A DNA stretch of 64,000 bases from Neoconidiobolus thromboides FSU 785 (taxonomy: Eukaryota > Fungi > Entomophthoromycota), in NCBI GenBank assembly GCA_025603075.1, contig MU626263.1, forward strand, positions 1-64,000. The letters run 5' to 3'. The position numbers were made by a program, and so were the translations under genes. Shown here one piece after another: positions 1-64,000 of the stretch. Position 1 is the first letter of the stretch; the number at the start of each line of letters is the position of its first letter. The notes below the pieces were generated by a model. It did not search any database. It saw only the letters and a program-made list of their open reading frames with translations, and had not been told where the DNA came from.

Positions 1-171
1 AAATTTGGATTAATTTCTAAGTAGATTCTGAAACCAATTAGGACAGCCCCATATACAGAAGACTATTTAATTACTTTAATATTTAAAATACTTTTATTTA
101 AAAAGTTTACAAAAATTAATATATAGGCAGATACTGAAAACTAATAAATTTTAAAAGTTTTTACATTATAT

Positions 172-271
172 GGGGATGTTTTTTTTTGGCTTCATTACTT
201 TTTCTGTCTTTTAAGCACTATTTGAGTGGAAAAATTGTTAGTAAAATTCTTGAATATAAAAATATATCCCC
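172..271 (-). mobile_element. ~100-bp MITE, copy 1
   Basis: GGGGATGTTTTT...ATATCCCC termini; ATAT direct repeat on both sides. Confidence 0.85.
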
Positions 272-602
272 ATATACTTAAATTTTATAAAATAAATAGC
301 ACTTCAAATATTAATACTAATTTTTTGTTAAGCATAATAAAAGAAGTGATTGATAGACATTTTAAAAAAAAATTATAACAAAAAAGTAGTTTCAAAGCAT
401 TACATAAAATAAAAAATATTAATTAGTTAATTTCAAAATTTGAGATTTTTATTTATAAAATATAATGAACTTAATAACTTGACTGTTGATAATAATAAAT
501 AAATATAATTTTAAAAATACAAAAGAAGCAAAAACATGGAAAAAACAATAAAGATATAATTAAGAAGTATTAGTGTTTATCAAATATAATGATAAACTAT
601 AC

Positions 603-702
603 GGGGGGGGTGTTTTTATGTTTGAGAATTTTGCTAACAAATTTTTCATTCAAATAGCGCTTAAAAAGTGGAAAAAATAATGAAGTCAAAAAAAACACTC
701 CC
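603..702 (+). mobile_element. MITE copy 2
   Basis: Same internal sequence (CAAATAGCGCTTAAAAAGTGGAAAAAATAATGAAG); ATAC on both flanks. Confidence 0.85.
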
Positions 703-856
703 ATACCATTATCCAATATCTAATAAATTAAAAGAAAGTGATATAACTCTAATTAAAGTTATAAAGTTTATAAGAAAATAATCAAAAGCTCAACTTCAGC
801 TTATTCTATAAAAATAGCAAAAAGAAAGTAAAAGTTTCAACATTTACTAAACAAGT

Positions 857-955
857 GGGGATGCATTTTTGTATTTGAGGATTTTACTAACAAATTTTCC
901 ATTTAAATAGCGCTTAAAAGACGGAAAAAATAATGAAGCCAAAAAAAACATCCCC
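857..955 (+). mobile_element. MITE copy 3
   Basis: GGGGATGC...ACATCCCC; 4-bp TSD not clean (AAGT/AGTA). Confidence 0.85.
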
Positions 956-3821
956 AGTAGTTTATTAAATAATAAAAATCAATTATTGAATATTAACATT
1001 ATTTAAATTATTAGTAATTAAGTTAATAAATTTTCAAAAACCAAGCAATTGTAATAAGTAAAAACTATTGTTATATTACTTGTATTATGTAAGGATAGTT
1101 AATTGTAGTTTTGAGGCTAATCACCCCCTTCTATGCAGCTATTTAATAACTTAGTAATATAGTTGTATTAATAAAAAAGAGTAAAAAAAAGGTCTTGATT
1201 AATAATTTAAAGTTCTTTTAGTAGCTTAAACAGTTAATTTTATGTTTGATTTATTTGATTTGTTTTCTATTCTTAATATATATGCTATTTGATTTTTAAA
1301 TTTATTATATTTGCCATTTAATTAAAATTACAAATGTTTGGGCTAATATCAAAAATTAATAAATTCAAAAAAATCTATAAAGATGAAATATTTAAATGCT
1401 TTTAGCTTACATTTACTAATTTGTTAATTAATATAGCAGCTTTTGTACTAAGAGAATTCTTATTTATCATTGTCAATAGTACATATTATCAATGATAATA
1501 AAAAGATGACTTTTCATATATGAGTTTTTTTTAGCTCAAGTGTAGTAATTCTTAACTAAATATCCATGGTTTTGAATTGAAAATATGATTAAGTAACTAG
1601 TAAAATAGTACAACTGTGAAGCCTAGGAAATATATTTAACTAAATAAATTCAACGTAATAATTTACTTAAAAAGGATTAATAGAAATATTTCAGTTAGTA
1701 TGCCTACTAAAGGCATTTGGCAAGTTTCAAATAGCAACAAATGTTTGTGTTTTGTTAACAGTGACCTTAATCAATGTTATCAAATATTACTTGGGGAGGT
1801 TGTGGAATAACAAAAGAAAAACTATACTATTTGTGTAGCAGTATATATGCTAGAAAAACTAAACTATTCTGAATTTTAATAAAAAATATTTAGTTTAGAT
1901 GTGAAAAAAACCTAACAAAATTCTAAATATAGCAGCCACAGGAGCGCAAAGATAAAGCAAACATCAGTAGTAATATGTCTGATATAGATATGTTTTCTAT
2001 CGAAAATCAAGCAGGAGTAATATAGGTATGGCTTTTGCGTTTGTACTGACAAATTGGATTTGATGAGTATCTGTTTTGATCTAAAAGAAATGAAATGGCT
2101 AATAAAAGTGTAAATAGGTAATTGTATTATGATTTCAATGTTAAAGGTATAAATGTAAAAATTCAATTATAAAGCTGAAGTGTATGACAAAATTAAGGGG
2201 GTTTAAGTTGATTTCGCATATCGATTTACTTTAAATGTTTGAATTTAGGATGAGATATTATCCCTTTTTAACTATAGCATACAATAATATAAAACACCAA
2301 TTAAGTTTACAGATCAGCAAAGTAAATTTATATTAAATAATATATATTTTGCATGATAAAATGTATCATCTTGACATATGAACTAAAGAAGATAATAGCA
2401 AAAATTATTATGAATTATTTCTGAATTGGTTTTGATCGAAAAAAATAATCGTACATGACATATATATAAATATAGCTCAGATCTATCTATCAGTATAACT
2501 CTAATAATAGAATTGAGCGATGCATTTAATAGGAATTATAAACCCCCGATATAAGTTAATATAAATTTACAAATCAAGATAAGTAGTTTTCATTTAATAT
2601 TTGGGCTTTACAACACATAGTAAATTTGGTTGGTTTGTTATTATAAAAGTCAAATAACTAATTCTTTTGATACTTAAGTTAACTTTCAAATTAGCAATTT
2701 AACTTCCAGTAATCAAGAACACTCAGGTACCACTAATCAAGCATCTAAGTAAATACGAGTATTTGAGAAACGGCTAGTGGGGCACCAGGGCTAATACATG
2801 ATTAAGCTAATATTATTTACAACATTGGAAATAATGCTAGTACTAATAAAGTAGCAACAAGCATTAGTATTTAGATATAGGATATGTTAGGAGGATTGAA
2901 TGCACCTCTATTACTAATAGCCATAATAATACTTCTATTTTATAAACGTAAATCATAAAATGAGGGAAAACAGAGCGTGGTTATGAAACTTATCATTACC
3001 AAACCTAGCAATTCTTTAAATGCTAACAAAGATCATTGTAATACAGAGGTATTATCTCACTCATATGAATTGATGACCATACTATAAATAAAGAACCTAA
3101 AAATCTCTATTTTAAAACGTGTAGAAAGGCGTGTAGTTATGAGAAATAATAAATAAGTGATTTAATATTAACCTATTATTACTTAATATTATAGTAAAGT
3201 ATTCTTTTTATTGAAAATAGTAATTTCTATGTATATATTAAATTAAAAAGTTTAAAACAATTACTTTACTCAAATTTAATAATACCATCTTTTTACTTTA
3301 TTATTAAAAGTGGTTATTTAATATTAAAACAATCCAACTTGCTTTTTAATATTATAACATATAACCAACTTTTATTTATCATATCATGTAATCATATCAT
3401 GTAATCATCAAAACCCAAAAGCATCTTGAATATTGGAGATACAGGAGCAAAGTTAGTTTTATAAATTTACTGGTTAAGTGTTATTGATAAATTTAAGTCT
3501 CAAAAATTGTTTTCTACCATTTGGAAGTTTTGTTATAACTTAATATAAAAATTAACATTTTATATCAATTGTTCTAATATACTTAAATATTAAACTTCTT
3601 TTAATATTATAAGTTTGTAAAACAGAGTATCGATAACATGAAAATCGCTAGAATATTTTAAATTTATAACAAATCCACGACAATTTATACACCATGTTAG
3701 AGCATGTATACTAAACAATTCAACAGTTATAAATATCGTCACAAGGCTTTCCCATTCAAAAGCAAAAACAGCTTCCAAACACAATCAGAGTTATGCTATT
3801 TTAATTTAATTACTATCTAAT

Positions 3822-4932
3822 TTATTTGCTAATATTTAACAAAAGATTTGAACCACCACCATTTTCATTAGCACCGGGAATGTATGAAACATTAGGGGAT
3901 TTAGAAAGTAAAGCCGCAATTTCTTTAGCTGCCTCCAAACGACGAATTTGAATGATACTTGGCCCTGCTTTTTGTAAAGAAGCGGAAATAAGCTCAGCTG
4001 CTGTGGCTTCTCCTTCAGCACGAATAACTGAGGCTTGACGTTCTTGTTCGGCCTATGAAAGTGATAGTGAATAAAAAACAAATCTAAAGTCGAAAGTTAA
4101 AATTACCTTTTCAACCACGAAACGTGCTCTTTCAGCTTCCTGTTGAGCTATTATTTTTGTTTTTTAGTTACATTCTAAATCATGATTAAGCTTTATTTAA
4201 TTACCTATCTGTTTTAATTCTACTGCATTGGTAAATTCCTTACCGAATGTCATGTGGGTCTATACAAATTATTAATTCATATTTAATTACTCAAATATTA
4301 TTATTTACAATTGAAACATCCTCTAACTCAATATTAAACTCTGAAGCTCTTTTTACAAGTTCTTCTCTTATACGTGATGATACCTAGCAAAACGATTAAC
4401 ACTCATAAAAACAACAATAAATTCCTAATTACAATTTCACGTTGAGTGATAAGCTCACCAGCATCAAATTGAGCTACAATAGATTTAAGTACTTCATTAC
4501 CAATAGAAGGAAGCACTCTTTCATCATAATCTGGACCTAAAGTTTGATAGATACGAGGTAAGGCAGTTTGGCTTGGGCGATGTAATACCCTTAAATTTAA
4601 AGTAACCATTTGCATATCTTTAGAACCAGTAGTTGTGGATATATTTCTTGGATTTGTTCTAACATCAAATAAAATCGCTCTTTGCAGCCATGGGATAAGG
4701 AAATGAGTTCCTTCTCCAATAACATCTTGTTTTACTCCCTGTAGACGATCAAAGATAACTGCGCGATATCCACCTTTAACTAAGGAATTAAAAGGTTAAA
4801 TATGGTTAAGATAAGCTATGAACTAAAGTTACCGTCGTAAATACACGAGCTCCCTACGATTGCTGTTAAACCGAATAACACAGCTGCATTACCTACTCGA
4901 CTAAGAACCCTTTCCATTCCGTTGAAATTCAT
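3822..4932 (-). CDS. PHB1: Prohibitin 1 (SPFH domain), 5 GT-AG introns
   Basis: Spliced translation [14 protein letters not shown]...[15 protein letters not shown]...[32 protein letters not shown]...[14 protein letters not shown]. Confidence 0.95.
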
Positions 4933-6449
4933 TTTATTTTGTTTTTTATTTTTTAAAAATAGTGTTAAGCTTAGTTTATGACGTTAATTTATGGGTTTTG
5001 GATTTGGTAGCAATCCTACAAGTAAAACGAAATGGGATGCAAAAATTGCTTTGGAATTGCATTTTTTGAACAAATACTAAGCGAATATGGTGATGTGGAA
5101 AAATTCGAAAAATCTAAACTTAAAATGTGAAATTTAAAATCCAAGTCTAAAATCTGATTTCGAATTCAAAAATTCAAAGGTTCAAAAATTCAAAAGTTTA
5201 AAAATCGAAAAAATAAAAAATCTATTATTTTTGACAGTATGTTCGATAAAACAGCGTGATATCTCACTAGCATGTAGTTAAACTTTAGCAAAGATTTTCA
5301 AATGATTCGAGGTATAAATTTAGCTATTTTCACTTTTCAAAGTGTTTTCAAATCCAACTAATATCCTAAGATGTAGTAAATGGCTCTTTAATGTTGATTA
5401 AAAGGTGAATTTATATTGTGTTATGGCATTAAAGCATATAATAAACAAGATAAGCTAAATTGATGTTTCATTGTATTTTTACAACTGACTTTTGATTTTT
5501 TTAGAAGTTACAATACTAATAAGTATAGTTTAGAGCTAAATTTAAAAGTATGATTAAAGTTGCCTAATAAGTTATAGCATTAAATTCTATGGATAAATAT
5601 TAATATGTATACCTATGTATGCTTGTTTCTACTTGTATTGTGCACTAATAAAGGTAAAAGTAATGACTAAAAAATAGAACGATTAGTCACGATTTGTTTT
5701 TATTTTTGAATGTTAGTTTATTAATGGATTTTGGTTTAATTCGGTAAGAAACACATTGACTATTATAATATAATTGAAAACCAAATTAGAGTCTCAGATA
5801 AAGTCCCAAGTAGATTTTCAACTTTACTCTTAATTTAAATTGAATGACAAAATGACTATAACTTATTACATATATTAAGACATACAAGCATATCTTCATG
5901 ACCACTTAAACTTCCTTATTTGATCATAATAAGCTTTAATACATTTGTTCTCTTTACAACATAGTAAATAAATCATCGAGGGTTTAAGCCTTTCAATGAA
6001 TTTGTGTAATCTAGTTACTCATTACTTAAAAAGAGTTGTATTGACATAATAATTTATCCCTCTATATTTACATGGGATGATATTAACCTGGCTATTTAGA
6101 ATACGTTCGATTGGGAACATCAATAAGATAAAAAATGAAACTCGATGAGTTTTATTTCAAAGTATTAAAAACTAATTTAACACTATTATCATTTCATTAT
6201 TTCCTTTATTATTTCATCCTTATTAACTCACTTTTTTTAACTGATTTACCAAATATGTAACTATGTATTAAAACTTATGCATACTCCCTTACAATTTTAT
6301 GCAAAATAAACTTATTTTTTCTATACCAATTTCTCAATGAATTGTCAAAATTGTTTTCCATAGATAAAAAAATAACCGTTTGGAAAAAATTCGAAAAATT
6401 ATAACATTCTACTTCCTCTTATTTTGAATCATCAAATAATAAAATAACA

Positions 6450-7140
6450 ATGAAGAAAAAAAGACACAGTCAAGCTAAAGATAGTATGGTTATAGATTAT
6501 TTGAAAAAAATTGATATAGATAAGACACCAATAGTTAATAAGGGGAGGCCAATGATTTTAGTTCAAAATAGAAATGAAATGTATAAAAGAAATAGTGATG
6601 GACAAGATATTGAATCAAGTGCCTATAAATACCCTAAGGAAGTCAATAATGGAAAGTTGATTTATCGTATAGACTTGAATATGAAAGTTAGAGGAAACAA
6701 AAAAGATTCCGATGTTGAGGTGAATTTTACTTATAACCTTAAGTATTTAATTGCTAACTATGAACTCAGAAAAGAGAGACCAAACGTGTATTAAAAAAAC
6801 TACACAAGAAGGGTTATCAGCATATGAACTTAAACGCTTAGAAACTATAAAGCAAAATCAGGCCATGCTAGCCTCATTAAATTTAACCGGTAGTATACCA
6901 TTAGAGCCACTTAAAAATCCACAACAATTGAATAAAAAAGAGCGAAAGCGAGATAAAAAAATCAAATTGCTACCAATTAGGCAATCAAGAAGATTGAAAG
7001 GGTTAATACCGAGCGGAATCGAGCATAAAGCGGGAAAAAATGACGATAGTGTAAAGGAGAAGGATAACATTTTGTAGGATGGAAATGTTAAAAGCAGAAG
7101 CATGTCTTTGAGTTTGTTACATGGATTGTAGAAAAGCAAA
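6450..7140 (+). pseudogene. CMR1/WDR76-like 5' fragment (unit A)
   Basis: Homologous to exon 1 and the start of exon 2 of 13903..15825 (LSAYELKRLETIKQNQAMLASL); TAG at 7075-7077 where copy 2 has AAG; no WD40 part follows. Confidence 0.75.
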
Positions 7141-7149
7141 AGTATTAAA

Positions 7150-8877
7150 TCAGAGGAAGAACAAATGTATACGGATATAGATTGTACTTATAATGCTAAA
7201 TAATTAATTACTGACCATAAATTAGAAAGAAGAAAGTGTCACGGAAAATAGTGAAAAAGAAGAAAGCTATGAAGAGAGTGAGGAAGATTTGAATAAAATG
7301 AAAGAGGGTAGAATATCTGTATATGAAATCAGATGTTTAGAAACTATAAAGCAAAATCAGACCATGTTAGATTCTTTAAGTTTAACTAATAACTCATGAT
7401 TAAGAGCATCTAAAGTCCAGAAACAACTGAAAAGAAAACTGAAAAATGATAAAATTCAAGTGGTACTGGTTAGACATTTAAAAAGATCAGAAGAATCGAT
7501 GCAGAGTGGGATTAATTGTGTAGGGTTCAAGATAAACAAAAAGAACTGTACAAGGATGTTATGAAAGGTGATAAATTTGAAGTTGAAAATATGTTTTTGA
7601 ATTTTTTGAATATATTGAATGAAAGCAAAAATATTAAGCATGAAGACAAAGGTGAAAACAAAGAAAAAAGCAATAAGCAAAAAGAAGAGAAATATGATAA
7701 ATTCACTATTAAACAGTTACAAAACATCAACTGTATCAATTATGATTCATTAAAAGTATGTGAGGAAAGAATTTATTGAATGAAATTTCATTTAAATAAG
7801 AAGGAGTATTATTTATTGTAGGAAGCCAAATAGAATAGATTAGTTTATTTGATACTAATTATTATGACAATTGATTTAAAAATAAAGGATATGGGGATGT
7901 TTTTTTTGGCTTCATTATTTCTTCCATCTTTTAAGTGCTGTTTAAGCGGAAAAATTATTAGTAAAATTTTTGAATACAGAAGTACACCCCCATATATTCA
8001 AGGTTTAGAATATAACTACGAACCTCATTTGTATTGCTTTTAACTCGACCAAGGTGCCATTAGTGGAATTAAATTTCAACTAAGCCAAGAGTACTATTTG
8101 TTAACCTTAAGTTATGATAATACAGTTAAAAAAACGAATTCAAATTAGCAAAAAAGTATAGCTATATTTGATTGTCTAATGCTAAAGGACTTAATTTGTA
8201 GTTTTAAATGTGCAAAAATTAATAATAATTTAGCTTGTTTTTCTACTTTTAAAGGCACTATTTGGCTTCATGGTTTAAAAGAAGATAAAGTCTATATTTA
8301 CAAATTCAATAATAATAAAACTGGTACTATTAGTTTGAATCTAGGACATGAACATATTTTTGCTACTGCTTTTTTAGATAAAAGGGTAAAAATTTATGGT
8401 AGTAGATATTTAAAGGATCGAACCCATTTATATGAAAATAAATCGTTATTAGGCATCACTTCAGCTCATTTTGATTCCACTCGGAGTAAATTGGCTGCTA
8501 CGTCATTAGATTGTATAGTCAAAACATTTAAACATCAGCGTAATAATAACAATAAGATAGTAATCATGAATTTTTCACCTACCATAACAATAAGACATAA
8601 TTGTCGAGTAGCTGCACTTATTTCTATCTTTCAAGCTAAATTTCATCCAGATCCAAATTTAGTACAAAAAGTTATTACAGTAGGTGATACTAGTAAGAAT
8701 ATTTGTTTTTATAATTCAATTGATGGTAAGGCATTGTTCAGGTTTGCTAATAAAGAGTTGATATCTCGCACATCAGCAGTTATCGAAAATCACCTAAAGT
8801 CAAGATTGGACAGTAATTTAATTCACAATCTTTTTGTAGTGAGAAATAATAAGCGGATGATTTTAACGCTTATATAA
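7150..8877 (+). pseudogene. CMR1/WDR76-like pseudogene (unit B)
   Basis: Second intron-end/exon-2 start, then WD40 homology broken by stops, frameshifts and a MITE insertion at 7893-7991. Confidence 0.85.
7893..7991 (-). mobile_element. MITE copy 4, inside the CMR1 pseudogene
   Basis: ATAT TSD; removing the element plus one TSD restores colinearity with the paralogs. Confidence 0.9.
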
Positions 8878-10191
8878 AACATTAAAATTTGGTCTTGTTA
8901 TTTAGATTTTTTTCGTATTCTTTTATAAGTTGAATGAATTTTATTAAATGTAGCCTCATCCTTTTTAAAAAAAATGAACATTACTTTGTTTAAAACAAGA
9001 GCTCATTTTATACAAACTTTATATAATAAATACAATTGCACTAAATAACCCGTACGATATGCTTTTTATATACCTTTTTCAGAAATGCTAAAAATAAAAA
9101 AAATACATATATTAAGTAAATAGTGCAATTTTTATAACTATGTACTTGATTATAGACAAAAAGTTTAAGTCGAGTAAATAGTCATTTTGTTATTTATCTA
9201 TAAATGAGTTTGTATTGTGCTTTATCATAAAGTGTGAATAAATATAAAATACAATCGTATTGAAAAAGACAATATTAGGGTAGTTTCATAAGTTATATGA
9301 AACTTTTTGAATTGGCAGTGGTATCAGTTATTATGTCAATAAATATCAAATTTCAACAAAAGTCTAGTTTCTTTCTAAATAATTTCTTTAATCACTATTT
9401 TTGGTCTTTGTTTTAAATTACAGGTTTATTGATGGGTTTTATTTAATTTAATAGTAAATATCGTAGATGTTGTAATATAAGTTAATTATTGAACTATGCT
9501 TAAAATTATAAGCAATTAAACCTATTATTTTTTAAAACTTTAAAATGATTAATATAACCTATAGAAATTATCTTGTATACTAAATTTCTTAATAGATTTT
9601 CATAAACAATTATAAGTCCTTCTTCAGCTAAAACAAGTTACAATAACAATCTTTTGCTTATATAACTTAAAATTTTAGTAATAATTATAACCCAGAGCAT
9701 TCTGGTAATATTCTATAGCATAATTACTCGAAAGCTTAATGAGATGTATACCATCATATTAGTACATCCCTCCAACTTTTACAGTGAATAGTGGTTATCT
9801 TGTTATTTTGAATTATCTAATTGAAAAGCCCAATCGAAAAATAAAAGTCGTTTTATAGCATTCTAAAATATTGTAAAACGTCAAGTTTTATCGTTTATTT
9901 CATTTCCGCTTCCATCATTGACAACGTTTTACTTTGACCTTTTATTTGCTAATTTACCAAATATGTAATCTTTAATTCTCTTTATGCAAAATAATCCCAT
10001 AAAAGTGTCTAATTAAAAAATTCCTCATAACTTCATCATTTTAATATCAATTATTTCAAAAGCACCAACAAATTAATAATGAAAAAGCAATAAGGAAACC
10101 AACTCAAACAGAATGATCATAAGATAGTTTAAGGTGATTTCTTAAGAGAATAAATTAATATATAATAAAAGCCTTTGATTATTAAAAGTAA

Positions 10192-12036
10192 ATGGGAAAT
10201 AAAAGAGATGACAGAGATAGTGGATCAGATGCCAATAGGTATCCGAAAAGAGCCAATACTAGGGGGGTATATTATGGTGTTGATATTGAAGATATAGAAA
10301 ATGAAAAATCTCCTGAAAAAAGTGGTATTAAATGGACGAATTATAGCGTTAATAGGGAGCTTGTGAGAATAAAAGGTAAAAATGAAGGAGAGATAATTGT
10401 GAAGGTAAATTTTTATAGTTCTATTTTGAGAAATTAAATACCAGTTTCAAATTAGGAGCAAAATAACGAGGAAGAATATACCTCTTCAGAAAATGATTCT
10501 TATGGAAACGATTCTAACAAAAATAAGCCTAATTTAATCAAAGATACAAAAGCAGAATTATCAGCATATGAACTCAAAAGATTAGAAATTATTAAAAAAA
10601 ATCAAGCTATGTTAGCTTCTTTGAATTTAGCGAATAATTTACTATTAGAGCCATTTAAAAACCAAAAACAATCGAAAAGGAAGGGGGAGAAGAAAGATAA
10701 AGTACTACCAGTTAGACAATCGAGTAGATTAAAGGGATTAGCACCAAATATATTCAAATATATGGGAGATAAAGCAAAAAAAAAAGAGAATAGTGCAGTC
10801 AATGAGGAAGATGATGTTCTCAAGGATGGTAAATTTGAAGTAAAAGATACGTATTATAGTTTAGTAGATGAATTGAAAGAAAATGATGTTAAAGAACGAG
10901 TGAAAGTGGAAATCAGGGAAGAAAGTGATGAAAAGGGAGAGAAAAGAATTATTACTAATCAATTAGAAAACATCAAATGTATTACTCATAGAGCATTAAA
11001 AGTATGTGATGATTTTATTCATTGTGCACAATTTCATTCAAATAAAGAAAAAGTGCTATTAAGTGTAGGAAGTAAAGTGGGAGAGGTTAGTTTATTGGAT
11101 GCTAGTTATTATGTCAATCGATTTAAAAATAAAGAATACATAGAGGATTTAGAATATGATTATGAAGCTCACTTACATCGATTTCGACCACATTATCATA
11201 CCATCAGTGGACTTAAGTTTCAACCGAATCAAGAACATTGTCTTCTGACTTGTAGCTACGATAATACCATTAAAAAAATGGACTTAAATCAACAAGAGAG
11301 TATAACAACTTTTAATTATTTAAATGATATGGATTCAATTTGTAGTTTAGATATTCAAAAATTTAACAATAATTTAGCCTATTTTTCTACTTTCGGGGGT
11401 AACGTTGGGCTTCACGATTTAAGAGAATATAAATCAGCAACCCACAAGTTGACAGATTCAAAAATTAGCACTATTAGTTTAAATCCAAAATATGAACACA
11501 TTTTTGCTACTGCTTCAGCAGATAAAACAGTAAAAATTTATGATAGCAGATATTTAAGTGAAAAAAGATATTTATATCAAAGTAAATTATCATCATTAGT
11601 TTCTTCAGCTCATTTTGATCCCACAGGAAAGAAGTTAGTGACCACATCCTTTGAAAATTCAATTAAAGTATTTGATTATCACCAAAATAATGCTAATCAT
11701 AATAATAAATCAACGGATATGAATATGAATTTTTCACCTACCATAACAATAAGACATAATTGTCGAGTAGCTGCACTTATTTCTATCTTTCAAGCTAAAT
11801 TTCATCCAGATCCAAATTTAGTACAAAAAGTTATTACAGTAGGTGATACTAGTAAGAATATTTGTTTTTATAATTCAATTGATGGTAAGGCATTGTTCAG
11901 GTTTGCTAATAAAGAGTTAATATCTGCTACACCAGCAGTTATCGAATATCATCCAAAAGTTCGATTTTATAATAATTACATTGGTAATCTTTTGACTGCT
12001 GGAGTTGGTAAGGGGAGAATTCTTATGTTTATGTAA
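10192..12036 (+). CDS. CMR1: CMR1/WDR76-like WD40 protein, copy 2 (intron 10405-10455)
   Basis: Phase-0 GT-AG intron joins ORF 10192 to ORF 10609 in frame; LSAYELKRLE motif; WD40 repeats (ATASADKTVKIYD). Confidence 0.8.
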
Positions 12037-12146
12037 AATAATAAATTCTGGCTTGTTGTATTTCTTTTAATTGGTGCTTGTGACATTTTTTAAGTTGAAC
12101 ATATTTTATTAAATTATAGCATCTTAAGTTTTTTAAATGAGCAAAT

Positions 12147-12244
12147 AATGATGTTTTTTTTGTTTCATTACTTTTTCCATCTTTTAAGCGCTATTTGAGT
12201 GGAAAAATTGTTAGTAAAATTCTTAAATACAAAAATACATCCCC
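12147..12244 (-). mobile_element. MITE copy 5
   Basis: Right end ACATCCCC, decayed left end AATGATGT; AAAT on both flanks. Confidence 0.8.
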
Positions 12245-13902
12245 AAATACTGCTTTTGTCCCAAAATAAGTATTTTTTTAAATGCTTTATATAGCCAAAT
12301 ATAAAAAAGGATTATAATTGCACTAAATAAACAGCACAGGTACTTTTTATAACATAACGAAAACGATGCAAAGAATTGGAGTACAAAAAATGGAAAGGAT
12401 TGATTTTAGATCAATTGTTGCAAATAATATAGTTATTAAGTAAATAATATAGTTTTTTAGTTATTTTATACTTGATCATGAATTTAAATTCAGGTGAAGT
12501 AAATGGTCATTTTATCATATGTTTCTGGTTGAGTTTGTGTTGTGTTTTGGTAATAAATTGTAAATAAACATAAACTAAAGTTGCATTGAAAAAGGCCAAT
12601 GTCAAAATAACTCATAAACTATTGTCAAAGCCATTAATTAAATCTACTACTTTTCAAAATCTAAAGCTACAATCAAATAGGATTTAATAGAAGTTGAATG
12701 CATTTTAGGAAGTGATATAAACAAAGCTAATGTTAAGTCATCACTGACTTCAATGATATATATATCAAGTATGAATATAAAATGTAGTAAATTAATCCAT
12801 TTTATATTCATATAGAGTATATAAGCAATTAGATCCTCTCCCTTTGGGATTTCTCTTCATTGGTAATTTCTTCACTCATTTTCTGAAATAAAGTATGCTT
12901 TTAAGCCTGGTTAGTTTACCTGAATATATAGTTTTTATCCCATATTTGTTTAAGATGACCTTATAGTTTCCCGCTTCAGTCAATCAAGGATTAGGCTTAT
13001 CTTACCTTATGTTGATTTATTAGTTGATATATCGTTGGGCTTAAGAATATTAAAACCCTTTTAATCTACATATACAGATCTGTCAGTTATTAATGTAAGG
13101 TTTTGGACTAATGTTATTATCAAAAATTATATTAATATATACTGAATATCAGCGAAAGTTTCAACATTAATCTATAAATAATTTTATCAGCTACCATTTC
13201 CGATTTTATTTTAAACTACAAATTTACTAATGAACTTTACTTGATATATTAACGTATAATTAAATATCATAATATAGTCCAATAGTTAAGCTAAAGCTTT
13301 GGTGCAATCACCAATTAAGTCTTAAAGTTACTATGACCTTCCAAAAGCTACAGCAACATAATTAGATCCAAATAAATTTATATTATGAAACTCTCAATTT
13401 ATCTTCATAATTGACTATAATTCAAAATTTTTCTGACTATATTTAGTTTTTCAAATATAAATTTTATTTGTATAATTTAATTTCGCTAATATCCATGGTT
13501 GGAGAGAGTTCTTTTAGTAATATTGTATAGTGTCTATTTCAGCGTATAGGAAGGTATATTGTTGTCAATAGCAATATACCTTTTTGCATATATGTAGAAT
13601 GGTAATTGTTTTGTCTTTTGGCATATTTCAAGTAATCACTAAGGTACGAAACCAGATTCAGAGTAATAATCCTAATTTAGTTTTAATCGATTGAATATAC
13701 ATCAGTCATACTTACTATTTTACTTACTAACAATTCCTATTTCACTCTCATTAATACTTTCATTCTTTATCAACTAATTTGCCAAATATGTAAGCCTAAT
13801 TTCTATATTTCTATGCAAAATAAGTCCCATAAAAAAATTTCGATCAAAATCAAAAACTCTCATAATTCCATCATTTAATTTCTTAAAGCATCAAATAAAC
13901 TA

Positions 13903-15825
13903 ATGAAAAAAAACATGAAGCCCAAAGGCAGTATGATCACAGACTATTTTAAAAAAATTGATAAAAATAAAACACCAATGGCTAATAAAGGAAAACCAGT
14001 GATTTTAATTGGAAATGGAGACAAAACTAATAAAAGAAATGGAGACAGAAAGGTTGATGAATCAGCTACTAATAGGTATCCAAAAAGAAAGAGCGCTAGA
14101 AGAGTTAATTATAAGGTTGATGTGAAAGATAAAGGGATCAAAAAAGAAGAAGCAGAAATAGATGTTAAGGTAAGTTGTATATATAACTCTAAATAACCAA
14201 ATAACTAAATAACCAAATAACTAAATAACTAAATCTAATTCATAAACTAGCGAGAAGAAAGTGTTGAAGAAAATAGTGAAGAAGAAAATAGTTTTAGCGA
14301 AAGCGAACCCATAATAAAAAAAGATAACCAAGGGGGGTTATCAGCATATGAACTCAAACGATTAGAAACTATAAAACAAAACCAAGCTATGTTAGCTTCC
14401 TTAAATCTCACAAATAATATTTTACTAGAACCATTTAAAATTCAACAATTAAAAGAGAAGGAGAAAAAGAAAAAGAAAGCTAAAGTAGAAAAAATAGAAA
14501 AACGAGTATTACCAGTTAGGCAATCAAGAAGGTTAAAAGGATTAACGCCCAGTAGTATTGAGGACAAAAAAGTTAAAATAGAGAGAAGAGAAGAAAGAGT
14601 TTACGAAGAGGATAGGGATGTACCAGAAGATGGCAAATTTGAAGTCAAAGATACATTTTTAAGTTTGCTGGATGGATTAAACGAAAATGAAGATGTAAAG
14701 CAAGAGATGAAAGAAGAAATTAAACAAGAAAATAATGAAATAATAGACGACAATACATTTATTACTAACCAATTACAAAATATTAAATGTATTACTCATA
14801 GAGCATTAAAAGTATGTGATGAAAGAATTTATCGTATGCAATTTCATTCAAATAAAGAAAAAGTGCTATTAAGTGTAGGAAGTAAAGTGGGAGAGGTTAG
14901 TTTATTAGATGCTAGTTATTATGTCAATCGATTTAAAAATAAAGAATACATAGAGGATTTAGAATATGATTATGAAGCTCACTTACATCGATTTCGACCA
15001 CATTATCATACCATCAGTGGACTTAAGTTTCAACCGAATCAAGAACATTGTCTTCTGACTTGTAGCTACGATAATACCATTAAAAAAATGGACTTAAATC
15101 AACAAGAGAGTATAACAACTTTTAATTATTTAGAAAGTAAAGATCTGATTTGTAGTTTAGATATAAATAAACATGATATTAATTTAGCCTATTTTTCAAC
15201 TATCAATGGTAACATTGGACTTCATGATTTAAGAGATGACAAAGCAAAAATACATAAATTAAGTAATAAAAAGATAGGAACTATTAGTTTAAATCCAAAA
15301 TATGAACACATATTTGCTACGGCTTCATTAGATAGAACTGTTAAAATTTATGATAGTAGATATTTGAATGAGGGTAATTATCTTTATCAAGACGAGCTAA
15401 GTCTGTCCGTTTCTTCAGCTCATTTTGATCCTACAGGAAAGAAGTTAGTGACCACATCCTTTGAAAATACAATTAAAGTATATGAATATAATAATAATAA
15501 TAATCCAACAAACATGGATTTTTCGCCCAATACAAGAATTCATCATAACTGCCGAACTGGTCGATTTGTTACTATATTTCAAGCTAAATTTCATCCCGAT
15601 CCTATAATTGGACATCAAGTTATTACAATAGGTGATATGGAAAGAAAGATTTGTTTTTATAATTCAATAAATAGTAAACCATTGGTTAGATTTGCTAATA
15701 AGGAATTGATATCAGCTATACCTGCTGTGGTGGAATATCATCCTAAAGTGAGATTGAGAGATAGTTTTATGGGTAATTTATTGGCCACAGGAAATAATGG
15801 TGGGAAGATATTAATGTTGATGTAA
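13903..15825 (+). CDS. CMR1: CMR1/WDR76 DNA-damage-binding WD40 protein, copy 3 (intron 14170-14250)
   Basis: In-frame phase-0 splice; LKVCDERIYRMQFH and HNCRTGRFVTIFQAKF match CMR1 family motifs. Confidence 0.88.
14195..14234. repeat. 8-bp tandem repeat (AAATAACY)n within the CMR1 copy 3 intron
   Basis: aaataaccaaataactaaataaccaaataactaaataact, about 5 units. Confidence 0.7.
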
Positions 15826-16039
15826 TTTGATTTTATGGTTTTTTAAGGGATTAAAGTTTGGGCTTTTATTTTTTGAGATTTGATTTTTGAAATTTTTTAA
15901 AATTGATTTGATTTTTGATTGTTTTAAATGACTAAAAGTGAAGTTGAATTATGACCTCATCCATTTTAAATGAAAAGAATAATAATGCCTAAATTAAATT
16001 TCCAATTTATTTTTTTATTTCTTATTTTTATAGTTTCAA

Positions 16040-19000
16040 ATGAATACAGCAGACTTATTAAATGAAGATATTGATTTGGATTATTATTCAAGACAAATGT
16101 AACTTCTAGTACTTATTTTTAAATAATAATGATAATTATTTTTCTATTAAAGTTATGTTTATGGACTTGAAGGTCAAAAAAAATTAGCTACAAATAAAGT
16201 ATTAATATTTGGCTTAAACGGACTTGGTTTAGAAGTAGCTAAAAATTTGATATTATCTGGAGTGGGTAGTGTTTCTATCTTTGATGATAAACGAGTTACT
16301 ATTGATGATTTGAGTTCACAAGTAAGTTTTTTATGGAAGAATTATAGTAAGATAAAATGTTTAATTTGGCTCATGATATTAGTATTTTTTAACGGAAGAT
16401 GATATTGGAAAATTCAGAGCTCAATGTTCTATTGATAAATTAAAACAGCTAAATTCAAGAGTTAGAGTTAATTTATTAGATAAAGAACCAGAAAATAAAG
16501 ATTTGGAAGACTATCAAGTAAATGGTTTATAGTTTTTATAATAATTATAGTAGTTTATTAATTATTTTATTTTGTTTTATAGAGTATAGTACTAAGTGAA
16601 GTAACATTAGATAAGCAAATTTATTTTAATGAACATTGCCGTGTTCATAATATTCAATTCATTAATGTTGATGTCCACGGTTTATTTGGGTAAGTTTATA
16701 TTATGCGAATAAGTCCAAATTCAAGCTTATTGATGAGTTTTTTTATTACAATAAAGTCAATTATTTATTGATTTTGGACCCGAATTTATTACCCATGATA
16801 AAGATGGAGAACCTCTTGAAAAAGGATTAATTGAAAATATTAGTAAAGTAAATATAGAAATAATAAATCATTTTGTTGTTATTTGTTATTATTGTACTAT
16901 GATAATAAAACAACAATAATCATATTAGATTGTAATACTTTTGTTTTTTAGGGAGATGATGGAATCGTATTATGTTTAGAAGAAAATCGACATAATTTAA
17001 CAGATGACGATTTAGTACAAATTCGAGATGTACAAGGAATGATTGAATTAAATGATATTTCAAGTTTAAAAATTAAAGTTCATTCACCATTTGAATTTAG
17101 TATTGGAAGTACTAATAGCTATTCAGATTATATATCTGGTGGATCATTTATTCAAATTAAACAAGCAACTAAAGTAGAATTTGTAAATAAGTTTTTTATT
17201 ATTTAGCATATTTCTATAGAATAATCAATTAACTTATTATTTTTTATTTATTTAGAAAAGTTTAAAACAAAATTTAAAGGAGCCCAATTTATTAATTAAT
17301 GAAGATTATCTGAAAGAAAAATATATTAATCTTCATATTGCTTTTTATGGATTAAATTGTTTTATTCAATCTCATTTAGAAGTTAAAGATGATATCAAAG
17401 GATTAGAAGATTATTTAAGTATTTGTATTAAATTCAAAGAAGAAAATTTTAATGAAGTAAATATTATTATTTTATATCCTTATTATTTTAAATAATTTTA
17501 TTAACATATCTTTCATTTTAAAATAGATTAAATTAAATTATGATTTATTAAATAAAGTATTTCATCAATCTCAACTTAATTTGATGCCCATGGCCGCTCT
17601 ATTTGGTGGTTTAGCTGCTCAAGAAGTTATCAAAGTAAGTAGATTAATTTTAATTAGAGAATACTAATAATGATAACCTACTTTTGTATTTATTTTTATA
17701 TTTAACAGGGATTGATTTGTAAATTTACGCCAATTAATCAACTATTTTACTTTGATTCTATTCATGAATTAATTGATGATAATAATAACAATTCCAATGA
17801 AAACGATACGGAAGATACAAATATTGAAGAGGTAAATAATAGTAATATATAATATGCAATATATTAGATTAATATATATAATATAATATATCAATATTAG
17901 GAATCAGAAAATAGATATTCATCCCAGATCAAACTATTGGGAAAAGAAATACAAAGTAAATTAAATAAAGAAAATGTATTTTTAGTTGGTATGGGAGCAA
18001 TTGGTAATGAAATATTGAAAAATTTAATAATGATGGGAGTTGGAAGTGAAGGGCAATTACATATTACCGACTCTGATATAATTGAAAAATCAAATTTAAA
18101 TCGACAATTATTAACACAAGAAAAAGATATCAATTTCAATAAATCAATAATTGCATGTCAATCTGTACTAAATATTAATCAAAATTATCAAGGCCATTTA
18201 AAAGCATACAATTTGAAATTAGATAATAATTTAATGAGTGAAATGGAATTTAATGATTCATTTTATTCGAAATTAAATACTGTATTTAGTAATTTAGATA
18301 ATATGAAAACTAGAAGATTTCTAGATAATAAATGTATCAATCATTTATTACCCATGTTGGATTCAGCTACTTTAGGTATTTTAGTTATAATATGATATTC
18401 TATAATGTACGATTTTATAATATTTTGTCAGGTAATAAAGGAAGCACACAATTAATTTTACCTAATTTATCAGAATCGTTTTCTTATTCTTCGGATCCAA
18501 TTTCAAAAAGTATACCAATGTGTACATTAAAACATTTTCCATATCAAATTGAACATACAATTCAAGTAAAATAACAAATTAGTTTAATTAATTATTATAA
18601 ATTAAATATTAATGAATTATTAATAGTGGGCTAAAGATTTATATAAAGAAAAATATCAACAAAATATTAATTATTGTCGAGGATATTTGAAAGATGAAAA
18701 ATATATTATGAAAATGAAAAGCAAAAAAAACATAAGTAAACAAATGATTATGGTATTAAATGAATATTTAAATACATTTTTACCAAAAAATTATTTGGAC
18801 TGTATTAAATGGGCACGATTTTTATTTGAGGATTTATTTGTTAATCAAATTAAACAATTATTATTTAATTTTCCAATGGACGCCTTAAGTTCAGATAACA
18901 AATCAAAGTTTTGGAGTCCACCAAAAAAATGTCCCACTCCTCTTCATTTTACAATTCATAATGTAAACTATTTTTACATATCTTATTTTGTTAATATTTA

Positions 19001-20194
19001 ATATTTCTTTTTTAGGATTTACATATTAATTTTATAATTGATACAGCTCAATTATTCGCTCATACATTTAAAATCAAAGGTAATATAAAATTTAAGTTAA
19101 TAATAATAATTCAGTAATAATAATAATAATAATTTGATAGTAACAAAAGATGAAGACCAAATTATCCAGTATTTAAAAACTATTCAACTACCTGAATTTA
19201 TACCAGATGAAAATAAAGCCATTCAAATTAATGATAATGAACCAATTAATGAAACTACTAATGAACAAGAGCTAACTCAATTAATTCAGCAATTACCAAA
19301 CAACAAACACTTGACTGAAGTAAAACCTATTGTATCTCAGTTTTCATTAGTAATTTATTAATAGCTGTATATTAAATAGTTACATTGCTAATTTATCTTT
19401 TAATTTTAGGATAGAATTAACTTAGCTATTAATTTTATAACCTCTGCATCGAATTTGAGAGCATTAAATTATGGTATTAATATTTTAGATAAATATCAAA
19501 CAATTGAAATTGCATCGGATGTATTACCAGCTACTATTACAACTACAACTATATCAGCAGCTTTATCTTGCTTAGAGTATTTAAAATTGATTAGTAATAA
19601 TAAGAAAGAAAATTATCGAAATTACTATTTTAATACTAATTTATCATTATTTACTTATTCTCAACCTAAATCACCAATGGAATTTAAGGTAATTTTATGA
19701 ACTAATAATATTTTTAATGACGATTTATTTCTTTGTGTATAATTCAGTATTTAAATACTACTTTTACTGAATGGGATCGGTTTGAAATGAAAGATATGAA
19801 ATTAAACGATTTTTTAGTTGAATTTCAAAATCAACATAAAATTGTATTAACTATGATAACTTCAGGATCCTCTTCTCTTTATATGAAACATTCTAAAAAA
19901 GAAGATCGATTGGAAATGAGGTAAGTTGAGATATTAATATATTATATTAAAGGTTTTAAGCTAATATTTAATAATTAATAACTAATTATTTTAGTTTAAA
20001 AAAGATTTATGAATTAGTCACCAAAAAAACAATATCAGATAAAGTTAAATATCTCACTTTACAAATCATGGGAATGTCTGAAGAGGAGGAATATTTAGAT
20101 GTAAATAATACTTGTATTTGTTTGTTGACTATTTATTTATAAAAAATACAATTTTGTTTTTTAGGAATTACCAGCAGTTAGATTAGAGATTTAA
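16040..20194 (+). CDS. Divergent ubiquitin-activating enzyme E1 (UBA1-like), many introns
   Basis: YYSRQ start, [39 protein letters not shown], catalytic [17 protein letters not shown]-terminal UFD (TEWDRFE). Confidence 0.9.
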
Positions 20195-20799
20195 AATAAA
20201 TGAGTTAAAACTTGAGAATTTTTTTAAATAAAGTTTTATCAAATAAGTATAATATTAATCCTATCATAATTCAATTAGTTTAATTAAAGCAGTGGAGGAG
20301 CTTTTTGATATTAAAAAATTATTGCTAATAATAAATTAAAAACTAAAAATTAAACGTTAGTTAACAATGTACCAAATTATTAAATGCTTGATTTCAAATG
20401 CTTTAAGTAGTAAATTAGTTTTATGACATCATAAGCTTCATTGATGGTAGATTATAATACTGTTAAATAATAAATAATTTAATGAATATTATTTATATTG
20501 GTTTTTTATTTGTTCATCAACTCCAATGACTTTCATTACTTTAAAACATTATTAAATTTAATAAAAAATCCTTTATTATTATACAAAAATTATAATTTTT
20601 CAGCTAAGCTCCTGTTTAACATCTTAATTACTGCTTTAGCAAGTAATCTGCAGTAAATTACTAATATCCGCTTAGTAATTATTCTTTTTAATTCCCGACT
20701 GCTATTGTATGTAGGAGATACCTTTAAATCTATAAATTTATAACCTTAATATATTTAATGTGTAAAAATAATATTTATTTTGATTTTAAATTATTATTA

Positions 20800-20897
20800 G
20801 GGGATGCTTTTTTTGGTTTCATTACTTTTCCACTTTTTAAGCTCTATTTGAGTGGAAAGATTGTTAGTAAAGTTCTTAAACAAAAAAATAGATCCCG
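20800..20897 (-). mobile_element. MITE copy 6
   Basis: GGGGATGC...GATCCCG; ATTA on both flanks. Confidence 0.8.
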
Positions 20898-21034
20898 ATT
20901 ATATTTTTATAAAAAATTATACTTAATCTGTTTTATATTTAACTGCTATATTTTTCCTATAATTTTAGCTAAAGATAGGATAGTTAGTATGAACCAGATC
21001 AACTAAACATTTATTCACTACTAGCTTGAGATAT

Positions 21035-21129
21035 GGGGATGTATTTTTTCGTTTAAGAATTTTACTAAGTTTTCCACTCAAATAACTCTTGAAAATTGAA
21101 AAAGTAAGGAAGTTAAAAAAAATATCCTG
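21035..21129 (+). mobile_element. MITE copy 7
   Basis: GGGGATGTATTTT...ATATCCTG; flanks ATAT/ATAG. Confidence 0.8.
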
Positions 21130-21399
21130 ATAGAACAAAATTATCAAATCAAAGTATTGACACAATAAAAATATCTTTCAGCACAAAAATAAATTATATA
21201 GTAATGAAATTCATAATTTTTAGTATCCTGGGTTAATTTTAGGTTAGTTTAAAAGTTTGGTTCAAATTTTGTCTAATTTTTGATTTTTAGCAAAAATTGC
21301 AATTAAACACCAAGTATTACCAAAACATTTGCATTTTACCTACTTTAGAATAGCCCATATTAGAACATTCTTATCCAGTTTTAATAGTTTTAATAACTT

Positions 21400-22150
21400 T
21401 ATGTTAAATGATAAATGTACTAGAGCTGAAATCGCAAAAAATTATTTTTATATCAAGATTTTAAACTTACCTTCGAAGTTTAAAAATTAGCTTCAATTCT
21501 TTCATTATTAATAATGGTATCAATCAAAATAAGATATATGCTACTATAAGAAGTTTTAGCAACAACACTACAAAATAACCAAAGTTAATGGCACTAGAAA
21601 GAATTACAATTTAGCTTAAAGTTACTATTTGATCATTTACATAGTTCCATCTTATAATGCTTGTTTAACTGAACTATAATGTTCATTTGAAGGCCCTTTT
21701 CTTAATACTATAGACATATTTTCAAGACGGGCATCCAAAAAACAGATAAACTTTAGATTATAAATTAAATGGTTTTAGTAGCAGTTAAAGGACTTAAAAA
21801 TGGGGTTGAAACATCAGTAACAAAGGAGTTTATAGCATCAGTAAGATTGGTACTAATAACTATATCTTTCGGAAAATGCTAATTTCTTTCTATACTTAAA
21901 ACAAAAAGTAGATTTAACTACGCTTAAAGGAAATGTGTCTAAAGTGAACATCAAGTTCAAAAAGTTGGACTAGAAAGTTGTCAGAATGTTTTCGTAATCA
22001 GTTCCAAGTCCATTTTCTTCAACATTGTTATTTTGTAGATTAATTTCACTGATAGTGGAATATGAACCAGTTCCCTTTGACAAACTTTTATTTTTATTTA
22101 ATCTCCTGCTTAATACATAATCACTTTACTATTGAAAGTTGGACTGATTG
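21400..22150 (-). pseudogene. MscL pseudogene, paralog of 55450..56330
   Basis: Reverse complement aligns by eye with the MscL exons and introns (e.g. TCAGTTAAACAAGC, ATTAACTTTGGTTATTTT); TGG>TAG and GAG>TAA stops; donor GT lost; boundaries approximate. Confidence 0.85.
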
Positions 22151-22379
22151 CTTTGGTGCGCCTGATTTTAGGTTATCTTAAAACAGTTGTTTAGTAATGT
22201 TTAAAAATTGGCTAAAGATCAATATTGAATATGTAAGGATGCGATGTTATAGTCATATATTGAGTCTAAAATTGAAATTAATACTAGTAAATACTTTATA
22301 ACAAGGACAATCAGGCTTATTGTAGTCCATAATATGATTATATACATGAAATATCTATCACTTTATTATTTGAGGATAT

Positions 22380-22997
22380 TCATTTAAATTTAAAGCCATC
22401 AAATAGCTGTAAAATCTCTTTTTTAGCGTTATCTGGGGAATCTAAAAAATTTAATAATTGTAATGATATAAAAAAATAAGCTTACCAGAGCCATGAAAGG
22501 AGTTTCTAGTATCCGTAATACCAAAGTGTGCCCTTAAAGTAGTAGGATCTGACAATATAGCTCTATAAAAAAGTTGTAAAATTATCCAATTTGATATTAA
22601 AACAGCTAACCTATCAGGTCTTGTATTCCCGATCATCTTTCTCCAAGTTGTAATTACCTGATCTCCTTCTAACACCAGTGCAAGGAAAGGGGCGCTATAT
22701 TTGATTAAATTACCAAAAACAATGGTGCTTTATGAATTACCTAGCCATATAACTTGTTAATCTATCGTAAAAAAACTTCCCATCATGTTCTTTATAAAAA
22801 GACTTTGCTTCATCTATACTCCAATAAACCTCTTTTTTTGAAACAATTTTAATATCGTCTCTACTATTGATAGTATCCAATACTCTCTCAACGTTTTTTG
22901 GTTGGTTGTATAAATCTGGTTTTATTAAGGCTAAGGTATAGAGCGACCTTAAAGTGAATTTTAGTTGACTATATTTTATATAGTTTAAGGCGATCAT
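22380..22997 (-). CDS. Nucleoside diphosphate kinase, NME6-like (3 introns)
   Basis: TLALIKPD, FYDRL, GITDTRNSFHGSDS with the catalytic His. Confidence 0.88.
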
Positions 22998-23112
22998 ATT
23001 CAATTAAAAACCTTTTAAGGATTCTATTTTTGATATTATTTAATTGGCTTAAATTGAAAAATTCTGGGATAAAACCACAAAAATCGAAAGTTATTTAAAA
23101 TTATCTTTTAGA

Positions 23113-25213
23113 ATGAAGTTAATAAATAGATTAAATAGAATAAACTTAATTAAAAGTATAAAGATTAATAAGAGTATCATTGGTACCCAAAATGTATTTA
23201 CAAAACTCGATTTAAACAACACTGCAAATAGAGTCTTCAATAGATCACTTCATTCTTCAATCTTCAATTTCAATTCAGCGGCTGAGGCTGTTAAAGCGGA
23301 TGAATTAAATACTAAAGTCGAAGATATGTTTTCACAAGAAAAAATTAGAAACTTAGCTATTATAGGTATTATATTATTAATTTAATTTGACTTTTCTTAT
23401 TTCTTGATTAGCTCATGTTGATCATGGTAAAACCACCTTAGTAGATTGTTTATTAAAGCAATCTGGTACTTTATCCACTATTCAAAGCGGCGGCACAAGA
23501 GTCATGGATAACAACGAATTAGAAAGAGAGAGAGGAATTACCATCTTATCAAAATGTACAAGTTTAGTTTATAAAGGTAACAGAATTAACATTGTCGATA
23601 CCCCTGGGCACGCCGATTTTGGGGGTGAAGTAGAGAGAATCTTAACTATGGTAGACGGAGTAGTATTGATTGTTGATGCTACTGAAGGTCCAATGGCACA
23701 AACTAAGTTCGTTTTACAAAAGGCTTTAAAGAGAGGTTTAAAGCCATTAGTAGTTTTTAATAAAGTTGATAGACCTACTTCCAGACCCGAAGAAGTAGAT
23801 TCCGAGTTATTGGACCTCTTCTCTTTGTTAGGAGCTAACGATGACCAACTTGATTATCCAATTTTATATGCTTCAGCCAAAGAAGGATGGGCTACCAAAG
23901 ATATTGGCGGTGACAAATCAGATGGAATGAAGCCTCTTTTAGATACCTTTTTAGAATTTATACCAAAGCCCGAAGGTGATAGAAGTGCACCATTTAAAAT
24001 GCTTGTTACACAACTAGAGTCAAACACATTCTTAGGAAAATGCTATCTTGGTCGTATTAATAGTGGTAAAATTAAGGTTGGAGATCCTATTCGTTCTTTA
24101 AACGAAGAAGGAAAAGTAGTCGAAGAGAATAGAATTACTAAAATCTTTTTACAAGTTGGGTTAGAAAAAATTGTAGTGGAAGAAGCTGGTGCCGGTGATA
24201 TCGTATCTATTGCTGGTATCACTAATGCTGGTGTTAATACTACTTTATGTGATCCAAATATCGATACTCCATTACCTAGTCATAAAGTAGATCCACCAAC
24301 TGTTTCTATGGTGTTCTCAGTTAATAACTCCCCCTTAGCTGGTACCGAAGGCAAGCTATTGACATCAACAGTCATTGGAAATAGATTATTGAAAGAAGCT
24401 GAAACAAACGTTGCGCTTCAAATTGTTTCACAAGGATCATCTAGCTTTGAAGTACGTGGAAGAGGTGAACTTCAATTAGGTGTTTTAATTGAAACAATGA
24501 GAAGAGAAGGTTTTGAATTAGGTATTTCTCCACCAAGGGTAGTGTTCCAAAGAGGCGAGAAAAAAGACGATATCCTTGAGCCAATCGAAGAAGTAACAAT
24601 TGATGTAGAACATGAATTTACTGGAATAGTAATTGAGAAATTGTCTAAACGTAAAGGGGAGCTTAAATCCTTCATTGAATTTGGGGATAAAGCAAGATTA
24701 ATTTTACATGTTCCTACTAGAGGATTATTAGGTTATTCTGCTGAATTTAAGAATGACACTCATGGTCAAGGTACTTTAAATCACATTTTTTACGAATATC
24801 AGAGCTATAAGGGACCTTTGGATAAAATACGTAAAGGAAGTTTATTATCGACTGCTAAAGGAGAGGTAACTTCCTATGCAGCTAACTTAATGGAACCAAG
24901 AGGTAAATTATTTGTAACACCAGGTATGCAAGTATACCCTGGTATGGTTGTTGGAGAATACAATAAAGATGACGGAGATTTAGAAGTTAACCCAGCAAGA
25001 ACTAAAGCAGTAAACAATATGCGTACTGTAATGAAAGATGAGAATATTAAACTTACAGCGGTAAAACCAATGAGTTTGGAAGAGGTAATTGCTTATGTTG
25101 CCCCTGATGAAATTATTGAAGTAACACCCAAATCAATCCGATTAAGAAAGAAAGAGCTTGATCCATCTAAAAGAAAACAAGCAGCCAAACAATTACTATC
25201 TCAATTTATGTGA
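23113..25213 (+). CDS. typA: TypA/BipA translational GTPase with probable mitochondrial presequence (intron 23366-23411)
   Basis: IRNLAIIAHVDHGKTT after splicing, ERERGITI, DTPGHADFGGEVER, NKVD, GRGELQLGVLIETMRREG. Confidence 0.95.
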
Positions 25214-25318
25214 TTTTAATATTAATAAACTTAGATTTTTATTTTGTTATATAAAGGGGTGTATAAAATCAAGTATTAAATAAAGAATAACAATTTTATA
25301 ATTAATTTATTAAATAGA

Positions 25319-26635
25319 TTAAAAAGACTTGTTTGGATTTATTTTTAGATCATCTTCAATGTTGACTCTATTAGTTGTAAATAATGTAGTATTAAAATCC
25401 ATTTCATTTATTATTTGATTATAACTACTTGGGTATGCCCAAATAATTTCATATAAATACTTTGGTGGTCGTAGTGCTCTTTTTTTCCTCCTGTATCGTA
25501 TATAATAATATGCAACAACTAATATCAATATAGTAGCACCAGATATTGTACAGCCTAATATAATATCTAATCTTAACTCAATGGTCTCTAGTTTAGGTAA
25601 ATCTTGAACTAATTTTTGAGTTCCTATATTAATAAATTGCATCTTATCATTCAATCCATTATTATTATAACCAAATAAATAAACTAAATGAGAGTTATAA
25701 CTTTTTAAACAACCTGCAAATGCAGGTTTATACCCATCAATCTTTACACTCTCCCAAGCCCAAGTCGTTGTATCTAAAATGTAAACTGAGTTTTCATCGA
25801 TTACCTTCTTACTATCTACATCATTAGTACCGCCTAATAAATAAAGCTTATCATTAAGTAAAAAAGTTGAATGTCCAACTCTTCCACTTGGAAATGTACC
25901 TTTTGCCGTAATATTTGACCATTTAGAAGCTGAATAATCGAATTTCATTATAGTATTAAATTCTAAGAACTGTCCAGTAGTATAACCATAGCCACCTAAT
26001 ATATAAATATTACCATCTTTAGAAAAAGAAGAATGTCCAGCTAAAAAAATACTGTCAGTTGATTCGATAGGAACCAAAAAATCTTTAAGTGTATCATAAT
26101 AATCTCCAGTATTGAGAACTACTTCTTCATTGTTGACTTTGGTTAAGCCGCCATAGGTGAACATGTTCTTTCTATTATTATCTAAGAAGCTAACACTTGA
26201 AAAATAGGGCATGTAAGGGTATTTTTTTTTATCATATTCTACTTCTAGAGACCCACTATCACTGGTTTTCCAAGTACTAGTTTTAATATCATAAATTCTG
26301 ATTGGAGATTCCACTTTTGTTCTATAACCACCAATTAAATATAGCTTTTGGTCGTTACCTAAAAATGAAGGATATTTTCCTGAAAAATCAATGTCTTTTT
26401 GGATTATTTGCCATTTGCTTTTTTTTTCTTCTTGACTAATACCCTCCTTTAAATTAATCTTTATAAACTCCTCATTCTTAACGCCTATACCTAAGTTTGT
26501 TCCTGTTTTTTCTCCGCTTATGTAATACAAATCATCATTTACTAGCTCGCACCCTCCTCCAACATACATTGAGTCATCTTCAAATAAGGCAACAACGTTT
26601 GCTACAAATAACACTATATAGGTTAAAAGTTGCAT
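25319..26635 (-). CDS. Kelch-repeat single-pass membrane protein
   Basis: Signal peptide; GG Kelch motifs (LYLIGGY, IYILGGY, PSGRVGHS, LYLLGG); TM followed by RYRRKKR. Confidence 0.85.
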   Translation of the reverse strand: MQLLTYIVLFVANVVALFEDDSMYVGGGCELVNDDLYYISGEKTGTNLGIGVKNEEFIKINLKEGISQEEKKSKWQIIQKDIDFSGKYPSFLGNDQKLYLIGGYRTKVESPIRIYDIKTSTWKTSDSGSLEVEYDKKKYPYMPYFSSVSFLDNNRKNMFTYGGLTKVNNEEVVLNTGDYYDTLKDFLVPIESTDSIFLAGHSSFSKDGNIYILGGYGYTTGQFLEFNTIMKFDYSASKWSNITAKGTFPSGRVGHSTFLLNDKLYLLGGTNDVDSKKVIDENSVYILDTTTWAWESVKIDGYKPAFAGCLKSYNSHLVYLFGYNNNGLNDKMQFINIGTQKLVQDLPKLETIELRLDIILGCTISGATILILVVAYYYIRYRRKKRALRPPKYLYEIIWAYPSSYNQIINEMDFNTTLFTTNRVNIEDDLKINPNKSF

Positions 26636-27422
26636 TTCAAGTATAAAAAACCATAGAATTGTTTTATATTCTCAAATAAGGAGTGAACCTTACTTTTTTT
26701 TGGAATAGAGTTTTAGTTCCTTATTCTATTCTATTGGAGTATAAGGAATAAGAAATAATTCCTCAATTAAGAACACTCAGTAATAAAGTCATAAAAGGAT
26801 AAAGTATCTTTTGTTAACTCAACTGATTTTTAAAGTTTAAGCTTAAGAGTGAACAAACCTTTCCAAAGAAAAAACATTCCTGCATATTTATCTGTTATCT
26901 ATCTCTTTTATAAAGGATAATAAACTTATAAACATGAATGATTAGGAATTAAAAATTAAAAATGAGTTTATCGTATCCTATAACGAAATGCTCCTAATTT
27001 AAGGAAAATAATATGGAATGTCTTTATTCCACATTTCATCCACTTTCTAAACAACTTAGAATTTATAAGTACAGCATCAAATTTACTGTTTTAGCCATTA
27101 AATCTAATATACAATATATGTTTTTAAGATTTTAACTAATATACTTTAACTTTTAAGTCACTTGGTATCCAGTCCACTTTGTTATGATGTTTTTTTATAC
27201 TGGCTATTTTGAGCTTTCAGTCCAATTATTTCCGCAATTAGCCTTTCGATATTCTAGTACTTTATATGATATAATATAAACAATTAATTATATCATTTAG
27301 TTCAGATATTACATATATTTAACAAAAATAAACAAAAAATCCTGGAAACGAGATTAGTACATACTAAAAATAAAAAATAAAAACTTTTTTTCAAGATTTT
27401 ATATAAAGATAATAAAAGATGA

Positions 27423-27794
27423 TTAGAAAGCATCAAGTACATTTTCGAAAGGAGCTGGATAGCCAGGATGATCGATTTTAGAACTAATTTCACGAATCGA
27501 GTAAACTAATCAAAGCTTAAAATATATTCTATAAAATAAGAGGAGATAGATGAACTTACCGCCTACCGCTTGATTTTTTTCATTGATAATTTCAAACTTT
27601 GGGTGATTATGTTCCGTTTCAAAACAATCTTTATCGTTAATAATTTTAATAATAATACCTAAACTAGAGATCATTTCTTCACTTCCTTCCATTCGATGAT
27701 AATATTCTACTCGATCTTGAAATCACAAATTATCAAGTTAGACTAAAATAAATATCAACCTACCTCCCACTTTAAGTTCAGCTGTAAAATCCAT
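27423..27794 (-). CDS. Small HVA1/Tudor-like protein (2 introns)
   Basis: Spliced model MDFTAELKVGDRVEYY...LGIIIKII...HPKFEIINE...VYSIREISSKI; last acceptor ambiguous (alternative stop at 27506). Confidence 0.55.
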
Positions 27795-28378
27795 AATTTT
27801 TAAAATTAATATTATAAAAAACGATTACGTCGTTTATTTAAATGAATATTTATACACATACTGATTCTTATCTTTATATCATAGTCCATTCTTTTGACTT
27901 TTTATTTGATACCATGTTTCACTTGATCAAATCAAACTTTTAAATTATGATACAATGATGAATCAAATATTATTTAAATGGTATTGTTTCAATGTTATTC
28001 TAAAATTTACTGCTACTACTAGAATATTTTGAATATGAATTTTGTTACAATGTCTTTTATAAATTGAATACTGTCTGTCATAATGATTTTACAAACTATA
28101 TGAAACATTTAATTTATAAAAGCATCAAATTATGTAAAAAGATTTATATTTAAATCATGTTAATAGTATTCTTATTATGCCAACTTTGATTTAATATTTT
28201 TAAAGAACAGTAATCAACGTTTCAATGTGGGAAAAAAATAAGAAATACAACAGAAACTAATTTTATATTCAAGATTTAGAAGTGTTTTATAATGAAACTT
28301 CAAATTAAGGAAACTATAATAAAATTTAATGATTATTTATTAGTTAAATAAAGGTATGTTATGCAAAAAGATTAATAT

Positions 28379-29041
28379 TTACAATATTAATGAAATAAGG
28401 CTGTAAAATAAGGATGATAAAAGGGAAATGGATACTAACTTAGCATTACTACTATTGTTAGATGGTTTAGTGACTGAGGCTTGGGAAGAACTTGAATTAG
28501 AATTAGAAGAGTCTTTACTACTCGAAGAAGAGTCAGCTGATGAAGGTTTACTATTTGGATCTTTGGTTTTAGTTGTAGCTAAATTACTAGATGAATTGTT
28601 TGATGAATCATCCGATGGATCATTAATAGTAGTAAAGGAAGCTTGTAAAGAAGCATCTGTTATCTTATTTTTAAGTTCACTTTGTTTATCATTGGCACGA
28701 CCAACTACTTGAAAAAAATGCGAAAATTTATAATTCCCATTAGAATCAGTAAGCTTAACAGCATAATCACCACCACTTACAAAATTATCCGGAATTGTAA
28801 AAAGTAATTGTTTATCACTTATCTTTCTTTCTCCTAATGAGGTTACTATTTTTAAATCATTGGGGTCCCCACGTACAATATCAATATTAACTGAACCTAT
28901 ATTATTATTGTCATTTATAAAGTACCAACTTATAGTTGCAGCTTTAGTAGTATACCATACTGTACCATCAACTGGATCATTGATCGCATAATCCGCTAGT
29001 ATTAAACTAAAGTAGGAGATAAAGTAAAGGACAAAATACAT
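28379..29041 (-). CDS. GPI-anchored Ser/Thr-rich wall protein with Kre9/Knh1-like N-terminal Ig domain
   Basis: Signal peptide; INDPVDGTVW...ATISW and GGDYAVKL...SHFFQV; Ser-rich tail; hydrophobic C-terminus. Confidence 0.85.
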   Translation of the reverse strand: MYFVLYFISYFSLILADYAINDPVDGTVWYTTKAATISWYFINDNNNIGSVNIDIVRGDPNDLKIVTSLGERKISDKQLLFTIPDNFVSGGDYAVKLTDSNGNYKFSHFFQVVGRANDKQSELKNKITDASLQASFTTINDPSDDSSNNSSSNLATTKTKDPNSKPSSADSSSSSKDSSNSNSSSSQASVTKPSNNSSNAKLVSISLLSSLFYSLISLIL

Positions 29042-30095
29042 GTTAAATATTGATAATTAATAAGAAAAGTAGTTGGATATTTATCTAGCTTTTATATAGC
29101 ATTTTTGCATATTAGATAACCCCATTAAAAACTTTAATTCAAATTCATTTTCTTTAGGCTTTGGTTCCGACCCCTTAATCGAGTTAACTCAATTAACTTA
29201 CCCACTTTTAAAACTCGAAGTTACGTTATTAACAACTTTTTTTTGATTGCTTTTAAAATTCCGTGGTTTTTATTAACTTATTTAAAGTAGTAAATTAAGA
29301 TATTTTTTTATTTCAATATATTATTATTGTATTATATCACTATAATATACTATTAGAACAAATTAAAGTTACTTTATTTGAATGTATATTTATTTGATAT
29401 ATATATTTGATTTCAAGATTTACAATAAATCTTGGTTTCCTTTCTACTCTCAACGAAATTTTATGCAATTAAAAGGGTTTAAGAAAGAGTAGTTTCCGCA
29501 GTTCGATTTTTGCAAAATAGTGTAAGATGATAGTTCTTAATTTTTAAGTTAGAGCACCACATTAATTTTGAGGACTTAAGCCCTAAATCAAACTGTAAAC
29601 TTGAAATTCAGCTAAGCTTAAAAAATTCGGACATATTTGAAGCATAATAGAATCTAAATTAAAAACTATCATATTAAACTGTTGTATATTTTTTTACACT
29701 TACAAAGAATTGAGTTATAAGTCATTCTAAGATTGGATGAAAACTCACTTAATAAAAATACGGAAGTTTTGACTATCTTGTCTAAAATGATATTAAATGT
29801 AATAGATTAAATTTAATTATGATTTTTTCTAAAACTATTTTATTTTTTTAGAACATCAATACTATATTAAAAATTGCTTGGAAATAAGGATCTCTTGGTT
29901 ATAAAGTACCTCACATAATATCAAAGGCTTTATTACCCTCTAAAATGTAGCTAAGCTTATTTAGTTTTTAGAGGTTGCTTGTCATCAATAATTCCTCAAA
30001 AGAATGCTTAAGTTTTTATAGAAAATATCCAAGTCACTTTTACAATATAAATAGAACTATTGACAGATTTAAACTTAAGTAAGCTTAACAATAAT

Positions 30096-30194
30096 GGGGA
30101 TGTGCTTTTTTGTTTAAGAATTTTACCAGCAACCTTTCCGCTCAAATGGCACTCAAAAGATGGAAAAAGTAATGAAACCAAAGAAAGCACTTTT
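30096..30194 (+). mobile_element. MITE copy 8
   Basis: GGGGATGT left end and family internal sequence; right end decayed. Confidence 0.75.
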
Positions 30195-30579
30195 CAATAT
30201 AACAATCTAACTAATAAGTTATTTTTTAGAATTTTTGTTCAAGCCATTTGAAATTTTAGGGATCTTCGACTAATCTAAGGAACTATCAAATTTATTAAAG
30301 ATTAGTTAAGAATATTGTATAGAGCAATTTATAAAGTAGTCGAACTTTTTATTTAACTCTGTTCTTGTAAGGGTATAGAATTATTACAGCTGAACTTTTT
30401 ACTGGAAAATTACCTTACTTTCAGATATAAAAAACATTTACTGTTATAATCAATAGCTTTAAAATTAACTATAATCTAAAAATATGAAAATGAAAAAATT
30501 ATTTATACAATTAACATAAAAAATAAAAATACTCTAATTAAATATTAAAAATCCAACATTTATTAATCTAAAATTACTA

Positions 30580-31443
30580 TTAAAAATTCAACCTTGCTAA
30601 AAACTTATCAAATTCCTTTAAGCTCAAAGGATTTGAAATAAATAAAATTGAATTGAGTGCTCCCTGAAACCCAGGGAAAAACAAATGGAATTTATCTATA
30701 ACTTTAATAACCTTCGTTTCATCAATGTTATACAATAATAAAAACATATAACAAATGCTAAATATACTACTAATAAAAGGAATCATTGTATAACTAAAAG
30801 CCGTAGCTATCAATTGGAATTGAGTCCATCTTTTTGCTTTAAAAAACAGATTTTGACTTCTTGAAGATGGGGAGGAATAAATCAGTTTATATAATAGAAA
30901 TAAAGACAAAAACAAAAAGGGAGTAGCAAAAAAAGAAAAAAAACTGGAAGTATATTTTATAGAAATGGTTGCTATTATTCCATTGTTTGTAGTTACAAAA
31001 TTACACATATCGATTTTACTCGAGTAACTTATAATTGGTATTAAACTTAATAATAAAGATAATAATATTGGTAATATATAGAATCCTTTTATAGCTATTC
31101 TAGTTAGTTCCGAATTAAAAATTAATTCAATTAACATAATAATTGAAATACATATAGAATAGATAGTGGATATTGAGACACAAAAAGCAGTTATCCATCG
31201 AAAGAGGTAACATGTAGTGTAAGTATACTCTCTCATTATAAGAAGTGATATTTGAATTATACAATTTATAAAATCAGATAACAAAATTAGTATATGTAAT
31301 TGATAATCTATTTTATGCACTAATTTTTCGTTAATTAGAGAAATAATTATAATCCCAATTAATAAAAAAAATAACATAAATATTGAGATGGAGTTTGACA
31401 AAATTGGTAGAAATGAAATTAAAAAAGAAACTGTAGAAGACAT
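30580..31443 (-). CDS. 7TM GPCR-like protein (cAMP-receptor/Git3-like)
   Basis: Seven hydrophobic segments, Cys at the start of TM3 and in ECL2, QGALNSILF in TM7; intronless 287 aa. Confidence 0.7.
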   Translation of the reverse strand: MSSTVSFLISFLPILSNSISIFMLFFLLIGIIIISLINEKLVHKIDYQLHILILLSDFINCIIQISLLIMREYTYTTCYLFRWITAFCVSISTIYSICISIIMLIELIFNSELTRIAIKGFYILPILLSLLLSLIPIISYSSKIDMCNFVTTNNGIIATISIKYTSSFFSFFATPFLFLSLFLLYKLIYSSPSSRSQNLFFKAKRWTQFQLIATAFSYTMIPFISSIFSICYMFLLLYNIDETKVIKVIDKFHLFFPGFQGALNSILFISNPLSLKEFDKFLARLNF

Positions 31444-31952
31444 TATTTTATATCTTTTTTTGATAGATAAAACAAATTAAAAAACTATAATTTGAGCTTT
31501 CATTTATAGTTTAGTTTGAGTATAAGATAACCTTCTATTTATTTTAAAAAGAAAAGTTATGCGGCAAATTCATTTGAGTCATTCTTTATAGAAATAGTTT
31601 ATTGGAACTTATATAATACAATAAGATGACATTTGAAACGAGTTCAATTTGATCACCAAAAATATTACTATATTTGATAAATAATTTACTATATTTAGAA
31701 ACTATAAAAAATTTGAATTGTTCTGATTCAATGTAAATGAGAAATTTGTTTTGAATAGAAATCTGTTTTCTTCTATTTATTTATAAGTGAATTAGTTAGT
31801 AATTAATTACTAATTATTTTTGGTCATGTCATTAGCTAATTTTTTATTTAAATACTATATAATATATGATATAAGACTTGGTAAACACTTATCAAAATTA
31901 ACTATCTATAAAAAAGCTATTTTATTAGTAACTTTTAAACAAATATATATAT

Positions 31953-32049
31953 GAAGATGTATCTTTTATTTAAAAGTTTTATTAACAATCTTTCCACTCA
32001 AATAGCGCTTGAAAAATAGAGAAGTAATGAAATCAAAAGAGACATTCTC
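31953..32049 (+). mobile_element. MITE copy 9
   Basis: GAAGATGT...ACATTCTC; ATAT on both flanks. Confidence 0.8.
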
Positions 32050-32425
32050 ATATGTAAAAACTAAGACTCAAACGAATATTTAATAAATAAAAACATAGAG
32101 AAAATAAATAATAATATTTTTATAAAATAAATATTTAAATAAATAGTAAAAATATTCAGAAGATATTTAATATATTTTATAATTAAAAACATAACGGAAT
32201 CTAAACAAATAGACTGATATATATTATAGTTTGATACTTTAATACCATAATTCAAATTCAACTGAAGCTTGGCCCTTTAATAGCCTTATTCTTTACTTAA
32301 ATGAATTCTTATAATAATTAATACAATTGAATTTCACACCAAATAATGAATTTTTTGACAAAAATAATAGTTAGAAATATACAACTACGAACCTATAAAA
32401 CTCAATAAATAAAATAATCATTATT

Positions 32426-35400
32426 TCATTCTGAATGACTCAAATAATCATCATCATCTTTAACTTTGAAATAAATTACATCCGCTTGTATATCATTATC
32501 CGATAAATCTCTTAACCAAGTCTAATAATAATAATAAATAACACAAATAATTAATATCATTACTCATTTAATTAATTTATTTTTTACCTTTTGTTTAAAT
32601 GATAATATATCACCAGGACCTTTGACCTCAGCAAACCTTACATATTTCTTATCCAAATGAATTAAAGTTAAATCAGGAAACCCAGTAAAATAATAATTAT
32701 AATCCATTATTAATTTTCTCATAATATTAATTAACCCGTTAACAGGTAGATATTTTACTATTGAAGTTAAATCTAATAATGAATAAATTGGATCAAATCC
32801 CACTACTTTAACTAGTGTTTTGTTAATTTCGTTATAATTTTTTTTTAATACTGATAATCCCATCCCAGTTTTTATATAGCTTAAATGAGTTTCAATTACT
32901 TCTTTGCGATCTAATTAACAATAAAAAACAAAAAATAAAATAAAATAATAATTTACTTTGATAGAAACATTTAGACATAAAATCTAAAGGTTGTGATTGA
33001 TATTGAGTTTCGAATACATTTGAAACGGGCATAAACAAAATATCCCAAAATAAATAAATAAAAAGTGTAGTAATTAATTTTCCTTCGCAATGATATCCGA
33101 TATAACCTTGTTTTTTAAAATGATCTAATGCCAATTCTTCTATTGTATTTTCACTACCATCTGTACTTCGATAAATTCTTCTTGTTTTTGCAGATTTACA
33201 ATTATTTAATAATTTTTGTGCAATCAATTCTATTGTAGTTGGTTTTTTAAACAAAGGTAATTGAAAGTTGAAAGTAATATTAATGTTTTTTATTTTTCTT
33301 AATCGATCATAAATCATCTCTTTATCATCTAAACATATGTAATATAAAATAATATAAAATAATATAAATTTAATAATACAAATTTAATAGTATAAATTTC
33401 TTACCTAAATTCAATAAAGAATCATTCAATCCTTTAATACAAATATCAAACCCTAATTTTAATTTATCTTTATCTTTTTTAAAATAGTTTTGTAATATTA
33501 ATCCAAGTCGATTATACCAAATACCTCTTTTCTTAATTCGATATATTTTTTGTTTTAATAGTATTTGTAATAATTCACTTTCTTCCAAATATTTTTTTTC
33601 ATTAGCTAATACTCTTAGTTTTATTTCTTGTATTTTAGTAAATAAATAACCTATATAAGAATTAATTAATTGGAATCTATATTAAGCATCATTATTCAAA
33701 TAAATTTACCAGCTGTATAGTTAAGTTGATAATCCATCAATTTATAATTATCAAAAAACTCAATTTCTTTCTGCCATTGTTCATAACATTCATTAGCAAT
33801 TTCTTTAATAATTTGATAATAAAATTCTTTTTCATTTTTCATATGAAAAGCTTCTATTGTTATATGATACATAATATTGGCATATTCAAAATTTAAAAAA
33901 TGTTGTTGATTTAAGAAAAATTGTCGATTTCTACTAACTTGATATTTCGGAAAACATAACTTATTACTTTGAACTAAAATCGCTTTTGTTAAATGACATT
34001 GATTTAATGGTAATGTACGATGATAGGCCAACTGAAGTCGATCAAATAATTGTCTTATATTGAGGTTTAATTGAATTCTTTCTCCTAATATAAAATAACA
34101 TTTTTGTATATATTTATCTAAGTTAGATATATTATTGTTTTTACTATTATTATTTTTTAATTTCCAATTAGAAAACGCAAATAAACTAGGCTGATTTTTA
34201 CAATGCAATATTAATTTTTGGGTTATTATATCTTTCTAGTTAGAATAAACAAAATAATAAATAATATGGTATAATAAAACAAACGATTTCTTACTGGTTT
34301 ACTTTTAAATCCATCAAACCATTTTTCCCCTTTAACAATTGTTTTTAATTGAGGCAGAGTCATCATTGCTATTAATTCTTCTAAACTTGACCTACCCGAA
34401 GAAAATAATATAAAAAACTGTTCTTTTATTAATTGATTTAAACTATCATCTAATTGATTTTTAACTCTTTTTTTAATACAATAATCTAGTAAACTTTCTT
34501 TTTTAATCCAACCATGTTTTCTTAAATAAACCCTTAATAACAAATATTGACTTAATTCTAATAAATAAAATTCAATTAATTAAAAATTACTTCAAAAAAA
34601 CTAAATAAAAGCCTACCATCTAACTTTAAGTATTTATTAAATGTATCAATCTCCTCGTCAGAAAATAAATAACTTTCATTCAATAATATGTCATTTAGCC
34701 AATCATTGAAGATTTGTAATAAATAATCATTTAATATCTCTATTTTAATATCTTCTTCCAAAAAAATTTCTTTTTCTTCTGGTTCAATTAATTCACTAAC
34801 TTCTCTTTTAACGGTTACTTTAGGGCTTTTCACTTGTTCCTTTAACACCTATTATTGTTTAAGTAAATTAAATTAAATTAAAAACATAATAAATTCATTA
34901 ATGATTTACCTCTTCTTTTAATTTACTTTTTACTTGGACCATTTCAAAAAAACTGCTACTATTTATTATATCTATTTTTTTCTCATTAATTTTGTTTTGA
35001 GTTTCAATATCCACTTTGTTATTTTTACTTTTTTCTGAAGCCCCAATATTTTCATTCTTTTGATTATTACCTTCTTTTTTGTTTAATTCATTATTTTCAC
35101 TTTGAATTTGAATCTCATTATATTGATTCTTTTCATTATCTTTTTCATTTAATTCTTTACTTTCACTTTTCCTTGAATCTTCATTATCCTTGTTATTTTC
35201 ATTATTTTTCTTGTTTAATTTACTTCTTTCAATTTCCCCCAATCCTTCCTCAATCCTGCTCTTTTTACTTCCTTTATCTCTTTCTTCGACATCTGGTTCA
35301 TCACTACTTTTATTCTTGATTTGATTTAACTCTCCTTCAGCCTCAGTTTTATTTCTTTTATTATTATTCTTTCGTCTACTTTTAACAACTTTAAAATCAC

Positions 35401-35500
35401 TAGGAATCGAATTAGAACTCTGAGTTGCACTTTTATTCGTCATGTTTCCTCCTTGGCCATCATCTGTTGTTGGGATGATGATTTCGCTTAATTGACTCAT
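32426..35500 (-). CDS. FAN1: FAN1 (VRR-NUC) nuclease, multi-exon
   Basis: GYHCEGKLITTLFIYLFWDILF, FETQYQSQPLD, GFPDLTL...FAEVKGPGDILSFKQK PD-(D/E)xK motif; 5' exon structure tentative. Confidence 0.88.
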
Positions 35501-36589
35501 TTTCGGAAATTACATAAAAGAAAAAATAGAGTGAATTAATATTTCTTTAAAATTATGTTCAAGTTCAATTATAGGTAAATATATAATACATTAAGAATTA
35601 AGTTTCAGAGTTCAATATTTATTGAATCTATATAACTATTTTATAGAATGCAAATTGTAATTTAAAAAGGACATTAAATGCATTACATTATTCTCATTTA
35701 ATTTTTTATATTTATTACAATTATAAAATTAATTATTATTTCAAAACTTCAACTTAAAGCAATATATTACTCAAAAAATATCGACTTACATTATGTTAAA
35801 TAGTCTTAATACAAGAATCAGTTTATTTTAATATACGAGTTTGTATAATATTTCAGAATGTTTTGTTGAACATTAGTCTTTTATAGAAATTTTCTACATA
35901 ATAAAATCAAATATCAATTCAAAAGTAAGTAACCTATTTCGATCCATTGACTTGCCAACATAAGATCTAAAAATAATGCACAGTTCAATCTATATACTTC
36001 CTTTATTAAAAGCCAACATTATAGCTCATAATCTACTATCATATCATCCTATTCATTTATAAACTAATCCTATTCAGCTCTATACAAATATACTAATTAA
36101 CAAAGTTTTTGAATTTAGTTGATTTTAATAGTTACTATGTCTTAAATTTCAGGAGTTCAATTCAAAAGCAAGCTGTTTTGAATTTTACACTATGAAAACT
36201 AACAACACATTATCATTATCAGTAAAATGCAACTTTTAAATAATAATATTCAACTTTAAGATAGAATAACTATTTCATCGAGTAATTATGAGATCATGTA
36301 AATACTCAATTTTGTATAATTTGTGATATATTATTTGACCACAAATGGCAAGTTAGACCAACTTGCATTTAGATATTTTTCTATTTTCTAATATCTTGTT
36401 ATCTTATTCTAATAGAAATTTGTCATTCTAGAAAAATAATAGAGCTTAAATTTGATAATATAATATTATTGCAAATTAAAAGAAAATGAATAGCATTTAA
36501 GTCCAGAATAATTAAAAATTCAATATTAAGATTTAAATTCTAGTTTGCTATTTTAATTCAACAGTTGCATAGAAAAACGGCAAATTTAA

Positions 36590-37195
36590 ATGGATAAAGA
36601 GACTAAAGATGTTGAAATTGTATCAGAAGAAGATAAAGAGGTAATTGAAATCATAGAAGAAGTGGGTCGGGATATAATAGAACAAAAAGAAGGTTGCGAT
36701 GAAGGTAAGGAAGCTGGTGATTTATTAGAAAGTAGAAACAAATATTTAAAAATCGGACAATATACATGTATTAAATTACAATTTTTATACTATAAAACTG
36801 ACAAGTCTTGGTTTTTCACTAAAAATTCAACAGACTCTAATACCACTCTTAGCTTCCCAATCATTGAACAGGTCATCATCTTATTAAAGCCAAAGTTGAA
36901 ATCCACTTTAAAACAATATTATGATAACACTATCACTACTATTGTCGAACCTACTTTAGCCAGCCCAGAGATTATAATAACCGAAAATTTAGTGTTGATT
37001 TACTTTTTGACAAAAGGGTATAATTTTAATCAAAATCAAAGTTTTTATTTGCTGATGGAGGAGAGGATGAAGATTCAAGATTTCCGAATGTTTGAAAAGA
37101 ATGTTTATTTAATGGTAGCGCCAAGAGACGATAAAGGAGATTCTAAAAGGATTGTTAATAGGATGTTAAGAAGCGTAAGAGAGTGGTTGGATTAG
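36590..37195 (+). CDS. Orphan intronless ORF, 201 aa, acidic N-terminus
   Basis: Long ATG-started ORF in very AT-rich DNA; no family recognised. Confidence 0.45.
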   Translation: MDKETKDVEIVSEEDKEVIEIIEEVGRDIIEQKEGCDEGKEAGDLLESRNKYLKIGQYTCIKLQFLYYKTDKSWFFTKNSTDSNTTLSFPIIEQVIILLKPKLKSTLKQYYDNTITTIVEPTLASPEIIITENLVLIYFLTKGYNFNQNQSFYLLMEERMKIQDFRMFEKNVYLMVAPRDDKGDSKRIVNRMLRSVREWLD

Positions 37196-37467
37196 TATAA
37201 GGTATTTATTTTTACGTCGGTAGGAAGTAAATAAACGTTATTAATCTCTTGAAGCAAATAGTCTTGGAATCAGACTATAGCCTGCTATACTTTTTAAGTG
37301 ATTTTGTTATTAAATTGAAATCTATTAAAGTTTGGTTTTCTACTTTTATTATTTTTTAGTTTTTATTATTTAAAATCAAGGTGAACTTTACTTGAAATAT
37401 TAATATTTATCAACTGTAAGTTTTTATTTAATATATTAATTATTTCATGTCATTCTATAATTAATTT

Positions 37468-37556
37468 GAGGGTGTCTTTTTTGATTTCATCACTTTTTCC
37501 ACTTTTTAAGCACTATTTAAGTGAAGAATTATTAGCAAAATTTAAAATACATCTTC
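37468..37556 (-). mobile_element. MITE copy 10 (internally deleted)
   Basis: GAGGGTGT...ACATCTTC; flanks ATTT/ATTC. Confidence 0.75.
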
Positions 37557-37767
37557 ATTCAAACATTAAGCAATATTTTGTAGACTATAGTTGAACATAT
37601 CATAACTCAAACTAGTCAAAGGTTCTCAAACTTTAATTAGTTAAATATAGAATCATAACGCTTCTTTTTATTTAAAAAACATTTTATTTACCTATATGTA
37701 AATTACTACATTAAAAAATCGCATCTACAAATATAAAAGCCACAACTCATATTAAATTTCAACATCT

Positions 37768-39212
37768 TTATTTAAGACTTGAATTCTTAGCAGTGGCAGT
37801 CATACAAAGGCCATTTTTGGTTTTTAATTGATGAAATTTATTAGTATCTGGATGGTACCAACCGGCTATTCTATTATCATCTGTTTTTAGTCCAGGTTGA
37901 ATAGTTTCCCAAATTTTTCTTTTTGGGTTTAATACAGCTTCTGGCTCTTGTCCTTCAAATTCTTCAAAATAAACTCGATCTCCAGGTTGAGACCCGCTTG
38001 GTGGGTCAACAAATTCTACTTTACCTTCAGCACTGGTACCGCATAATACCATAGCATGAGATTTCACTCCACGCATACTGTAGATAACGAATGTTAATAT
38101 TTGTGTATTTTTATGGTTGATAATGTTAATTTACTTAGCTGGTTTCAAATTGCAAACCAAAATAACGTAACGATTCTATGAAAAAATAATTAAGAAAAGC
38201 TCATTGAAAAAAATCGATAAAATTACCTTCATCTCTTCAAGTGAAAAATGATTGACTAATCCAGAAACAACAGTACGTGGAGCTTCTTCACCAAGTTCAA
38301 TTTGTTCCACATATAAAGAATCAGCAGCTTCATGTTTAGCGACTTCAATAATATGACCCACTCTAAGATCAATCATAGAAGGAACTATAGGAGCGGCAAC
38401 AGCTAATTCAAATAAATAAGTAAACCCTATATAACCAATAAAAAAGCATATAAAATTTACCAGCTTTAGCAGGAGCAGCTGGTTTTTTCTCTTTCTTTTT
38501 TTTACCACCCAAATTTAAAGCTTCTAAATCAATAGTAATAGCTTCCATTTCAGCAGATTTAAAACTTTCACCCTTAGAAAGTAAAGTTTGAATATTGTTA
38601 AACCATCTCATTACATTTAATAATGTTTTTTGTCCTTCAAGTCCAATGCTGTTGATGTGATTCCTTAAACGTGCATAAACGACTAAATCAGCAAGTGTAA
38701 ACTTGTTATTACAAAGGTAACTTTTGCCGGATAAATGAGAATTGAGGGTCTATATTATTAATAAAATAATTTACAAAAAACATGAGCTTATCTACCTTTG
38801 AAAATTCAGCTAATTCTTCTTCACTTACTGATGAGCTGGATAGCCATTGCTCAACCTAAAATAAATAAACATAATTAAATCCATTTTTTTAAAAAAAAAG
38901 AAACAAAGTAAATTACATCAGCTTGAACTTGAGGTTCTTCTGAACTTCCGCCAAACTTGGAATCATATTCATTAGCTAAATAAACTAATACGCTATTTTC
39001 TGAAGTGATTTCAATATTATCTTGAAGTTGAAGTTTGGTAGGCTATACAATCGAATATTAGTATATCTAATCAAATAATTGAAAAATATAATTACTTCAT
39101 TATCTTCAATAGATACTTTGAGGGTTGGTTGAGCTTCCTTATTAGTTTCGACAAGATAATGATAGACTAATATGGCTACTTGATCTTTTTTACTGATGCT
39201 TAATTGACTCAT
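37768..39212 (-). CDS. ARC1: tRNA-aminoacylation cofactor Arc1 (GST-C plus EMAPII OB fold)
   Basis: KFTLADLVVY...MRWFNNIQ; IDLRVGHI, ADSLYVEQIELGE, PRTVVSGL, MRGVKSHAMVLC. Confidence 0.92.
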
Positions 39213-39452
39213 TTCTGAAGGTTAAAAATAGACTAGTTGTTTTATTTTGAAAATTTTACTTTGGATCGAAATTATTAATGTACTCTAGAATTAGGGGATT
39301 TTTTTGGAATTTTTTTGATGACGAATTGAATTCATTTTTGACAAGGATAAAGTTAATTTAATATAGTAGCTAAAAAATTAATAAAATTAAAAAGCTTTAT
39401 TAAAATGTAAAATAGAATAAAAAAAGGACTCTTTACTTGATATTTTAAATAT

Positions 39453-39549
39453 GAAAACGCATTTTTGTGTTTGAGAATTTTACTAACAATTTTTCCATTC
39501 AAATAGCGTTTGAAAAATAGAAAAATAATGAAATCAAAAAAACATCCCT
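39453..39549 (+). mobile_element. MITE copy 11
   Basis: GAAAACGC...ACATCCCT; ATAT on both flanks. Confidence 0.8.
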
Positions 39550-39701
39550 ATATTATAAAATATTATTTTGTCAGTTTTATAATTGATTATAATATGATAA
39601 TTGCTTGGATTATTTATAAAACTGACTGCAATTTTATAATTTATAATTTATATAATAAATTTAATTAGCTTTAAATGGTTTTGCTACTGAAAGTTATCAA
39701 T

Positions 39702-40268
39702 GGAAGCGTTCTTTTTGGCTTCATTACTGTGAAACCTGGTACTCAGTGATTGGGGTCAAAAACAGCTATTGCTTAGTTGACCATACTGTAAGTCGAGAGG
39801 TCTTAGTTTATGTGACTAAGGTAGATCTGGATTATGAAGAATAGCACGTAATAGGCTACGGACTATGTAAGACGATTGGAATAGATAATACTACTGTAAA
39901 ATCTACCTAAAATACTATTAAGTAAACTTAGTGGCATTATTAAATGTTCGAGATATCAGGGAATAATTCAGTTAAAAAGCCTTGAGTTACTATGTTCTAG
40001 AGTCCTTTTTATACTCCAAGTATGGATATTAAAATGGGGAGATAATATCCTTCGGAGTCATGTGACAGAAATTTCCATAGCAAATCAAAATGAGAGCATA
40101 GGATTAATTGTCTCTGAACTCGAGAACACAACAGCTTAAGTGATTGTTATACTATAATCAATCGTGGAGCTAACAAAGCGATATTTCACAATTACTTTTT
40201 CCACCTTTTAAACACTATTTAAAAAGAAGGATTATTAGTAAAATCCCCAAACGCAAAAATACATCCCC
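39702..40268 (-). mobile_element. MITE copy 12, split by a solo LTR
   Basis: 39702-39727 (GGAAGCGTTCTTTTTGGCTTCATTAC) continues at 40191 (ATTACTTTTTCCACC...ACATCCCC). Confidence 0.8.
39728..40190. mobile_element. Solo LTR, 463 bp
   Basis: TGTGAAA...TTTCACA inverted ends; 5-bp TSD ATTAC at 39723-39727 and 40191-40195; higher GC than the flanks. Confidence 0.85.
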
Positions 40269-40274
40269 ATATAT

Positions 40275-40368
40275 GAGGATGTATTTTTTTGTTTAAGAAT
40301 TTTATTAACAATCTTTCTTTTTAAATAATGCTTCAAAATCGAAAAAATCAAGCTAAAAAAACATCCCC
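40275..40368 (+). mobile_element. MITE copy 13
   Basis: GAGGATGT...ACATCCCC; ATAT flanks; 6 bp from copy 12, inverted relative to it. Confidence 0.8.
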
Positions 40369-40793
40369 ATATAATAAAAATTTTAAACTTTACTAATTAC
40401 GAGCTATAAGTATTTTAATACGTAATAAAAAAAGTAAAAAAGTAGAATTTTTTCAGTAATAAAATCAGACTAATTTATTTATTACTTAAAATAAAGCAAT
40501 ACTCAATAGAAATACTTTAGAAAATTAATTTTTCAATGCATATATAAAATTCTATAACTATATTATCCTCCTTATAGCCTCCAAGCTCTAGTATGATTAT
40601 AAAATTATTATTAGAGCTCAACCCATTATTACCAAATCTAGAAATTCTATTAATAAAATCTAATCAAATAAAATAATTTTGATAATCAATCTAAGATGCG
40701 ACCAACTTTGACATCATAAAAGAATACTTTAATTCTTAAACTTAATAAAAGCTTAATTTGTAAATTTGTAATTGTGAGTTTTTTATATCAAAT

Positions 40794-43452
40794 ATGTCCC
40801 GCCATAGAGATGTACGTAATTTAGATATTGACGGTAAGTTAAAATGATAAAGAAGTAAAATATAAAATATAAAAGATGATTAATTAGTTAATTTTTTTAG
40901 AAATATTAGAGGAAGATGATTACTATGATGAAGAAGTACCTGCGTTGAGTGCAGAAGATGAGGGTAAGTTAGTTCTTTATAATTAACTAATACCAATCGA
41001 ATAGACTGTACTAATCCCCTTTTTTCCCTTTTTTATAAAAGGTAAAATGCGGTTAGGAGTGGAGTCTGTTTATACCATATTAGGAGAGGATGTTGAATTA
41101 AATAGAGATATCATTGAAGAAACGTTATGGTATTATTATTTTGATATTGAGGCTTCGGTAGATTATTTGCTAAGTAAGTTATTCTTGAACTGGATAAATG
41201 AAAGCTTTTTGGATGATTGATTGATTTGTTTTTTTACAGAGGAAATATCGAATAAAAAAAAACAAGACAAGAAAAAGGAAAATAAAGGTAAGGGCTTCAT
41301 TGTTAGATGAGCGGGCTGTAACGGTTTCTAACAATAAATAGTAAAAGTAGAAATAAAACCAAAAGTAGTAAAGAAAGAAGTTAAAAAAGAAGATAAAGGG
41401 ATAACGAAAGGTAAGAATAAGATTTAAACTATTGTATAATGAATTTACTTATTTAATTCAAACAGAGCAGAAATCTTCCAAAAATAAAGTATCCCAATTA
41501 GAGATGGATTTATCAGCAATGAATTTAGATACATCCGAAATAAAACGACCCGTATCACCACCCGTGATAAATAAAAAAATTAATGTTATTAACGAGTTTA
41601 AGAAAAGAGATATCCAAAAACCAAACATTAATTTAGTTATAGTAGGTAAATATATAAGCAACATTATTATTTAATACAATAAATTTATAATTTAATGTTT
41701 TATTGATTTATTTTAATTAAATAGGTCATGTAGATAGCGGTAAATCAACTTTAATGGGACATATACTTTATCAAGTAGGTAAAGTAGATGAAAGAACTAT
41801 GAAAAAATATCCTTTTTGTTGTTATTAATTATGATATATAATATATATTTAATCCTTAACCTTAACTTACATTTGAAAGAGAAAGTGAAAAATTAGGCAA
41901 AAAATCGTTTGCTTATGCTTGGGTGTTGGACGAAACAAGTGAGGAAAGAGAAAGGTAATGATAAATTAATAAATTAATGAAAAAATTCAGCAAATTTGAT
42001 TTTTAATATGATTCTAAATAGAGGTGTTACTGTTGATATAGCGACCTCTGAGTTTACGACAGAAAATCGTCATTTTACTATCTTGGATGCACCGGGTCAT
42101 CAAGATTTTATACCTAATATGATATCAGGAGCTGCACAGGTTAGATCATATTAATTAAGATTATAAGAAAAACTTAATATAATTGAATTAAATATAGGCT
42201 GATGCAGCTATTTTGGTTATAAATTCATCTCAAGGAGAATTCGAAACTGGGTTTTCTAAAGGTGGGCAAACTAAAGAACATGCTTTATTAATAAGATCAT
42301 TAGGGGTCAAACAAGTAGTTATTGCAGTCAATAAGTTGGATATGGTAAGCATTTATTAGTAGCTGAATATGTTGTTAGTAATATGCTAATTTTGATTCTA
42401 ATAGTGTGACTGGGATGAAGGAAGATATCAAGATATAGTAGCAAAATTAATGGAATTTATGACACAAGCAGGGTTTAATCCAAAAAGCTTAACATTTATA
42501 CCAATATCTGGGCTAAAAGGAGACAATCTAGTTAATTCGATTAAAAATAGGCAGCATCCATTAAACTTATGGTATAAAGGCCCACCTTTATTGGATGTTA
42601 TTGGTAATTCATTATAATATATAGTTAGTATATTAATAATACAATTATAACTAACGCAATATACTTTACTTTATTTTATATAAATAGATAAATTCCAACC
42701 TCCAAGTCGACCAATTGAATTGCCTTTACGTATACCTGTAGCTGATTTTTTTAAAGGTGGATTAGGTAGTAGTTCAGGTGTTACTGTATCTGGCAGAATT
42801 GTACAAGGTAATGTACAAATTGGTGACATATTATATGCTTTACCAGGGGATGAAAAAGGTGTTGTTAAGGTTATTGAGATTAATGATAATCCAGTTCCTT
42901 GGGCTGTAGCTGGAGATTCTGTAAGCGTTACGTTAGGGAATATTGATTTGGTTCAATTTAGGTAGGATTTGCTATATTAATATAATTGTATGACGTAATA
43001 GTTAATATATTGTACTGTATTAGATCTGGGACTGTTTTATGCCCGCAAGATTCCATAATCTCCACTACCAATGTTTTTTTAGCACAAATATTAACTTTTG
43101 ATACTAATGTACCAATTACCAATGGTTATCCAATTATTATCCATTATCAAAGTTTAAATATTAGCGGTTATATTACTAAATTAGTTAATCTTTTGGATAA
43201 ATCTACGGGAGAAATAATTAAAAACAATCCAAGGCATTTACCAAGGAATTCAACAGCTACTGTACAAATTAAAACAGATACAGTGTTGGCTATTGAACCG
43301 TTTAATCAATGTAAAGAACTAGGTAGAATTGCTTTGAGAAATTCAGGTAATACAATTGCAACAGGAATTGTTTTAAAGGTAAGGGTTTTTTTGAATTAAT
43401 TAGTTTGAGTTGCTTATTGATGTTTATCTAGGTCTTACCACAGATAATTTAA
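40794..43452 (+). CDS. HBS1: HBS1 translational GTPase, multi-exon, one AT-AC intron
   Basis: MSRHRDVRN start, [57 protein letters not shown]. Confidence 0.95.
41807..41870 (+). other. U12-type (minor spliceosome) AT-AC intron in HBS1
   Basis: 5' ATATCCTTTT, branch TCCTTAAC at 41853-41860, 3' AC; removal gives in-frame [13 protein letters not shown]. Confidence 0.93.
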
Positions 43453-43655
43453 TTGTAATTGAATTAATAATAAAAGGCTTATGTTTATTATTATATGCTT
43501 TATTTATACTCTAGTTAGTTTTGGTGTGCTTACTTGAAAATTTAAAAATACTCAAATGATTTATTAAAATAAAATAAAACAAATACTTGACACGATAATC
43601 TTGATATTCTTTTATTATAATTTAATTTAATATTAAAATAAGGGTGCTCCTAAGT

Positions 43656-44426
43656 TTAACATTCCCTTTCACTCCTGCTCCCCTCCCGCCTATTCTCATC
43701 CTCCTCATCTACCTTCTTTCCAACTTCTTTTTTATAATTCAATTTCTTTGAACATTTCTTACATAGAGTAACTTTGACTAAGGCATTTTTCTTTTCTCCA
43801 TTTTCAAAAAAAGCAAAATCAACTTCCCATTTTCTTAGCTCTTTCTTTTTACCACAATCTAAATTGCCACATATTTTTTCCCCTTTTCTAGATATAACTT
43901 CAGTTTCGGTTCGCCACCTTAAAGCTATCTAATAAAGAAAGAGTATGATTAGTATTAGGATTGGAGATTTTTTTTGTAAGGGAGAGCAAATAAATTAATG
44001 ATTTAAAACTGTTACTTACTTTCCCTTCTTTATAATATTTTAAGTTAGCTAAACAATATTCTCGATATAGCTTTGAGTTATAATTTTCATAGACCCTTTT
44101 TTCCCATGTTTTTAAAGATTCTTTATTTTCTTCCTCTCTACCTTCCTCTCGCTCCTCATCTTCTTCATCTTCTGGCAGAAATCTAATGCATTTTAAAAAC
44201 ACGTTTCAATAGATCAATTAATTATCTTTTACCTATACTGCTCTTTTATTATATCCAATTCCGTTTTTAAATTCTTTTTAGAGTGATATGTTTTATCAAT
44301 TAATTTTTTATCTACTTTATAATTCTTTGAGATTTCTCGGTACTCTCTTTCGTGTTGTAGTGGCCGCTAATTAAACCTCTGTTAGCTTTATTATGGATTA
44401 TATTTTTATATGGCTACCTTACTCAT
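43656..44426 (-). CDS. FRA10AC1: FRA10AC1-like protein
   Basis: TWEKRV...KLYREYCLANLKYYKEGKIALRWRTETEV...CGNLDC; LVKVTLCKKCSKKLNY. Confidence 0.88.
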
Positions 44427-44610
44427 TTTCTATGATAACTTATTACAAAGAGATGTAAAATAAATATCAGATTCTTTAGTTGATTTTATTAACTTATAAT
44501 GGTCATTAAACCAATCAATTAAAGTTCAAGGATTTTATTATAAAAAACAAGTTTATCAAATTCAATAAAAGGTTCAATTTCATTTTATTAAACTTTAAAT
44601 CATATAAACG

Positions 44611-45884
44611 ATGAGAGTAAATACGCCACATCCCTCGCACTTACACTCTAGATACTAATAATATCATATAGAGCACTTCCGAACAACAGAAGACAGTCAA
44701 AGATTTTATGAATGTTACACAAACTAGGTAAGAAGATCAATCCATTTCAATACTCTCCTCCATCTCCTACATAGAACTAATTCTAACCCGTTATATAGTG
44801 AAACTACAGCCAAAAATTATTTAAAGAGTAATAGTTGGAATTTAGAAGCTTCTGTCAATGCATTTTTTGGCAAACATCCAAATCGAATGGAAACTGTTTC
44901 TCAAAGTAAAAGTATTTTTGCTTTAGAAACTTTGTTTGAGGAATATAAAGGTAAATTTAAAAGTATGATTGTTATTTGTTGAAGGAGTACATAAATACAA
45001 TGAGCGATTGAAGCAAAAGAAATGAGTTTACGTATAAAGGAATCTTAATTAATTATTTAATTTATTTTAGAACCCAATGAAGATTTAATCTTAGTAGATG
45101 GTACTATTAAATATTGTGAGGATTTAGAAGTTGATCCAACTGATATTGTTATGTTAATTGTATCTTATGAATTAAAGTGTGAAACGATGTGCGAATTTAA
45201 AAAGGATCCTTTTATCTCAGGATGGAAGGAATTAAAGTAAACTTTTTTTTGAGTTTTTTTTAATTATATTTTAATAATTGATATACTAACTGATTTATTT
45301 TTTAGTTGTTTTAGTTTAGAAGATATGAAAAATAAATTGCCATATTTAAGAGAAAAACTAAATGATCAAGCTTATTTTAAAAAAATATATTTATATGCTT
45401 TTACTTTTGGGAAAAATCAAGGGCAAAGATCATTAAGTAAGTTGGATACTATAAATTCATATAATTATTTAAGAATTATTATTTTGTATTAGATTATGAA
45501 ACTGCAATTGGGTTATGGAAACTGTTGTTAGAAGGGAGATATCCACATCTAGAATTATGGTGTCAATTTGTATTAGAAGAGCATAAAAAAGCAATTTCTA
45601 AAGATGTTTGGAATTTAGTAAGCTATGATATTTGATTTATTTATGCTACTATATTAATTTTATTAGTTTCTAGATTTTACTACAACTGTTGATTTAGAAT
45701 TTAAAGAATATGATGAATTGAGTAAGTTTTTTTAAATTTCTTTCAATTGTTCTATAATTTTAATTCTATAGGTGCTTGGCCTGTGCTTTATGACCAAGTA
45801 GGTGTCCTTTTTCTTAAACATGATTTATTCTAATACTTTCTTTTATAGTTTGTTGAATATGCTCGTAAAAAAATTGCTAATTAG
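44611..45884 (+). CDS. DCN1: DCN1-like neddylation E3 (UBA-like plus PONY domain)
   Basis: WNLEASVNAFF, CEDLEVDP, AFTFGKNQGQRSL, AIGLWKLLL, KAISKDVWNL, AWPVLYDQFVEY. Confidence 0.92.
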
Positions 45885-46338
45885 TTTTTAAATAAAAAAT
45901 TCAAAAAAATGAATGAATTTAAATTTAAATGTTGAGTTTAAATTCATGTTGTATTTTTATTTAATATCTAATACATAAATTATCTAGTTAAAATTGATAT
46001 TTTTAATCTATATAATATGAATATATCTTTCCTTTATTCAAGTCACTATAATAACTTTTATACAAATCTAAATAAATCTACTGGTAAAATAATGGTTTAT
46101 ATCTTTAAAAAAAATTATATAAATACTAAATGAGATTTTTTTACTGTCATGTTAAAATTAAAAACATTATTTTTTATATCTTGGTAGCAATAAAAAGTGA
46201 TATAATTATTTAAATAAGCTTTCATAAGAGATAGGCAACAAGGATCGACAAGTTGTTTGATTCAATTAGAAGTACTTCAAAAATTACAAACCTATAAATA
46301 ACTAAGCTCAATAACACCATCCATTTCCTTATAGATGG

Positions 46339-46895
46339 CTATTCCTCATCAAACGATAGAGGTACCTGTTTCTTCTTTTTCTTTTTAGTATCTTTTTTAT
46401 TTTTATCTGTTTTCTCCATTTTATCAACTTTATCTCCCTCTTTTGAGTTTTCGATATCGGATTTTCTTTTCTTTGATCGGAACAGTATTCTACCATCTTT
46501 ATCAACAGCTGCTGTTTTTTCTTCTTCTGGTAAGTCTTTTAATTCTTCTTTGACTTCTACTTCTGGTTTTAATTTACCTTGAACATCGTGTGAGGAATTG
46601 ATTATCTAATAGCAATAATTAAATTACCTTGAGCAACATAGTGCTTCTTTAATTCATATTCATTCAAATGTTTCTCCTCATTTAAAACTACAATCTGGGG
46701 TCTTTCCTCCACTTTTTCTGATAGAAAGTCATCCTTTTCTTCTTCATGATCATCTTCGTTATCTTCATGACGTATCTTATCTCGAATATCTGGTTTTTTA
46801 TGATCTCCCATTAAATTTTTTAAAAAATCAGGTACATTTTTGACATATGTCATACCCTGTTTAAGTTGATATGGCGTTAGTTTATCTTCAGACAT
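46339..46895 (-). CDS. DUF4604-like small charged protein (1 intron)
   Basis: MTYVKNVPDFLKNL, EERPQIVVL, ILFRSK and LSFDEE end. Confidence 0.7.
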
Positions 46896-47125
46896 AATAG
46901 ATATTAAATTTAAATCCTTTAAACAATGTCAATTCAAAAGCTTAGCCTGAATCCAAATTTCAAGAATAAATAAAAATTTTAAATAACCTAAATTAGTAGG
47001 TATGATTGGTTCTAAATTTCAATTGAATTCCAAATTAATGGGAAGTTTTGCAAAAATTTCTCTTTTTTTGTTTTTTATTAAGTTTATAAATAGAAGTTTA
47101 ATATCATTATATATCAAAAAAAATT

Positions 47126-48661
47126 ATGGATCCCAATTATATGTATCAACAACAAGCTGGGCAGCAAGCAGCATATGGATATTCTGCTCCACAAGCTAAC
47201 ATGGAAGGTCAACGTTCCCTTTATGTGGGTAATTTAGATCCTAAAGTCACTGAATTTATGTTATCCGATATATTTTCTACTATTGGTCCTGTTGTTTCTG
47301 TAAAGATTATTCCTGATAAGGCAGTAAGTGAACTATGGGACTTTCTTGTGAGACAAGGTTATTGATTAATGGTATTTTTTTTAGATTACTGGTGGACCAA
47401 ACTATGGCTTTGTTGAAATGATAGATACAATGAGAGCTGATGCTGCTCTTCAAAGTTTAAATGGGCGTAAAATTTTTGGCTTGGTAACAAATTTTATTAT
47501 TTGAGAAAACAAACACAATATTGATTTAATCTATAGGAAATTCGTGTTAACTGGGCTTTTGCTTCTGGTTCTGGTGTTCAAAAAGAAGACACTTCAAGTA
47601 TTATTTTTCCCAGTTTTCTTTTTGCATTTTATACTGATATTTATTCTAGATCATTATCATATCTTCGTTGGTGATTTAAGTCCAGAAGTAGATGATGCTG
47701 CCTTGTCCAAAGCATTTACTGTATTTGGTAGTATGTCGTAAGTTAATCCAACATAGCATCAATGATATTAATAACAAATAAATTAATAGCGATGCACGTG
47801 TTATGTGGGATATTGGTTCAAGAAAATCACGTGGTTATGGATTTATTGCATTTCGTGAAAAAGCCGATGCAGAAAAAGCAATTACTACAATGAATGGCGA
47901 GTTTTTAGGGGCTAGATCTATTCGAGTTAATTGGGCTAATCATAAAGGTGCTGCTGCTCAAACCAAATCAGGTTTAGAAAACAGTCTTTCTTATGATCAA
48001 GTAGTTTCTCAAGCTTCACCAACAAATACAACTGTTTATTTAGGCAATCTCCCTCCTTATACAACTCGTAAATTTTGTTGTTATATCATTTATTGTTTGA
48101 TACTGATATTTTTTATTTTATTTAGAGGATCATATTCTTCCCTTTTTCCATATTTATGGTTATGTAGTAGAAATGAGAGTTCAAGCTGATAGAGGTTTTG
48201 CTTTTGTGAAGTAATTGTTATTATATTTTATTTTAATATAAATATTGACATTTTCTTAGATTAAGCACTCATGAACAAGCTGCTGCTGCTATTGTTGGAC
48301 TTCAAGGTACTCCAATTAATGGTAGACCAGTTAAAGTAAACTATTATTTGTTATAATACTATAACTAAATATACTAATGATTTAATAGTGTTCATGGGGT
48401 AAAGATAAACCTAATGAGCTTGGATATCAACCACCAAGTCAGTCAAGTAATTTCCAATATCAACCTTATGGAGGACAAGCCCCAGCTTATGGAGGTGCAC
48501 CAAATTATTCAGTGCCAGATAGTAGTAATATGAATGCAGCAGCTAATCCATCAGGATACGATGGATATGGATATGGTTATAATCAATATTATAGTGCGTA
48601 TGGTGGATATCAAGGTGGATACCCTAATTCTGGACAAAACCCTAATGGCGGTGGCCAGTAA
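47126..48661 (+). CDS. PUB1: PUB1/TIA-1-like three-RRM protein
   Basis: SLYVGNLDP, EIRVNWA, HIFVGDLSPEV, SRGYGFIAF, TTVYLGNLP; Q/G/Y-rich tail. Confidence 0.9.
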
Positions 48662-49542
48662 AAAAGGTTTAATTTCTTTTTTTTAAGAGTTTTTATTACT
48701 TTATAGGCTCTCTTGTGCCATAGATTTTTAAATTCGTACAACTATTGAAAATTAACATAATAATTTTGTAATCAATACTCAATTATTATAATTATAATTT
48801 TGAATTGTTTTATAAAAATTTGATCTTTTTAAGCTATTTTTAATAAATTTTCTTAAGATTTTTTTATTTATCTTTGTAATTATATTTATTGTTTATAATA
48901 TTTAACCATAAACTTTTCTAGTTGAAGGCGAATGTTAAACTGGTTCTAAAGGAAGTCTCCCCTTGTTAATAAGTTCTAGGGCTCTAGATTATTGATTATG
49001 TCACTTATAACTAGATATGCTTGTGTCGAATTAGATTGATTGGCTATGAGTAAGTTTTATAGAAAGTCAATCTCAATTAAATGAATTATATAACTGTTGG
49101 GAATAATTGAGTTATTGAAATAGTTATATTATTTTCTTTTAAAACAAAAGAAGCATTCAACTTGGGTACAAAGAAATAAGAGCTTTTAACAGTAAGAACA
49201 AAGTAATAAATAAGTAGTTGTAATTATAATGGTACAATGTTTTTAAATTCTTATTGTGTTATTAAAATATTAAAAATAAATCAATATAGTTACTTCCATT
49301 ACATATACTAAAGCATAATGTGTAGAGTTATGTGCAAATAATTTTATGAAAAAAATGCTATTTTTAATTCACTCATATTATTTACATTCCTTATACTTTT
49401 CAAATAAAATCCACAAAAAAAATCTAAAAATAAAACATTATAATCATATACAAAACGATATTAAAAAATAATAAAATTTAATAAATGTATTAAAAATTGA
49501 AAAGGTTTTAAATAAAAAAATATTTTAAAAATAGACAAGAAA

Positions 49543-50784
49543 TTATTTTAAAAAATAATTTAAAAGATCCGATAATGTCACAATACCTTCTAATCGATCT
49601 TGATCATCTACCACAATTAATCGATTCACCACTTCTTTCTTAATGGTTTCCATTATTGACTTTAATGTATCGGAACTTTGACAACGATGTACTCCTTCAA
49701 ATGACTAATGAACTTATAAACTTATATCTAACAAGCAATAAAAGTATTTACCTCTGAACGATACATTAAAGCATCTGAAATAGTATGATCTAAGATAGAA
49801 AAATCCCCTTCTTTTAACAAAGCCATAATATCATGGTTTTCAAATACATTTAAAACCACTTGATTCTCATCTAATATAGGAACAGCTGCTACTCTACGTT
49901 CCATAAATCCTTTAACTACATCCATAACTTTATCATTTAGTTTTGCCGTTAAGATGTTTTTATAGCTTCCAATCCCGATTTCTTTTAAAGTGATATTTAA
50001 AGTGGATTTAGCTTTATACTGAAGTAAATCAATGATTAATTTTTGTTATAAATAGTGTATTTAAAAAAGAACTTACGTTAACAGCTAAAAATTTTAAGAT
50101 CCTATATTGCGTTAAAACAGTAACCACTGTATCTTGTTGAGTAATTGGGTCTCTGTCAATAACAGGTAAAATGTGAGAATTAGCAGAAAGGATACGATTA
50201 GCTGCTAAATTTAAAGAATCAAATGGAGAAATACGAATCAAATCCCTATCTTTTGAAAATAATCCCATCTCTTGTTCAATTTTTTTAACTTGACCCACTT
50301 CTAAAGTATCTAACTCTTCAATAGCTTCATCATAATTTTTATTATAAAAATACTCAATTAATGATAAAAAATCATTGCTACTTAATAACCCACTATATTT
50401 TTGAGTTTCACTATTAAATAATGGAGCATAATGAACACCTAATATTGGAGATTTAAATTAGCTTTGTTTAGGAGATATATAAAAAATATATTACTTACCA
50501 TTATGTAATAAAGCTGCTAATGCTTTTTTAAGCGGTAAATGATGGTCTAATAATATCACTTTAAAACTTATAGGTAATAAATCATATGAGGAATGTTGTA
50601 ATAATAAATCTTTGATACTTGCACTTGAATTATCACTTTCGGAACCCTATGTAATAATATTTTTATTAGCTTACAATCAATAATTAAAAATAAACTTAAA
50701 TAATACTTTATTTAGTGAATTCTTTGGTCGACTATAACTTCCTTCCTCTCCTGGCACTTCTTTTTTAACATTTGGAATATCCAT
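49543..50784 (-). CDS. SNF4: AMPK/SNF1 gamma subunit (CBS domains)
   Basis: YDLLPISFKVILLD, VGLLSSNDF, VVTVLTQYRILKFLA, AAVPILDE, RLIVVDDQDRLEGIVTLSDLLNY. Confidence 0.92.
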
Positions 50785-51146
50785 TTTATTTTGTTAAATT
50801 ATTAAAATCAAATTAATCTTTATTTTTTTTCCATGTGCTAATATTCTTTCGTAAATTTAAGAACCAATTATAGTTTATGATTTTTATTTAAGCCTTAAGT
50901 TTTTAGTATTATGTTATCATTTTGTATTAAATTAATAAAATACTAATTAGAATGACCTGATAGAACTACTTATCAGTATTACAGTAAAGTAATGTTGTAC
51001 TTATATATATGCTATCAAATTTTTCAATTATAATAAAACTAAAACAATTAAAAGTATATCAACTTATTTCTATAAATCTCCCCTTAATTTATTAAAGTTT
51101 AACAATAAAATAGCATAAACTCCTAACAATAAACTACACCTTGTCT

Positions 51147-52070
51147 TTAGTTACGTTTTGATTTTTTAGTCCCACCAACTTTATCATCTTCATCACGAGG
51201 TTTATTATCTTCAGGGATATAATCATCGATTAATAAATAAACATAATGATTAACGTTAAACTCGGCTAAACTATTTGGAGTAGTAGTTAAACTTAATAAT
51301 AACCCACCGAAAGAAACATATACAGTACTAATTATTAGAAAATTTATAGGTTAATTTTATAACTCTTATATAGTTTAAAACAACTACTTACGCTTCTTCT
51401 TCATTTTTTTCTTCATAACGATAGACTTTACCATACATTATATATTTAAAATGATCTCCTAAACCAGTGGGTGCCATATTGTTCCATGATGGTGGCTCTG
51501 AAGTACTTGGATCATCTTTGACTGGCTTTCCATCTGGTGACAAATTGAAAGCAATGGCAATATGATATTGTTCACCGACATTGATATTGATTAATTCAGA
51601 GTTGAAATCTAATACTAATTCCATATTTAAAAAGAGAGATCTTGCTTCAAATCTAGAAACTAAAAACACAAATATTAGTTCAAATTAAAATATTAAATCG
51701 AAAGATATTAATTTTGAATAAATTTATAATTTATAATTTAAAAATTTACCTTTATCAAATTTTTTACCAAACCTATCTAAATATAAAACTTCAAAAGCAT
51801 CTCCAATCAATATATTCTCTCTGAATTTATCATCAGGGGTTACCCAATGTTTAGTAAATAAAGCTTTTGCCATCTTTTTTTTAATTTCACTTAAATGTTT
51901 ATATTTTTCATCTTCTTCTTCATCTTTTTTACTATCTAATCCAACTAAATGATGATCATTATTTTCGATTAACTCTAAATTGTTACTATCGTTTTTTTCT
52001 TCAAATAAACCTAGTAAGTTTGTTTAATATTACTGTTTTAAATAATCGTAGTTTTATTTCACTTACTCAT
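51147..52070 (-). CDS. RPB8-like RNA polymerase subunit with N- and C-terminal extensions (3 introns)
   Basis: GKKFDKVSRF, MELVLDFN, FKYIMYGKVYR, YVSFGGLLLSL, YVYLLI. Confidence 0.85.
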
Positions 52071-52455
52071 CTTTAATAATTTTTTTAAAAAAAAGTTAGC
52101 TTTATTTTGGGATCCTTTTTTTGGATTTATTAGTTATCTTTCATTGGCAATTCGTAAAAGTTGAATTTTAATAAAATTGGTAAATTAGTTAATTTGAATT
52201 TTAAATAAATCAACAAAACTACTATTATTATGTAATATTTATCAATCCACACCTTAAAAAACTATAAAAAATAGACTAATAAATCAAACACTATATTATA
52301 TATGTAGTGATTAAGTTTCATATAAAACAATGTACAATTTAAAGTCAGATAATGAGACAACGACAATGTGTAATTTAAATTTTGGTACTATTTTGATTAT
52401 AGATAAATAAATATATGATGATATTGTAAGAATCATAACTAGGAATTCAATATAT

Positions 52456-52554
52456 GGGGATGTATTTTTATATTTAAGAATTTTAGCAACAAATTTTCCA
52501 CTCAAATAGTGCTTAAAAAATGGAAAAAATAATGAAGTCAAAAAAAACACTCCC
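52456..52554 (+). mobile_element. MITE copy 14
   Basis: GGGGATGT...ACACTCCC; ATAT on both flanks. Confidence 0.88.
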
Positions 52555-55449
52555 ATATGATTCCTAAGGATCTCTTGTTCAATGATTACACTTTCGTTGT
52601 AAAATTGATAGGATGTGCGAAATTGTCCGTAGGGATGATAGACCTAAAGAATATCCTAGTTTTACTATTGACAAGGTGTATATATCAATGTAGTAAACTA
52701 GTTTTTCATGTTTTGTGTTTAATAATTTTATAATTGATGAGTTTGATCAAAGTATGCCTATTAAGCAATTCAAATAAAGTTATGTTATTAAATGTGTTAT
52801 TTACCATTAGTAATGAATTCAAACATATCAGTATATTAAAGTTTTAGTTCTATTTTTTTCATAAATTCTATTGCTTTAAACGTGATATCATTTCGTTATT
52901 AATAAAAAAACTTGAAAAATATTTTGAATAGAAGATAATATGATAGCATAATACCACAGGCTTTAATAACTACAAAAAATATAATAAATATAAAATCTCA
53001 TATATTAGCTTAAACTTTAGCTAATTCATCATTTACATAAAACCACTTATCAGACTACATTTAAGACTTTTAATGTGATACTATCCTCATTGTCCAGGCA
53101 TACATCAGAATACGCTTATTCTAAATTAAATAACAAAAATAGATGACTTGAAAAAGATTAAGTAATTAATAGGTGAATGAATAAATTATGCGATTATAAT
53201 TTAGTTAATAGAATTTGATTGACAGCAGCAATAACTGTACTGATTGATTTTACGATTAGTCTATAAGCAAATTTTGAGTTTATGACCCTAATTATGTAAG
53301 TTCTTATATTAAATAGTTCTTTTAAAACATTGATAAACAATCCACAAATGGAATAACATGTCAGGTTGGTTGGTATAGTGATAGAGCTTGGTTAAACTTT
53401 GTAAAAAATTAAACTTATTATAGAAAACAATATATTATAAGCATAAAACTATATTAGTCTGATGACGAAATTCAAGTGTATAGAAATTTTGCATAATAGG
53501 TCTAATATAGAAGATATAAACGCTTTGCATTACTATACTTACCATATACACTGGGATATCAAATTCTATTTAAAAAAGGAAATCATCAGATTTATTTAAA
53601 TTTGAACTAGGTACCTCATTTGATTCAATAAACGTTTTGGATTAACTTATAATTTATCATATGGCTCTTAGAAAGAAAGGCAATTAAATTTACCTTAATA
53701 TTGGGCTCCAATACTTTTATAAAACCCCTTATTTGGGTCATAGTAAAACTTAATTTCATCTATTGAATTGCACTTGAAGGAAGGAGGAATTGTCAAGGAT
53801 TTTATGAAAGGAGTTTTATCAATATAAACAATTGAGATAGGATATTTAATGGTCGCGATTCGCTAGATAAATTTGATATTATTTTTTGACCTTTAATTTA
53901 TTATGTTTTTCTATCTTAATACAAGTAATGGTTTAAACTAAAGCGTTTTAATCTAAAAGAGTATTTTTTCTCAAAATTAGATACTGATCTTATACAAGTT
54001 TCATTGCAGTTGTGGAAGGCATTGTGGGAAGTAACATTCAAGATAGATAGACATAGGCAACAATCAACATTATAATGAAAATAGATATATACTGAGCAAT
54101 GACCAATACTCAGAACTAGATAGGGTGTTACTCTAAAAAATGTGTCATTTATTTGATAATCAGACATAATAGATAAGTAAATACCACATTAAGCTCATCT
54201 TTTGTCTTTTTGAAGTTTCTAACCTTTTACCGAATACTGCCTTTATTGAAGAAACACATAAACATATAAAGTGGTGAATGCGTTCCAAAATACTTCTATT
54301 TTTTGTTACATATTTGGTTTTGTTAAGTGAGTAACTCTATTAGTCTACTATGTATATAATTACTTAGAAGTATTTGAATTTAGATTCTCAATGAAGTAGC
54401 TCGTTGAGAAACACAAACTTGGATAGAAGGTAATAATTCACTATGAGAGTAACTAATAATTTATTATTATGTACAAAACAATTTAGAATTAGCTTTTATA
54501 CGCTATATAAAGCCACAATAATGTCAACTGTACAAATTATATATATAATAATAAGGAAATCATTAAGAAATTTTTTCAAGGATCTAATAAAAATAGTTTA
54601 TAGTAAGAATTTTATTGTTTATAGAAGCATTTATGTTATTATGAATCAAACTCAATAAAATAAAGCATAACTTAAACAAATAAATAAAATGGGCTTCCAT
54701 CTATTATATTAAATTCAGCTTCATATTCATTAAGCTGCCTATTATGTACACTATCATTTAGATCATATAAATTACTAAATACATAAATCCGCACAAAAGC
54801 ATTTCTACCTTTGATTTCGACCTCCTCGCATATTAGGGCGAGTAACACTAACAGCCCATTAGTTGTATAGTTGTTTTGAAAACACTTATAAAGTTGGATT
54901 TGCCGCAAGTTTAGTCTTTTTAAATTAGCTCAAATGCGACTGTTAAGCTTTTGTTTCTTGCTTGATTAATCATTCCTCTGGTGTATGAAAACAATTGGAT
55001 TTTTATAAGCTATAGCAATCCAAGTTAAGCCTGTAAAGTAAATAGATGAATTTTGACTAGGTTAACTATATCTCTAATAAAGTTGAGTTTGATAAATGAT
55101 TTCCAATCAAGGTGAAAACCAATATTTATTTGATAAAACTCATCTAAGCCAATATCAAATGACAGATAATAGGATAACTTAGATTAGTTAATTTTCAACA
55201 ACAGAAAACTGAAAAATCTTGGCCTCAACTCTCCTTGAATTTATTCTTGACCATAACGAAAGCAAATTACTATTTTGGTCAGTTAACCAATTAGCATTGC
55301 CTCACTATAAGCCACTTTGAACCCATTATTAAACAGAGGTTAAAATGACATAAATAAAGTTAAGCGAATACTTAATGCGGTTAGGAAAAAAAATGGGTCA
55401 ACTTATCTTAATAACTTTTGGTAATAAGAAAAGACCACCTTTGTAAATA

Positions 55450-56330
55450 ATGGGAGGAATTAGTCCAATATCTAATAGTAAAGTGATTGATATATTGAGT
55501 AAAAGATTAGATGAAAATGAAAATTTATTAAATGAAACGAATTCCTATTCTGCTATTAATGAAACCAATTTACGAGATAATAATATTGAAGAAACTGGAT
55601 TTGCATCTGATTTTGAAAATATAGTTACAACCTTTTGGTCTGATTTTGTAGATTTTATGTTCGCTTCGGACGTGTTTTCACTAGGTGTAGGTAAATCCAC
55701 TTTTTGTTTTTATATGTAAGAGAGATTTTTAAGTTTACTTGAAGGTATAATCATTGGTACCACTTTTACAGATGCCATAAACTCTTTTGTTACTGATATT
55801 TTAACCCCGCCTTTGGGCCTTTTAATTGCTGGTAAAATCATTTAATTGATATAGTTTAAAATTTATCCGCTTTTTTTAGATGCTGCTTTTGAGAATATGT
55901 TTATTGTGTTAAGGAGAGGGATTTCAAATGAACCATATAACTCAGTTAAACAAGCGTTAGAGGATGGAGCTATGTAAGTGATTAAACAGCAATTTTAAAG
56001 TAAATGACTAACTTTTTTAGTACCATCAACTTTGGTTATTTTCTAATGTCATTGCTAAGATTTTTTTTGATAACGTTTATATTATTTTGGTTGATAAAGA
56101 TTTATCAAGTAGTCAAGCGTAGTAACGAAGTACTAAAGAAAAAAAAACTACTTAAAAAACAGAAATTGATTTTGGAGCGATTTATTGATAATACTTCAAA
56201 TAATGATTTGGTTGAGAACCCGATTCAAACTTCGAGATTAACCCAGGACACCAAGAACTGCGAATTCTGTTACCAATCCATTCATCTTCATGCTAAAAAA
56301 TGTCCCTATTGTACTAGTACTTTGATTTAG
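55450..56330 (+). CDS. mscL: Large-conductance mechanosensitive channel (MscL family) with C-terminal CxxC-CxxC, 3 introns
   Basis: FWSDFVDFM...VFSLGVG-IIIGTTFTDAINSFVTDILTPPLG...INFGYFLMSLLRF; tail CEFCYQSIHLHAKKCPYCTS. Confidence 0.85.
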
Positions 56331-56917
56331 TAATTTTATTGTATTAATAGTCTAATCATTTCTATGTTTTTTAAGCTACTGAATAAATATTTATTGTCTT
56401 TTAGATTTTTGATTAGTAGAAAGTACGATAAAAGTATTAAAAATATAATAACTTAATTTATAATTAAATGCTCAAATTTAAAATAAATGATATGTTTATA
56501 TTTGAATATACTAAAATACTGAATACATTTGATAACAAAATATAATAAGTGTGAATGTTTACATATTTTATTATATTAAAAGATAGCTACTGAATTAAAT
56601 AAACTTGCTTGAATTATACTAATGGTTTGTTATACTAAATTTGACTATAGATGATGACAAAATAATCAAATAAATTTAATCAACTACATATACCATTTTT
56701 TATCATCGTCTGATTACATAGTGTTTTTAAAATTGACTAGGTTGCTAAGTAACTTTTTTGATAATGGCTTTTATAAATTTTATAAACTTGATCAAAATAA
56801 TTGAGAATTATAACAATGCCATATTTATAAATTTTGGCTATAGTCATTCTTAGAAATTACCAGCCTTATCAATGTTGAAAAATTTCACACTCAGGCCACT
56901 ACAAGGATGCTTTATAT

Positions 56918-57010
56918 GGGGATGTATTTTTGTGTTTAAGGATTTTACTAATAAATTTTCCGCTTAAATAGCGCTTAAAAAATGGAAAAAATAATGAAAA
57001 AAATGCTCCC
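56918..57010 (+). mobile_element. MITE copy 15
   Basis: GGGGATGT...ATGCTCCC; flanks ATAT/AAAT. Confidence 0.85.
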
Positions 57011-58418
57011 AAATACTTTTTGAATAATCTAGTTTTCTAAAGTTTAAGCTAGCTTAAAATCGAACTTTTAACATGCTAAGATTTATTAATATTATTGGTT
57101 GAATCAAAATTAAACTTTGAAGCAGTTCGATTTTTTTTAGTTTCTTGTTTTTATATAGTTTTATCTGTGTTGACACAAAAGCTAAGTATTTGTTAGTAAA
57201 ATTCTAGTAAAATCTTAACAAATAGTTTTAAATAAAATTTAAATACAACTAATATGTATTTAGATATAATCTCTACTCATTTTGTTTTTTACTTTTTCTA
57301 ATAAAAGATACATTTCTTATATAAATATTGAAAATTATTAAAAAGTTGAACTTTTACTAACAAATCTTACTAGTAAAAACTTGACTTTTTTGTATTAATA
57401 CAGATAAGATTACACAATAAAATACTTTATATAATCTTGTATTTTTTGAGCTAACAGTTTAACTAATTCAATATTGTACTATAGATGGCGTTTTTTATCT
57501 TGTGTTTGTACATATACGCTATATAGATATACTGCCTTAAGATTTTGAATGAAATTTTAAATACTTATTTTTTGTGATGCTACATCGTAAAAATACTTGT
57601 ATCTAAAATTGGTTTCATTCAATTATATAAATACAATCTTTTAAACAAAATAATTAGGAGAAAAAGCGTTATTCAGAAAAGTGTTTGAATTTGTAGAATT
57701 ATTTAGGTTATAGTTTAGTTTAAATATTAATAGCCTAGCTTTCAGTTGGTGACATATCTGGCCTGTTGTGATATTGTTTACGGTTAGACCTTATATTACT
57801 GATGTTTAGGAAGAGGTCTTAAATAAATAAATAGTAGATAGTATTGAAAACCAAATCATTACCAGTATGTTTAGTAAACTAAATTGGTATATATTTTTTA
57901 ATAACATGGAGTAAAAGCAGCTGAATTTTTAATTTTTTAATTGCTTACTAGTAATATATATATAATTATAGCTAAGCCTAAACTAATGTTCATTATATCA
58001 TAAACAACTGGTTTTTTGAATAATTAGATATAAAAACTACTGTTCAATGTTCCAAAGTTCAGCTATATTTACTGTACAGGGGTACTTTTGTTAGTTTTTT
58101 GTACAATTTCAAGCAATTACAGTTGATAACATTTATTAATCAAATTTCTAAATAGAGAAGATATGGTCATTAAATACGTAAACTTACCATCTTTTTGTAT
58201 TAATAAAGACAGTAGATCTAAGGTCTCGAGAAATCATATTAATATTGAAGCATTATTTACAAAAGCTGTATATATATTTGTTAGCTATAATTCAAAGCTA
58301 CAGAGACTATACTTAACAATCTGAGCTTTGCTAGTAGTGTAATATCAAAAATCAAATTATATAAAAATTAAAGCATACTAAACATCTATATTAAATACTC
58401 AACAAATAGATTTATTAA

Positions 58419-59294
58419 TTAATTAGTCAATATACTAGGCTCAATACATTTTGGGGAACCATTTACATAGCTGCAAACTCTTCCTTTCTTACAATCTACT
58501 TCAAATATCATGTTATTAGAACATATTGTCTTTGAGCTTGGACCACCACAAGACTTTTCGCCTTCATTACATATTGTTGTTCCACCTAGTTTCCTGAACT
58601 TAGCAGATTCCTTTAATTCATGCATTCTTTTTAAAGAGCGAAGATCAACTCCATCATCCTCATCTTCTTCTTCATCTTTTTTTTCTTTTTTTTCTTTTTT
58701 GTCTTTATCTTTATCCTCATGTTCTTTGTCTTTTTTATTCTTGCTCTCTTTTTTCTCTTTCTTTTTCTTGCTTCTATCTTTTTTAGACTCTTTCTTTTCC
58801 GAAGATTCTTCTTCTTCTTCTTCAACTTCTCTACTTTTGCCTTTACCTTTGCCTTTGCCTTTGCTTTTACCACCAGTACCTGAACCACGGAGACCAGGAA
58901 GGTTATAATCACCTTTAATTATACCAGAGCAATTACCAGCATCAGCTTGTTCCCAAGAAGCTGCATAAAGGCCAGTAACATCATCGAATAGTTTTTCAAA
59001 TGATTTGACATTGACATCCAAACCATGACCACCTTTATCAACGGCCATAACATAAGCTACTCTACCAGATTCAGAGGTGATTTTTATACAGGCTCCACAT
59101 TCACTTCGTTCAAGGTCTTCAACAGCTGTGACACGTGATAAGTCCATATCATCGTTGCTAATTTCACAGAAAACTTCAGGGTCCTCAAACTCATGCATAG
59201 AGATTTTAGTTGATCCAGAAAGGGAAGCTAACGTGCTTCCAGCTAAAAGAGATAATAAAGTAACAATTGGGATAAAGGATTTCATTTCAAGCAC
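58419..59294 (-). CDS. Secreted expansin/loosenin-like DPBB protein with K/E-rich linker and Cys-rich (CBM19-like) tail
   Basis: Signal peptide; CGACIKIT...VMAVDKGGHGLDV...FEKL; C-terminal CNEGEKSC...IC...DC...VC. Confidence 0.7.
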   Translation of the reverse strand: MLEMKSFIPIVTLLSLLAGSTLASLSGSTKISMHEFEDPEVFCEISNDDMDLSRVTAVEDLERSECGACIKITSESGRVAYVMAVDKGGHGLDVNVKSFEKLFDDVTGLYAASWEQADAGNCSGIIKGDYNLPGLRGSGTGGKSKGKGKGKGKSREVEEEEEESSEKKESKKDRSKKKKEKKESKNKKDKEHEDKDKDKKEKKEKKDEEEDEDDGVDLRSLKRMHELKESAKFRKLGGTTICNEGEKSCGGPSSKTICSNNMIFEVDCKKGRVCSYVNGSPKCIEPSILTN

Positions 59295-59966
59295 AGCGAG
59301 AAAGTATTTTACACAGTAAAATTAATTAATGAAAGGATTAAGTTTTTTAAATAATACAGTCAGATAATTGAGACTATTTATACCTTTCACAATTGATTTA
59401 TATTGGTTCAACTTCATATAAAAAAATGTATAATTTTTAGTCATATATTTTAATTAATTGTTGACATTTCCTTTTCTTTATTTCTTAGTTTTTTTTATAC
59501 ATGTTCTTATTGTAAAACTGTTTCTTTATATTATAAAAAATTAACAATTACCTTTTACAGCTAAGAATTTCCCTTTTAAACTAAGTAAGCATTTTGTAAT
59601 ATATTAAGATTGATTTGCAGTTTTTCGAATATTCTTAAAAGCTTTATTGTTATAGTGTAGCTAATAATTTTTTATATTACAAGTATTCATTGCTATTTGA
59701 TATTTTATTATTAACAAGTGAATAGTTTTTAATTATATCTAATTAAAAAATTCCTTGATTTTATGTTAGTAGAAATGGGCAAAATAGCAGAATGAATAAT
59801 GGCATTTCTATTTATTTTTAACTTAAATTAAACTTTATATTCAATTTTAGTTTATTTTAGGTTTTTAAGCTTAAGATTGTAGAAAAATTTAATACTCTAC
59901 TATATTTATTAAATGTCATATAAAGTGAATAGATTAATTTATGACAAAAATGCTACTTTTATATAT

Positions 59967-60063
59967 GGGAGTGTTCTTTGACTTCATTACTTTTTCCATT
60001 TTTTAAGCACTATTTAAGTGGAAAATCTGTTAGTAAAATTCTTAAACACAAAAATACATCCCC
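59967..60063 (-). mobile_element. MITE copy 16
   Basis: GGGAGTGT...ACATCCCC; flanks ATAT/ATAC. Confidence 0.88.
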
Positions 60064-60624
60064 ATACAGTTAAAAAGTAAAAAATTATTGAAGCAGTTTA
60101 ATAAGATACAATCCTTACTAAATGAGCTATTTAATTCGAATGAAAGAAAGCAAGTTTATTTTTTGATTTCCTAATCGTCAGAAGTATAGATAATAATAGT
60201 CAAACAGTAACTTAGCTTGTAGAGATATTATATTAACTATTTTAATAGTTCAAATTTAATCCAATGGTTTTTATATATACGAAAATAAGATAATTTTCTT
60301 ATCACTTGATATATAAATGATCAAGTATTTTGTATTGTCAACTACTTTTATATTAATTATCATATAATAATAGTCTTTTATATTTAAATCTTCATAAACT
60401 TCTATAAATTGTGTACATTAAAATCATCTGATTGCCTGATATCAAAGATATAGAGCTAGTTGTTTTTAGATGCATTCGTTTTTGAATTTCATGTCAATTT
60501 TTTATAATGGATTTGTGAATAAAGAAATTGTATATTATTCAAAATTCATTATATAAGAAATTGATACCAAATTAAGAAAAAAATAATATATGAATGCAAT
60601 CAGTTTTAAGCAGCTTAAAGATAT

Positions 60625-60685
60625 GAGGCTTTTTTGCTTCATTATTTATCAACTTTTTGAGCACTATTGAATGAAAAATCTTAAA
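60625..60685 (-). mobile_element. MITE copy 17 (truncated)
   Basis: GAGGCTTTTTTGCTTCATTATT...GCACTATT matches one half of the family. Confidence 0.6.
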
Positions 60686-60894
60686 TAATTAAAGGCATGG
60701 CTGTATGCATTCATTTTAATATCTATTTTATAGTACAGACTACTATATTAATAGTACTTGGTATTTAAAAGTATAAATCATAGAGATGAGGGACTAGTTA
60801 CATTAGTAAATATTTAAATCTAAAAGAAGCCTAATAGATATCCTGTTAATTGTAACACAAAACATATTAATAGTATTTATAGGAATTAATAAAT

Positions 60895-60991
60895 GGGGAT
60901 GTATTTTTTCGTTTAAGAATTTTGCTAATAATCTTTCCACTTAAACAGTGCTTAAAAATGGAAAAAGTAATGAAGACAAAAAAACATCACC
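60895..60991 (+). mobile_element. MITE copy 18
   Basis: GGGGATGT...ACATCACC; AAAT on both flanks. Confidence 0.88.
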
Positions 60992-61122
60992 AAATGTTTA
61001 AAATTTATTCCTATTTTTATAAAGAAAGAGTCTTTAAATTAATAAGTCAAAAGTAATCTAGATTTGAAACTTTATATCAATAAAAATATATTAATAAGAC
61101 ATAAGCGGAATGTGAGATAGTC

Positions 61123-63423
61123 TCATTTTGGTGATAATTTCTCATTAATTTCGAGTATCTCAATCAACCATGATGCTATATATTTTGTCGAACTCATAGC
61201 TTCAGGCAAGAATGGTATCATGTTTAAAAAGGCATGTGACATCCCTTCTAATAGTTTTACTTCAACCCCAAATTGCTCATCATTAATTGCTGTACATGTA
61301 TTTGCATCCATATCTTCCTTTTTACTTGATTGAGGTGTACCAGGGTATAGTCTAGCATAAGACCTCACAGAACCTAACAATGACTCTTCAACATTATGCA
61401 GGTCCGTAGTTTTCAATGACTCAGGGTTGTTGTTATTCATTGACTTCGCATTGGTAAGATCTAAAGGTTCTTCGTCAGAGCTAGTGGTTGATTCATAATC
61501 GTCATCGTCATCATCACCACTTCCTATCACAAAACTACCAGCTCTTAGATGGTTTGAAGATTTAGTAGCTTTACTACTTTCTTGAGTTGGGGTCAAAGGA
61601 GTCATCGAAAGCTGAGGCATCTGCCCATTAAATTTATTACCATTTGTAAAAACTTGATTTGCGCTATTATTACGCCTTTGAGCCCTCATTTTGGCTTGGC
61701 GGATTCTTCCAGCAAAAAGAATAGTATCATCAACCATTGGATCTTTTTCACCACATATCAAATATGTTTTAGGAAATTGAGCCAAAAGATGCTCGGGTCC
61801 AACTAATGGTGAGAGATAATAATCTCTTGTGAAATCTGGGCGGTTATGTGGTCCAATATAGAGAATTGCCATAGAACGCATTAAATCTGGGGTAAGAACA
61901 CGATCATTAAAAAACGTCATTCTACTAGTCATTGTTAATGGATAATGTTTGCTACGTGCTGTGATGCTACCACGATTTTGATCAAACTTGACAGTTTGGG
62001 CTTTATTTAGCCCTGAGGTTTCTACTTGCGGGGCTTGGATATTTTCCTTTTTTAAGAGCTCATTTAACTTTGAAGCATATGATTGGCGGCGGATTTGCTC
62101 CTCAATACTAGGGTAATGCTTATTCCTCCAACTACTCTCTGTATCACGTATGGTTGAAAGTGGGCTTTTATGCTTATAATGGTTTTTGGCCTCCAAAAGA
62201 GATGTTAACGATTTGACTGATTGTGATCTAAAGATATTGACTTGAGCAGAGTTCATCCAACAGCTTATATTAAAATCTAAGCAAGGGTAAATTAAAACTA
62301 ATCCTTGAGGGCGGGCTAAAGGCTTTTCCCATTCTAATATTTTATACATTAAAGCAGTTGCAATACTCCCACCTGCAGAGTCACCTACAATGGCTACTGG
62401 TATTTCAGTATGATGCTTTTCATTGTTACTGTTAATTGTTGATTCTTTGAGTCCTTTTAATCCTAAGCATTCGCCTTTAGACTCTACAATAGTTCTGTAT
62501 GCATCAAAACATTCTTCAATTGCATAAGGGTAAGGAAATTCTGGGGCTTTCTTATAATCGATTGATATAATTGGGACTTTAGTTTCTTTACACCAATATG
62601 CCAAATAACTTTCATGGCATTCAGGGGGCATAGTTACAAAGCCTCCCCCAGGAATATCTAAAATTATTGATTTACTATTATAAAGCTCCTTCTCGTTACC
62701 TGAGAAATAGATATAAGCTGTGATTGGTTCATCATCAAAAGCATCCTTCCTTGGGCGTGGAATTAATATCTTCTTTTTGACGCCAAACCATGGGCGCAAT
62801 AAAGAACTAAGATAATATAAAAAGGGGTTTAATTGTTTTTGCCAGGAGACTCTCATAGCTTCAACGGTAATCATTGAACGAAAATTACGTACTTTAATAT
62901 CGGCTTCACGTGGAAAAAATAAATAAAAAAATGTAAAAACTAGTGATAAAAAGTCTCTTAAAATTTTAGGGCGTATTGGCATTGCAGTCCAAAATCCTGC
63001 GTCTAAAGCTGTCAATATCCAAGATGCGCGATAAAAATTTTTATTATACTAAATGTTAATTTAATAAATTATATACATATATATATTACCAGTTGATTTA
63101 AAGGCTCTGGCCCTTCTAATCCAAACAAAAGAAACGTGTTTTTAAAAGAATAAACAAACATTAAAGTCATTATTATAATTTGCAATGGTGAGTATTTTCC
63201 TAATTTCTTGTTCCATTTAACTATGAATGGGTTTATAAAATTGTATCGGTGCGATATTTTGCATAAATGGTATCTAAGTTTAATGGGTATAAGAATGTAT
63301 TTTTTAAACTCATGGTGAAGTTGCTTTTTATAATAAAAATGAAGCTTACCCTCCTACTAATAACAAAAGGGCTTGTAGTCTTCGCCAATTAGCCGAAGGC
63401 TTCCCAATAAGGTGATCAAGCAT
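61123..63423 (-). CDS. Hormone-sensitive-lipase-like alpha/beta hydrolase (2 introns at 5' end)
   Basis: MLDHLIGKPSANWRR start, PGGGF, GDSAGG nucleophile, CGEKDPMVDD, SHAF. Confidence 0.92.
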
Positions 63424-64000
63424 CTTGTAATAATTTAGTTATTAAATAAAAAATTGGAAAGTTTTGTCAAATATAAAAGCTATTGATTTTAAGTCTAAGG
63501 AAGTACAAAAAAATAAAAAATTCAAATTTATAACGCTCATGTTTTCTTTTGAAAATATAACAAATCTTTAATTATAGATTTTCATGTGAAGTTTTGTCAC
63601 TCATTCATAATTTGTGACTGAAATTTTGCATTAATTTTCCTAAATTTAGCCACTTTAAAAACTCAGATTTCTTAATTTATGTCAGTATAAAATGTTTGCA
63701 AAAAATAAAATCAGAGTACACTCAGCTTATACAACTAGCTGATAAAAGATTACTAAATGTTGCTGAAAAACATATTATTGAAATAGTAGGCTTTAAAGTG
63801 AAGACTTATACATACAATTATTTTTTTCAAGAAGCCGCTTTGGAATGTTTTATTTATAGTATATAAAAGCGTTTAACTATAATATCATAGCTCCATAAAT
63901 TTTATTTAACACGTAAAAATAGTAGGGAATATTTGACAAGTTCAATTTCTAGTTTAAAATAGTTATTTGATTTTTATACTATTGATGATTTGATATTCTT

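Follow-up and report, generated by a model that had tools for sequence, protein, structure and literature searches.

HBS1 is a ribosome-rescue gene, and its product HBS1/HBS1L is the translational GTPase that partners Dom34/Pelota. In the insect-associated fungus Neoconidiobolus thromboides FSU 785 (Entomophthoromycotina), the gene lies at 40794-43452 on the forward strand of the window analysed here, a stretch of 64,000 nt (positions 1 to 64,000 of contig MU626263.1, assembly GCA_025603075.1), and a 64-nt segment inside it begins with AT and ends in AC. Is this segment a U12-type intron, what does it say about the minor spliceosome of this fungus, and how old is it? In Rhizophagus irregularis, Larue & Roy (NAR, 2023) found 205 minor introns together with minor-specific proteins and the complete set of four minor snRNAs; they counted 249 minor introns in Basidiobolus meristosporus and none in Dikarya (PMC10639083). 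Both minor introns and minor snRNAs are on record for Basidiobolus and further early-diverging fungi (PMC10639083, PMC11347168). Neither Neoconidiobolus nor Conidiobolus is named in the text of Larue & Roy (PMC10639083) or in the papers found by our literature search, which returned nothing relevant on an HBS1L minor intron or on a minor spliceosome or U12 in Conidiobolus. The initial annotation of this locus nevertheless implied more novelty than there is, given that minor introns and minor snRNAs of Zoopagomycota are already published, and our results leave unchanged the known picture, in which Dikarya have lost the minor spliceosome and several early-diverging lineages of fungi retain it.

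Gene model

The RNA-supported model of the gene has 14 exons and 13 introns and encodes 603 aa, with start and end positions identical to those of the deposited gene. All junctions from the exon 4/5 join through the last intron are present in RNA contigs, with the exon 4/5 join supported by a loose contig end that reads exon 4 sequence. The exon translations match Pfam HBS1_N PF08938 (1.1e-11), PF00009 (GTP_EFTU), PF03144 (domain 2) and PF22594/PF03143 (domain 3), which is the HBS1/HBS1L order of HBS1_N followed by an eEF1A-like GTPase, domain 2 and domain 3, and the best homologs of the gene product carry the name HBS1-like. The segment in question is intron 7. Exon 7 (41725-41806), delimited by RNA pieces, encodes (G) plus 26 residues and ends with bases 1 and 2 of a Lys codon, and exon 8 (41871-41954) contributes base 3 of that codon and then 27 residues. 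In a protein alignment against Lichtheimia, Linnemannia and a Logan HBS1 the two exons abut with no gap.

Splicing signals of intron 7

Intron 7 (41807-41870, forward strand, 64 nt) has a G+C content of 17%, splits the Lys codon in phase 2 and reads ATATCCTTTTTGTTG...AATCCTTAACCTTAACTTAC. Its 5' splice site, ATATCCTTT (41807-41815), fits the U12 pattern /RTATCCTTT and agrees at 9 of 9 positions with the established U12 AT-AC consensus. The branch-point sequence TCCTTAAC (41853-41860), the predicted site of U12 pairing, leaves 10 nt on its 3' side. The likely branch adenosine is at 41858 or 41859, 11-12 nt from the 3' end of the intron, the second of the two lying 11 nt from the last base. This corresponds to TCCTTRAY at roughly 10-20 nt from the 3' splice site, and the CTTAACTTAC that follows forms no polypyrimidine tract before the terminal AC (41869-41870), which is read from both the sequence and the RNA contigs. 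An overlapping second copy of the motif, CCTTAAC (41860-41866), stands 4 nt from the intron end and is probably too near it to act as a branch site.

Classical AT-AC U12 introns of animals and plants have the form /ATATCCTTT ... TTCCTTAAC ... AC, usually with 10-15 nt from branch to 3' splice site. The N. thromboides intron shares their 5' site, their core branch site (8 of 8 positions) and a branch-to-3' distance in the usual range, but differs from them in being very short and very AT-rich.

Joining 41806 to 41871 restores the conserved peptide ...RTMK-K-FERE... in the GTPase region, while retention of the intron gives ...MKKYPFCCY*, with an in-frame stop. Four GT-AG alternatives avoid a stop, and each deletes residues that align gap-free to Lichtheimia, Linnemannia and another HBS1. 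The initial annotation had described the 64-nt segment with its ATATCCTTT start, its TCCTTAAC 10 nt from the end and its AC terminus, the peptide restored by its removal, the stop created by its retention and the conserved residues lost to GT-AG alternatives. Re-reading and translating the sequence bears out each of these points, the last of them for all four stop-free alternatives.

The 5' motif alone carries little weight in a window of 26% G+C. The 8-mer RTATCCTT is found 7 times against 8.2 expected, with no excess over chance, and one could therefore take the U12-signal match for a coincidence and the gene for a pseudogene or one read by frameshifting. The combined pattern of the 5' motif and a branch-site motif 25-55 nt downstream, in contrast, occurs once in the window against an expectation of 0.02. 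Moreover, HBS1 is expressed and fully spliced and the site is conserved in orthologs (see below), and the RNA junctions already contradict a chance match or a pseudogene, to which we assign a negligible probability. When both strands were scanned with relaxed criteria, no further convincing U12-type candidate emerged from the window, so that intron 7 stands, as first claimed, as the only one found there. One minus-strand pair near 53845-53790, ATATCCTATC with TCCTTGAC 47 nt later, was judged to be a chance match; the sequence there does not look coding.

RNA evidence

Eight RNA runs were compared, in the form of assembled contigs and not of raw split reads. The predicted joint of 41806 to 41871, with AT..AC ends, is present in contigs of X1, X2, X3 and X5, which belong to two studies, along with eight GT-AG joints that flank it, and a second contig mapping at 80% likeness adds X4 and X7. 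Excision exactly at the AT and the AC is thus seen at the contig level in six public runs from three studies. For X2, X3 and X5, the 10 exonic bases in the bin over the intron account exactly for its depth, which means that none of the mapped contigs covers the intron in those three runs. None of the in-frame GT-AG alternative junctions occurs in the RNA contigs. These contigs provide direct transcript evidence that N. thromboides splices U12-type introns.

One low-depth contig of X1 (depth 11 versus 762) joins 41803 to 41876 instead, which skips 72 nt with AA..TG ends and breaks the frame. Short A-rich matches flank both ends of this joint and 3 letters fit either side, and we regard it as most probably artefactual or the product of rare mis-splicing.

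The HBS1 contig of X7 (third study, organism D, 2021) is 2,622 nt long and carries 4-19 base differences in each exon piece, for the most part transitions. The AT..AC joint and every other joint recur in this diverged transcript. This second HBS1 transcript (41042-43478 in the two runs) is also found in X4 (organism B), beside a near-identical one, with all intron junctions in common. It may come from a related strain or species, from a diverged haplotype or from a mixed culture.

Deposited annotation

The deposited model, K502DRAFT_334134, does not contain the AT-AC intron. It has a GT-AG intron at 41818-41896 (forward strand) that is without RNA support and that reproduces the deposited peptide ...MKKYPFCKKSF.... 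By alignment, the deposited protein has 575 aa against 603 aa for the RNA-supported one, YPFC stands where the conserved FERESEKLG belongs, and nine conserved residues of the GTPase domain are lost.

It could be argued that this GT-AG model, being GenBank's own, is the true mRNA and that the AT-AC junction is an artefact of assembly or reverse transcription, the more so as the junction has an ambiguity between its two sides, albeit of 2 nt only. The 41817/41897 joint that the deposited model requires is, however, found in the contigs of 0 of 8 runs, compared with six runs and three studies for 41806/41871, and the nine residues that it drops can be aligned across fungi. The same AT-AC junction is also needed in Basidiobolus and Syncephalis, whose deposited HBS1 proteins hold the conserved peptide that is missing from the deposited protein of Neoconidiobolus. 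We consider an artefactual AT-AC junction highly improbable.

The deposited annotation has swapped the AT-AC intron for a nearby GT-AG pair and as a result encodes a damaged protein, which is the kind of error that the initial annotation had anticipated from standard gene predictors. The practical value of the finding is the correction of this public gene model. It also means that surveys that classify annotated introns only will undercount minor introns in genomes annotated like that of N. thromboides.

Elsewhere in the gene, K502DRAFT_334134 skips exon 5 (41342-41410, 23 aa), which in the RNA contigs is joined to exon 4 sequence and to exon 6.

Orthologous loci

Genomic loci were compared for eleven HBS1 orthologs, ten of which yielded the homologous peptide. 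Three of these ten have an AT-AC intron at the site called in the initial annotation: B. meristosporus CBS 931.73 (K493DRAFT_285504; 68 nt, ATATCCTTGC...TCTTTAAC 11 nt from the end...AC), B. ranarum (71 nt, ATATCCTTTT...TCTTTAAC...AC) and Syncephalis fuscata (75 nt, ATATCCTTGT...TTCTTAAT...AC). All three introns split the Lys codon that is split in N. thromboides, and likewise in phase 2. The seven other taxa, Coemansia sp., Tieghemiomyces parasiticus, Phycomyces blakesleeanus, Rhizophagus irregularis, Gigaspora margarita, Spizellomyces punctatus and the brachiopod Lingula anatina, have no intron at the Lys site. HBS1 sequences from close Entomophthorales (Conidiobolus coronatus, Entomophthora) were not among the best 120 homologs.

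All four introns begin with ATATCCTT and finish with AC, and the branch-like motifs of the three relatives lie 11-17 nt from the end. Judged by eye, their interiors are not evidently similar, and the G+C content varies between 17% and 40%, which indicates that the splicing signals alone are conserved. The Basidiobolus intron resembles that of N. thromboides in gene, Lys codon, phase 2, ATATCCTT start, the 11-nt distance of the branch motif from the end, the AC terminus and a similar length, whereas its branch motif is TCTTTAAC rather than TCCTTAAC and its interior is unrelated and G+C-richer. As the Basidiobolus HBS1 intron is correctly annotated, it has probably been catalogued already. Two subphyla of Zoopagomycota have thus preserved one particular minor intron at an identical codon.

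Splicing machinery

The splicing signals, the restored frame, the exact AT..AC junction in RNA and the presence of such an AT-AC intron at this codon in three further Zoopagomycota all agree with the U12-type assignment of the initial annotation. Based on these four lines of evidence, 41807-41870 is with high probability a genuine U12-type AT-AC spliceosomal intron of HBS1 that is excised exactly at ATATCC...TTAC.

An AT-AC intron could in principle be removed by the major (U2-dependent) machinery or by a hybrid one, in which case it would say nothing about a minor spliceosome. U2-type AT-AC introns do exist, and minor-like introns are possibly spliced without the full set of minor snRNAs in some lineages (Olthof et al., NAR, 2024, PMC11347168). 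In HBS1 intron 7, the 5' ATATCCTTT with the branch TCCTTAAC 11 nt from the 3' end is a U12 signature and not an ATAAGT-like U2-type AT-AC site, and a polypyrimidine tract is absent after the branch site. The U12 signals are conserved in four orthologous introns in spite of their dissimilar interiors, and the remaining 12 introns of the gene (53-84 nt) are all GT-AG, eight of them beginning with GTAAG or GTAAA. Removal by major or hybrid machinery is therefore very unlikely.

With removal by the minor spliceosome, the established course of minor splicing would apply to this intron as follows. U11 would pair with ATATCCTT at the 5' site and U12 with TCCTTAAC, bulging a branch adenosine at about 41859. 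The U4atac/U6atac.U5 particle would then enter, with U6atac taking over the 5' site from U11, and the AC 11 nt downstream of the branch adenosine would serve as the 3' site. Given the accurate splicing of the intron and the literature on related fungi, it is reasonable to infer that N. thromboides keeps working U11/U12 machinery. Neither at the gathering threshold nor at E<=1 did Rfam searches detect genes for U11, U12, U4atac or U6atac within the 64-kb window. The same Rfam analysis gave a sub-threshold match to the histone 3' stem-loop at 23717-23770 (20.2 bits against a gathering threshold of 34, E=0.67), which lies inside a long ORF and is probably noise.

Intron 7 has the intron class and consensus signals of the catalogued minor introns of early-diverging fungi, and, being in phase 2, it shares their tendency to avoid phase 0. 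The intron is real, but an ordinary representative of an already known kind.

Age and origin

Among the small sample of taxa compared, the intron is present in Entomophthoromycotina and Zoopagomycotina, and Kickxellomycotina, Mucoromycota, a chytrid and the animal Lingula lack one at the Lys site. Rhizophagus and Gigaspora have an HBS1 without an intron at this site, unlike N. thromboides, and the position is likewise not common to Lingula, the sole animal compared and an intron-conservative one. The pattern of presence and absence fits either an old intron that has been lost many times or a gain in the stem of Zoopagomycota.

A stem gain, as opposed to a relic of the last eukaryotic common ancestor, requires one gain and one loss, which in this small sample is fewer events than four or more independent losses. 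Gain of minor introns is regarded as very rare, and we consider a stem gain possible but rather unlikely. If true, it would be a datable shared event, and an informative one given that rarity. In the reconstruction of Larue & Roy 2023, ancestral minor-intron density in Zoopagomycota is low, which is puzzling given the richness of Basidiobolus (PMC10639083).

The next intron downstream, which adjoins exon 8 on its other side (41955-42021), is a GT-AG intron in phase 2 after EERER. Its position is common to Basidiobolus, Syncephalis, Tieghemiomyces, Rhizophagus, Gigaspora, Phycomyces and Spizellomyces, and nearly so to Lingula; it is an old major-type intron.
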